A stretch of 63,916 nt of DNA, the filler included, from Reticulomyxa filosa (lineage: Eukaryota > Protista > Foraminifera): assembly GCA_000512085.1 (NCBI GenBank). It is 19 parts of 19 records of this genome, joined end to end, with 100 filler letters (N's around TTAATTAATTAA, not from the genome) between each part and the next. Parts side by side here need not be neighbours in the genome. Positions count along the whole stretch, not along the records: positions 62,609 to 63,916 come from ASPP01035740.1; 18 more parts are not named here. One strand, 5' to 3'. Shown here in pieces: positions 1 through 63,916 of this stretch (position 1 is its first letter; each line of letters opens with the position of its first letter). The translations under genes were made by a program, and so were the position numbers. Below the pieces are notes generated by a model. It was not told the DNA's origin, did not search any database, and saw only the letters and a list, made by a program, of their open reading frames with translations.

Positions 1-1170
1 TAATTGATATTGCATAATATGTACTTAAACTACATTCCACCCCCTTTGCCCCATTTGGGCAGCAAATTAGTACTTGTTTAGTGCTTGTCGAGCGTGATCT
101 CATCGTCGTATTTGAGTTTCTTTTGTGCATGGTTCATATACGTTCTGCTGTTACCACTTTCTCAACGTTATTCCAAGATTCAAACGGTGGAGGTAACGCA
201 TTCAAGTTTTCCAATAGTGGAGGTGAAGAATCTACTGGCTCTAATGGTGGAACATCTTCGCTTGAATATTCTTTATTACCTTTATCTGGTGTTTTGTTTC
301 CACTGTTCAATTTTCGTATCTTTGATAAGTGAACAATTTTTTGAAAACACTGTTCACTTTCAATTCTTAATGTCACTGGTCCAATTCGTTGAAGAACATT
401 GCATGAACCAACAAATTTTGGTAAAATATTTTCTTTGTTTCAAACTCTTTGATCACCGATAAACAATAATACTGAATCGCCTACCAAAAAATTGTCTTTG
501 TGTTTATTCTTATTTTCGAATATTTTAATATTGGAATAATATGTTTTCTGCATATGAACGCTTTTTCTAGTACAGTCGCTAGTTGTTTTTGCATATTGCA
601 CTGGTACTTGTACAATGCTTCATAATTGTTACTAAATTTTCCTTTCAGTAAATTCAATTTGACATAAGCTGTTAAATTGAACTTTTGTCCATATACCAAT
701 TCGTGTAGACTCAATTTCACAATAAATGCAATTGCAGATACTATAGCATCGATATTTGCGTTTAGTGACTATTTGTATTGGCCACGATCTAGACTTCAAA
801 GATGGCATTAATTTGTTCATATTTTTACCAGCAATTGTCAAATCGTATAACATTAATCTGAATAAAATGTTGATTATTTCTTTATTATACAATTTAATTA
901 CAATTTTATCTAGTTTTTCCATCACTTTGTCGACACTAAGCATTTGAAGTATTTGTTCAACATTTTGTTGGTCTAGATGATGTTCGATTACATGTAATTC
1001 ATTTCTGTTGTTTGGACAGACACTGTTCACCACATCACCAACATTTATCATTCTATTGTTTTTTGTTATTAGTATGATTATACTTTGTACGGACATTGTA
1101 TTTCCTTGAATGGATTCTGTCGTTTGACTCGCGATTTTGATGTTGCAAGTTATTGTCCTTTTGGCGTTTC
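1..1170 (-). mobile_element. Degenerate Ty3/Gypsy LTR-retrotransposon relic (gag zinc knuckle, protease-like stretch, integrase C-terminus, PPT, start of 3' LTR)
   Basis: Minus-strand translation across frameshifts gives KCW*CGE..SVCP (1026-1046, zinc-knuckle relic), SLHELVYGQKFNL, and NFLVGDSVLLF..NKENILPKFVGSCNVLQRIGPVTLRI..IVHLSKIRK (GPY/F-type integrase tail). These are followed by the purine tract AAAGGGGGTGGAA (47-35) and TGTAG at 34, running off the window. Confidence 0.75.
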
Positions 1171-1230
1171 AGGTAAGAGACGTTGAAAACAAAGAAAATA
1201 TTTTACCAAAATTTGTTGGTGGGGGTGGAA

Positions 1231-1435
1231 TGTAGTTTAAGTACATATTATGCAATATCAATTACTGACCCCGGTGGATTAAAACCATATTCACAACAAA
1301 ACTCACTTTCGTGTCTTTTACTTGTTTCCTTTATTGTTTTGAATTATTTGTTCTAAATTTACTTTATTTTCTGAAATTGGTTTCTTGGAACTAAGTTCCT
1401 TTCGTATTACACTTAGTCTCATCACTATTCCTACA
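1231..1435 (+). mobile_element. 205-bp LTR (TGTAG...CTACA) preceded by a PPT and an integrase fragment
   Basis: GGGGGTGGAA (1221-1230) lies immediately before TGTAG, and CTACA at 1431-1435 completes a 5-bp terminal inverted repeat. 1221-1264 is the exact reverse complement of 1-44, and 1187-1220 is the exact reverse complement of 407-440. Confidence 0.7.
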
Positions 1436-2033
1436 CAATATTGTATGTCTTTAAATCAGTTTTATTTTTGCTTGGTTGTCAACTGTTATTGTTTGAATAT
1501 CTTTTTTTACACATATACAACATACGACGTAGTTATACTGTTGAATTTTTTTGGCAATATATTCACCAAATTTCAATAATTTCTGTATTAACTCATTATA
1601 ATCTATTTTTTCATTTGCATTAATACTTAAATTGTCAATTAATTTTAATTCCACAAGAATTAATCTTAATATTATATTTGAAACTTAAATTATAAATTAA
1701 AGAGGTAAGAAATCTCTTCACATAAAACTATTTAGTCAAATATGACTATTTGTTACTTAGTAAATTGTACTACAAATTTACACGCAAAATATATGCATTT
1801 ATTTAAATTATTTGGTCACAAATTATATTTTTGTGTTTTATTCTTTTGCGATTGATACTATTTCTAATTATTTTCTTTTACATTAATATCAAATTGTTGA
1901 CAAAAAAATTTTTTGTAAGATCGTTTGTGAGAGTAATATTGTGATAGTTACTTTTGTTTGTTTTGTGCATTTATCGTTTTCAGCAACGCAAAAAGGAAAA
2001 CAACCACACAAAAATTTGCAAAAGTTCGAAATA

Positions 2034-3195
2034 ATGAAATATGCACAACTTGTGATTGGCCCAGCAGGCAGCGGTAAATCAAGTTATTGCCGCGCCATGC
2101 AACAGCATTGCCAAACTACAAAACGATCAGTACATGTGGTGAATTTGGATCCAGCAGCAGACGACCTTGTGTACGATGTTTCATTTGATATTCGTGAGCT
2201 CATAGGTTTAGACGACGTCGCAGAAGAGCTCGAGTTAGGTCCAAATGGTGGACTGATATTCTGCATGGAGTATTTTATGGAGAACATTGAATGGTTCCAA
2301 AACAAAATTGGCGATTACGAGGATGATTATTTGTTCATTGATTGTCCTGGACAAATTGAGCTTTACAGGCAAGTTTTTTTTTTTTTTTGTCGAAGTTGCG
2401 ACCTCTTTTTTTTTTTTTATTTACGAAAAAGAAACTGGCTAAGCTAACAACGCAATCATAATAATTAGTCACATCCCAGTGATGCCAACGTTAGTGAAGC
2501 TGTTGGAAAAAATGGGCTATCGAATGTGTTCATTGTATTTATTGGATTGCAATTTCATCGGCGACGGGAGTAAATTCATAAGTGGCATATTGTCAAGTTT
2601 AAGTGCAATGTTGCAATTGGAGCTGCCACACATCAATTTGTTGACAAAAGTGGATTTGCTGGAAAGCGAAACGAAGCGAAACAAGGAGAGTGACGACAGC
2701 GCCAATGACAATGAAACAAAAGGAAATGAGAAAGAAAAAGAGCAGGAAAATGAAGAGGACGAGGAAGAGGCATTGTTGGATCTTTCACATTTGGATGAGT
2801 ATTTTGATCCCGATATCACCGAGCTAATAAACAAAGTAAATGCGTCCACCAGTCGCAAATACTTTCAAATGACCAAAGCCATTGGCGATCTGATTCAATG
2901 CTACAATATGGTCTCTTTCTTACCTTTTTCTTGTCGTCACGTCCAATTGATTGAAAACATTTTGCGGCATTGTGATCACTGTATGCAATTTGGGGAAGAT
3001 GCCGAACCCAAAGACCCCGTCGACTGGGACAACGCTTCGTCCAATAATAAGGATGATACCTTGGATGACGATGCTCAGTCCAATCAAGACAAAACTGGCA
3101 TGGCCAATGTGTTGGAACACATGATGCGGTCCAATGGCAATGATATTGATTTTACTGGAAGTCATGGATATGATGGTGACAACCCACGCGCTTAA
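2034..3195 (+). CDS. GPN3: GPN-loop GTPase 3 (2 exons; intron 2369-2468)
   Basis: [48 protein letters not shown]|[21 protein letters not shown]. Confidence 0.93.
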
Positions 3196-3640
3196 ATTCT
3201 TTCCATTCGCACTAATGCATTTGTATGTATTTGTGTATTCACGAGACAAACAACGAGAGAAACAAAGAATCAAATGTTGCGCTAGGGTCCTCTTTGGTAG
3301 AAATCTACACAAGCATAAGTAACCTTTCAGGAAAAATACACATTTATGTACAAATTAGCCTCAAATTGACTGCTCATATTCAAGAACATCTTCATTTTAT
3401 AATTCTGTTTCTTCATTTTGTTGGTTTTAAACATGCCTTATTTCACGCACTTGCAATATTTAGTTTCAGACTTTTTTTAACTCTAATATCTTTTTTGCGC
3501 ATTACTTCTCATCAAAAATACACCCACAGCACATATTTTTGCTTTCACTTGGGTAACTGCCAAAAAAAGGTATAATTTTCGAACTTTCCCTTTTCTACAG
3601 TTACCAGGATTAGCAGCCTCTTTAGCAAAGTACATTTTAT

Positions 3641-3970
3641 ATGCAAATGACAAGCCGTTTCCTTAATCGTGGAGGATATTTTGCATTAATGAAAGGAAGA
3701 ACAGTACCATTTTCTTTTGCAACTTCTTCTCACTGGCGACGAAGCTTTACAAATACCAATAATAGAACAAGAGGTGAATCGCAGGAAGCCACAAACAAAC
3801 CAGAAAAAGACACAAAATATCACTATAAAGTGGTAAGACTAGACGACAATGGACATAAATTTGAAATGAAATTTTTTGAGACAATACAACAAGCCTATGA
3901 TTTTGTAAAAGAAATGGAAAAAACTCACCATAAGCAAACATATTTTGTTGAGTCCATTAACAATTCTTAG
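3641..3970 (+). CDS. Small protein with a mitochondrial-like presequence and an RxDDNG...HKQ.Y.VE domain
   Basis: Intact 109-aa ORF. The first ~45 aa are R/S/T/F-rich with no acidic residue. C-terminus is VVRLDDNGHKFEMKFFETIQQAYDFVKEMEKTHHKQTYFVE. Confidence 0.7.
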   Translation: MQMTSRFLNRGGYFALMKGRTVPFSFATSSHWRRSFTNTNNRTRGESQEATNKPEKDTKYHYKVVRLDDNGHKFEMKFFETIQQAYDFVKEMEKTHHKQTYFVESINNS

Positions 3971-4331
3971 TGTAATGATCTTTTTTTGCTGTCATTAATA
4001 TAAATTTTTTGAACAGCTTTGTTTGTCCTGCTTTATTTGTTGTATTTGCAAGAAATATCACGAAATTAAGTTATACTGCTTTGAGTATTTTTCCAAGTTT
4101 TTTTACTACAATGTCGCAATTGGCGAGTCTCTCTTGCAATTCTAAACTAAAAAGATTTTGGTATTTTAGTGCATTTTCTTGCGCTTGACATTTTTGTATT
4201 TCGCATCTTTGATTTCCGACTAGATACATTAACCGTTGTTGAAACAAACGGGGTTTCGAAAACACTGTTGTTTGAAATGAAAAATTCCAGAGAACAAAGG
4301 ATAAAGAATATTTGCTTATACAAAATCGCAA

Positions 4332-5918
4332 ATGCGAGTTCGAGCACTTTGTTCAATCAAACCTGTTTCATACGGTCATCTTTCGCCGTATATATTGCAG
4401 TATGGGAAAAGATCAGAAGTGTCGTTGCTCACCTTTGAAGCGAAGAACCGAGATAACTTTGACTATTTAAAGAAAATACAAGCATATAAAAACCAACAAA
4501 GAAGAGAGCCTTCAAAATCAAACAAAGAGCTGTCCACAATGAGGGTGATGGAAGACCCAAAACAGATAGTGGCATTTGTGAAACGAATCAATAAAGCAGA
4601 TACAACAGTGTATGAAGTGGCAATCAAAAGATGTTCAGACCTGGCTAGCCCAAAAGAGATCCGAGAATTAATAAGATTGGTACAAAGCAAAAAGCCGATA
4701 TTGAATGTGGGATTTTGCAACGTGGTATTGTATCATTTGGGGAAATTGAAGAACTATGAGCTGCAAAAGACTCTTTTTTCAAAGTGGTTCGACAATTGGA
4801 GATTATCGCCGAATTTGGAGACATTTAACATAATGTTGAGGAATTGTGCAGTCCGAGCGACGCTGCATGACGCACTGAAGTACTTGCACATGCTGGTGGA
4901 GCAATACAATCAAAGTCCGAATCAGACGACGTGTTTGGCGCTATTGCGAACATGCGCCAATGGACGCGACGTGGAAAGTGCAGAGATAATATGGCAGGCC
5001 ATTGTGCACGATAAAAATATTGAAATGTGTCCCATGTTGATAGTTGCAATGTTGAAAGTATACGCAAACTGTGCAAAAGTGGACCAAATGATGGACCTGT
5101 TCCACAAATTCCAAAAGACATGGCCGGAGTTGGCTTTGCACGAAACGGCGTGCACGACAATAATATCGGGACTGTTGAAAGCTAAACAATTCAATCGCAT
5201 GTTCGATTTTTATGAAAAGAACATGAAGCAATTGATATTAAAATCGACTGGTAATTCGAATAGCATTTTCCTCTCTAATTTTCTAATGACGTTCCACGTG
5301 CGAGTCATGGAAGTCCTGCAACACCACGGCAGTGCACGACTGCTCTTCCATCATCAACAATGTCTGCATATCTTCTATCACAAATTATATCCCGATGTCT
5401 TACATCGACCTACTGCTATCAACTTTAAAATGATGGATCTTTTGATACAGGCTCACTTCTCATTTCATACGCACAATTGGATGGACGCTGTTCCTGATAT
5501 TGAACAGGTCCTGTTTATCAATAAAAACTTTGTTCACTCGTACACTTGTTGGCTCAGTCATCCTCGACATCCCTCGCGTGTCTTACTGGATTTCCATTTC
5601 ATATCTGTTCCCGCTGTCAAGTTTTGGCTGCGTTACATCTTCACATTTCAACGTGATGAACTCAAACGCTTATTCAATGATCAACCCATTCTCATTTGTG
5701 TCGGCAAAGGAACCCACTCCAAACTTCCCAATAAACATGCCTTTGACGTTCGTCAGTCTCCTTTGAAAAAAATCGTCGAGGCCGAATTACTGCTTTGGAA
5801 AGTACCCATCCATTTGATACCCAATGAAGAGTACTGGGAATTAAATCAACAAGATGTCTCTCTGTTTTTTGACACCGTTCCGCCTCGAGAGAATTGTCTA
5901 CAAAATCCCAATCCTTAG
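4332..5918 (+). CDS. Pentatricopeptide-repeat protein with a C-terminal SMR-like domain
   Basis: ~35-aa helical repeats (ETFNIMLRNCA, TTCLALLRTCA, LIVAMLKVYANC, TACTTIISGLLK). C-terminal LLDFHF...ILICVGKGTHS resembles the Smr LDLHG / IxTGxGxHS motifs. Confidence 0.85.
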   Translation: MRVRALCSIKPVSYGHLSPYILQYGKRSEVSLLTFEAKNRDNFDYLKKIQAYKNQQRREPSKSNKELSTMRVMEDPKQIVAFVKRINKADTTVYEVAIKRCSDLASPKEIRELIRLVQSKKPILNVGFCNVVLYHLGKLKNYELQKTLFSKWFDNWRLSPNLETFNIMLRNCAVRATLHDALKYLHMLVEQYNQSPNQTTCLALLRTCANGRDVESAEIIWQAIVHDKNIEMCPMLIVAMLKVYANCAKVDQMMDLFHKFQKTWPELALHETACTTIISGLLKAKQFNRMFDFYEKNMKQLILKSTGNSNSIFLSNFLMTFHVRVMEVLQHHGSARLLFHHQQCLHIFYHKLYPDVLHRPTAINFKMMDLLIQAHFSFHTHNWMDAVPDIEQVLFINKNFVHSYTCWLSHPRHPSRVLLDFHFISVPAVKFWLRYIFTFQRDELKRLFNDQPILICVGKGTHSKLPNKHAFDVRQSPLKKIVEAELLLWKVPIHLIPNEEYWELNQQDVSLFFDTVPPRENCLQNPNP

Positions 5919-6477
5919 TTCTTCGTCGCTATTCTCCTGGTTAACTCTTTTCTCATATCGACTACATTTTCCACCACGTTCGAAAATCACTCTGATTTAT
6001 TGTTCTTTCTTTCTTTTTCTTGAACGCAAATATCATGTAAACAATCAACATAATTTATTTTATGTCTCAATTTTGAAATGCTTAATGTTTTGCAAACAAA
6101 CACATTGCAATCTCAATAATGTTGTCGAAAGAAGTATTAACATTAAACTTTTTAGTTAATTTTTCCCTTATTCATTTACAAAACCTAAACGCATGTCTCA
6201 ACTGGTAGTTCCAATTTGTCTCTTGTTTAAAAAAAAACTAGTCTTTGGCTAATTTTTCTCGATTGAAGCAGCAAAAAAAATCCTAAAAATCAGTTAAGTA
6301 AGTGCTCTGACAAGCAGGAAGGAAGGAAAACAATAAAAAAAACATTTTCGACTACTGCGTAGTATAATTTTTTTTTTGAAGTAGGTCAACGAGACGTACG
6401 AGGGAAGAGTGCTGATTCAGCAAAATAACAGATAAAACTTGCTTCAAACACACAAACAAAATAACAAATGCAAAGGT

Positions 6478-7403
6478 ATGGAAGATATAACATCAACGGA
6501 TGAGACAACGGATGGAAGTGTAGTTGGAATAACAGTATCAATAAAACAATTAGATGGAACAACATTCAATGTGGAAATACGATCAAATGCAACAGTGGGA
6601 GACTTGAAGCAAGCAATTGAAAGAGCGCGCAGCATAGCCCCAGAACGACAGAGATTAATCTACAGAGCGCAAGAACTCAAAAACGACACGACTGCCTTAA
6701 CCGATTACGGAGTAGTGGACCAGTCCACCTTGCATATGGTTATTCGACCACTAACCAGTGTTCCACCCAATAACTACAATGCCAATCCAAATCCAGAGGC
6801 TGTCATACATGTGCCACAGTTGAATCAGACCAACAGAAGATTTTTTTTTTTTTTTGGGAAAGGGGGGAAAGAGCATAGGAGAGGCATATGACTTTTTTTT
6901 TTTTATATAAAAAAAGGGACAGCGTTGGAGGATACGATGATATAAACCCATATATGTATGATCATGCGAATGAGGGAATGGATGGAAGGGGCATTCATCA
7001 AAATGGACATGACGTAAATGTGTTGCAAATGGTAAAGTTGTGCCGATTTGTTCGCATATTTGCGATAATGGATTTCATATTTTTGGTGTTATTTGGCTTG
7101 ACTTTGTCGTTTGTTTTCTTTTTGATGGCGGCTTTGGCCTTGGCTGGCTATTATGGCGCGAAAATGCTTCGACGTTCGTATTTGGCGGCGTATATGGTTT
7201 GTTTGGTTTTGGAGATTGCTTTACGTGCCTTTTTTATTTATTGGTACGGTCAAAGTACCGTTTCGGTCATCTTATTCATTTTAATGATATTCATTGAATT
7301 GTTTGTTTTGAAGTGTGTTATCCAATTGTTCAAAGCTATCCCATACTTTGATGCACAACAGAGAGATCATATCTTGGTTTTAAATCGCGTTGGATTGTTC
7401 TAA
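6478..7403 (+). CDS. Ubiquitin-like domain protein with ~4 C-terminal TM helices (intron ~6819-6916)
   Basis: ITVSIKQLDG..TVGDLKQAIE..IAPERQRLIYRAQELKND..LTDYGVVDQSTLHMVIR; exon 2 has four hydrophobic segments. Confidence 0.85.
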
Positions 7404-8044
7404 ACCTATCAAAAAACCATTACATCTTTTTAAAAAACTTCAGGGTCAGATTATGTTTTTTTGTGTTGGGGGAATCAAAAATTGTTTGGCTAATTGAGTT
7501 TAGCTACGTAAGTGTCTACATAATTAAGAGATTGATTTGAGTGACTTTCGTGGTGTACATTTGCTGCTTTTCTTTGCAATTTTTTCTTCAATTATGGAAT
7601 TAACAAATAATAAATTCCATGATGAAAACGAGAACAACTTTTGCAAATAATACTATACAATACAACATAAGAAAAACGGATTTCCAATAAAAATACAAAA
7701 CAATTAGAAGTAAAAAACTAATTTTTTACAATTGGCTGCTGTACATAAGACAGAGTAAATATAATCTATTTCCCCCTAAAAACAAATATTTAATATTACT
7801 TGATGACTTAAAAAATTGAGTTAAAACTATTATTAAAACTGAAAATATGTATCAAGTAGCTATGGGTGTGCCATTTTTTGTAAACTACACTAAGCATTTT
7901 TATTATAAAGTCAATCTATGTTCAAAGTCTGCAAATACTTGAACATCCAAAGTGCTTAGCAATAATAGTTTGAAAAAATAAATTTTAATTTTGTTGCGAT
8001 TGTCAAATTTAAAAATTGAAGCTGATTTTATTGATTAATATACT

Positions 8045-11000
8045 TATTTTATTCTTTTCAAATTGATGTATATTTTAAAAAATTAATCTTCACGGAAAAT
8101 TGCAATTATATGGACAAAATATTATTTTGTTTGATACAAAAGGCTTGTGAACAAAGACATCACATCGCCTTTGCAAATTGTACATTTTTCAAAAATTCCG
8201 TCCGTTATATCTTGTTTTAACTGTTGGAGTTGTTGCTGATAATTTGAAATTTCTTGTGCAACTTCATCTTTTTTGTGCTCCATTTGTTTTGTTTTTGGGG
8301 GCTTTTTAAGACTGGTTTGGTTGAGTTTTTGAATTTGCAGCTCCGTTTCTGTGAACACATTTGATTTTTTCTTTTATGTTTTGAAATATAATCAAACATT
8401 CTGAAACCTGCAATCTGTTGTTGCTTTTGGTTAAATCCTTTCTTGACAATACAAAGTGTGACGCAAATAATTTTGATAATATTGGTTAAAAATTGTTGGG
8501 AAGTAATTTCGCTGCTGACCCTGTCGTTTGAATTTGGATGCTCTATTTCAGTAAGTGGTTTATCCTTAACCACACTCGTATGTGGTGGCAACGAGCTCTC
8601 TGTGGATAACTTGGAGGATTTTGAACCAGCACTTTGATTATTCCTTGCTTGTTTTTGCTTGTTTATATTCGGTTGATAAGAATTTTCAAGCATCAGATTT
8701 TTGAAATCATACATTTGTTCAATGACCTCAATGATCCGATGCGTAATTGACAAGGTATTAAAAAAAGGGAGCCAGTCTGTTTTTGTGCTATCGGCTCTTT
8801 CTTTGCATTTTTGAAGGACAAAAGCTATTGTGGTATAATTGCATTCGAAAGTATTTGTAATTTTTTCATTTTGACTCCAATATTGGCGATCTAAAGATTC
8901 GTACATTTCATCCAACAGTACCTTTTTCCCGTGTAAACAATCAATAACGTCATTTGCAGAATGCAAAATATAAGAAAAAAAAGGATACTTTAGCGTCCTC
9001 TTCCCACAACGCACTGTATTCAGTGTTCATCTCACTCCATTGACACTCGACAGAATCAGTCGAAAGGGACGTACTCAACGCAAAGCGGCTGAGTTTATTT
9101 TGTAACAAAAATGATAGTTTGGAGTCCAAATCGATAGTGTTGTCCCCTGTTTTTGAATACTTTAGAGGAAGCTCTAGACGATCTAGATACAATCGTAAAC
9201 ACAACCAGCGATTGCAATGTTACCATTTCACAAATGAAGACTCACAACAAAACAAAGTTAACTTGCAATTCGAATTAGGGACTCCACAAATTGACTGTAA
9301 GACAAATAAAAATTATTGGAGTCAGAACATTGCAAGCTTGAACTAGTTGGCAACATCTGTTGACAAAGAGAGATAGACGAGAAGAGGGAAAACAGAGTAA
9401 GAGTATCTCGGATGTTTCGTGTTTAAAGGACATATACGTCACGACACTTTTGTCGAACTAGTTTGTACATACTTGAATATCATTTTCTCTTAAAAAGACT
9501 GACTGAAAAATAATTTTATGTATGGTATAAAACGTTAATTGCACACTTTCGCACTGTGAACACTTGAGTAGCATATCGAATTGATGTAATGTTAAGAGAG
9601 ATAAACTGGCTCTATATTTATCGTAGATAGATCTCAAGAGTCTCCCGTGTATTATCAATAATTTATCTATTTCCTTTGAAATAATTATCTTTTGGTTGTT
9701 GGAAAGGTGTTGATACAAATCAAGAATTGCTGGAGGGGCAAACATAGGAGCATTTATAATTTCGGCATCTAATGAAACTGGAGGATATTCAAGTAGTACC
9801 GGTTCATCCATTGCAAATTCCCCAATAAACTTGTATCCATCTTCTCGTATAAATTCTCCCTGGCCATGCTTTTATTTAATTGTTTTTTTTTTTAGGAAAG
9901 AGATTTAGTCATATAATTCAGACTCTACTTTTTGCCTTACTTTTTTATTGTTCAACCAATGACCGCTATATTTAGCACCATTGGCGTAATGATAAACACC
10001 ATACCCGCTACGTACACCATTTAAAAACTCTCCTTCATACCAATCGATTAATCTCTTTGAAATATTAATTGAATTGCCTTCGATAACATTCACTTTTTTT
10101 TTAAGTGGAAAAAAAATTGTTAGTTTAAATGAAAGAAAAAAATTATCAAATTATTATATATCCTTATACCTCCGTCATTGCCAAAGTAATATTTCCCTTG
10201 GCCATGAGGCACGTCATTCTTCCAATCCCCCTCGTACAGCTGATTTGCTGTTCTCCATGCCATTCGTCCTTTCTTTTAAAAAAAGAAAATAAAAAAGGTG
10301 AGTCGTAAATTATAATACACATAAACACACCCCATGGCGTTTATCATTTTCCCACTCCCCTTCGTATTTATCGCTTGTTGGGAATATCAAAGTACCATTG
10401 CCATGACGTGCACCTATGAAAAAGCAAAAGTACAACGATAGCTCTCAAATTAATGCTTGTGTTAGTGTTCTTTTTTTAAAGTACACTGACCTTTTTTCCA
10501 TTCTCCTTTATAATATGATGTCTTTTCTTTATTATAATATAAAACTCCTTCCTAAATTTTTGTAAAATTGTGCTTAGCTCTCGAATAAGGGCGTGTACAA
10601 CAAAAAGTTCTGTTTGATATATAAACTTCGTCACGCAAGCCGTTTGTCCAAAATCCACGATATTCGCGATAAATGGTTTTGTCATCACTGGCAGTGCAAT
10701 CTTCGACATTCTTTATTGCTATTATGCTGCTGTTATCATCACGTTCAAAATACTGAGGTTTTTTCTTCTTTTCTGTTTCGATATATCTTTCATCACTTTT
10801 AGTAGGAATATCCACAATTAGACAACCTTTCCCATTTCTTATGCCTTTATGCACATAGCCACTGTATTTCGAGTATTGATCAAACTGATATTCTCCAAAA
10901 CCTGTCATTTGATTGTTCTCAAAGTTTCCTCTATATGTCACTTCATCGTGCCACGTGTAACGGCCTTCACCATGTAAATTTCCGTGCTTTTTGATATTAG

Positions 11001-11240
11001 TATCCATTTTTTTTAGTACTACGAACATCGTTTAATTGTACAAACCTGAATATTTCCTTCGTAAACATGTCCCCCATCTAACTCAATACGCGCTGGACCA
11101 TGATAACAATCATTTTTTACGTTTCCATCATAACTATGATAATTTTTTTAAAGCGAATTAAAAGCTAAATCATAAAAATGTTTGTAAGTTTCAAACTTTT
11201 TAACGGCTCCTTTTGAATTCCAAACCGTAATTTCTTTCAT
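8045..11240 (-). CDS. Multi-exon MORN-repeat protein, radial spoke head 10B-like; boundaries approximate
   Basis: Serial MORN repeats ([64 protein letters not shown]), followed by a helical region ([15 protein letters not shown]) as in RSPH10B. Confidence 0.75.
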
Positions 11241-11642
11241 TTTTCGTTTTTCCTTTCTAATTTTAATGTTGGTTTTTAAATCACTGTTGGAGCCTTTTTG
11301 TGACGACAAAAAATCTCACCACTCGATTTATTTTTATGTTGAAATTTTTACCTTTTTTTCTGTCTGACAGGATTTTTATTCTACATTCTAAAACTATTTT
11401 TATGACATATCGGATTTGCATCCCAGGATACTAAATAAATTAATATTTTAGATTGAAAAACGAAGTGATTTTTGGACATACTCGAAAGAATTTATATTAA
11501 ACTTCTTTCTTTAAGCACGAAAGATAGTCCAGACGTGCTTTAAATTTTTGTAAGTGCCCTCTTCAAAAGTTTGAAGGGAAGGCGAAACATGTTATGTAAA
11601 AAAAAAATAATCTATTGTCATCGAAAAAGAAATAAAAATAAA

Positions 11643-12145
11643 ATGCAAGCCAATTCAACCCAAGTGTTAGCGTTTTTGGCACTTGTCACATTGGTAACAG
11701 CGATATGGATTTGTACAAACGACTCTAGTAAAGAGTCGAAGGCAGGCCCAACCAAGAAACCATCCCCACCAGACAACCAACAATCTGGCCGTAATAATGT
11801 GAAGGAAGATGGAACAATAGCAAGGTCTCCAGACTCTCCAACAATTCGATCCGAAGCTTGCAATCGTGGAACAAATTATCAGCATGAACCAATAACAGGA
11901 TATTCACCATCCATCCATTCTATAAAACCTAATGCAGACAATAACACGAAATCGGACATCGGGATTGACACGCCACGTGAGCTTCAATTAGACACCAATC
12001 CTCGGCCCGTTTTCCCCAGACCATGTTAAGTCAGGGCACCGTGGAAGAAAAATAACAGATCAAATTTTTTTGTAACAACTATAGTTTTTTTTTTTAAATT
12101 TGGCTTACAGACAGAAAAGGTAAAGATATTGAAGATAGTCGATGA
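11643..12145 (+). CDS. Small hypothetical protein with an N-terminal signal/anchor and a disordered tail
   Basis: MQANSTQVLAFLALVTLVTAIWIC followed by a P/S/D-rich region; probable short second exon after ~12110. Confidence 0.5.
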
Positions 12146-13004
12146 TTCCGAAAATGCCCAGTAATGATCTCCTATCTTGAAACATTTTTGTCTTAGTTTT
12201 TATTTTCCTAGTTTATTTGAATAGACTAAATTTTAAAAAAGAGTTCAGGCATTCATTTTTTAGACAAGCTTTAACTAAGGTTTCAGTTGGGTTTGAAGAT
12301 TTCTGATACTTTTTTTTATATGAAAAATATAATTTTAGCGTCTTTAGGGCAACAAGCATTTTAAAACGAACATATTTTTGATATCCTTTGCAAATTTTAG
12401 TTGGACAGCTCTTTTATTGGTGTGGAGAGGATTAACTTCTAATGATGATTCTTACAGTCTGCAAAAATTAATTGTAGACGAGAATGTATCTATTGAATAA
12501 AAGAAAATGTTTAAGGAATACTTAAAGGAACTTATGAAAAACAGATATGGTCAGTTTATTGCAAAAGTAATATTTACAAGTACAAAAGATAATTGCTTTC
12601 AAAGAGAAACGAATTACTGAAAATTGATTCAAAAATAGTATCATTAATATATTGATACAACCAATTCGCACATTAATGACATGAAATGGTAATGTAATTC
12701 TGTGAATATTGTGATATGGATCATATTTCGGGAATAGGGACGATATTTGCATTCTTAATAATTTCGTAATATACAATATAACTAAAATCGAAAAGCAATA
12801 ATAGTGAGCCTATCATAATATGACAACAATTACTTATCATTTGATTATGTATTTAATGTAGGCATTGTGTTTTGTTCGTTTAGATATTTATTGTACTTCA
12901 TATCATTGACATTATTTTTGCATATAGATGACCACAATGCAAATCATCACGAACATTTCACACTGAATGGGTCGATGAAGCAAGGTCAATAGATCATTAA
13001 TATA

Positions 13005-13377
13005 CAGTAGAATGCAAAGTAAAGTTGACACATAAAATGGCACCTTATATAGATGATTGATTTTCTACATGAAAAAACACTAGTTTTTAAAATATCTACA
13101 AATCGTGTACTTTTAAATATCATTTTGATTTTTTATGAAATTTTTCATAATTTTTAAAAATTTTACTATTTTATTCAGTTTTGAAAATTTTCTAGAAAAA
13201 GTTGACAATCGTGCATATGTCGTAACAATGAAACTTGCCAACTTTTTTAAAGTATTTTCAGAAAATTTTCAATGTGTAGATATTTGTAAAAAAAAAGATT
13301 AGTCTTCTATGTTGTGTAGTTTTTGAGAAAACTTAATTTCTTGTTAACAAAAAAATTTTTTTTTGCAAATTTAATGT
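13005..13377 (+). mobile_element. MITE-like repeat copy 1 (TA|CAGTAG...)
   Basis: ~170 bp similar to copies at 13928 and 20268, starting TA-CAGTA. A degenerate inverted copy of the end appears at ~13270-13377. Confidence 0.55.
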
Positions 13378-13927
13378 TATTTTCAAAGTTTGTACATTGT
13401 GAAGGATGATGGTTTTTGACTATGCTTTGTCTTTACTTATCATTGGTTTTTTTGCTTTTTTTTGTCAAATGTCAAACAAGTCAAGTTAATTCAAAAGTAT
13501 AAGTGCTAAAATTTTTTTTTATGGTAAGATTGTTTTTAATGAAAATTACCATTTGGTTAAATCACTTTTTGCATTGTATAATGCTTGCATTTCTCTGGCA
13601 TTGACTTTGTTAAGTTTGTGCATATTCCTTTGTTAATTTTTTTGTTTACGAAGTTCTTCTTTGACGTGAATGGTCCATTTTTGAATATTTTTGTTTTCAC
13701 TGTTCACCACAAATTTTCGATTTAATTCAGGTCTGGAGAATTGGAGTGAATTAAATAATTTGATAGTATTTTGTTCAAAACATTCTTTTGATGTAATTAC
13801 TGTGTAGCTGGTGGCATTATCTTGCTGAATATTCTAATTTTCATTATCTTCTAAACAACAATAAATGCTTTTTGAGCATTTCATAACATAGAATTTCTTT
13901 GTAAATATCTAAAAAAAAATAATAATA

Positions 13928-14113
13928 CAGTAAGATAAAAAAGAAAGTTGACACCTAAAATGCCACCTTATAGAGATTATTGTGTTTCTCCATGAAAAAA
14001 CAACATTTAATCAAAATTTTTTTAAAAAATATCTACGAATCGTGTAGTTTTTAAATATCATTTTGGTTTTTTAAAGTCTTTCTAATTTTTTCAAAAATTT
14101 TATTCTTTCATTT
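13928..14113 (+). mobile_element. MITE-like repeat copy 2 (runs to contig end)
   Basis: TA-CAGTAAG..AAAGTTGACACCTAAAATGCCACCTTATA..TTTCTCCATGAAAAAA..AAATATCTACGAATCGTGTAGTTTTTAAATATCATTTTG matches copy 1. Confidence 0.6.
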
Positions 14114-14213
14114 NNNNNNNNNNNNNNNNNNNNNNNNNNNNNNNNNNNNNNNNNNNNTTAATTAATTAANNNNNNNNNNNNNNNNNNNNNNNNNNNNNNN
14201 NNNNNNNNNNNNN
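14114..14213. other. Artificial contig linker N44-TTAATTAATTAA-N44 (first of 18)
   Basis: Identical 100-nt spacers also start at 16147, 18258, 20458, 23452, 25632, 28031, 32989, 34965, 39404, 42175, 43791, 48074, 49753, 56461, 58640, 61175 and 62509. Confidence 0.99.
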
Positions 14214-15209
14214 ATATCCAACACTTTTTAGCTCAATCAATCTCTTACAATTGGTGTCGATATTGTTTTTGAATGATAATTTTGGAATTTGATTTTGATA
14301 AAAACCAAACATTTCATCAATCTTATTATCTTTCAATAATCCTGACATAATAGTTGAACATATTATTTCATTGATTGAAATGAAATGTTCAGATTGTTGT
14401 GAATAATCCAATAAATCCATCATCTTTTTTGATTCTTTACATTTCGCATATACATTCAACATAGAATTAATTATAATGTGATCAATTTGAATGTCAGGGT
14501 CATTTTGGATTGTTTTCCAAATTATTTCAGCACTTTCCATATCACATGAATTTGCACATACTGATAACATTAAATTACATGTTATTACATTCGGTTTGAG
14601 ATTGTAATGATTGACCAATAATTGAAAATAATATAAAGCCTGTTTAACATCACCTTTCTTTGAACATCCTTTAATCATTGTATTCAATATAATCAAATCA
14701 GGATTGGAAGGTATTGTATTTGACCTAAATTGCTGATGAATGAACCATTGTTCAAATAATTTTTTTTGAAGATCAAATTTATTCCAAATACCCAAATAAT
14801 GTAAAACCATACCACAAAAAATAAGATTCAATGGAATATTTTGTTGATGAACCAATTGAATAATTGAATGAAACGTATTTGATTGTTTTAATTCAGAACA
14901 TCTTTTAATTGCAGCAGCGTAAATACTTGTATCTTGAGAATGAGAATTTCGAAGAAATTGAATTATATCATTGGTTGTTGTCATTTGTTTAATCAATGAT
15001 CTTTCGTGATGTGATTGTGGAGATGATGTTGTCTTTGTCAATGCTCCGTCTTGCCCTTGTAATTTTTTCTTATATTCATCAGCTTTATGTTGCTGTTGTA
15101 AAAAAACTTCGTACTGGCTCTTTTGTCGAATGGAATTTAAGAAAAACATCGTGAGCGATTTACGGTAGACAGACCTGAGAGATGACATGTTTTTAGTTAT
15201 TGTTGTCAT
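14214..15209 (-). CDS. PPR protein, paralogue of 4332-5918 (3' truncated by contig end)
   Basis: DTSIYAAAIKRCSEL, IILNTMIKGCSKKG, ITCNLMLSVCANSCDMESAEIIW and IINSMLNVYAKC align repeat-for-repeat with the other PPR. Confidence 0.88.
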
Positions 15210-15563
15210 TGTTAATTTTGCTTGACAAAAAATGTTTTTATTCTACTTTTTTTTTTTACGTTCACTAAATATTGTCCATGAAACTTGTTACCTTTTTGTT
15301 TCTGATGTGTTATTTTTGTTTTTTTGACGGAGCGTATAAACAGCACAGAGCGAGGTCATGTAGTTGTTGTTAACAAAACAACACTATAAGCTAATTGAAA
15401 TGTTTTCCTTTTATTAAGTGACAAAAGAAATTTGTAAAAAGAGGAAAGGAAAACAATAACTACGTACAAGTACAAACAAAAGATGAAACAATTGTAACAC
15501 TGCCTATCTCTTTCTCTTCCTTGAAAGGAAAGTGTGCTTCATCAATTTGCTTGTATTATTGGC

Positions 15564-16107
15564 TTAATAAGGTGAAATGAATTGCCACAAAGGGATGATA
15601 AAAACAGTGAGATCATCAATGGTTCCCTTTTGATAAGCCATATCACAAACCATTTTACAACAATCATTCCATTTTTGAACAGCAAATATATCGTCAGCAG
15701 AAACATTGTTATCGATCCACTGAGTGACACTGGCCCGGACGTCTTCATTGGAAAGAACATCAAAAGGCCCATCACAGCTCATCAACAAAAAGTCTCTTTT
15801 GTCGATTTTACCAACAGTTTTTTTCGTTTCAATTTCCTTTTCTTTTCCTTCGGCCAGGGCAGCCAAGTCCAAAAACGACACATGAGGTTCACACGACAAA
15901 AAGGGTTTAATTTTGACTTGTGATAGTCCGGGCACCGTGAGTTGGTGGTCTCCAAATGCCCGACTCACTCCAATTGTCACCAGCAACTTCGATTTCGTAG
16001 CCTTCGTGTTCATTATTATTGGTGATAACCTTTCTGTCGGTGTTGTCGTTGTTGTCGTTGTCGCTGTTATTGTTGTTTTTTGTACTTGTTCATTGCCATT
16101 ATTATTA

Positions 16108-16145
<38 letters not shown>

Positions 16146-16146
16146 G
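15564..16146 (-). CDS. PP2C phosphatase C-terminal part, PPM1H/J/M-like (5' truncated)
   Basis: TIGVSRAFGDHQL..IKPFLSCEPHV..DFLLMSCDGPFDVLSNE..GTIDDLTVFIIPL. Confidence 0.85.
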
Positions 16147-16246
16147 NNNNNNNNNNNNNNNNNNNNNNNNNNNNNNNNNNNNNNNNNNNNTTAATTAATT
16201 AANNNNNNNNNNNNNNNNNNNNNNNNNNNNNNNNNNNNNNNNNNNN

Positions 16247-17580
16247 TTATTGTGAGCAAGTTCTTCAACACGTGAAAGAATTACAAGCAAGTCCAAAACT
16301 TTGCTCACAATAATATTCAAGTCCACTCGCCACACGACATATGCTTGAATGTTTAATATCCAGACATTATCGATTATTTGGCTGCAGACATGGAACGACG
16401 CATTTTTCATCCGTGTGATATACTATCAAATATCCACATGATAGACCTGTGTATTATAATAACAGATAAAGTTTACACCATTTGCTAGATTTGAGGTAAA
16501 TGTTGAAAAAGAGTGATACACACCGAAACTTCCAGAATTGGTACTGCAAACCGTAATACAAAGCATAGAAGAATAAACTGGCTCTTGCTGGACAAGGGAT
16601 TTGCGCATCTATGTATATTGGTCGTAATACCTTTTCATTTGAAAGCTTGCCATCATCTCCAGGCGCAATAACTCTTTACCACTCACAATGCTAAAGGATA
16701 TGCGTACTATAATTATTGTTGCAAAACTCCGTACAGTGTGTTAGCAACTATTTCCAAATACATACGCGCTTCAATTTGCAATTGCTTCACCTTCGTTCTT
16801 GTTGTAGCCCATGATCTTTGTTACTGACCAGTTTGTTCGATATTCGGCATTTAAAGCCACTTGTACGACAGTGCACGCCTTTGTTCTTTATTGTCGCTAT
16901 AATTTGTCCGCACGCGAGATATAACCTGCGCAACCCTGAAAAACACGAAAAATTTGTAAAAAACCATAATCACAATGTATCGTCTTCAAAACTATAGTAT
17001 AAAAGTATGGAAAGATTGTAAAATGTGTTGTTGAGAATATATTGAGATAGGTACCATTTGGCTTTATGTTAGTGTCAAATTTAGGACTTGTTGGGGAACG
17101 CAAATGTTGATGGGTTCATACTGTTGGTGGAACGTGGTCGAACCAATTTGTACCGGAGTGACGTATATGTCTTGGCAAGCAACACGATAAAGCGCAAGAA
17201 ATGTACGCTATTAGACAACCTATCACCTATAATTTTTTCGCTAAAGATTGTCCACGAGAAGTTGGCTTTGGTCAACGCAGGCACGGTGATAATGCAAATG
17301 TTTATATAAAAAAACTTTCGATATGCCTGTGAGTCCGAACACGGATGATCATCCAATCAACAGCCCATTTCACAGCAGAATATAGTGCGCGAAAAAGTTG
17401 GTGCTGATGTTGAGAAATATCAACTTGGGCGAAGTTCCAATGAAATGATACACGAAACATTTCTCCAGCGTTAATCACATACGGTATCTTGTCCCACAAA
17501 TTGAATAATATTCGCCACGTTGGTCTGGTCGTTTGAAGCAGGATTCAAGTCTGTATATCATAACACAATAAATCTTGACA
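16247..17580 (-). mobile_element. Highly decayed non-LTR (LINE) RT / RNase H relic
   Basis: Fragments QLFRALYSAVKWAVDWMI, SVHFLRFIVL and YTSLRYKLVRP occur in the order expected for the post-FADD part of LINE RTs. There are many stops and frameshifts, and no intact catalytic motif is visible. Confidence 0.45.
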
Positions 17581-17802
17581 AAAAAAATGGAGAAACACAC
17601 AACGACAGTATGAAAATAAGAAGAATGTGAGTTTGATGTATTTGAACTTGTGTTTGCTGTTCATTGCTGCCGTCGTTTCCAGTCCTATTTTTTTATTTTA
17701 AACAAATCAAATATAAAAAATGAATATAATTATTTATTTTACTTAACTATTTGCCGATGCCCACTGCGGCGCCATTCATTTTTGGAGTCATAGCTCCAAC
17801 TT

Positions 17803-18085
17803 TAAAAAAAAAAAACAACATTACAGTTTTTTTTCTTTTTTATCTTTCTTTCTTTCATTTTTTTCTTTTTCTCTTTTTTCTATTTTTCTTTTTTTCATAA
17901 TTCTTTTTATTATTTTTTTTTTTCCTTTCATAATAACAATTTTTTTTCCTCATTTCTTTTTTTTTCTCCTTTTTTTTTCTCTATTTTTTTCTCATTTCTT
18001 TTTTTTCTCCTTTTTTTTTCTATATTTTTTTCTCTATTTTTTTCCATTCCTTTTTATCTATCAATTTTCCCCTTCCCAACTTTCA
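17803..18085. repeat. Pyrimidine-rich low-complexity tract with internal duplication
   Basis: T/C runs; CTCATTTCTTTTTTTTCTCCTTTTTTTTTCT occurs twice. Confidence 0.6.
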
Positions 18086-19379
18086 AAAAACAATCTGTCA
18101 CAAAACACAAACAAAATTATTATATATTTTGAAGAAAAGCAAAAGAATACAAGTAACTTTGTGATCGTCGTTCGGTCTCCAATTCATCTTTTCCTGTGGT
18201 ACAAACTTAACAAATTTTTTTTTTATTCATGTGTGTACATAAAAACAAACAAACATANNNNNNNNNNNNNNNNNNNNNNNNNNNNNNNNNNNNNNNNNNN
18301 NTTAATTAATTAANNNNNNNNNNNNNNNNNNNNNNNNNNNNNNNNNNNNNNNNNNNNCTCTTTTTCATTTTCCACTTTTTTTTCCTCTCTTTTCATGTTC
18401 ATGGATAACATTATCTATCCTTTTCTGTATTATGGAGTTTTTTTTTTCTCCAAAAAAAAGTTGTGTTTGAAAAGGGACAACACGAAACTCTTTTTTTACA
18501 AAGTGATTAACATTATTTGACCTTCATTTATTTTTGATTTTCTAAGAAAGCAAATGAAAACTACAGCAAAAATTTAATCCCTTTCGTCTTTTTTTGGAAA
18601 CACCTTGTGAATAACAATCAATGTTTGTAAATCACATTTGTTAACATAAATAACAAAACGAATACAAGTGTAATTTGTAAATGTCTATTTTAAATTCTTT
18701 GTTATTTCCATTTTCTTAAAAGGGTACTTTGCAAATAGGTTAATTTGTTGAAACGAAGATTTGAATAGTTAGTTCAACTCTGTTGCTTGTTCTTTCGAGT
18801 GGTTATTTGTTTGTTTTTCGAATCTGGAGGTTCAGATGTTCTTCAAAGAGAAGATTTAAAAATAAATAACTCAATTTTTTTTTAATTGTTTTTACAAAAT
18901 TGCAGGAATAAGCAATTATTATCAACAGATTAATTCAGTTGTGAAATCTTCGATAGACACAAAGAATAAACAACTGAATTGCACAAGTTTTACTATTCAG
19001 ACGTCAGTAAGAATTTTTTTAATATCTATTTTGACTATTAATTTCAATATTCTTAGAAGGAAGAAGTACATCAAGCAGGACAGATAATAATTGAATCTCC
19101 GGATAAAAAGAGGCTTGAGGGTTTTATGTTTATGAATAGTCCAGTGTAAAGTTTTTCCAACTCCCCGCAAATGCAAACAGGTGAAAAAGAACAAGGAATA
19201 ATTGTAATTAATTTTTGTGAACTTGCATTGTTTTTAAAAGAAAATCTCATAAAAGAGAACTACATCTCTCCATTTTTGTAAAACTTAGAAAAAAGAGTTT
19301 TTTTGACAGAACTTCAACCCCCAAAATTTTTTGTTTGAAGTTTCGAGTGCCTATTATTAATAAAACAAAAAAAAATGAA

Positions 19380-20267
19380 GCAAGCAAAGGAAGAAAGCGC
19401 AAGAGATAAAGTAAAGACTGAAGAACATTGTCTATAATTATTTCTTAAAAACAATAACAACTCTTGTACAATTCAATCACGTGACATTAAATGTGATTTA
19501 AAGGAGAATTAAAAGATTTAAATAATCATTTAAGTAATGAATGCAATTTGAATTTAATTGATCGCAGTCATATCTGCTTCAGCCACAATTTAAATGATCA
19601 TTGCATTTCAACAATGAAATTACATTTTGATTTAGTAACTCAATTAGACAAGAAATTGAATTGAAAAATAATCGAATGAAACAAATGGAAAGAGATTTTC
19701 AACAAGACCAAGCAGATATTGAAATAATAAAAAAAAGTTTAATGACAAAGAAAAACAATAATTAAATCATTGGAAGAAAAGAATTCCAAATTGACTCAAA
19801 TTATCAACAATTACTTCAAAAATTAGATCTTTAACACAAACAAAAAAAATATATGGATCTTCTATGTTATTATCAACTATCAATTTTAATCTGTATCTTC
19901 CATTATCCAAATTAATGAATATACTAATTGTGGGAATAATATTGACTATTCAGCATTTGATGATGATCAATTCATTTGTTCTGGAGAAAAGTTCGTGTAT
20001 GTGACGTTGATAACAATAAACAAATTCAATCATTCAATGGGCATTCAAATCATGTGATATGTGTAAAATTTTCATCATATCATTATCATAATCACCATCA
20101 AAATGTCATTTGTTCTTCATCACGTGATAAAATCATTCGTTTTTGGGATTTCAAACATAATAAGTAATTACAAATATCCAATAGACACAATAGTGGTGCT
20201 AATGGAATTGAATTTTCACCATTTAATGATGTTAGATATTTATATTCTGGATCATTTGATAAAACTA
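19380..20267 (+). pseudogene. TRAF/coiled-coil + WD40 pseudogene
   Basis: VRVCDVDNNKQIQSFNGHSNHVICVKFSSYHYHNHHQNVICSSSRDKIIRFWDFKHNK* is close to the gene at 39504-40271 but has stops and deletions; it ends at a MITE insertion. Confidence 0.8.
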
Positions 20268-20457
20268 CAGTAGATTGCAAAAAAAACTGCAATACCTAAA
20301 TGGCATTATATGAAGAGAATCGATTTTCTCCATGAAAAATAAAGATTTAAACATAATTTTTTTAAAAAAATATCTACTAATCTTGTAGTTTTTAAATATT
20401 AAATTTTTTTTTCCATATTTTCTTTATTGTTGATATTTTTAATTGACATTTCAAAAT
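20268..20457 (+). mobile_element. MITE-like repeat copy 3, inserted at TA in the WD40 pseudogene
   Basis: GATAAAACTA|CAGTAGATTGC...; the paralogue at ~39570 reads GACAAAACTA|TTCGTTTATGG at the same position. Confidence 0.65.
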
Positions 20458-20754
20458 NNNNNNNNNNNNNNNNNNNNNNNNNNNNNNNNNNNNNNNNNNN
20501 NTTAATTAATTAANNNNNNNNNNNNNNNNNNNNNNNNNNNNNNNNNNNNNNNNNNNNTATATATATATATATGTATATATGTGTACACACACGACACAAT
20601 CAAAAGTGACACATTTATTAAAAATGAACCCAAGATAGGGTTGGGTACAACACATACATATATGTGTATATGAATATGTATATGACATTGAGAGACTAAA
20701 AATCAGACATATAAATAAACAAATAAATAAATAAATGTATGTATTATACAAAAA

Positions 20755-20928
20755 TGAAATGACGCAATCAAGCATACAATGGAAAAGATAAAAGACGAAC
20801 ACAACCACATGAGAGAGTGTGTAAATCACTTGATTGACTTGATTGAGCACAACAATAGCAACAATCCAAATAGCAATAGTAATACCAGCAATGGTAATCA
20901 TAATAATCACAATATTAATAACAATAAC

Positions 20929-20961
<33 letters not shown>

Positions 20962-22969
20962 TCGCCCAATTGGACAACGTCGTGGTCACCCAATCCGAAC
21001 AGTCCGCCGCACTTTCGGAACACTCAAAGCAACAAATACCAGAAGATATATGGACACGTGAATGACCAGATCAAGCAAGATCTAGCGATCATTTCCAGCA
21101 AATTGACGTTGTTGACTTCGTCTGACTTTTTCGATCAACACCTGCGCAGCACCACTTCCACGCCATCCTCGCAGTCCTATTCATGCCACTGCAATCCTGC
21201 CACTTGTCAAGGTCTTTCTTTTAAAAAAAAGAGAAAAGCAAAGGACAATATATACATACATAAATAAATTAATTCACATGCGACTAAAGATCTATACCAT
21301 ACATTACATTATGTACAAACAATAAAATGCAGCTACAGATAGCCAAGCAAAGTCGACGCACACAAAACCTCAAACAGTTGATTGATATTTTTTTATACTA
21401 ATGTATATTATATACTTTATACATATAATACATGCACATAAATAAATATATACATATAAATGTATGTATATAACATAATACACGAAATGAATGACGCTAA
21501 AAAATAGGTTGAAGCGAAACAAACGAGCAAGAAGACGGTGACACACAAAAGAGATACATTGGAGAACACACATGCATGTGCACAATTTCCAGTGCCGCTT
21601 TTGCTTCCGAATTCGGCATCTCACTCTCTTCCAATAGCAACAGGAGCAGCAGCAAGAACAAGGACAATGGGAATGGGAAAGGGAATTGGAATGGCAATGG
21701 CAATGGGAGTCAGGATAGGACGACCGCCGACAGTAAAGATAGACGATGAAAATATGGAAAGCGAATTGATGGAGGATCTTGTAAGTGACAAGGACAACAA
21801 TAATTATAATTATAATTACAATTACAATTACAATGATGACGATGATGACGATGGGATAGAAAATGAGGAATACATCCTCGAAGAGCGGGACTTCCAGCCT
21901 CTCTCTCTCAAAGGTTCTTCTCGAAGTCAGCCGATGCACATGCATGGTCTTCACGCCAAGCCCTACTGTGACGACAACGACAACGATCAGCAGCAGCATC
22001 AGCAGCAGCATCAGCAGCATCAGCATCAGCATCAGCATTACAATCACCAAGACTACGTACAAAGACGCTCGTCACATCTCCTCCTCCTCTTCGACATGCC
22101 GACGTCATCGACTGCGGTCACAGCCACGCCGACTAGCAGTCCGCAAGGAATGGTGATGGTGCATCGAGCCCCTCCTCCTTCCCCTTCTCCTTCTCCTTCT
22201 CCTTCCCCTTCCCCATCTTCGGCTCTTCCTCTTCATCAGCGACCACTATCAACTACACACCCGTCGCAGCTGCCGTCCAAGTCCGATGCACATATTCCTA
22301 AAAAGTATTACACACGCTGTCATCGTCGCCGTCGTTGTCGTCGCTCCTCGTTCTCCAATCAGCTTTTCCATGACACGTACATTCCCAATGGTAAGTCTTG
22401 AGTGAGCTCCCTCTTTTTATTTATTTTATTTATTTATTTATTTATTTTTTTAATTAATTGATTGGATTGATTTGGTGAATGTGTTAACAAGCGAACGAAA
22501 ATCGATTTTTGGCAATGGATGCACTGCCAATTCGCAAAGACGTGAAGGGATCGCACTCGCCAGAGTTTGTGTTGCCCTATAGCAGTGCATTGCATCACAC
22601 GACAATGCACCACGGGTATCCTTCTCGTCATCATCAGCAGCAAAACGAAAAAGGAGGAAGAGAAGCAGAAGCAGAAGCAGAAGAAGAGGAAGTTATGACG
22701 GAGATATTGAACGTCCCTCAAAAACAAAGCCGAAGACTAAGTGCAAAACAGGACTACTCTTGGAACGTACTCAACGACGCAAAGGAAAGGAAGCAAAGGA
22801 CGCACGCGCCAAGCGGCCAGGCTGACTTGCTTCTTCCAATTGCAGGCGCGGCTGAGCATCCCTATCGCAATCGCTTGTCGTCAGCCTCGTTTTCGGATTC
22901 GGACAGACCCCCTGCCAATGACAGACTCGTTACCACGAAAGAACATGGATTCAAGATTATCAAAGTTTC

Positions 22970-23001
<32 letters not shown>

Positions 23002-23451
23002 AATACTAATAATAATAATAAAAGTAAGCTTGATTTGACATAATCTTTTTTCTTTGTAATTGTTAGAAAGCGTGCAGTGCAGAGTCAAGTGCACGACTGA
23101 CTTATGAAATGGAGTACACGTGGGACCCGCCATTGCTCGATTTGGCGACCCATCTGCCGGACACAAACGACAGCCACTTGACCTCGTTCGGACGTAACTA
23201 CAACAGGCAGCCTCCATTCCGAAACCCTCCGGTGGTTGTGTCCAGACACTCGTATGCAAACACTAACACTAATGCCAATAGCAATAGCAATAGCAATGGC
23301 AATGGTAATAACAATAACAATAGCAATGGTAATAGTCGGAGACGAAGAGAAAAAAAAGATACAATGGAACGGTCGCTCTCTTGTTGCATTGTGAACAACA
23401 GTGATTCCGACAATGGCAATGGTATTGGAATTGGAATTAGCAATGGCAATA
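20755..23451 (+). CDS. Multi-exon low-complexity hypothetical protein (partial)
   Basis: Co-oriented ORFs 20779, 21538, 22509 and 23109 are separated by AT-rich introns; poly-N, QH, SP and EA repeats; no recognised domain. Confidence 0.6.
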
Positions 23452-24959
23452 NNNNNNNNNNNNNNNNNNNNNNNNNNNNNNNNNNNNNNNNNNNNTTAAT
23501 TAATTAANNNNNNNNNNNNNNNNNNNNNNNNNNNNNNNNNNNNNNNNNNNNTTTTGCTTATATGCTTATATTTTGTACACATTATCACATCTTTTATTTG
23601 CTTATTCCATTATGCTAATAGAATGGTACATAATTGTAACATATTACATTCTTCATTGTTTTGTATGTGCTATTGAGTAGCTAGTATATTCATTATTTGT
23701 ATGTTCTGCTCATTGTATTCATATTCCGTTATTATATAATCTATTAGTATATATTTACTTTTCCTTTAATGAACAACTATACGCATTTCGTTTCTAGATC
23801 TGAATTCACTTTTCGATTACATGTAGTACGCTTGCTAAAAAGAAGACATTGTAATCCAGGTCTTCAAGAAAAAGAAGCAGCAAAGACATTTACGACATGT
23901 TTAATACATTTTTTTAATATTGTAGTGCTATTCAAGCGATCTCCCTTGGTCAAAAATTTTTATGCACTGTCAAAAAAATTACCTTTATGTGGGGTATTTG
24001 CTAAATCTGAAAAATCAGTTAATAGTGTTGGTGCAATTAAAAAAATATGATTGTTTTGGCGTTTTTTGTTAGATTGCTATTTGTTCAAAATTGTGTTTCT
24101 TTTTATTTTTTCAATTCAATTCTCTCTTTCTTCAAGTAAATGAAAATGATATCGGATGAACGGTTGTAAAAAGTGTTAGTTCTATTTTAAAAATTTTTTT
24201 ATCTGCAATGTTTTGGTTTGTCAACAAACGAAAAAATCTAAGTTGAATTAATCAATCTTAGCATAGCTAGCCATGACGTCCTCGGGCCTGATAATGCTAA
24301 CTCACGTGGACAGATGAACTACATGAGCCAATCGCAAGACGTTTATCGCATGCAAGAGTGTTGTCCCGATAGAAGCTTGGTAGAAGTATCAAACAGGTGA
24401 TGACTATCACACGATCACTAACCCGTTTCAAATTAGATCATATTTATTTTGGCAGTTGAAGTCGGAGTACCATAGCAATGAGTGATACGAGCGATTCGGA
24501 CTACCGATAGATGAGTAAATTGTGCACTTGCCATTGTATCAATTGATGGTGGATTTGTTAGTGCAAAATAATTGATGAATCAACTAACAAAGATAAGTAC
24601 ATATATCCAACATCGGTAATACGAAGACAAAAATCGAAGGAGCATTGCACCAACTTTTTTGCGCAAAGAGTTGAACGAAGATATCGTCGATGTGTTGACA
24701 GTGACGTTTAATCCATGCATTAACGTGCGAAAGTTAAAAATTGCAAAGTGTCGATTTATGAGTAGTCAACTTGTAGATTTCGACTTGATGTTGATTAATA
24801 TGGCCAACCCATTCACTATGTGATAATATCTGTCATTTTCGTTGTTTTAAAAAAAATAGATGGAGTAACTTTTAACCACTTTATTAGAATTTTTTTAAAA
24901 ATAAATTATACGTAACCACAGCCATGTCCGAAATGGAAAAAATCAACACACAATACAGC

Positions 24960-25346
24960 AATTACCGCTTTTGTCGTGATATGATATTGTACATAGTAAT
25001 GAACAACTGCTTTGTTTTCATTCAATGCCAACGTGGTACCAATCAAACTGAATAGCACAGATATTTAATGCAAATTGTCGATCACTTGTAAATAACGCAT
25101 TTGGTGCACTTGACGCATCCAATACAGTGCCACTGTTTCTAGTAGCCAACTCAATCATAGTTCCAACGCTAACACTAATTTTACCACATTGAGTGACTGC
25201 ATTCTTTTTTCTTGTCCAAAATTGCTGTCTTTTAAAAACAACAAAAGTTTCCAACGTTCACCCCTTTGTGTTAAAAAAAAAGTCTTTTTTATTATTTTTG
25301 GAAAATAAACACTTTGTTGAAACAAGAGAACTGTCCATCCAAGCAT
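24960..25346 (-). pseudogene. Possible CAP-Gly domain relic
   Basis: ISVSVGTMIELATRNSGTV...WYHVGIE* resembles the N-terminal half of CAP-Gly; disrupted. Confidence 0.3.
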
Positions 25347-25807
25347 GGGTCAATTATCACTAAAAAAAAAGTTCCTATTACGAGCACATTGTTTTTCAGT
25401 AATGGTAATGACATGATGAAGATTGTAATGCCCCTTTTTTCAGTTTTATTTTTTTAATTTCTTTTCTTACCAGTTGGAAAATACTTTTTCAATTTCAACA
25501 CAAAAAAAAACCATACAAAAGTAACATATTGTAATATGCATTATTAATGTGATTAGATATATATTTCGCCACTCTAGTTTTAAATTTTTTTAAAAAAAAT
25601 TGTAAAATTAATTTCCACATAAGTTTGCCATNNNNNNNNNNNNNNNNNNNNNNNNNNNNNNNNNNNNNNNNNNNNTTAATTAATTAANNNNNNNNNNNNN
25701 NNNNNNNNNNNNNNNNNNNNNNNNNNNNNNNTTTTTTTTTTTTTTTTCCTTCCCTCCCCTCTCCTCTTTGTTCTGCTCTTCTTCCAAAAAAAAAAAAAAA
25801 AAAAAAA

Positions 25808-26866
25808 GGCATACGTTGGAGCACTAAGCAACAAAAAGTGGATGTCCTTTGACAAGTTCCTTGACAAGCAAATAATGAATCAAATGAAACTAAACAATAA
25901 TAATAATAATAATAATGGACTTTCGTGGGGGACATTGTTTTATTACACGTGTGATGTCTTGCATGAGATTGTGATGATGGAACGTGATATGACAGGAAAC
26001 ATGTCCCCAAACGAACTGATATCTCGGTACCGATTGGACGAGTTGGCGAATTTGCCGACGGATGAATGGTTGGGAAAAGACAGTCCCAACGGCAACAGTC
26101 AGTACCTCCTCGCAAGAAACGGTGGTGCAATCGACCCTCCCATCCACTCTTTTGTCCACAAAAACAACGTCTTGGAGACCATTTATAGTGAGAACAGTGA
26201 CAAAGAAGATGACGACGAAGAAGAAGAAGAAGAAGAAGAAGAAAAAGAAGAGGAAGAGGAGGGGGGCAGTGACAAAGATGGTCCTGAAGGTTCCATTTTG
26301 CAACATCATCAAGTTTTGTCTTTCTCCGCTCTTCAAATGTAAGAACACATTTGTAAAAAGATGAAATGCGAATGCAAATGAGTACAAAGGAAAGCTGACC
26401 CATGTGTTGTCGTTGTTTGATTGCGAAGAAGAAGAAGAAGAAGAAGAAGAAGACTTCGACAGTGATGAAAGACAATGAAGAAAAGAGTGAAAGTTGGCTT
26501 GGCGAGCCCAAGCTGATTGAAACAAAAGTTCAACCGCACATGACAAGAGTAAAAAAAAAAAAAAAAAGAAGTAGAAGAAGAAGAAGAAGAAGAGGAGGAG
26601 GAGGAGCAGAAGAATGGATTAACGAAAATGAAAAGAAAGAATGAGAACAATAAACAAGACAAAGCAAGACAGCAAAGGAAATCAAGTGCAAACGACAAAG
26701 AAGAGCACGAAGCCCAAAGTCAAAATCAAAATCAAAACCAAAATCAAAATCAGCAATTATTATTATGGGCTAATGAAACACACGTTAGCGAATGGATGGA
26801 ACGCAAGCAGATGTATATGTGTTTAGAGATGAGAAAGAGATGGAATACAAAGCTTGCAGAGACAAT

Positions 26867-26897
<31 letters not shown>

Positions 26898-28030
26898 TGT
26901 GATGGATCGTCGTCATTGATGGATTCATTGGATATATTCTTTGAGCTTTGCACCGCACTGGAGCTGACGTTGAGTGTGTTCCAGAACGAAAAGAACATGA
27001 ACGTGACATTGACGCTGTCGGTGCGCGAGTCAATTCGGGTGGCGATGGAGGTGGTGCGATGCATCGTGATGGATCGCAGTTTGGTCGAAGTGGGCGATCG
27101 AATGGAGATGTACTACGACGCTTTTGTGGTGTTGAGTGAGTACCAAGACTGCATCGAGCAGTATCTATCGTTTTGGAAGCAGTCCGTGCAAACGCTTTCG
27201 CGATCAGAGCGCGAAGAGCTGTCGATGAAATGCTATCCTGAATTGATGCTTCATTTGGACGGTGTCCATTCGCACCTGGCCACCCATCCGCATCTCGAGC
27301 ATCTTTCCATCAAAATCATCGACTATGTCGATCGCATCCTTCTCTTCTTTTTCGAAAATCGACATCATCAGCTGTTCGAATACCTCACCCAATTGCAAAC
27401 CAAACAAGACCGCTTGGGAATCCCGACCAACCTCTTAACCGCCATCGCCAAGGCCTTAGACCTCGTCTTTCAAAACCGCTTTCACTCCACCGTCTGGAAC
27501 TCGGAAATGAGCGATATCCACCAGTTCATTTTCACATTTTGCAATGAAGTCATGGTTTCCAATGCCAATGCCAATGCCAATACCAATGCCAATGCTAATG
27601 CCAATGTCAATGCTAATGCGAATGCCAATGTCAATCCTAATACGAACGTTCAGTCCAATTCCAAACCAAACTCCACCTTGAACCTCAAAACCCTTCACTC
27701 TCACTCTCATCAACCTCAACACGAAATGACCAAAAGCGACACTGCGTTTGTCGACATGCTCGCTCTTCAGGCGCCTTCCGTGCTCACCATTGCCGTCCAC
27801 GATAACGACAACAATTACCATTTCAACGACAACGACAATGACAACGACAATGACAATGACAGCGACTTGTTCGATGTTACCAGGCTCGGGGATGGACTTA
27901 AAGCACTCACTCCCATCACCCCCATCTTTGGTGCCACGCATCAGTACCTTTTGGCTTCGTTGCATGATTACAATTTGAATACTATCAATACCAGCAATAA
28001 CAATAATAATAATAATAATAATAATAATAA
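25808..28030 (+). CDS. Partial multi-exon protein with low-complexity linkers and degenerate globin-like helical domain(s)
   Basis: ORFs 25842-26342 and 26628-28030. The segment at ~27150-27555 shows a globin-like helix pattern. Confidence 0.6.
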
Positions 28031-28151
28031 NNNNNNNNNNNNNNNNNNNNNNNNNNNNNNNNNNNNNNNNNNNNTTAATTAATTAANNNNNNNNNNNNNN
28101 NNNNNNNNNNNNNNNNNNNNNNNNNNNNNNCCCCCTTTTTTTTATACAATA

Positions 28152-28562
28152 ATTAAAAAAAAAAACTAACCTTGCATTGCTGAATTTTCAAACCTTTGTC
28201 GCCACAGGAATCAAGGTGTTTCTTTAAATCTTTATCTAAAAATTCAAAGACAAGGGTTAGTCTTTTTTCCGTGTGTACGACATCGTATAACCTTTTTTTT
28301 TATGTATATATATTTTTAGTTGGAGCTGATTAGTTGAAATTTATGTGAAGACAAAAACATACCTCACAATGTTGCCATGTTGCAGCTGCTTCAGCAAGGC
28401 AATTTCACGGATTGCTGTCGATGGAATACCTTCGTCCTCTGCGTCCAGTCTGATTTTTTTCAGGGCTAGTATGTCCCCAGTCAACTTGTCTTTAGCTTTG
28501 TAGACGATACCATACGTTCCCTCACCAATTTTTCCCAATTTTTCGAATCGATCTGTAAACAT
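28152..28562 (-). CDS. cdc2: PSTAIRE cyclin-dependent kinase (CDK1/2 type), first two exons, 3' truncated
   Basis: [50 protein letters not shown]|[24 protein letters not shown]. Confidence 0.93.
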
Positions 28563-30655
28563 TATATATCTGGGGCAATTGGGAGATTATTTGTTGTAAT
28601 GAGGGATAGAATCCAGTAAAAGGGGAAAAAGTTTTAATATTCGCAGAAGAACTGTTAAAAGATTAACTCATATTGAAGCGGTAACATGGATCGATTATTT
28701 ACATTTGACCGACAACTTGCTAAACAAACATCAAAAATTTTTGCGGTACAAAGAAAAAGAACAATTTTCTTATTCATTCAACACTTGCGATCAGTTATTT
28801 AATTTTTACTTTGAGTGTCCGTGTTACTTCGTCCCACTATGCTTCGTCACTATTCTAAATATGTGGACAAAAGTGCCAAGTCAGAAGATTTTGCCAACAG
28901 AATCATCTATATTTCCAAGCACTTTTTTTTAATATGTAAGTATATTTTGATATATTCATGTAAGAGCATATACAAGCCAAATGAGTATATGTTTTTGCAA
29001 CAGCACTACGACCGAACCAGAAAACAGAAACTAATAAAAAAAAGAAAAAAAACTTAAATGAAAAAATTTGCCAACAAGCATCTAGCATCAAAATCGTTGC
29101 ATAATGATATTGTTCAAACTTCACTTAGTTGGAAGTTTAATTGCATCTTCTTGTTGCCATCACAACGCAAGACAATTCACAATTCCATAGTTAAATAAAT
29201 AATTTCATCCTATTATTTTTTTAGATATACTTAAACAAAATTTTCGTTTGCACCAAAAAAAAGAAAGAAAAACTTAAAAACAAAATTCATCAATCAGGTA
29301 TTCGATTTCTGAAATTAAAAAAGGTTAATAATGAGAAATATCGTCCACATTCTGTTGGCCTCGTCCAATCAATTGATAATGACACTTGATACGCCATATT
29401 CGCAACAATTCTCGCAAATGATGATCGTACGAATATATTGTACGTACTGCAAAACACTTGTGTTTTCTTAATTCTTTAATTACTCGTTTCTAAGAAATCT
29501 TTTTCTTTTCTTCGTCATTCTACACTTAATGACGTTCTTAAGAGTTTGATATTTGTCGAAAAAAGAACTTTAAAATCTTCATTCGTGTCCAACATTACGA
29601 ACATCCAAAAATTTGAGATCCTTTGTTTTATGTGACAAAATCTCAAAATTTTCTCCACACGTCATTTTCAACTTTACTCAAATGGGAACATCCCAATATC
29701 AAACAAAATAAGTGAACGAAAACTTCGATTTTTGCTATCATCTTATTAAAAAATGTTCATTTGTTCAATCACAAAAAAATTTGTAGAAATGATATATTTT
29801 GCTTACAATAGTATTTATTTATGTTTTTTATTGTTTTTCTGTTTTTTTCAAAAGTATTTACAATGTGATTTATTTAAAAAACTCGCTACTTAAAAAACTT
29901 ATTGTCATTGCAGAAAAAAAATCAAATTTTTGCAATCTCTTTATTAATTTTAATAATAATAAACGATACGACTGATATTTTTGAACAGTCCGAATGTACG
30001 TTGAGCCAAATATCGTCAAACCAAAGTTAAAATTCGAGTCGTAATTGTTATTTACAAACAAGACTTTGACTGATGTTGTATTCAGTAACATTACTTTCAA
30101 TTTTGCTAAATAACAATAAAGTTTATCACATACTAACTAATTCAAAAATATGTACAGTTTTTTAGTTCTTTTTAATCTTTGTACGTAAACACGTTTTCGA
30201 TATTAAAATACTGGTCAAATGGCTTGGAACTATTGTAACGTAAAACAAATTCATTCAATCGAACTTCATATTGACACTTCAATTTTCTATTTTATGTACT
30301 ACTTTCCTTGCACAGCTTAGTTTGCAAAACTTTTGATTATATAGCCAATTTAGTAAATTTATATGCAATTGCGTTTTGATACATGAAAAGGGTAGTGAAT
30401 ACCAACTATATGCAAAATATTGAATCGAACACTTCTGGAAGTTTAAATCCAGAATTAATGAAAAAATTTTAACATATTCTGTCACTGGTGATTGTCTGAA
30501 GTTATGGACATTTTACAGTTTTTTTGTTTTGTGGGGACGTGTAACTTGCAATATTTCTCTTAAGACTAATCAAAAGAGTTGATCTTTCTGTTTGAACGCA
30601 GCAAAACGGTTTTTCCCACCACAGGGAAAAGAAAACTTTCTTCAGTTGAAAATTC

Positions 30656-31986
30656 ATGTCAAGTACATGGTTTGAACAAGAATTTGTTCCAATAATTGAT
30701 AATTGGGTGCGTTTGTCTGGACCATTAGATTGGATTGATGATTTGAGTCAATTGATAGCTGAGTTTTATTCAAAAAGAGCGTACTTGACAACGAACTACA
30801 AATTGGCTGTCTTTCAAAGCAAAAGCTGTGAGAGCGATCAAAAGATAATGTTGTTCAACGTGCGGCGAGAGAGATCGATTGAATGGTTTAACATAAGAGA
30901 AAGGGAATTAATCCATGGAAACAATGACAAAGACATGGTATGTGTGAAAAATATCACAGCAAAGCAGTTGAAAAGCTTGGGATTTGATAGCAGCCAAATA
31001 GCCGAGGATGAACAAAAGGATACGACATACGTAGTCTTACTCAAAGTGTCCGGCAACAAAAAAGAGAGCAAAGCACTGCTCTTTGGAGAAAATGAGCAAA
31101 TATTTTCATGGGATTTGCCACAATTCAATCAAATCACATCCCCGAATCAGTTGCTATTTCAGTCGAACATTGGATTAATTGCGTTTGACCTGTATAATTT
31201 TAGTCTATGTGAATATCTGCGATGCAATGGAGTGGCTTCGGTAAAGTGGAAGAGTTTTCCTCAATTCGATTCTCCTTTATTGAAGGTACTTTTGTGTACG
31301 TGTATGAAGAAGTCTCTCTCTCTTTCTCTATTATATATTTATACACAAATGTATGTATACGTAAAAGATAGAGCCACTTTTTTGGCTGGACAAATAATTG
31401 GATTAAATAAAAGATAAATACAGGTTTTAAAAGTCGGTATTTGTGCAGTGCAGAGATATGCCAAATGGGAAGAAAAGGCTGGGATGAATTTAGCAAAGAC
31501 GTATTAGTAGTATGCGGCTGTAATGGACATACGCTGATGTTCGATTGGGGTCTGTATGAATGGACCACGTTACCAACGAACGGCTGTAATCAACACAATA
31601 TGTATGCGTACATGTACCAATGGGAGGCAAGAAACAACGGGAGTATTGTCGTGCTGAACGGCATTGCGCAAAAATCAGTCAGCGAATTTGACTTGCATAA
31701 ACATGGATGGTACAAATTGCCTCCAACAAATTACTGCCATTATCAGGCGGGCTCCACAATTCGTAGTGGCCATGTGTTTGAAAACAAAGAAACTGGATTG
31801 CTGTCCGTCATGAGCTACCGAACTAATGTGTCACCCAGAGCCGTAATCGAAGTCTTAGACCATCGCGAAAACCTTTCTCATCGGGCGTGGAAAGTGCTCA
31901 CGCACGAAAGTCAAATGTTAGAAACTTTGCTACCTTTTAATATTTTCATGTCTGCTAACGAAACCCATTGCTGCATTTTCGGATGA
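30656..31986 (+). CDS. Divergent Kelch-like beta-propeller protein (intron ~31287-31370)
   Basis: Repeated FD/..W..LP blade ends (KWKSFP, MFDWGLYEWTTLP, EFDLHKHGWYKLP); N-terminal IIDNWVR..DWIDDL motif. Confidence 0.6.
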
Positions 31987-32262
31987 CTAACAAAAATACG
32001 ATCATGTCCATTTTTCTGACTTTTTCTGACTTTTTTTTCATGTCAACTTTTTAATAAATCAAATGAAGATCCAAATTTTTTTTTAAATTTTGGAAAAATG
32101 CAATAAAGACCAAAACACTACCAGAAACGATATAATTTGTAGATACAAAAAAATCTTGCTTACGTGTGAAGAAAATTTTTCACCTGTAATTTTGGACTTA
32201 AAAAAATAAATAAATAAATAAATAATAATAATTCAAGCAGAAGTCGGATCATATTCGACTAA

Positions 32263-32700
32263 ATGAGATCAGGCGATGTTCCGGCAAGAATACATGTGAA
32301 TTTGAAGTCAGTAAACTTAAGTGATGATATAATTGAAACAAACGACGGAGAGGAGGTTTACGAAACGACACCCCTTCGAAAATGGGTGCCAGATACTGTC
32401 AAGGAGAAGAAGGAATTGATGACAGATGACATATTGAGATCGATGCCGATCGGCTCGAAAGAGCTCGACGGCGGTTTGTGTGGATTAACTAATTTGGGAA
32501 ACACTTGTTTTATGAATGCCTCTTTGCAAGTGTGTTCTTTATGCGCATATATGTATATAATGTATCGTTAATTTTTTTTTTTTGCTTCGTTCTTTCGGTG
32601 CTATTGTATCACTTTGTATGTTTATATCGACCCTGTCAAACGACTTGGGATCAGTGTCTGCTCCATTGCCCACCTTTAATTTACATATTTTTGCAACCCG
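32263..32700 (+). pseudogene. Ubiquitin-specific protease (USP) Cys-box fragment
   Basis: GLCGLTNLGNTCFMNASLQ|CLLHCPPL. There is an in-frame stop just upstream and the contig ends downstream, so intactness is unknown. Confidence 0.65.
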
Positions 32701-33088
32701 AAGTTAAGTACACCCCCCCCCATTGGATCAAAGCATTATCATATTCACTTTGTGTGTATGTGTGTGTGTGTATATTTCGTATGCATCCAAAATTGTTGCA
32801 TACACAAGCACACCGAAACAATGGGCATATAGACGATGCAGATGGTGCAGAATCGTTATTTGCCTATGTTTTTTTATTTCAAGAGTTTGATTACTTTAGT
32901 TACATTTTGTACTGGCTTTGTCATTGATTAAATACTTATGTACACATACATATATATATGTATATATATATATATATATGTATATATGNNNNNNNNNNNN
33001 NNNNNNNNNNNNNNNNNNNNNNNNNNNNNNNNTTAATTAATTAANNNNNNNNNNNNNNNNNNNNNNNNNNNNNNNNNNNNNNNNNNNN

Positions 33089-34964
33089 ATTGGTATTGGT
33101 ATTGGTATTGGTATTGATGTGGGTATTTGCGACTCAGACAATGGTGGAGATGCACTCTCGTGTTGTTTGGATTCGTCTTCAGCTTCGTGTTGGTTTGGAT
33201 CGTCGCCATTCTTAGACAATGAAGTGTTCCAAGTTACATCTTGAGGTTGCTGTTCGATGGTTTCTTTTCTTTTCTTTTCTTTTTCCAATCTATTTTCATT
33301 GTCATTGTTATTATCATTGTTATTATCATTGTCATTATCATTGTCATTGTCATTGTCATTATCATTATCATCTTCGTAATCTACAGTCACAAATTCTCCC
33401 ATTTCTTCTTCGTCTTCGTCGTCTTCTTTCTCATTTGTTTGCTCTGTTTTTTCTTCTTTTTGCTTTTCATGATCATGTCCGTGTTGACCTTGCTGTCCCT
33501 TTGTTATTTCGAGCTCTTGGCTTTGTTTGTGATGGAAATGGGAATGGGAATGAGATTGTCGTGGATGGGTTGATATGTTCTTTTCAGGGATGTGAGTGAT
33601 GGGCACGGGCTTCTCCACCACAGTTGTCGCTGGCTGTGTCTGTGGCGCTTGTGAGGTGTTATTGGAATACGAGTGGACAGACTTGAAACTCGCCCTGGCC
33701 GGGTTGAGTCGCCAGCGATGCGTTTGCGAATCACGTCTATTCTTTGTGTTGGTGTCGTTCCCTGTTATGTCCAAGATCGTAAAGGGACAAAAGGGAGCGA
33801 CGTTTTGCAACTCCTTCACAATTGCATTGCGAGTGGAAAAACTAATGTTGATTGACTGCACCGCATACTCGCTGATGTATGCATCAAATATGCTTTTGAA
33901 GCGATTCACGCATTCCTCGTGTGACAACTCATCTGTCGTTTTCGAGGGTGTATACAACTCCAGCACTGCTTTTGGAAGTTGCAATTTCCATCCATATTCC
34001 TCTACAGCCATAAGTCTTTTTATTATTATTATTATTTTATACTCTTCCAACATGCTCCACATGCACACATACATTATAACATACACACACACACGCACAT
34101 GGCAATGCATGTGCGAGACATACCGGCTACGTTTCATTTGCATCTTTAAATGACAATATTGCAACACAAACAGCAAATTTCTGAGTGTATGTAGTAAAGA
34201 GAGGTAATGAATGAGTAAAGTAAAGTGGAAAGACACAAAGAGACAAGAATTTGTAGTACAAGTTTAACTCAGAAGCAAATTCTTTGGCTAAATGTGTGGC
34301 AAACAAGCGAAATCCTTTTTCGTGTTGCAAAAAATCACTGAGTTTGACATTTTTCATAACTTGCCTCCTTTGTTCTTCTTTGATTTTGTGTCGATTCAAA
34401 TACGATTCGCGAAGACTGGTGCTTTTTTGCAAGGCGGGTTTTAAAGACTCATGTTTGGAATTGGGATTGAAATGGGAATTGATATTGTGATTTGTCTTGT
34501 TGGGATTGTGAGTCTCTCGAGATGTGACAGTGGCCCAACGCCAGGATGGATTATTGACAACAGGACGACGCGGAGAAGATCCGGCCTCGGATACATTTAC
34601 GACATCGACAACGGGAGGAGACGATTGTGGCTTAAGCTCGTGAGGAGATGATTCGTCCCATGACTTTTGTCGCAACGCAGTCCATTCGATGGTCAAAGGA
34701 TTTGTAGTGTTAAGCAGAAGCGTAGAGATGCCGATGCCAATGCCCATGCCAAGTCCCCGCGAGTGGGGCGGGACATCATGGCCTTCCTTCGGAGAGGAGG
34801 TCGTCGCAAACATACCACTCAGTTCAGTGCTGTCGCTGTATGTAAGTCCCACGTTTGGCGCATTGTCGATAGTCTGCTCTTTTTTCTTTATTGTGGTGTA
34901 TGTGGGTAAGGATTGCGATTGTAACAAGGCCGGTCTTTGTATATATTGTCCATGTCCATGTTCA
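33089..34964 (-). CDS. RGS-domain protein (partial, introns)
   Basis: LSDFLQHEKGFRLFATHLAKEFASE|NLLFVLQY..IFDAYISEYAVQSINISFSTRNAI. Confidence 0.85.
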
Positions 34965-36047
34965 NNNNNNNNNNNNNNNNNNNNNNNNNNNNNNNNNNNN
35001 NNNNNNNNTTAATTAATTAANNNNNNNNNNNNNNNNNNNNNNNNNNNNNNNNNNNNNNNNNNNNCTAAAAATCAGGCCATCGCTTCTCAAAAAAGTCATG
35101 CGGCCGGAAAGTGTAATCTCCAAGAAATTCTTCTGTTCGGAGAAATAAACGTCCATAATTGAATGCTTCAACCACACGTTTTTGTGGACCACCAGTTTGC
35201 ATCGAAAAAGGCCAACGAAATAAAATAAGACCTGGCCAATGCTTATTCCGAAAGGGTACGTCGTTCTGGTTTGCAATCTAAATTTTAATATATCCAACAA
35301 AGTGCGTTCGTTACAGCCTTTGTTGTTCTATTAAACCTTGAAAGGAAGTTAAAGTAAATGTTGGCCTTGTTTAATTTGTCTTTCAGTAGGTTTTTACGTT
35401 GTAGTTCAATTACTTATATTGTTAATGTTAAGTAGCTTGACTTTCCTTTAAAAAAAGGTGATGAAAAAAGCGAAAACCAGCAAATTTCAATGTTGATTTG
35501 ATATCCTTTTTTGAAAGATATAAGTTTTATTGCTCGGTGGCTCAAATAAAATACAAATTACTTCTTCTTTTCACAATATGAATCATAGTATCAACATTTG
35601 TTCTTTCATGTCAGTTATCTCCTTCTTGACAAATGTTCCTTTTTTCCTTTTTTTTTATTTTTTATGGCCACTATCACTTTATACATTTTACTGTGAATGC
35701 AAATTTAACCAAGCATTTTACGTTTTTTGAACAATAATTTACCAAAATTTAATTTACAAAAAGTTCTGTGAAAAACTCATACTTTAGTCTTGAAGTAAGT
35801 CAAGTTGCGCTTATTTCACAAATATTGGATAGCGTTTGCGTAAAAGGTAGTATTTGTACAGTATAAAATAATCTTTAGCTCAATGTAAAAAAAACTTACA
35901 AAAATCAAAGTAAATGTCTTGTAAAAAAGGGTTATATTTTATTTTTGAATATGATGGTTGAATTTTTTTATTATAAAATAATTTCAGAATATTATCAAAG
36001 GAATAAGCAAAAAGATTCCATATTCACTTCTTGTCTTTAAAAAAATT

Positions 36048-38304
36048 TTAGCTGTTTAATCCCCAAATTCGAATTTTGCAATCGTCAAAACCTGACACAA
36101 TTGCATGACCATTTTGAGAAACATCAACACACCTTGCAGGATGATATCCTTTTAATATTCGTATTTCCTTTCCTAGTGCTACGCTCCACAATCGAACTGT
36201 ACGATCACTTGAACATGATATAATTGTTTGACCATCTGGAAAATATTTTATATCATTTATTTGGTTTGTATGTCCTTTCAATATTTTCAATTCTGTTCCT
36301 GTTTTAATGTCCCATATTCGAATTGTATTATCCAGTGAACAGGACGCAATAAATGTATCGTCAGGAGAAAATGTTGCAACACTAGAATTCCCTTTGAATT
36401 GTTTTAATTGTTCACCGGATTCTACACTCCACAGATTAATCATTGTATCATATGATGATGATACAAGCATTTCACCATCTGATGAAAACTGTGTGCTCCA
36501 TACATTTTCTGAGTGTCCTAATAATCGTTTTATTTCTATTCCAGAATGTGCATTCCATAATCGTATTGTACCATCATGTAAACCTAATACAATATATCTT
36601 CCATCTGGAGAAAAGTCTACATCCCATATATAATTAAAATCATCTTTGAATTCCATTCTTTGAGTCTCTGTTTTAATATCCCATAATCGAATTGTTCTAT
36701 CTCTTGAACATGAAATAACAGTATATCCATCTGGCGAAAATTTCGCACAAAAGATAACATCTGTATGTCCTCTGAAAATTTGAATTTGTCTTCCTGATTT
36801 AACGCTCCATATTCGAATAGTTTTGTCATATGATGCCGAGACAATCCTGTGGCCATCTGCAGAAAATCTTACGCTAGTCACAATATTGTCATGTGCTTCT
36901 AAGAGCATTAAAAATTCTAAACCTTTAATCTATTTAAAATATAAGGCATATAATATCATACAATATACATTTGTATATTTAAAAAAAAAAAAACATTACT
37001 TAACATATTTAAAAATAATTGTGTTAAAATCATTTATCCATCCTAATCTTATCTTCAAAATCCGAATCCAATGTTGACAAATAATTTTCATTTTATCTTT
37101 TGTCTGTTGATTTTTGTAATAATCAATTTTACAAAATAAGATTTATTTGTCGTGAAAAAGATTGAAAGGAAGATACCAATTTTGAATCAACCCAGCATCT
37201 CAATCTTGTTTTCATGTGCATTGACACTATATTTTTTTTGTCATCACTTCCACCAATGATATGTATGTGAGTGTTATCTTCATTCAATATTCCAAAACAA
37301 TCAAACAATGGAATAGGCAAAGTGTATTCAAATGTAATCCATGTATTTTCTTGTATTAAATACTTGCGAATTGCTCTTGAAACGACATACTTATCCCCTT
37401 CCCAACCACGTCCACCAAAGAATAAGACTGCATTATTGACATACACGTATGCATAATGACAAAATTGTTTAATATCCTTACAAACAGGTAGCTCATGAAA
37501 CTGAAAAGTATTTCTATATTCATCATATTCAATTGATAATCCTGTCTGCTTACAAAACAGCACCATTTCACTTATATACATATCATTTTTGGATTTCTTT
37601 TCTTCTTGTTCATTTTCTGACTTTAATATAAGACAATGATACCGTATAATATCATTAGTTGGTAAAGTATTGTGTTTAATAAATAGAAATGTAGTTAAAT
37701 CAAACACGCTAATATTTTTATGATAAGTAATAAATAATAAATGATTGCTGCTTCCACCAATCACTGCACGCATTCCTTGATAATTGTCATACTCTCTTCC
37801 AATATAGACTTTATTATTTTTATTATTTGTGAGATAAGTCCATTTATTGTAATTGTCTGATTTGTTTGATTTATTCATTTCATTGTCGTTATCATTATCC
37901 CAAACACTTGCATATTTCATTATCAACGTATGCTTATTATGTCCACCCAAAGACAACAAAGTGATTTCATTGCTGTCCTCGTTATTATTGTCATCTACCA
38001 GCTTCACTATGCAGTGTCCATCTAAAAAAACCCAACTTGGATACTCACAGATAAACTTGTATTCGTTTTTGAGTGTATGATAAGAATAACAAGCCTTTTG
38101 AAATTGACCTCCGCAAATGAGAATTTCATGCTTATGTAACACGCATTGAAATTGATAAAGTCGAGTGGGCAAATTCCTCAAACTATAAAATGAGGCTGAC
38201 GTGGCAGTATTTTGGCTTTGTTTAAGTTTTTCAAGCGTAGAAAATGAATTCGAGGTGGTAGGTATTTGATTCCGTTCAGTTTGTCTTGTATTTTGATTAT
38301 CCAT
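36048..38304 (-). CDS. Kelch-like propeller + WIRIL linker + 7-bladed WD40 protein (3 exons)
   Basis: Exon 1 has Kelch-like HEILICGG / AVIGG / VLFFGG / IHIIGG. Exon 2 (~37003-37095) is QHWIRILKIRLGWINDF. Exon 3 has seven GH...WD repeats. Confidence 0.88.
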
Positions 38305-38849
38305 GTTGTTAATGTTGAAATTATTAAGCAGATTAACCTTTTAAAAAAAAGAGGAACGAGTGACCTTAAAAAAAAAGTTAGTTATTCAACACTGAGTTTA
38401 AATACTATACATTAATTTCATTAGATACACGATTTAAACGTCATATTTTTTTGTTTTTCATTTAATTGTCAAATATTTATTTGTTTTCATTATTTCTTGT
38501 CCTATTTAAAGGAATTAATAGGATTTTTTTTTTTAAGAATCCTTATTGTTGTTGATGTTATTATAAAATTTTTTTCTCTTTTTTTTATGTTTGTATATCG
38601 AAATATGATTAAATCACAAGAAAAATCATTCTTTATCACTTCATGTAACAGCCGCTACAATAAGTTGTTTCTTGTTACTTGTTCCTACTATATCATGATG
38701 ACTTTGAGCTTGTATCACATTCATACGTTAATGGATTGAATTTAGATTTTTTGTTTGACAAATAACTTCAACACCTAAGTCAACATTTTTTTGGAAAATT
38801 ATTTCTTTCTGTACGAATTGTGCGGTTTGGGGTACTATGAATGCATGTA

Positions 38850-39370
38850 TTATTTTCCAATATGCTTAAATAATTGGATAGTGAGGAAGATGTTTATAAA
38901 TATCATGTAGCAGTACATCTTTCTCATTCATTTTTGATGATATCGCTGGTTTACATTTATCAAATTCACATTTAAAATGTTTAGTTCTATGTCCCATCCA
39001 TAAAATGATCTCTCATTTATAATTTATGTTTTACATATATATTCCTTGTTTGAAAGTGATAAATATGGATGCAATGGTTCTTTGTGTTGAATTAAAATCA
39101 TCTTTCGTAGTTTGATTTCATCAAATGAATGAGATACAATAGTTGAACCATCAGTAGAAAATTTCATTTTTTTGTTTTCACAATTTTATTGTTAAAATGT
39201 TGTTTGATCATTCGGCAAACTTTTCATAATCCTAATCCTTTAATCAGTTCTCCAGATTGTATATCTGAAATGTTTGCCCTCGCAGCACTACTTAATCCTA
39301 TCATCTTTTTATCTGATAAAAACTGTACACTTGTTATAGTCTGAAAGTTTTTTGGTTACTTGTTTGACAA
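38850..39370 (-). pseudogene. Fragmented WD40 relic
   Basis: Minus-strand remnants such as KFSTDGSTIVSHSFDE and VQFLSDKKMI, with stops and deletions. Confidence 0.5.
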
Positions 39371-39503
39371 GTTTAAAAACAAGTCAACAGCAAAAAGTCA
39401 AAGNNNNNNNNNNNNNNNNNNNNNNNNNNNNNNNNNNNNNNNNNNNNTTAATTAATTAANNNNNNNNNNNNNNNNNNNNNNNNNNNNNNNNNNNNNNNNN
39501 NNN

Positions 39504-40271
39504 AACAATATTTTTCATGTCCATTGAAACATGTAATGATTTTGATGTTTCAACATCCCATAAACGAATAGTTTTGTCAAGTGATCCAGAACACAAATAT
39601 CTACCACCATTAAATAATGAGAATTCAATATCATGAACACTGCAAGTGTGTCCTTTGAATATTTGTAATTGTTTATTATGTTTGAAATCCCAAAAACGAA
39701 TAGTGCTGTCAATTGATGAAGAACAAATGACATATTGATGATGATTATGATAATGACATGGTGAAAATTTTGCACAATACACATGACTTGAATGTCCATT
39801 GAATGATTTAATTTGTTTGTTGTTGTCAACATCCCATACACGAACTGTGTTATCACCTGATCCAGAACAAATGAATTGACAATCATCAAGTGTTGAATAA
39901 TCAATGGTCCACACAGCACTTGTGTGTCCGGTGAATGTATTGATTAATTTGGATGATGAACGAGATGTGTCAAACATGAAGACAGGGAAGTCTATGTTAA
40001 ATAAACATTTGATTGACATTTAAAAATAATAATAATAAATGAACTAACATAATTGACAACAAGTTTGTCAAACTCATGGATCCATCCTAATTTAATTTTC
40101 AATATTCGAATCCAATGTTGTATGATTACTTGAATCCTTTCTTCTTCAGACTGTTTATTCACAAATTACAACGATAAACAAAACAATAAAACGGACTCAT
40201 TGAAAGCTTGTAATAAAGCTTACCAACACTAGTTGTGTTGAAGTTCGCTTCTCATTGTTAAGAGTTGTCAT
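39504..40271 (-). CDS. WD40 (G-beta-like) protein with an N-terminal WIRIL motif; 3' truncated or frameshifted
   Basis: QHWIRILKIKLGWIHEFDK exon, then GHTSAVWTIDYS..GSGDNTVRVWD, GHSSHVYCAKFS..IRFWD, GHTCSVHDIEFS..IRLWD. Confidence 0.85.
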
Positions 40272-40470
40272 TTTATTTTTTTTCTTAAGATCGTTTTTGA
40301 TAATGTAAAATGGAAGATATTGAACTTTTTTTCCTGTCAAGGGCAATCAAACGGGTTTTCAAAAATATTTTGGCAACATGAAAAATAGAATTTTAACAAT
40401 TCGTGTGATTTTTTTCAATGAAGATAACAAATTTTTTAAAAAACTTTTCCAAAGCTTGGCATGCGCAAGG

Positions 40471-40550
40471 TTTTCAACAAAACTTTGAAAACAGCTGTTC
40501 AACTTTTTTGTAGTTTTAAAGAATGCTTGAAAACAAAAAAGAAACTTTGA
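40471..40550. repeat. Dispersed non-coding repeat (second copy ~45030-45103)
   Basis: TTTTCAAC..AAACTTTGAAAA.AG..TTTTGTA.TTTTAAA.AAT..TTGAAAACAAAAAAG.AACTT.GAT on two contigs. Confidence 0.6.
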
Positions 40551-40683
40551 TAAAAATGTATTTAATACAATTTTTATAAACTTTAAGTGTGTTTATTTCT
40601 TGTTTTTAAATTGATTATTGTTCTGTCAAGCTTAAAGAGTAAGAATTTGAATGTTTAACTTTGATACTTTAAAACTGTGTAAG

Positions 40684-40735
40684 CATAAATTACATAAATT
40701 ACATAAATTACATAAATTACATAAATTACATAAAT
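40684..40735. repeat. 9-bp tandem repeat (CATAAATTA) x~5.8
   Basis: Read directly. Confidence 0.95.
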
Positions 40736-41259
40736 GAAATAGTTGAATACTTCTTTTTCAAATTACTTTATCGTAAAAGATATTTAATGCACAAAGCGTT
40801 GATTGATGTTTCTTTAGATGATGGCACAGCTTTTGGAATACGACAATTTGTAAGTGGAGACCATTGCAAAGAGGATATTTATAACGTTAACATAATTAAA
40901 ATATACAATCTTTTGTTTTAATTTTAATCTAATTTTCTTCTGGAGTGGATTTTGTTAGTAAAGGATAAAATTGGAGTGGAATTTGTTTGTTTCTTCTATT
41001 TTTAATTTGAAATATTTAAAAGACTTGGAGAAAAAAAAGAATAATTAAACCAACATGCAATACAATACAACTTGATTGCATTAAGTGATAGTCTATTGAC
41101 TGTTTTGTTTAGAACAATACTGGTAAAAATAAAATTATGTCATATGTTCATTTGTTATTTTATCTGATAGTTCAACAATGAATATTTATAACATGTCAGC
41201 AGTGATTTTGTTTTATACACATTTATCAATCTTTTACAGAATATTTTGGTAATTAATAA

Positions 41260-42165
41260 TTTCATTAATCCTTCTAAAGACACATCCCACATTCGAATAG
41301 TTTTGTCATTTGAATATGAAATAACTTTAGAACCATCTGATGAAACTGGTTGTTGTTTTTGTCTTTTTATTTGAATATTTTTGGAAAAAGTGTTTCCATA
41401 AATAGAGAAATAATTTCCTTCATTTGCTGTTTTTATTGTTTATTATAATCTCATTGTTCAAATAATTCATAGATTTTACCCTTTGTTTGATGGCATGTTT
41501 CAAGTAGTCCAAAATACTATATGACAACCATAAAAAAGAAAAATATTGTTCTTTAGATCTTTTATGCAACTTTGTAAATTATTATTTGCAGAGACAATAC
41601 CTAAAGCATTCACCTTCAATCTAACTTCAGAGTATTATTGAATTACATAAAATGCTTGAATATTGCATATTTATATTTGTCGATTTCCATGACATTGTCA
41701 TTTAAAAAAATGTAGAAAACATTGAACAACATCTTTAGACACTAAATAGTTCTATGCATTTAATTTTCTAATAAAATAAATTATGATTATTGTTATTACA
41801 AAATTTATTTGTATATATTTCCGCTTTCTCAAAAATATCAAGACTTATTGCCTTGTAACTTTACTTTTCGAAAATTCACAATGTTCGTGTTGTTGAATTG
41901 GGCATTTGTCATTGTTTTGTTTCAAATAGCTTTGCAGACATTCCTCTCCAAACAAATACACTTGTTCTGCATTTTCATGTTCATCACAATGCAATTCCAC
42001 TGCATTATTTGCAATTTGTTTGCAAATATGGCAGACTAATGGATTTACTTTGTCTGGTTTAGTGGTCAACAAAACCCAGTCTTTGCCATAACAACCAGAA
42101 CTGAAAAATGTTTCTTTTTCATGTTCCGGTTTTTTTTCATCTCTCTCCACGTTCAAGACCAACAT
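41260..42165 (-). pseudogene. RING/TRAF-type zinc finger + WD40 pseudogene
   Basis: LVCHICKQIANNAVELHCDEH..GEECLQSYLKQNNDKCPIQQH then a stop; one WD40 remnant SSDGSKVISYSNDKTIRMWDV at ~41280-41345. Confidence 0.7.
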
Positions 42166-42589
42166 AATCTTTTTNNNNNNNNNNNNNNNNNNNNNNNNNN
42201 NNNNNNNNNNNNNNNNNNTTAATTAATTAANNNNNNNNNNNNNNNNNNNNNNNNNNNNNNNNNNNNNNNNNNNNAAGAATGGGAAGCGCATAGCAAATAT
42301 GACGATATTTATGTTTTCTCACATAAGAAAAGGAAAATGAAAATAAAAAAAGGAGACAAATGTGGCTCCCAATGAAAGCGACAAGGAACAAAAAGAAGTG
42401 CTACCACAACAGAAATGATTTTTTTTTTAAATTCACTGGCTTGCTCAATTCACCAAATATCATTAAATACTTATTAAAAAAGCAATACTTTGAATTTGTC
42501 AGATCAGTCTTAAATCAGCAAAAATAATAATATGCTTTTGCACTTTTCGCACTGCTGCTCCTTGCATTTGTCATTTTTTTTTATTAAAA

Positions 42590-43790
42590 ATTGTAACGAA
42601 AAGGACGAGATCATTTGTCTATACAACAGTATGTGGAGAGCTTGAGAAATGTTGCGCTGTGCTGAAATTGTTGGGTGAACTGTTTGAACTGAAAGAGCTA
42701 AAAGGGGTCTTGAGTGAAAAATGATCAAGATAAACGAGCAATTGGAAAAAGGAAGAACAATTGTACTTATTATTGAAAGAAAAGATGTGCAGCGCATACT
42801 TGCGCATAGCATCAACGGACAAAGTCCTCCGAGCAAATGTGCATTTGCATATATTTTCCTTTCTGGAGACCAGCTCTTTGGCCTGGCTGCATGTGCTTTC
42901 TCGTTATTTTCATCAATTGTTTATTTCCAACCCTTTCGTGTACAAATCAATTTTGAACAAACACCACCATTTCTATTTCCATTATTATTATTATTAATTA
43001 ATTAATTAATTTATTTTTATCAATACAATCAAATGGTGCATGTACGCATGTGCAATGTGTTTGTGATAGACGTCAAATAAAAAGTTTGCATTGAAGGTAA
43101 CAGAGACAACACCCGATAGAGAGAAAGAGGTCTTTGATGGAAATATTAAAGTTTTTGAGAAATCAACACATGTCAATGGAGAAATTTTCCTGGCATCGTC
43201 TGCAGAAATGGACGCTGTGCAAGGGTCATCACTTGTGCGCGTATCCGACACGCGTGGTACAGACAAAGTCGCTGCCGATGTACCGATCCTAGTATCAACT
43301 AGCAATAAAAACACATGGTGTCATTTTGGAAATGGTATATATAAACAACAAAAATGACAACGATAACTACAAGTACTTGAAGCAGCTGATATCGATCCTC
43401 GACCCACAACAACGACGTTATCCCAACAACGCTTTTTCGCAGACTACGTCACAAATGCAAGTGGGACCCCATATTGCGCGAAGGCATGACAAAGCTGTTG
43501 GACAACTTGGAGGGACGGTATATTAGTTGGCAGAAACCAAGATTTTGTGGACTACACGTGTGTGTGTGTGTGTTGTCGTCGCAGCAGCTTCGAAGCTTAT
43601 GGAGACGACGGATCACAGGTCCAATGTTTGGGGACAATGACCAAAGCCAGTTGCCAGCATGACCATAAACATCACCGATAACAATAGCAATGGAAATATG
43701 TTATGCGAATGCCATGCAACAACAGGCTTTGTAGTGTACTACGCACGGACAATCTTACCATTTTCTGCTCTTTTTTGGTGGCACTGAGAT
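42590..43790 (+). pseudogene. Unidentified coding-like, frame-disrupted region
   Basis: Short co-oriented ORFs with higher GC separated by intron-like AT tracts; no motif recognised. Confidence 0.3.
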
Positions 43791-43890
43791 NNNNNNNNNN
43801 NNNNNNNNNNNNNNNNNNNNNNNNNNNNNNNNNNTTAATTAATTAANNNNNNNNNNNNNNNNNNNNNNNNNNNNNNNNNNNNNNNNNNNN

Positions 43891-44523
43891 ATTTTCAGCG
43901 ACTGATTTTAATCAAAATGATAACAACACAGGAGAGGAGACATGGAACTTCAATAACGATTCCACTTCCCCAAAGCAAAATGCGGAAAATGATGATAATG
44001 AAGGAAACGAAGACAATTGTATTGAATGCACAGTACAACCACTCGTTGAATTGCAAGAGAAAGATGTTCCTACTGGTACAAGCGATGAAACAAAGCTTTA
44101 TGAATTGTTGAGTGATAGTTACTATATCTTTGTTGTCACTTAATAAATTATATAATCTTATATTTATAATTGATTATGTGCAAATATTCAAGCCATTTTA
44201 AGCAATTATATCGATGGGGCAAAGATGTAACAAATAATCCAATGTGGAAAGCTCGATCTAAAGATAGTGTAATTGAATTTTGGCAAGGTAAATCGGGAAA
44301 GATTCGTATGATTTGTAGAGAAAATTTAACAGAAAAATTACGATTGAATCAATTTGTTCCGATAGACATTAAATTGATTGAGAAAGGCGAAATTTCTTGT
44401 CAATGGGGTCCATCAATAGATGAAACAATTGCTCAAGAAGAATTTAATCAAGGTTTATCACAATGGGCAATCAAATTTGAGACTCTTGAAACGTGTAAAA
44501 AATTTCAAGATGTTACGATGTGA
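43891..44523 (+). CDS. Ran-binding domain (RanBP1/Nup50-like) protein, 5' truncated, one intron
   Basis: TVQPLVELQEKDVPTGTSDETKLYE|FKQLYRWG..WKAR..GKIRMICRENLTEKLRLNQ..WAIKFETLETCKKF. Confidence 0.85.
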
Positions 44524-44572
44524 ATCTGAAAATAACAAAGTCATCAAAGACAATAATTGTGATTTATTAATT

Positions 44573-44691
44573 AAATCAAGATCAATAAATTTATTTTTCA
44601 TTAAATCTTAATCACTTTTTATGTTGCAAATAACAAAATCAAGACCAATTAATTTATTTTTCATTAAATCTTCATCACTTTTTCTGTTGCA
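44573..44691. repeat. Tandem duplication, 63-bp period, in the 3' flank
   Basis: AAATCAAGAYCAATWAATTTATTTTTCATTAAATCTTMATCACTTTTTMTGTTGCA twice. Confidence 0.9.
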
Positions 44692-45329
44692 TCTACATAC
44701 TAAAACAAATTTTTCAAACAAATAAACTTTAATTTCTTTTCTAATAAAAAAATAAATTAGACCTTCAAATGAACAATAACATTATTTATATACTTTTTCT
44801 TTTTCAATGCAATTAATTTAATATATAATATGCTATTATCTTCTATATTATTGTCATTTGGAATGTTTCGAATATGAACACATCAAAAGCATATTTAAAT
44901 TGCATTTAAATATTTAGATTTTAATTTTATTTTTTAAAAAAAGATCTTAAATTCGGAGCAAAAGCTCTTAAATGAGATATACGAAATTCTTTTTTAAAAA
45001 TTACACTTAATGTCATGTTTTTTCAAAAGATTTTCAACACAAACTTTGAAAATAGTGTTTTGTAATTTTTAAAAAATCTTTGAAAACAAAAAAGGAACTT
45101 CGATTGTGCAAATATTTGGGCAAAGTCAAAGATACTTTCAAGATTCAGTCATACATCGTTGGCAAATGTTGATGGTAAAACTTAGTCAATTCGGTCATCA
45201 TTTTATACATCAATGTACCAAAACTCCACCAATCTAATGCTTTGGTACAACCTTTTACATATTGTCATTACATTAATATACATATATGTATATTAATATG
45301 TGTATGCGTGTAATATCTTTTCAATACAT

Positions 45330-47372
45330 TGGAAAGTGTTGATATAACCACTTCAATGGATATAAAATGGCTTCTTGATGACAATCGTCGTGTTTGTGTC
45401 AGTTTTTCTTCCGAGTAAGGTATATCAAAGATCTATTACATGTATATACATATATACGTGTGTGTGTGTGTGTGTGTTATATTTGCTATTTGATAGATTG
45501 TAAACGATTGGTGCAAACTATCATGTCTGCACGAGAAGCTGTCAGTGAATCTGAAGATGTTGAGGAAAGCTATGAAGAGGATAGCCAAGAAGAAGCATAC
45601 GAAGACGAAGAAGAGTCTCAACATGCTGATTGAGGTTTTGGAAATAAATGAGGAAATGATTCTTGTGCATTTACTAATGTATTTAAATGTATTTTTTTGT
45701 CAATATTATTTTTTAAAATCATGTGATTATCTTGTGTGCAGACTGACAAGAATGAACAAAGTGGTTGGGGATTGGATGAAAATCCAGTCAAGATTGATTT
45801 TGAAAGTCTGTTTAGCGAATGGAATCTTAACGATAAAAATAAAGATAAAGATAAAGAACAAGATCAAGATAAGGACAAGATGAAGCTTCCGAGGAAGGCA
45901 CAAATCAGAATAATCAGGGACAAGAACAAGGAGAGGACAATTGCGTTAATTCACATTGAAACCTATCGTTGAACTACAAGAAGTTGCTGTCGATACTGGA
46001 CATGAACAAGAATCATTAACTGCATCCATGTTATGCTTTTTTTTGTTCTGTCCAATAAAATAAAATGACAAAAAAATAAAATAAAATAAAATTTTTTGTT
46101 CAGATCTTTTAAAAAATTGATATGAGCATTTCGGACATTCAGTTGTTCATGCCCTCGTCCGACCCTTCTGCAAGGAATGTCTCAGTCGGCGCTTCTCGCA
46201 CGTCTTCGACTGCCATACATCAAAGCACTGGTCATAGTCGTAGCAATAGCACAAGTGCAAGCACTGGCAGTGGTGGAACAAACACAAGCACTAGTACTGC
46301 CAATAGCACTAGCACCAGCACCAGCAGTAACAGTAGCAATGCTCACGCCAATGCCACTGACGATGATAATGCCGTGCCATCCCACTCCGGGGACAAGGAT
46401 GAAACGACCATCAGCGAGGTCAATTGGGAAGAATTACCACCCATGCCAATTGGATTTGCACGCTCACTATCTGCTGTTGACAGTGACACCAATGGTACAC
46501 ATACACATACATATACATATATATATGTATACATATATATATATTATATATAGTATATAATGTCCAATTAAATCACTGAACATATAGTCTCGGACGAGTC
46601 GATGCCAGACATTGGTACAACGCAAGGCCAAAATCAATTGCAAAGCCACTCGGTGAGTTTGCCAATGCTACGGGCTGAAGATGGTAATCGGATGAATGAT
46701 GGACTGACAAGGAATGATATCTATACTCTCACGTATTCGTTGCTATCCACTCCTAAAAGCGACCGAGAATGGAGTGAGTCGATGCGATGGCTTCCTTTGC
46801 AAAAAGGGAGTTCAAGTCATAGTGCAGTACTTCCCAACGCGTCCGGTTCGTTGTCACAAAAGAGCAAAGATAGCTTGAAAAAATGCACACAATTAAATTG
46901 GACACCTTTGAAGGACATCTTTTTAATGATTGATACTATTGTTGCCAATCAGCTATACTATTTCAAAGTATTCGAAACAAGCGCTTATTATTGTCGTCAA
47001 TTTTTATGCGAAAATAAAGACTTATTAAACTGCATTTACACATTTTTGTTGGGAGATATCAAAACTTCTCAAAATGAATTGAATGTACAATGCATGATCG
47101 AATATCACCAGTCTTTATTCCATCATTACATATTCGCCAAACGGGATGTCATTGCCGATTACTGGCAAAATCAAATCGATTTTTATCACAAAGAATGTCA
47201 AGAGCACAATCTTTCGTCTGATTCTCACACTCAGCCTTCTTCTATTTCCAATACTCAGCAACACTGGCTGCTCTGGAAAAAAAAATGGCAGAGAAAGGTG
47301 CGCATGAACTTATTCTTGTGGTGCACTGCGTTTACCTCCAATCGAGTCTGCTTGAATTATGTTCTTGAGTAA
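45330..47372 (+). CDS. Multi-exon hypothetical protein (acidic and S/T-rich tracts, helical C-terminus); 5' end uncertain
   Basis: ORFs 45736, 46122 and 46602 joined by GT-AG AT-rich introns. Confidence 0.55.
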
Positions 47373-48173
47373 ATCCTTTTTTTTTATACTAACTCTTTTT
47401 ACATAAATAATATTCACAAAAATATTTTCATGTGATTCACATTCTTTCTTACATTTCTTCAGTTTTCTTCCTTTCATAAACTGATAAAAGGGGATTGATT
47501 TGAAATGTTTATTGCAAATTGTCTTTGAGATTTAATATGCTTTTTTTTTTGTGTTTTAACTTTTTATTAATAATTTCCCTTATGCACCTCTTATTCTGAT
47601 AACAACAATAACCAATTAAAAGTAATAGATTGATGATACAACGCATTTTTCTTAATACTTATTCTATTTATTTACTTGTGAAAGAAGCGAAGTAATTGCA
47701 CTAAAAATCAATCCAAAGTGCCGTTTATCTAGCTGTTTTTTTTGTAGTTTTTTTAGCCAAGAATTTTTTTTTAAAAATTTTATTTGCCAAATCCTAGCAA
47801 TTCATTCATGTGTGATGTATTTTATTTGTTTGTAATTCGGTCGACAGAAACTGACAATCTTAAAGAGGATGCCAGTTTGTGATCACTCACTGGCACTGAG
47901 ATTTCGAATGGACCAGTAAAACTTGACCAGTTGTAATAACAAAAAATATGCTCAAGTTTTTTTTTCATCAAATAATTTTAAAAAATTTTTTGTTTTTATG
48001 TTTTTCTTCAGATCAGAAAAGAAACAAGATTGGTACTTGGCTTGAGGTTAGATCCAACATTATCTTATTACTCNNNNNNNNNNNNNNNNNNNNNNNNNNN
48101 NNNNNNNNNNNNNNNNNTTAATTAATTAANNNNNNNNNNNNNNNNNNNNNNNNNNNNNNNNNNNNNNNNNNNN

Positions 48174-49130
48174 AAGCGAGGATTGTTTGTGATCCGAGTC
48201 TCCAATATTTGAAACGATGACGTCCATAATGTGAAGTTACGAAGCCCTACTGGAGCTTACGAGTGACCACTGCTATCGTCATGGAAGCAAATCCACCAAA
48301 GGAGATTACTCAAAATGCGAGCAAGTCTGCTTGCGTTTGGATTGCATGCTGAAATTACACTGTGTCGATTATATAATCCACAATCTTCGAGCTCGGTATC
48401 ATTAGATGAACGGACAATGAATCTTTGAGGAAATCGATATCGACAATGCAATATCCGAACTGTCTCAAAAAGATCAAAACGCTGATCATGACACAAAGGC
48501 AAAGACAAACTCCAACTTTGATGTATAGCTCAAAAACATGTATTAAAACATGTTGACATTCCAAAAAAACCAATTCGACAGAAAACTGCTAATTCCCTCC
48601 GGTCACCGTTCATCTGATATTACAAAGGCGTGATTGAATTCAATGGAAGCTACTGAATGAGCGTGACAATACCAAGTGGAAGCCCGAAGGGAAACTCGAT
48701 CGTTGTGGAAATTGGCGCTAATTTTATGGCGCAGAACAACAAGCGAAATGCAGAGATGCGTAGGGACCTTTGGCCCACTCAAAAAGCAAGTTGAGCCATG
48801 GCACGCAAAAGAGCAAGAAAGACGAAGCCCACACCAAAAAAAACGACAACAACGAATATGCTTAATAATAAAAAAAAAATAAAAAAAAATAGTGACTTCC
48901 CTCATTGGATCATCAAGCAAAACATTGGATAATGATTGTTATTCGAAATGCTCGTGTTCATGACCATACGTCCATTCAACAAGGCCAAGATATATCCCTC
49001 ATCACAAGGGCGATGACAAGAGCGGATGGACTTTGTAGTTGGAGAATATCGTGGATAAAAAGAAAAAAAGAGTATTCTAAAACTCCAAATGGAAGCTGCT
49101 TAACTGGTATGATAATGTCCAATGATGATT
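48174..49130 (+). pseudogene. Decayed coding-like region, possibly a LINE endonuclease/RT linker relic
   Basis: ELTSDH and KQVEPW-type fragments in the expected order; many stops. Confidence 0.25.
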
Positions 49131-49852
49131 AAATGATAAGGAGTCCATGTTCTATTCTATTTATTAGTCAATTGTTTCGAGACATCGGACTGATATTGCG
49201 TGAGCAAATATTTGGGTGCTGCTATATCATTTGTAACAAAAAGCAACAACAACAAAGATTCAATTTATCACGCCACAAAAATTTTCTGCTGTTGCGCATG
49301 TCCCTCTTTCTTGTCACCTGACGTTATGATCGTGATTGGGTCCTTGCTTGAAAAAGTATTTTTTTGTTATATACATACTCAACATAACATCTTTATACGT
49401 ATATTGGTTATATTTTTATATGTGTTGCTTGAAATTTTGAATAGATATTTAAAAGTGTGCAAATGAAAATGAACAATTGTCACTGTTTATATTGCCATTG
49501 ATGCTGCAGTGCGTTCCCAGCAATAATGGCAACAGCAACAGTTGCAATAGGTATCAATGGTTGCAGAAATGAAAGTAAATAAAGTGACAAATCATTGTCA
49601 AATTGTTGCTGATGAAAATTCAATATAACGAATCATGGAGCCACACTACAACATGTGTGCCTATCGTTGAACAAATATCGATTAGTGACGGCATGAATTG
49701 GATATGGATCATTGTATTGCGTTTTGAATAGCGTATAATTTGAAAAAAAAAANNNNNNNNNNNNNNNNNNNNNNNNNNNNNNNNNNNNNNNNNNNNTTAA
49801 TTAATTAANNNNNNNNNNNNNNNNNNNNNNNNNNNNNNNNNNNNNNNNNNNN

Positions 49853-49893
<41 letters not shown>

Positions 49894-49894
49894 G

Positions 49895-51625
49895 AGCATT
49901 GACAGCATTATTTTACAACAAACCATACATTGTTGATTCCGTCAGGATTTGCAGCAATCTTAGTGCTGTCGAAAATGATAACATTATTAGGATTGTACAA
50001 AACGCTACCGGCATATCGAGACATTTTTAATGTTCGACAAGAAATGGTGGCCATGTTGGTGGCAATGTGCTCGCTTATACTTATCTTTGTGTCGTGGACC
50101 ATTGCAAATCGAACTGGAATTTATTTCTGGTGGTTACGTCCGTTGCTATTAAGTTAAGAAATCCCCCCTTTTTTTTTTTTTTTTTTTTTTCTTCCCTTTT
50201 CTCTGAACTCTTGCTTCCAAAACATAAACAAAGAGAGATGACTGGTGCAGATATACAAGCACACATTTACGTAATATATACACATACATATACATATATG
50301 TATGTGTATATATGTTCTATGTTCTATCATATAAAATACACACGTGTAATTATAGCAATTGAGTGCTGGACATTTGAAATGGTAATGACGGCATTTGTAC
50401 TGTACACAAACCGCGCGTATGTACGTATACAGTACCGATCAATTTTGTGTTGTTGTTATGGTTGTCCATCGAAAACAATCCCACAACAGCAGATTGAATT
50501 GAAGCGACGACTCAGTCAATCGTTAACGGGCAAGGAACGTCGACTGAGTTTCCATCTGGCCAACCAAGTGCACATCGATACCAATTTGATGTTCTCTTTG
50601 CCGATAAGGAACGGGTCGCCTCCTCAAGCAACCCAGCCCTCTCCCAACGACAAAGACGATACCTTGACGCCGCCACTCGTAGGCGCTCTTACAACAGTGC
50701 GATCGAGCAGCGACGTGGATAAAACGACGATGAAGGATTCGATCGAGTCCGACGAAGAGGAGACCACGAAGCAAACGGAAGACCGCGGAGACGAAGAAAA
50801 GCAATCGCCCAAAGTGCAAGCCGAACAGAAGGCATCGTCGAGGAACGAAGTTGCGCAATTGGCGGTGTTGGACGTCAATACTGGGACAGATTTGTTGCGA
50901 TCACGTTCCCAGTCCAAGACATGGAAAGCGGGCCAATCCAACGAAAAAAATAATAATAACAACAAACATAAACATAAAAAGACGACTCAACCTTTGGAAT
51001 TGCGACAGCTTTTGGCAGATAAAGCTGGTTTCCATTTATTTATGGAACATTTATTTGCTGGTATGTATGTGATGTGTGTATATATGTGCATATATATACA
51101 TATATGTATGTACATATATATATATGTACTTACACGTATATGTACCATCTTTAATTTGCGTATCTTTTTTTTTTTTTTTCTCTCCAAAAAATAATTTTAG
51201 AATTCTCCCCCGAATCGCTGCTGGCTTATTTAGAAATGTGCCAATTTCATCACAAATACTGCCAACGATCTGTGACGGATTGCGAATTTCATAGACGCTT
51301 CACGGTGAACGAATCGCTGCCTCGCTCCGCCATTGTTTACAATGAATCCTTCACTGTCTCAGAACAAATCCGGGTTTTGGTAGAAAAATATATCAATCAG
51401 GGCTCTTTGTATGAACTGAACCTCGCTTATGATGTGCGGTTCGCTTGTCTTGAACAGTGCAAATGGGATAACACGACTGGCAAATCTACACATGAATTGG
51501 CCACTCTTTTCGATCCTGTTGTGTCCTCTTTGTATGATTTAATGGAATCAGACTCATTCCAACGCTTTGCTTACACTGAGTCTTTTCGACAGTATACTCT
51601 CAAACACGCATCTCCTCCAAAATGA
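49895..51625 (+). CDS. Multi-TM + RGS protein (7TM-RGS-like), 5' truncated
   Basis: TM segments flank the RDIFNVRQEM loop, then LRQLLADKAGFHLFMEHLFA|EFSPESLLAYLE..KYINQGSLYELNLAYDVR..LMESDSFQRF. Confidence 0.85.
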
Positions 51626-52210
51626 TAACCAAATGTCACAGTGCCGGAATCCATACTTTACAATATTATCCTCTCTTCGCTTGCCTTTTTTTTCTTTTCC
51701 ACTTCTAAGTTTTCCACATGGGAAGTATCTACCATGTGCATCTACGCATACTTCATTTAATTGCTCTATGTGCAGTATCCATTGTTTTGCTTTTCTTTTT
51801 TCTTTTTTGGTTGGTGCCACACAAAAAATAAGAAACCGGAAAAACACCAACAATTATTAAAGGGATTGTTTTCATTCCATTTTTGTTAATAGATATGTTT
51901 GATTTTTTTATATGAGCTTTTTTAAAATTTTACAGTGCATACTTACTCAACATCAATTCGGTCCTGATTGCATTATCCATTTCATCCATTTTTGAAAGCG
52001 TTTTTATCCGTTTAGACAAATCCCTGTGCAATTTGTACTTTTCAATAAAATAATTTTTAAAAATTTTCATTTTGTTTGTTTTGTTTACTTTAACAGAGAA
52101 TATTGAGTAAAATACAAAACCCAATGGTCACTCCTGTAAAAATTGTAACAGTTTTGTTTTTAAAAGTTTGTGTTGTCCCTTGTGAATTCAAACTTCAAGG
52201 GGTTTTGAAA

Positions 52211-54979
52211 ATGATAAAAGACATCATTCCCATACTAACACTTTTTTGGTCATTTTGGCTTTGGAAGGTTCGATGCGACTCCTGTGAATGGGTTGCAAGT
52301 TTAGGCTTGACTTATGACTTAACACCGCTGCAACTGACAAAAGGACAGCAGCTCCAGTACTACGTGGTGAAGGACGAACGATATGAAGATAATGCCACAA
52401 TGTCAGATCAGTTCGTATATAAATTCAATGTTTGTGGAAAAATGCTGAGCGTACCAAGCGAATGCAAGGGGTCCACTTTTAAGTGGTGTCAAAACATCGA
52501 TCTGACTACAAAAACATGTTCTAACGAAGTGGCGTTGCAAGGAACCGGTAAAAAAATTTAAAAAAATTTCGCAACACTTTTGGTGTTTGTGTTTTGTTGA
52601 AGAGTTTCCAAAAAACGTTGGAAGATTTTTTTTTTTTATAAATAGGATACGCGTATCAAATTCGACAAACATCGTCAACCAGCTACGTCTGTCATCAATT
52701 GTCGAACGTACATTCGAACTACACCAAGTTAGAACTATTAGACCCTGATGAACCAGCAAAAGGTGTGGTTCTCATTTACAAGGATGGCGAATGGTGTGAC
52801 CAATATACGGTATAGTTTGCATGCTTTTTTGTGTGTGTGTGTGTGCGTCTATAACGTTGCTTGGTTAATCAATAATGGATTTATTTTTTTATTTTTTTTT
52901 TTTGCATCAAATCCTCTGTTTCTCAGCTTTTAACATTGTCATATTCTCAATAATAGGAGAATACTAATCTATGAATTTTAAAAAAAAAAAAAAAAAAGAC
53001 AACCAAAACGTATACACATATGAAAAAGACAAATCGTGAATTTCGATTGCGATTGGAATGTGAAAATAATTATTACAACATCCCCGACGAAGAACAAGTA
53101 GTAGAAAACAAATGCACTTACAACGTAACGATGCAGTCAGTCTATGGCTGTCCAACGCAATGCGGGATCTACGGCCACTCGCTATGCAATGGCAATGGAA
53201 TTTGCTCTTACGATTGGACGAACAAGAATGCCGGATGCTTTTGCTATTGGAATCGCAAAGGCAGCACTTGTGAAGAAGTTTACCACTAGAAATCCATGCA
53301 CATATATGTATGTCAATTACTCCTTCTTTTTCTAAGTGTTGCTTGTTCAACATGAACAGGAGGAGAGAGAGAGAGAGAGGGGTACACCCAATTACATCCA
53401 CTGATGCTTGATGTACATTGCAATAGACAATACATTTTGTATTTGATATTTATACTTTCAGGAAAGTGGAGCAGGAGAATATTTAGGCGTTCAACCAGAT
53501 CGGACGAAGGACAAATATATGCACACTTTTCAATCGCTAGTGTCGTGGCACACAGATTCTGGTACGGATACGGCTTCGTTTGTGAACGTAACCTATGATT
53601 ACAAGCTGCTACACTTAGCTCAAGGCGCTTATCAAACCAATGACAGTGTCAATCCCTTTCTTTACTATTGGAACTTCTTAGGTACTGTTCCATGGAGTTC
53701 TTTGCCGATTTCTTGTCAGAACGCTGTCAACCCGTGCAATGTTACGAAGAACCCTGGCTGCACTAATCTGGGATCTAATGGCGAGACAAGTTTGTTTTTT
53801 TTTTTTTTTTACGTGTCGTAATCTTGCTTTTTTTTTTTTTTTTTTTTATCTGTTGCTGCCATTATACCCCTTTCTAATATACATATACATATATATGTAA
53901 ATTTTCAAAAAAAAAAGACAAATGTGATGTGATACAACGTTGAGAATAGATGGTACTGCATTCCAAATCAATAGAAACAACCAAAACTGCAACTTGTTGG
54001 CTCGTGGAGATGTGTATTCATGGAACTTATATGACTCGCAGCATCCGGCAAGAGGAGTGTCTTTCACGTATTTCGACGGGGGCTACTGCGGAAACGCGCA
54101 TGTTTAGTTCTTTCCCTATTGTTTTTTTTTTTTCTTCCTTTGCAGTTTCTCAAATGTTCACACAGTGATCTTACATACAAATGATGATGATGGTGGGGGG
54201 GGAACAAAATCAGGGCAATCGACAATTCACGATCAATTGGTTATGCCCGGCAACGAACAGAAGCTACACACTCGAGGAGGAACAAATAATAACAACTTAC
54301 GTCGAAGAGACAGACGCACATTATTGTGGTTACAATTTGAACATCGAAACGGCACTTGCGTGTCCATACCAATGTCTCACAGAAACAGGCAACAACCCGA
54401 CCTATTATTCCATTTGCAGTGGACATGGCCTATGTGCGGCTGATCCGATTGCTGGATCAGTGAGATGTCTATGTGATAGTGGATTTGAAGGTGATCGGTG
54501 TGAGTCTGTTTATCATTATCAGACCACTTCTGCTCAGGCCTCGCATGACAACCATGTCGGTTTTCAAGTTGCTATTTCCGTTGTCACCATTTTAGTCATT
54601 TTGTTCCTCGCCATTGCCGCCTATTTGTACATGCGAAACCGCTCTTTGGAGAAATTCCGAGGTCAGTTGCTAGAAGATGAAGCTGACGAAGTCATCAGCC
54701 CGGCTGTGCACGACGATCCTAAGGCCCCTGATGACATGCACGACAGTGATAGTGAGCCTGATGATGATGGTGAAAACAGTCAAAATGCTGATAATCACGA
54801 TAGTTATTTTTTTGAGTTTTTTCAAAGTATATCCTTACATTTTTTTGTCATGCTTTGCTTTGTTTCTCTGACTTTTATTAGACAACCAAGGCGACACTGA
54901 ACTGGCATCCGTTGTCCAAAAACCTTCCCAGGAAACTACCACCACAAATCCTGAAATTAAATTGGAATCAGGCAACTGA
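52211..54979 (+). CDS. Type I membrane protein: signal peptide, two MRH (M6P-receptor-like) domains each followed by an EGF-like domain, TM, acidic tail
   Basis: TYDLTPL..YKFNVCG..REFRLRLEC..CTYNVTMQSVYGCP; CNGNGICSYD..CFC; second unit RQFTINWLCP..CGYNLNIETALACP, CSGHGLC..CLCDSGFEGDRCE; TM VAISVVTILVILFLAIAAYLY. Confidence 0.8.
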
Positions 54980-55290
54980 ACATGAAAGTAGGCAAATTTT
55001 GCTCAATGGCTTCCATTCCAAAATATAGAGTATAAAATTAAAAAAAAAACAAACTAATTATTTTTAATTTGCTGATTATTTTTTTTTAACAATTCCTTAA
55101 GGTTTTGTCCAGTTTGCGCTTCAGAAACGTAAAAAGGTGTCACTTCTTTTTCAAAAATTTGTTTCTTCTGCATATGTCATCTCGAAAAAAAAAGGACTGG
55201 AAGACACTAAAAATTTCCGTACTGCAAGTCCGACCTGAAAGAGAGGAAGCACTGAACTTTTTTTAGCCCAAAAAAATTACAGCATTTATC

Positions 55291-56460
55291 ATGTCTGCTG
55301 ACCAGCCATTAAGCACAAATTTCCAAGTATCAGCTGATATAGTGGGCACAAATGCTGAAACTTTGGCAAAAAAGACAGCAATAGAATTAGGAACATTTAA
55401 CACCATAGTGGTATGAACTGTTTGTCAGGCAAATCAAAGGAATGAGCCACCAAATCTATAACAAAAACAAAACAAAAAGACGTTTTGGCAATTTTGGAAT
55501 GCATTTAAACGAAAACAAATGCTAAAATCACTCCCAAGAGATGTAAACATTCGAGTATTCCGCAGCATAATCCAAGAGCCCATAAATCCGAGACAATGTT
55601 AAGTTAAAACAGTGGAAATTGCGAAAAACAGCACACAAAAGAAAAAAAAAAAAAAGCAGAAAAAAAATAAACAAAAACAAAAAAAGGGTGTGGTGAGAGT
55701 TGGTCAAGTAAATTAATATCGGAAACAGACAATCAAATGACGGAAGCAATGATCAAAATCTGCGTGCAATTTGCAGCAGAGCAATTATCAAAGGCGATTG
55801 TAATAAAATAAAAACAAACATTTAAAAAAAAAAAAAAAAGATAGCATTACTTGTTTCAATATGAAATGCATCACGTACACAAAAAAAAAAAAAAAGAATG
55901 GGGTGACCTTTACACGCCGTATGATTGACGATACAATTCGTTATAGTGTGGATATTTGGTTAGAGAAAGGATCGGCCGAAGCAAGTCGTCGCTTGAATGA
56001 AATTTTGAAGAAATATTGTGTGGGAGAGAGCATCACTACTTTTATTCATCAATCAAAAACGAGTGCAAGAATTTCCAGTTTGACACTAACATAAGTGCAT
56101 ATAAAAAAAAAAAAATAAGGCAAATATCTCATCTCTCTCAAAACACATAGCACAAAGTTACAATTACAATAATCACAAAAAAAAAAATAAAAAAGATATT
56201 AAAGAGGCCGAAAATCGTTATCGTACCAAACAATTTGAATCTTTTGAAAAAAATGCTGCTAGTCAGAAACCCATTAAAGAGATCCCTGCAAGCGATTTTC
56301 AGTCCCTATTTGCCACTGTTTTGCTTTTTTTTTTTTTTTTTTTTTTTGTGTTTGTATATTAATATGAACATATTCATGTACTTTTTGGAAAAAAAAAAAA
56401 AGGGGTTTGTTTTTTTTTTTTTTTTTGCATACTTTGATGACCCTTGTAACAAAAGTCGAC
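55291..56460 (+). CDS. Multi-exon hypothetical protein, 3' truncated
   Basis: MSADQPLSTNFQV.. followed by short exons separated by poly-A introns. Confidence 0.45.
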
Positions 56461-58234
56461 NNNNNNNNNNNNNNNNNNNNNNNNNNNNNNNNNNNNNNNN
56501 NNNNTTAATTAATTAANNNNNNNNNNNNNNNNNNNNNNNNNNNNNNNNNNNNNNNNNNNNATGCATTATGATTTTATTTTAAAATATTGAATGTACATAA
56601 ACATGTATTTTTTTACGAGTGAAATTGTTGAAATAAAAGAGGTTATATGTGTCGCAAATATTCTAATACATGGAATTGATTCATCAGAAATATTAAAACA
56701 AATTAATCAGATTTAAGATATGGTTTAGCAAATAAAGGTGGGCAATGCGATATTTTTAGATGAAAAGATGTACTATTATTCTTTAAAATTATTCATTTCA
56801 TTCTCCACTAAATAAACACGTTTTAGATTTTTGTGTTCATTCCAATGTAATTCTTATTCCAACATACTTTTGTAGTATGAAATAATATGAAAAGGATAAC
56901 AATATTTTTTTTTTCATTATCGAAATGAATCAGTTTTTATCGTTGTAAGAATTATTTTTGTTTAGAAGCATTGATTTTGATTTTTTGTGAGATTATCAAA
57001 ATATAGAACAACCAATAACTTTTTTGTTAAATCTCATGCAACAGGTTTTTTCCTTTCTGAACTTAAGCAAAATGATTTTTAAGAAGTATATCTCAGAATA
57101 TATTACAGATAGTTAAATTCCAATGTTCCAAAAACCTCTTTATAGTATTAAAAACATTATGCACATTTCAAAATATAATCGCGTCATTGTAATTTAATCA
57201 ATATTATAATCTTATTAAGAAAATCATAATTTTTATTTCTTAAATTATTATGAAATACAATAGAATGAAATAAATTTGCACTATATCTTTAAATTTAATT
57301 TTGATTTTTATTTCATAATCATGGAATTTACTAATTTTTCTTAAGTATTTTCAAAATCGAAATAAAAATAAAAAGAACTGATCCAGAATTTTTTATTCAT
57401 GAATAAATTTAAAATGATAATAACAATAATATATTTAAATTTTATACAACAAAATTCTGCAACAATCAAATTTTTCATTTTCTTTTTCCAAAGTGTGTAA
57501 AAGCTCTTGGAGTTCATCGGAATTATATCCCAAAGCACTTTCCAGCGCACTATCCATCTTTTTATCTTCATTACCACTCCATTCACTCAAAAATGTTTTA
57601 CATCCTCATCACTTTGCACAGTATCTGTACGTGCGTCACTTGCGCCCACATTATTGGCGGTGTTGTCAACTGTGGGTATATCATTACAAACCTGGCATTA
57701 TTTATATTATCTCCCATAATTGTTATTATTATTATCAGCATGATCGTGATTGTTATCAGCATGTGGTTTGCCTTGAATGGACGGATCAAAATGCGTTTCA
57801 AAATGTTTGGAGAACAAGACAGATGTGAGCCTTTGTTTCAAATAAAGTTGGAGCAAAGAAAATGAGGTCTATTGAATCGATTACAGTCAAATATCTAAAT
57901 GATAATCGATATCTCAAACGCTGCCAAAATGGCATTTCTGTACCTGCGATACATGCGTTCACTTTCATAAATGGACATGAAGTAATCGAATTCGAAGACG
58001 AAGCAATTGCTCACGCAATTAATAGCATTCTTTCGAATTTGACTTTGACACAAGTGATGACATAGCTATCAGCCATCAAAATTTTTCACCGTTTGCAATT
58101 CATTTAATCGTCGCAGACTGGTTAGTCATGTCGTATTTTTAACCCCAATTCATTCTTTTTATAAACCCTTAGCTCTTAAGTCATAATTCATTACAGTAAT
58201 ACAATACTAAACATCAAACAACCCAACCAAGTGG

Positions 58235-58372
58235 CGTTTAAAAAAAAAAGCAAATGAAGACAAAATCAAAAAGAAAAGAATAAATTGGGCGGCGCCACGG
58301 TGTTCCTGGGGCGCCTCCTTATTTTTTCTTTTCTATTTCGATTTTTCCTTCATTCGCTTTTTTTTAAAAACG
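58235..58372. repeat. ~138-bp imperfect foldback palindrome with a GC-rich apex
   Basis: Left arm CGTTTA10GCAAATGAAGACAAAATCAAAAAGAAAAGAATAAATTGGGCGGCGCC; reverse complement of right arm CGTTTTTA8GCGAATGAAGGAAAAATCGAAATAGAAAAGAAAAAATAAGGAGGCGCC. Confidence 0.85.
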
Positions 58373-58755
58373 TTGGATGCCAATATTTTTTTATTTATTT
58401 ATTTAAAAAGCAACTAAATGATTTTCTTTGAAAAATTTAATTCACTGCATATGCTAGAACATTCAAGACTTGAAGCTCAAATTTAAGATAGCGCGAATAG
58501 TGTGTACATAGTAATGACAAAAAATGCCACAAAAGAAAAAAAAGATTTTTTATTTTCAATTGCAAATATCAAATAACACAACTGCAATAATATAAACAAA
58601 AGACAATCTTTTGTATTGACAAGCCCTTGTTTAAACAATNNNNNNNNNNNNNNNNNNNNNNNNNNNNNNNNNNNNNNNNNNNNTTAATTAATTAANNNNN
58701 NNNNNNNNNNNNNNNNNNNNNNNNNNNNNNNNNNNNNNNTTTTTTTTTTTTTCCA

Positions 58756-58786
<31 letters not shown>

Positions 58787-58999
58787 GTCCATTTTTTTTT
58801 TCTTTCTCTCTTCTTTTGTCTTGCCCTCCAAAAATAAACGATTTTTACTCGTGATATTTCAATTACAACAAAACTGAGAGTATCGCTTCACATCCTTCAT
58901 AAAGGATGTGCTTTGCCGTCTCAAATGTCTTTTGTTACCTGATATTGAATGTTCATTAAAAAAAAAACAAGCTTGTAATCGTAAATAACAAGTGTAATC

Positions 59000-61140
59000 A
59001 AGACACACATTCTAACCACTATCTTCTTTTTCAACATCGATCAGATCACCAATGTGTTCCTCTGCCATATTAGCAAGTAGGCAAATGCCTAATGTTCTTT
59101 TGAGAGAAGATTACAAGCAGGGGGAAAATAATTTTTTTTTACGGCAAAAATGTGTTCAACAAACTTAATGTAAGTTGCATTGTTTGAATATTGGTTAGAT
59201 TGAGCAATGTTTAAGTTTAGTACTCTTGCTTTCTTTGTGAACAGATTTTAAGAAATACAATTTTTCTTGAAAAAAAGTTTGTAGCTCCAATTAACACCAG
59301 TCACAATATATACTTTTTTTTTTTTGCACACAAATAGTTTATCTATTTACATGACTAGACAATTTTTGGATTTATGTGATTTTTCATCTTCATATTCATC
59401 ATCTTCTTCTTCTTCTTCAATGTGCTGCTCCTTTTTCTTTTGTTTTTCTTTTTGTCCTTGTAAAATTTCTTTCTCTTTACTTTCACGTTCTTGTTCTTGT
59501 CTTTGATACTTTCTTTTTTCCGTTTCTTTTTTTTGCTTGTTGCTTTGTTCTTGCAATTTTTGTTGTCTTTGCAATGCTTTCTGTGGATTTTTTTGTAATT
59601 TCAACAATGATCTGAATTTCTTCAAACATACTAAAAAAAAAAAAAAAACCAAACTTCCAATGCATCAACCACCTCTTTTACCGAGGGTCTATTAGCCTTC
59701 AAGTATTTCCACGTGTCAATGCATTGTTCCTCAACACTCGGAGTTAATCGATAGTCAAGATTTTTCAAAACGTTGTACATGGTCGCAGCACCATTTTGAA
59801 TGGTGACGGAGTCGACTTCAAAATCCTTGACCCACTTCCCGGTGCATAGAGTGAGGACACCATTTTCGAGCAGTATCTCACAGTACTCCTTGTTGAAAGT
59901 GAGATTGTACAAGGCCAAGAAGGTATGATTCAAAAACACTTTAGACGGAGGTTTTTGTAAACAGATGGTGATGAATTTGAATGGTAATTTGCTTTTGATT
60001 ATTTGATCCAGGCATTCTTTGGTGTTTGTATATATATACATATACATATACACATATATATATATATATGTATATATGTATATATGTATATTTATAATAT
60101 ATCTAAACCTTTATCTTTGGTGCGGGCTCCAATAGCAATCAAACTGACAACAGCTTCTTGCAATTTGACATTATCTTGCTGCAATGCCTTGTGGCTGACA
60201 CGGCCGATATAGTATCGTTCCAAGGCCCTTGTCACGGCGTTTCGGCAACGGGCGATTGCAGCTGTGACGTGAGATACGTCAAAATGCTGTATACTTGCAA
60301 GAAGAACTGCGACTGAGGGTCGGCCTCGCTGACCAATTCGCACAGCATATCATAGCCCTCGTACAAGTTGTCGATAAACAATTTGGCCGTTTGCGGGTTT
60401 TGAGACATGTTGTTGATTAACGAAAGCAGGCTCTGTCGTGTGTTCTCCTCCCACACTCCGACTGCCAAGTACAAGTTCTTCATTGTCACAAACCCCCCTG
60501 ACGACGCAAATATCGCTGCTTTTTTCGGGTCCCCAACCAAAAAGCTTAACACTGTTATCACGTGTTGTGCGAATAGCCCTTGGTTTTCTTGTTGCTTTGC
60601 CACGCTTGGTCCTGTCCAATTCCGTGTGAGTGTTGCACACATATCAAACTGTAGTACAGGTTATATACAAAATGTACATACGTTCCCTACTTTTTCTTTT
60701 GCTCCCCCTTTTATTTGAACTTTGAACTTTGAAAAAGGGGGAGGGGGATTTTAATAAAAAAAAAAAAATCACCTTTCATATGCTGGCTATCCGCAGAGAA
60801 CTGAGAATTTAATGATTCCAACAAAACACGAACGGCTTCTTCATCAAATGCCTGCTGCGCTCTTGGCTCGGAGAGGAGATTACCCAAGGATCGGGCACAT
60901 GCGTACTGAATCCCAAATTTGTCAAAATACTTTTTCATCGTGCTAATCAACAGCGGCACCGCTTTGGTTTGCGCAGTTAATCGGCGTTGCTTTTCATTTT
61001 CAAAACACACATTCGACAATGCATCGCAAGCGGTGGCCACAAACGAAGGGAGTTGCAAGTTCTCTTCCATTGTTGCTACGATTGCTTGTGAGATATTCGA
61101 TTCGGCAGGAAATCTTTTAGCAACTTTAAAATTTTTAAAA
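59000..61140 (-). CDS. Armadillo-repeat protein (multi-exon, 5' truncated)
   Basis: ACDALSNVC..AVPLLISTMKKY..ACARSLGNL; FLALYNLTFN..GAATMYNV. Confidence 0.75.
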
Positions 61141-61141
61141 A

Positions 61142-61174
<33 letters not shown>

Positions 61175-61436
61175 NNNNNNNNNNNNNNNNNNNNNNNNNN
61201 NNNNNNNNNNNNNNNNNNTTAATTAATTAANNNNNNNNNNNNNNNNNNNNNNNNNNNNNNNNNNNNNNNNNNNNATAGGTTGCAAATCGTCGAGGAAATA
61301 TTGGAAAGTTTTTTATTTTTATTTTTTTTATTTTTATTTTTTTATTTTTTATTTTTATTGAGAGAGATAGGGAAAATGGGGAAAATAAAAGTTGGAAATT
61401 GATGGGAAAATGGGAAAAAATAAGGAGAAAGATGAT

Positions 61437-61580
61437 AAAAATTTTAATTAAGAATGTTGGGAAAATTTAATTAAGGCCGGGGAAAATTTTAATTAAGAAG
61501 GCCGTTGAAAATTTTAATTAAGAAAATTAGGGAAAATATCAATTAAAAAAGTTGGTGAAATTTTAATTGAGAAAAATGGG
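61437..61580. repeat. Degenerate ~25-bp minisatellite (GAAAATTTTAATTAAGAA core) x~6 in a purine-rich tract
   Basis: Core recurs six times at ~22-27 bp spacing. Confidence 0.7.
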
Positions 61581-61779
61581 AAAAAATGAAAAAAATATAT
61601 AATTAGAAAATAAAAAAATGAAAAAGAAAAAAAAAATAACAAAATTGTAAAAAAGGAAAAAAATAAAAAAAGATGACATGGGGAAAAAAGAAAAAAAGGG
61701 ATAAATTGGAAAAATAAAGACGGGAAAATACCCCGCAAAAGCGCTAGAACGCGCTAATTTAATCGACGCCACGACCAAT

Positions 61780-62508
61780 AAAGATTTCATCGAAGTGGCG
61801 AGTGTGGCAATATCAAGGAAGTGGAGGTGATTGTAAGTGGATTTTTGTTGAAAATGTTGTTGGACGTTCGCTATAACGTTTCAAAAACAACAACTACGAC
61901 TACATGCACAAACACCCTTCAAGGGCTCAAACAATGGAAACAGTGATGCAAGAGTCACTATGATTACCTTCGCTGGACCGTCTCCGAGATCGTCTATGGG
62001 CTGATGGATGACTTGTTAGATTCAATGCAATACTTGTATTCGTTGCATTATCTCCTTCTTTAGTATTGGACGTATAAGTCGTTCTGCAAATGCTGGATAA
62101 TAATGTTATCTCATTGAAACTAATTCAAACTTTGGATATGGTCGTTATTGGAAATGCTCTAATTAGAAAGGCGACTAGAGCGGATGGCTTTGGTGATAGC
62201 ATTGGAATAATTGGACAAGCTATATTAAATTAGTCCAGAACAAACTGGATCTTGGTGCCACATGACCACAAACTCAAACTTACCAGGATAAAAGAAAACG
62301 AAGTCATGATGGTCTTGCGCAAAGTGGCAGCGATTGGATGGACCGAAGAAATAGAAGATAATGAATAAGATGGCGAAAACGTTGTTAGAAAGTATTAACA
62401 CTAATGGGCGAGCAAATTATGACGTTCGGATAGTCGCTATGTGCGAGCGGCCCAATTTGATTGAGGAATTATACGAAACGAAGCCAATATCACTGGCAAA
62501 AAGGAGAA
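61780..62508 (+). pseudogene. Decayed coding-like region, possibly a LINE relic
   Basis: Fragments such as WNNWTSYIKLVQNKL and RIKENEVMMVLRK resemble LINE endonuclease-RT linker segments; many stops. Confidence 0.25.
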
Positions 62509-62608
62509 NNNNNNNNNNNNNNNNNNNNNNNNNNNNNNNNNNNNNNNNNNNNTTAATTAATTAANNNNNNNNNNNNNNNNNNNNNNNNNNNNNNNNNNNN
62601 NNNNNNNN

Positions 62609-63470
62609 TGGAGTTCTGATGGACACAACGGCACTTTGCAAGGCAAGAAGTTACTTTGAGGCCACTCCTGGACGTGTGATTATTTTATCCGACGAACTGC
62701 GATATCTCAAGTGCTAATATCTTTGGTAAAAATCCGATTGACCAAAAACTTGTCAACGCTACCTTCCAATTGAAACCTTTGAAAAAAGATTGATCGTGTG
62801 ATATTTGCAAACGAAAGAGCAATTGATGTCGTCAAATATATTGGTTATCCGTCCTTCGCCGAGGATGAGGCATTCAGCATTGAATTGGACGATTGGTTCA
62901 CAAATACCCATGATAACACAGCAAATGGTGAAATCATTTTTGATACATAACCTAGGACACGTCATATTTGCACGACGATATGAAGATTGAAGATATTCCT
63001 GCAATTCGTGCTATCATTGAATCAGATATTGAATATGACGCCGTAATGATGTTTTGTTTTTTAATATTTTTTTTTAAAAAAATATGTATAAAAAAAAAAA
63101 AGATGAATTGAAGTAAAAAAAAAACACTTATGTTATATAACATTTTTAAAAAAAAGTAACTTAGCGAATTGGAACAACAAATGCAAGCGTTGAGACAACA
63201 GAAAGATGAAATAGAAACACTATTGAAAGGTGAACTAGTTGAAATAGAAAGCAGCAACACTCGCAAGTCAAAGTGCTACAACGAAAAAAAGATAAATATA
63301 TCACCGCTACCACCGGCGCCTAGCTCAATGACACCCTTTGTTGGCCAGCTACATGTGTCGCAAAAATTTGGTCAAAAATCAAGAGTCGAAACGGGTAATC
63401 AAAAGGTGAATTGAAATATGGTGGAATACAAGAATTATATTATGGACCATGCGAACGGAATAGAATAGCT
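62609..63470 (+). pseudogene. Tandem CAP-Gly domain pseudogene
   Basis: WSSDGHNGTLQGKK/YFEATPGR; VVKYIGYPSFAEDEAFSIELDDWFTNTHDNTANGEIIFDT*P; a coiled coil; a third remnant SRVETGNQ/KGELKYGG. Frameshifts and stops throughout. Confidence 0.7.
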
Positions 63471-63487
63471 GCTCCTGAGACTAAAGT

Positions 63488-63832
63488 GACGCCGGAAACG
63501 TCGGGGGGTGGAGGGACTTCGAAAATTTTGGGGTTCAGGAATAATGGACAATGTCCTGGATCCAGATGTTGATATGTTACTTTCAGTAATGTATTAACGG
63601 GTGGTGGAGGGCATTCGTATTTAAGTCGGGCGCTAAATGCCCCGGGAGCATTACCGTATCACTGCGTGATACGGAAAATGCGGGCGGAGGAGGGTATTTA
63701 TTCGTCGATGATGACTATATAGTCTGTGCTAGTTTGTGTCATTAACATGACACAGCTGGCGGGAGGTGGCGGGACTTCGTAATTCAAAACTAGCAGTCAT
63801 GAGCAGCATCATTCCTTTGCTTCAAGTTTTTT
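63488..63832 (+). ncRNA. Putative structured RNA/ssDNA array: 4 x [variable hairpin + CGGGNGGWGGMGGG..TTCG]
   Basis: Motifs at 63502, 63598, 63681 and 63760. Each is abutted by a hairpin closed by a G-C pair using the motif's first C. G-U pairs favour the + strand. A hairpin plus T6 follows the last unit. Confidence 0.5.
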
Positions 63833-63916
63833 GTATTTTATGTTTTATGTGTGATTGTGATATATTTGCATCTTCAGTCCCTGGCTCCAGAATAAAAAAT
63901 TGTTGTTGTTGTGATT

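What the first reader, a model, noticed from the sequence alone, without database searches (positions are those of the whole stretch)
63488..63832. Repeat-spacer array: conserved G-rich motif, each copy abutted by a sequence-variable hairpin (candidate new structured-RNA system)
Seen: four motif copies, CGGGGGGTGGAGGGACTTCG (63502-63521), CGGGTGGTGGAGGGCATTCG (63598-63617), CGGGCGGAGGAGGGTATTTATTCG (63681-63704) and CGGGAGGTGGCGGGACTTCG (63760-63779), with start-to-start periods of 96, 83 and 79 nt. The spacers share no obvious sequence, yet each ends in a hairpin whose closing pair is G with the first C of the motif. These are gacg/cgtc (63488-63502); gttgatatgttac/gtaatgtattaac (63568-63598, 13 bp, 3 G-U); gcattaccgtatcac/gtgatacggaaaatgc (63648-63681); and gctagtttgtgtcat/atgacacagctggc (63728-63760). 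Each internal spacer also holds an upstream hairpin (gggttcagga/tcctggatcc; gggcg/tgccc; gact/agtc). The motif has four G-runs with 1-nt loops, compatible with a two-tier G-quadruplex; alternatively CGGG can pair with TTCG around a GUGGAGGG-like loop. A hairpin plus T6 (63800-63832) ends the array. Inference: conserved architecture without conserved spacer sequence, with G-U pairs working only on the + strand, points to a polycistronic structured RNA (guide-like, protein-binding or processed units of ~80-95 nt) or an ssDNA signal. I recognise no known family. No associated protein gene is visible; the upstream neighbour is a CAP-Gly pseudogene.
Basis: partly seen in the sequence, partly recalled or inferred. 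Interest (0 to 1): 0.8.

Follow-up and report, generated by a model that had tools for sequence, protein, structure and literature searches.

The report
G-box and hairpin repeat array
A small stretch of a Reticulomyxa filosa (foraminifer) contig holds four copies of a 20-base G-rich box, three of them directly preceded by strong hairpins of unrelated sequence. The pattern is real and fits no known RNA, protein or mobile-element family, but it is one tiny locus with no second example, so its function is still a hypothesis.

Summary
The core observation holds. There are four copies of C-GGN-GGN-GGN-GGG-NN-TTCG at the stated coordinates, where about 0 are expected by chance. The spacers share no significant similarity. 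Copies 2-4 are each abutted, with no gap, by a 13-14-bp hairpin more stable than any of 793 background windows of the piece. Two further upstream hairpins are also significant. The 4-bp stem at copy 1 and the closing "hairpin + T6" are at chance level.

The piece is from Reticulomyxa filosa or a close relative. Bases 63055-63335 are 85% identical to contig ASPP01002631.1 (RFI_02715). The plus-strand CAP-Gly/coiled-coil gene copy is dead, and similarity to that related contig stops abruptly at 63335, upstream of the array.

Rfam, ARAGORN, Pfam, an exhaustive HMMER scan and DNA pattern scans found no relative and no second array. The R. filosa assembly itself could not be searched.

The coding reading (Pro4 on minus, Gly4 on plus) has only wobble-like variation and in-frame spacing in its favour. 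The 72-codon open run is not significant.

Best reading, at about 0.35: a non-coding, plus-strand array of single-strand structure modules, each a hairpin stacked on a G-box. Template-switch palindromes, a decayed coding repeat and a mobile-element remnant remain live rivals.

The parts
63502..63521 (+). G-box copy 1 (C-GGN x3-GGG-NN-TTCG). It has no significant hairpin in front of it.
63531..63563 (+). Upstream hairpin of unit 2: 10 bp including 2 G-U, with a 13-nt loop, -12.4 kcal/mol. It pairs on the plus strand only.
63568..63598 (+). Box-abutting hairpin of unit 2: 13-14 bp including 3 G-U. It folds on the plus strand only, and its last base is the first C of box 2.
63598..63617 (+). G-box copy 2
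63626..63645 (+). Upstream hairpin of unit 3: G+C-rich, 6-7 bp with one bulge.
63648..63681 (+). Box-abutting hairpin of unit 3: 5 + 9 bp, with a perfect 9-bp core at 63654-63674. It is a symmetric palindrome whose last base is the first C of box 3.
63681..63704 (+). G-box copy 3, with 4 extra bases before TTCG. It is out of frame with the other three copies.
63713..63724 (+). Perfect 12-nt palindrome that forms the weak upstream stem of unit 4. It is not significant on its own.
63728..63760 (+). Box-abutting hairpin of unit 4: 5 + 9 bp, with 2 G-U and one bulged T. Its last base is the first C of box 4.
63760..63779 (+). G-box copy 4, the last of the array
63055..63335 (+). Context: an AT-rich intron plus an exon remnant of a coiled-coil gene copy, 85% identical to R. 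filosa contig ASPP01002631.1 (RFI_02715). The exon carries TAA at 63157-63159, a 1-nt deletion at 63251/63252 and TAG at 63321-63323. Similarity ends at 63335.
62783..62947 (+). Context: a CAP-Gly-like remnant. The Pfam match is weak and below the curated cut-off.

Best explanation
The array is non-coding and lineage-specific. It consists of four 79-96-nt modules that act, or once acted, as single-stranded nucleic acid on the plus strand, most probably as RNA made in the sense direction of the dead CAP-Gly/coiled-coil host gene copy, in its downstream or possibly intronic part. Each full module is an A/U-rich linker, a first hairpin, and a second 13-14-bp hairpin whose closing G-C pair sits directly on a 20-nt G-rich box.

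Proposed mechanism (inferred, not shown): the box is the only sequence-specific element. It serves as a common recognition site for a G-tract-binding protein or a processing activity, either single-stranded or as a two-tier G-quadruplex stacked on the hairpin. The hairpins have no constraint on sequence and serve to present and insulate the boxes. The array would then offer several equivalent sites on one transcript.

Shown here: the motif recurrence, the placement and stability of the hairpins, the unrelated spacers, the strand bias, and the absence of any known family. Inferred: transcription, protein binding or processing, and G-quadruplex formation.
For: - The motif occurs four times where about 0 are expected.
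- Three box-abutting hairpins are each more stable than every one of 793 background windows of the piece. The L001 minima are -10.0 (plus) and -11.9 (minus); hairpins 3 and 4 (-16.3, -16.6) are far beyond them, but hairpin 2 (-10.9) is only about at that extreme.
- Five significant stems lie within 300 nt, while the other ~900 nt of the piece has none apart from an A/T-run palindrome.
- The spacers are unalignable while the box stays 75-87% identical. That pattern is what selection on the box and on structure, but not on spacer sequence, would give.
- The stems hold 7 G-U and 0 A-C oppositions. Unit 2 folds with z = -3.8 on the plus strand against -0.6 on the minus.
- The plus strand is the sense strand of the only recognisable gene on the piece.
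- With quadruplex-aware folding, units 2-4 adopt one common layout of hairpin A, hairpin B and quadruplex with a 0-1-nt gap; unit 1, which lacks both hairpins, shows only the quadruplex.
- The coding alternative has no ORF support (P = 0.5) and no homologue among 1.84 billion protein representatives.
Against: - This is a single locus of only four units, and no second array was found in anything searchable.
- There are no expression data.
- Covariation cannot be tested, because the hairpins are not alignable with one another.
- Hairpins 3 and 4 are near-perfect DNA palindromes with 3-4-nt loops that fold equally on both strands. That is as typical of a mutational origin as of RNA structure.
- Copy 1 lacks a hairpin, and copy 3 carries a 4-nt insertion inside the box.
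- The variable box positions sit at every third base, and copies 1, 2 and 4 are in frame, as coding repeats would be.
- The host gene copy is dead, so continued transcription is uncertain.
- The two-tier quadruplex energy comes from a model and is generous.
Confidence: 0.35

Rival explanations
1. The hairpins are mutational palindromes and have no function. They were created at the DNA level by short template-switch events during replication or repair, perhaps promoted by the adjacent G-tract, within an old degenerate repeat. They are now decaying neutrally, and the G-T wobble bias reflects strand-biased transitions on the non-template strand.
For: - Hairpins 3 and 4 have perfect 8-9-bp cores with 3-4-nt loops and fold equally on both strands as DNA.
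- Each stem carries 2-3 defects. That is about what the ~15% divergence seen between the neighbouring pseudogene and its paralogue would produce.
- The array region has a strong positive GC skew and T > A, which fits a strand-biased mutation process.
- Template switching is documented to create and apparently 'maintain' perfect stems de novo (PMC8794818, PMC10710096, PMC5453318).
Against: - It needs at least five independent events within 300 nt, three of them ending on exactly the same base of the box. No comparable palindrome occurs in the other ~900 nt of the piece or the 718 nt of the paralogous contig.
- It does not explain why the 20-nt box is conserved while the spacers are randomised.
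- No mechanism is known that places the copied arm flush against the 5' side of a G-tract. This last point is my own reasoning.
Confidence: 0.25
2. The array is the decayed remnant of a protein-coding repeat. On the minus strand it would encode a short proline-rich linear motif ((F/Y)-E-(V/C)-P-P-P-P, resembling ActA/zyxin-type ligands). On the plus strand it would encode G-G-G-G-(T/H)-S. In either case the motif would be separated by fast-evolving disordered spacers, brought next to the CAP-Gly pseudogene by a rearrangement at 63335/63336.
For: - The variable box positions 5, 8 and 11 are exactly the third positions of CCN (minus) or GGN (plus) codons, and position 5 shows all four bases.
- Copies 1, 2 and 4 are in one frame, with spacings of 96 and 162 nt. 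The off-frame copy 3 has a 4-nt insertion.
- An open 72-codon minus-strand run spans copies 1 and 2.
- There is a very weak ActA resemblance (Pfam E = 0.33).
- The same DNA pattern occurs in high-GC prokaryotic genomes, in several of them as regular short-period repeats; whether those repeats are coding was not checked.
- The neighbouring sequence is clearly pseudogenic.
Against: - The 72-codon open run is not unusual for this composition (P = 0.5).
- Both strands have stops and need at least two frameshifts.
- No homologue turned up in the word-indexed 5.8-billion-protein search or in the exhaustive phmmer scan of 1.84 billion representatives. The only hit there is a spurious bacterial low-complexity protein.
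- In-frame spacing alone has a chance probability of about 1 in 9.
- Coding gives no reason for five significant hairpins, three of them flush with the motif.
Confidence: 0.2
3. The sequence from about 63336 onward belongs to an inserted element, such as a non-autonomous transposon or another mobile or viral fragment. Its subterminal region would carry direct repeats of a protein-binding box (a 3-nt-periodic site of the zinc-finger type, or a transposase or Rep site) and palindromes recognised as DNA.
For: - 85% similarity to the paralogous contig is lost abruptly at 63335/63336.
- The array begins about 150 nt beyond that break, a typical distance for subterminal repeat clusters (my own knowledge of CACTA, hAT and Mutator elements).
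- The contig ends 136 nt after the array.
- Two of the hairpins are symmetric DNA palindromes.
Against: - There is no terminal inverted repeat and no target-site duplication. The only flanking inverted match (63468-63478 with 63797-63807, 10 of 11) is at the chance level for this length (my estimate).
- No transposase, Rep or other protein signal is present.
- No related copy was found in viral, metagenome or prokaryotic collections.
- Transposon copies share sequence, whereas the hairpins here are all different.
Confidence: 0.12

Closest known systems
Clusters of hairpin or box cis-elements on one transcript (five iron-responsive elements in the transferrin-receptor 3'UTR; the 19-nt C/U-rich DICE repeats of 15-lipoxygenase mRNA). 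From my own knowledge.
   Same: Several equivalent protein-binding modules lie on one RNA. In the IRE cluster the stems differ in sequence while the structure is kept. In DICE a ~20-nt box is repeated in tandem.
   Different: In IREs the conserved element is the loop and bulge of the hairpin itself, not a flanking box. DICE repeats have no hairpins. No binding protein, transcript or second locus is known here.
Lineage-specific small-RNA families defined by a short shared motif plus a variable stem (Dictyostelium Class I RNAs; the conserved 3'-end motif of Giardia ncRNAs), and polycistronic or intron-hosted snoRNA clusters. From my own knowledge.
   Same: A short conserved box sits next to a stem of free sequence. 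The units are clustered, and they lie in the sense orientation within a host gene.
   Different: There are no C/D or H/ACA boxes and no Rfam match. The stems have no internal pockets. The units abut one another with no room for their own promoters. Expression is unknown.
CRISPR repeat-spacer arrays
   Same: Conserved direct repeats alternate with unique spacers of similar size.
   Different: The genome is eukaryotic. The repeats are only 75-87% identical. Spacer length varies from 55 to 76 nt. The hairpins lie in the spacers rather than the repeats. There are no cas genes and no leader.
Proline-rich EVH1-ligand repeats of the ActA/zyxin type
   Same: The minus-strand translation gives an (F/Y)-E-x-P-P-P-P motif repeated every 27-32 codons with unrelated spacers.
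   Different: The Pfam ActA match has E = 0.33, far below the cut-off. The frame is broken. No homologue exists in 1.84 billion proteins. The hairpins are unexplained by this reading.
Quadruplex-duplex junctions (a G-quadruplex stacked on a hairpin stem). From my own knowledge.
   Same: In units 2-4 the closing pair of the hairpin lies 0-1 nt from the first G-tract.
   Different: Only a two-tier quadruplex is possible, and it is untested. Arrays of such junctions are not, to my knowledge, a described genomic element.
Template-switch-generated hairpins (PMC8794818, PMC10710096)
   Same: These are near-perfect short-loop palindromes of unique sequence in non-coding DNA.
   Different: The described events are scattered. 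They are not phased against a conserved motif three times in a row.

Membership tests
Any Rfam family (snoRNA, ribozyme, snRNA, riboswitch and others) | Covariance-model score at or near the family's gathering threshold | tested here: not met
   There are only two chance-level snoRNA hits (E = 1.6 and 6.2, at 19.8 and 11.1 bits against thresholds of 47 and 45). Both lie outside the array.
tRNA / tmRNA | Cloverleaf detected by ARAGORN | tested here: not met
   0 genes.
C/D or H/ACA snoRNA cluster | C (RUGAUGA) and D (CUGA) boxes with a terminal stem, or a hairpin-H box-hairpin-ACA layout with internal pockets | tested here: not met
   A single C-box-like octamer at 63707-63714 has no D box downstream. 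The stems are continuous and have no pockets. Rfam gives nothing.
CRISPR array | Near-identical 23-55-nt repeats, spacers of uniform length, a prokaryotic or viral setting, and cas genes | tested here: not met
   The repeats are 78-87% identical, and one carries an indel. The spacers are 76, 63 and 55 nt. The flank is a eukaryotic (R. filosa) gene with introns.
Sequence-homogeneous tandem repeat or minisatellite | Head-to-tail units alignable over their whole length | tested here: not met
   TRF finds no array with an ~80-96-nt period. Spacer alignments are no better than shuffles.
Protein-coding Pro-rich (ActA-like) or Gly-rich repeat | An open frame through the repeats that is longer than composition predicts | tested here: not met
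   The longest open run is 72 codons, with P = 0.5 against dinucleotide shuffles. The best minus frame (holding the 72-codon run) has 4 stops and the best plus frame has 3 across 63420-63800.
Protein-coding Pro-rich (ActA-like) or Gly-rich repeat | Homologous proteins or a family-profile match | tested here: not met
   Pfam ActA has E = 0.33, below the cut-off. Searches found nothing. One search returned only a spurious bacterial low-complexity hit.
Protein-coding Pro-rich (ActA-like) or Gly-rich repeat | Codon-phase signature: variation at third positions and in-frame spacing | tested here: inconclusive
   Box positions 5, 8 and 11 vary, and the spacings of 96 and 162 nt are in frame. The same positions would be quadruplex loops or the third bases of zinc-finger triplets, and the in-frame spacing has about a 1 in 9 chance.
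G-quadruplex-forming sequence | Four G-tracts with short loops (the canonical form has at least 3 G per tract) | tested here: inconclusive
   There is no G3+ x4 match. Four G2+ x4 sites exist, and all of them are the boxes. G4Hunter-like scores are 1.9-2.9. The model-based fold places a two-tier quadruplex at each box. Formation was not tested physically.
Transposable element end (MITE or subterminal repeat region) | Terminal inverted repeats, a target-site duplication, and multiple copies in the genome | tested here: inconclusive
   Only a chance-level 10-of-11 inverted match flanks the array. Only one possible end lies on the contig. Copy number could not be measured, because the R. filosa assembly is not in a searchable DNA collection.
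Hairpin-plus-T-run terminator at the array's end | A stem more stable than composition predicts, followed by a T-run | tested here: not met
   Region 63783-63840 folds at -8.5 kcal/mol with z = -1.3, and 22 of 200 shuffles fold as well.

The most novel reading that the evidence does not exclude
Foraminifera may carry a so-far undescribed class of structured RNA modules: a free-sequence hairpin stacked directly on a conserved G-rich box that may form a two-tier quadruplex. These would be arrayed head to tail inside host-gene introns or 3' tails and would serve as processing units or as multivalent binding sites for a G-tract-binding protein. This locus would be its first sighting.
Probability: 0.2. 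Interest if true: 0.8.

Novelty: new variant of a known kind. Interest (0 to 1): 0.45.

Why it matters
Almost nothing is known about non-coding RNAs or cis-regulatory RNA elements in Foraminifera and most other Rhizaria. A module kept as 'conserved box plus structure without sequence' would be a rare handle on RNA-level regulation or processing in this group. It would also be a natural example of phased hairpin-quadruplex junctions.

If the hairpins instead prove to be mutational, the locus would be an unusually clean case of palindromes generated in phase with a G-tract. That would bear on how template switching and G-rich DNA interact.

If it is only a decayed proline-rich repeat, it is ordinary.

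At present the evidence is one four-unit locus on a 1.3-kb contig beside a dead gene, so its value is as a lead rather than a result.

Tried and rejected
- **Known RNA families:** the Rfam scan at a permissive E-value and ARAGORN found nothing in the array.
- **Coding, minus strand:** the 72-aa open run had no word-sharing candidates. An exhaustive phmmer scan gave only P0002, a bacterial Ser/Thr/Gly-rich repeat protein, which I judged spurious. The Pfam ActA match has E = 0.33. The ORF length is not significant.
- **Coding, plus strand:** the 57-aa run had no candidates and no Pfam match.
- **Tiny introns starting at TTC|GT in copies 2-4:** these can reconcile the frames of copies 2-3-4 (32-nt and 19-nt introns). 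They fail for copy 1, and they are far shorter than the 108-148-nt introns of this gene family. Rejected as ad hoc.
- **Spliced-leader or Sm-site reading:** the units differ in the would-be leader and have no room for promoters. Rejected.
- **Apparent compensatory changes and a shared 'PGH' peptide between units, seen by eye:** rejected, because spacer alignments are no better than shuffles and RNAalifold on a MAFFT alignment is meaningless here.
- **Similarity of the array's flanks to the intron or next exon of the paralogous contig:** local and gap-tolerant alignments give only chance-level blocks, so no insertion boundaries can be claimed.
- **Flanking 11-nt inverted repeat as a transposon end:** chance level.
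- **A second instance by DNA pattern:** there were 7 metagenome and 12 prokaryotic-genome hits, all in 59-80% G+C DNA and unrelated. The viral collection gave 0. The piece itself was not returned by the metagenome scan, so R. filosa is not in that collection.
- **Literature:** two of the searches on Reticulomyxa (on hairpins and on small or non-coding RNA) gave nothing relevant.

Full report
**1. What the piece is.** Only 62609-63916 (1308 nt, 38% G+C) is real sequence.

- The plus strand carries the remains of a gene. There is a CAP-Gly-like stretch at 62783-62947 (Pfam PF01302, E = 0.007, below the curated cut-off).
- After an extremely A/T-rich intron comes a coiled-coil exon. An 84-aa translation of that exon finds one relative, 'hypothetical protein RFI_02715, partial [Reticulomyxa filosa]' (54% identity).
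- The contig that encodes RFI_02715 (ASPP01002631.1, L001) aligns to 63055-63335 at 85% nucleotide identity, intron included.
- The piece therefore comes from R. filosa or a very close relative, and this is a paralogous copy.
- The copy is dead. It has TAA in place of the first GAA codon of the exon (63157-63159), a 1-nt deletion at 63251/63252, and TAG in place of GAG at 63321-63323.
- Similarity to the paralogous contig ends abruptly at 63335. Neither local nor gap-tolerant alignment finds anything significant downstream.
- The array thus lies in a segment that this paralogue does not share. It is in the sense orientation and about 150 nt beyond the break.
- A plausible 5' splice site (AAG|GTGAAT at 63406/63407) would put the array in an intron. 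I could not verify this.

**2. The observation.**

- The degenerate pattern C-GGN-GGN-GGN-GGG-NN-TTCG with up to 2 mismatches gives 4 matches against 0.00 expected. The G-core gives 4 against 0.03 expected.
- Copy 3 carries 4 extra bases before TTCG.
- The spacers (76, 63 and 55 nt) are unrelated. No pairwise local alignment beats shuffles (all p > 0.13), TRF does not see a repeat, and MAFFT aligns only the box.
- The hairpins are real for copies 2-4. The 38-nt windows ending on the first C of the box fold at -10.9, -16.3 and -16.6 kcal/mol. The best of 793 plus-strand background windows of the same piece is -9.4. The minima of the paralogous contig are -10.0 (plus) and -11.9 (minus), so hairpin 2 is only about at that extreme while hairpins 3 and 4 are far beyond it.
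- Units 2-4 as wholes have z = -3.8, -2.5 and -2.9. The whole array has z = -3.4 on the plus strand and -2.9 on the minus.
- The upstream hairpins of units 2 and 3 also exceed the background.

**3. Strand.**

- Hairpins 3 and 4 are near-perfect palindromes and fold equally on either strand, as RNA or as DNA.
- The two stems of unit 2 pair only on the plus strand (z = -3.8 against -0.6).
- Over the five significant stems there are 7 G-U pairs and no A-C opposition. This favours a plus-strand single-stranded form.
- The region is also G- and T-rich on that strand. Strand-biased transitions acting on once-perfect palindromes could therefore give the same picture. That alternative is my inference.

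**4. Coding or not.**

- On the minus strand, copies 1, 2 and 4 read F-E-V-P-P-P-P, Y-E-C-P-P-P-P and Y-E-V-P-P-P-P in one frame. On the plus strand they read G-G-G-G-(T/H)-S.
- The variable box positions (5, 8 and 11) are third codon positions in both readings.
The 72-codon open minus-strand run is exactly what dinucleotide shuffles give (mean 74, P = 0.5).
- Every frame has stops, and copy 3 is out of frame.
- Pfam gives only ActA at E = 0.33.
- The word-indexed searches of minus- and plus-strand runs found no candidate.
- The exhaustive phmmer scan of 1.84 billion representatives found one spurious bacterial low-complexity protein.
- The third-base periodicity is equally what quadruplex loops or a zinc-finger-type DNA site would show. 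Two in-frame spacings have about a 1 in 9 chance.
- Coding remains possible as the origin of the box. It has no positive support beyond that, and it explains none of the hairpins.

**5. Known families.**

- Rfam at a permissive threshold and ARAGORN find nothing in the array.
- There is no C/D or H/ACA organisation.
- It is not a CRISPR array: the setting is eukaryotic, the repeats are imperfect, spacer length is irregular, and the hairpins lie in the spacers.
- No transposon ends can be shown.
- Quadruplex-aware folding puts a two-tier quadruplex on every box and gives units 2-4 one layout: hairpin A, hairpin B, and a quadruplex 0-1 nt after the stem. Unit 1 has the quadruplex only.
- Only two-tier quadruplexes are possible, and the energy model is generous.

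**6. Search for a second instance.**

- A two-box DNA pattern found 7 metagenome and 12 prokaryotic-genome loci. All are 59-80% G+C and unrelated; several carry the box as a regular short-period repeat.
- The viral collection gave none.
- The piece itself, which matches the pattern exactly, was not among the metagenome scan's hits. R. filosa is therefore not in that collection, and the genome, viral and annotated-record collections are by description prokaryotic, viral, phage, plasmid or E. coli. The key test, other arrays in the same genome, could not be run.

**7. Weighing.**

- What needs explaining is three things together: a conserved 20-nt box, spacers with no residual similarity, and strong hairpins that end on the same base of the box three times running.
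- Selection on the box and on single-strand structure explains all three at once. I rank it first, as plus-strand RNA at 0.35, because of the G-U bias and the sense orientation in a host gene.
- Its proposed mode of action is inferred by analogy and untested: a multivalent or processed array in which the box is the recognition site and the hairpins present it.
- Template-switch palindromes (PMC8794818, PMC10710096, PMC5453318) explain the perfect cores and short loops. They do not explain the phasing or the conservation of the box (0.25).
- A decayed Pro- or Gly-rich coding repeat explains the box periodicity but not the hairpins (0.2).
- A mobile-element remnant explains the similarity break but lacks any diagnostic feature (0.12).

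**8. Verdict.**

- The pattern is real, statistically solid for three of four units, and fits no known family.
- It is nonetheless a single four-unit locus next to a dead gene on a 1.3-kb contig. There is no second example, no expression evidence and no testable covariation.
- It deserves one cheap follow-up, a search of the R. filosa assembly and RNA-seq, before any stronger claim is made.
- No contig here looks human, and no toxin, effector or virus sequence was involved.

Noticed in passing
window 63055-63335 (with L001 119-413): An intron plus an exon of a coiled-coil gene copy is 85% identical to R. filosa contig ASPP01002631.1 (RFI_02715), and the A/T-rich intron is conserved as well as the exon. 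The exon remnant carries three disabling lesions: TAA at 63157-63159, a 1-nt deletion at 63251/63252, and TAG at 63321-63323.
   Followed up: yes
window 63335/63336: Similarity to the paralogous contig drops from 85% to nothing detectable at one point. This suggests a rearrangement or insertion junction rather than gradual decay. The cause is unknown.
   Followed up: partly
window 62609-62990: There are two CAP-Gly-like remnants on the plus strand. The second (62783-62947) gets only a sub-threshold Pfam match (E = 0.007). The first is split between frames, by inspection.
   Followed up: partly
window 63707-63724: A C-box-like octamer GATGATGA (63707-63714) overlaps a perfect 12-nt palindrome GACTATATAGTC (63713-63724) inside unit 4. 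No D box follows it.
   Followed up: partly
window 63522-63533: An Sm-site-like run of A4-U4-G4 lies directly after box copy 1. The other units have only a loosely A/U-rich stretch at that position.
   Followed up: no
window 63616-63622, 63703-63709, 63778-63784: In copies 2-4 the box ends in TTC followed by GT (GTATTT, GTCGAT, GTAATT), which resembles 5' splice sites. The introns this would imply (19-32 nt) restore a common Gly4 frame for copies 2-4. They are much shorter than the 108-148-nt introns of this gene family, and copy 1 has GA instead.
   Followed up: partly
window 63468-63478 and 63797-63807: An 11-nt inverted match (10 of 11) brackets the whole array. By my estimate it is about what chance gives in a region of this size.
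   Followed up: partly
L017 6252-6459, L019 6624-6831, L011 5449-5533, L020 4136-4280: High-GC bacterial genomes (Amycolatopsis, Acidimicrobiales, Oscillochloris) carry the same (GGN)4 core, in most copies with the TTCG end, as regular repeats with spacings that are multiples of 3 (72/63/72, 21 and 36 nt). These are presumably coding Gly- or Pro-rich repeats and are unrelated to the foraminiferal locus.
   Followed up: no
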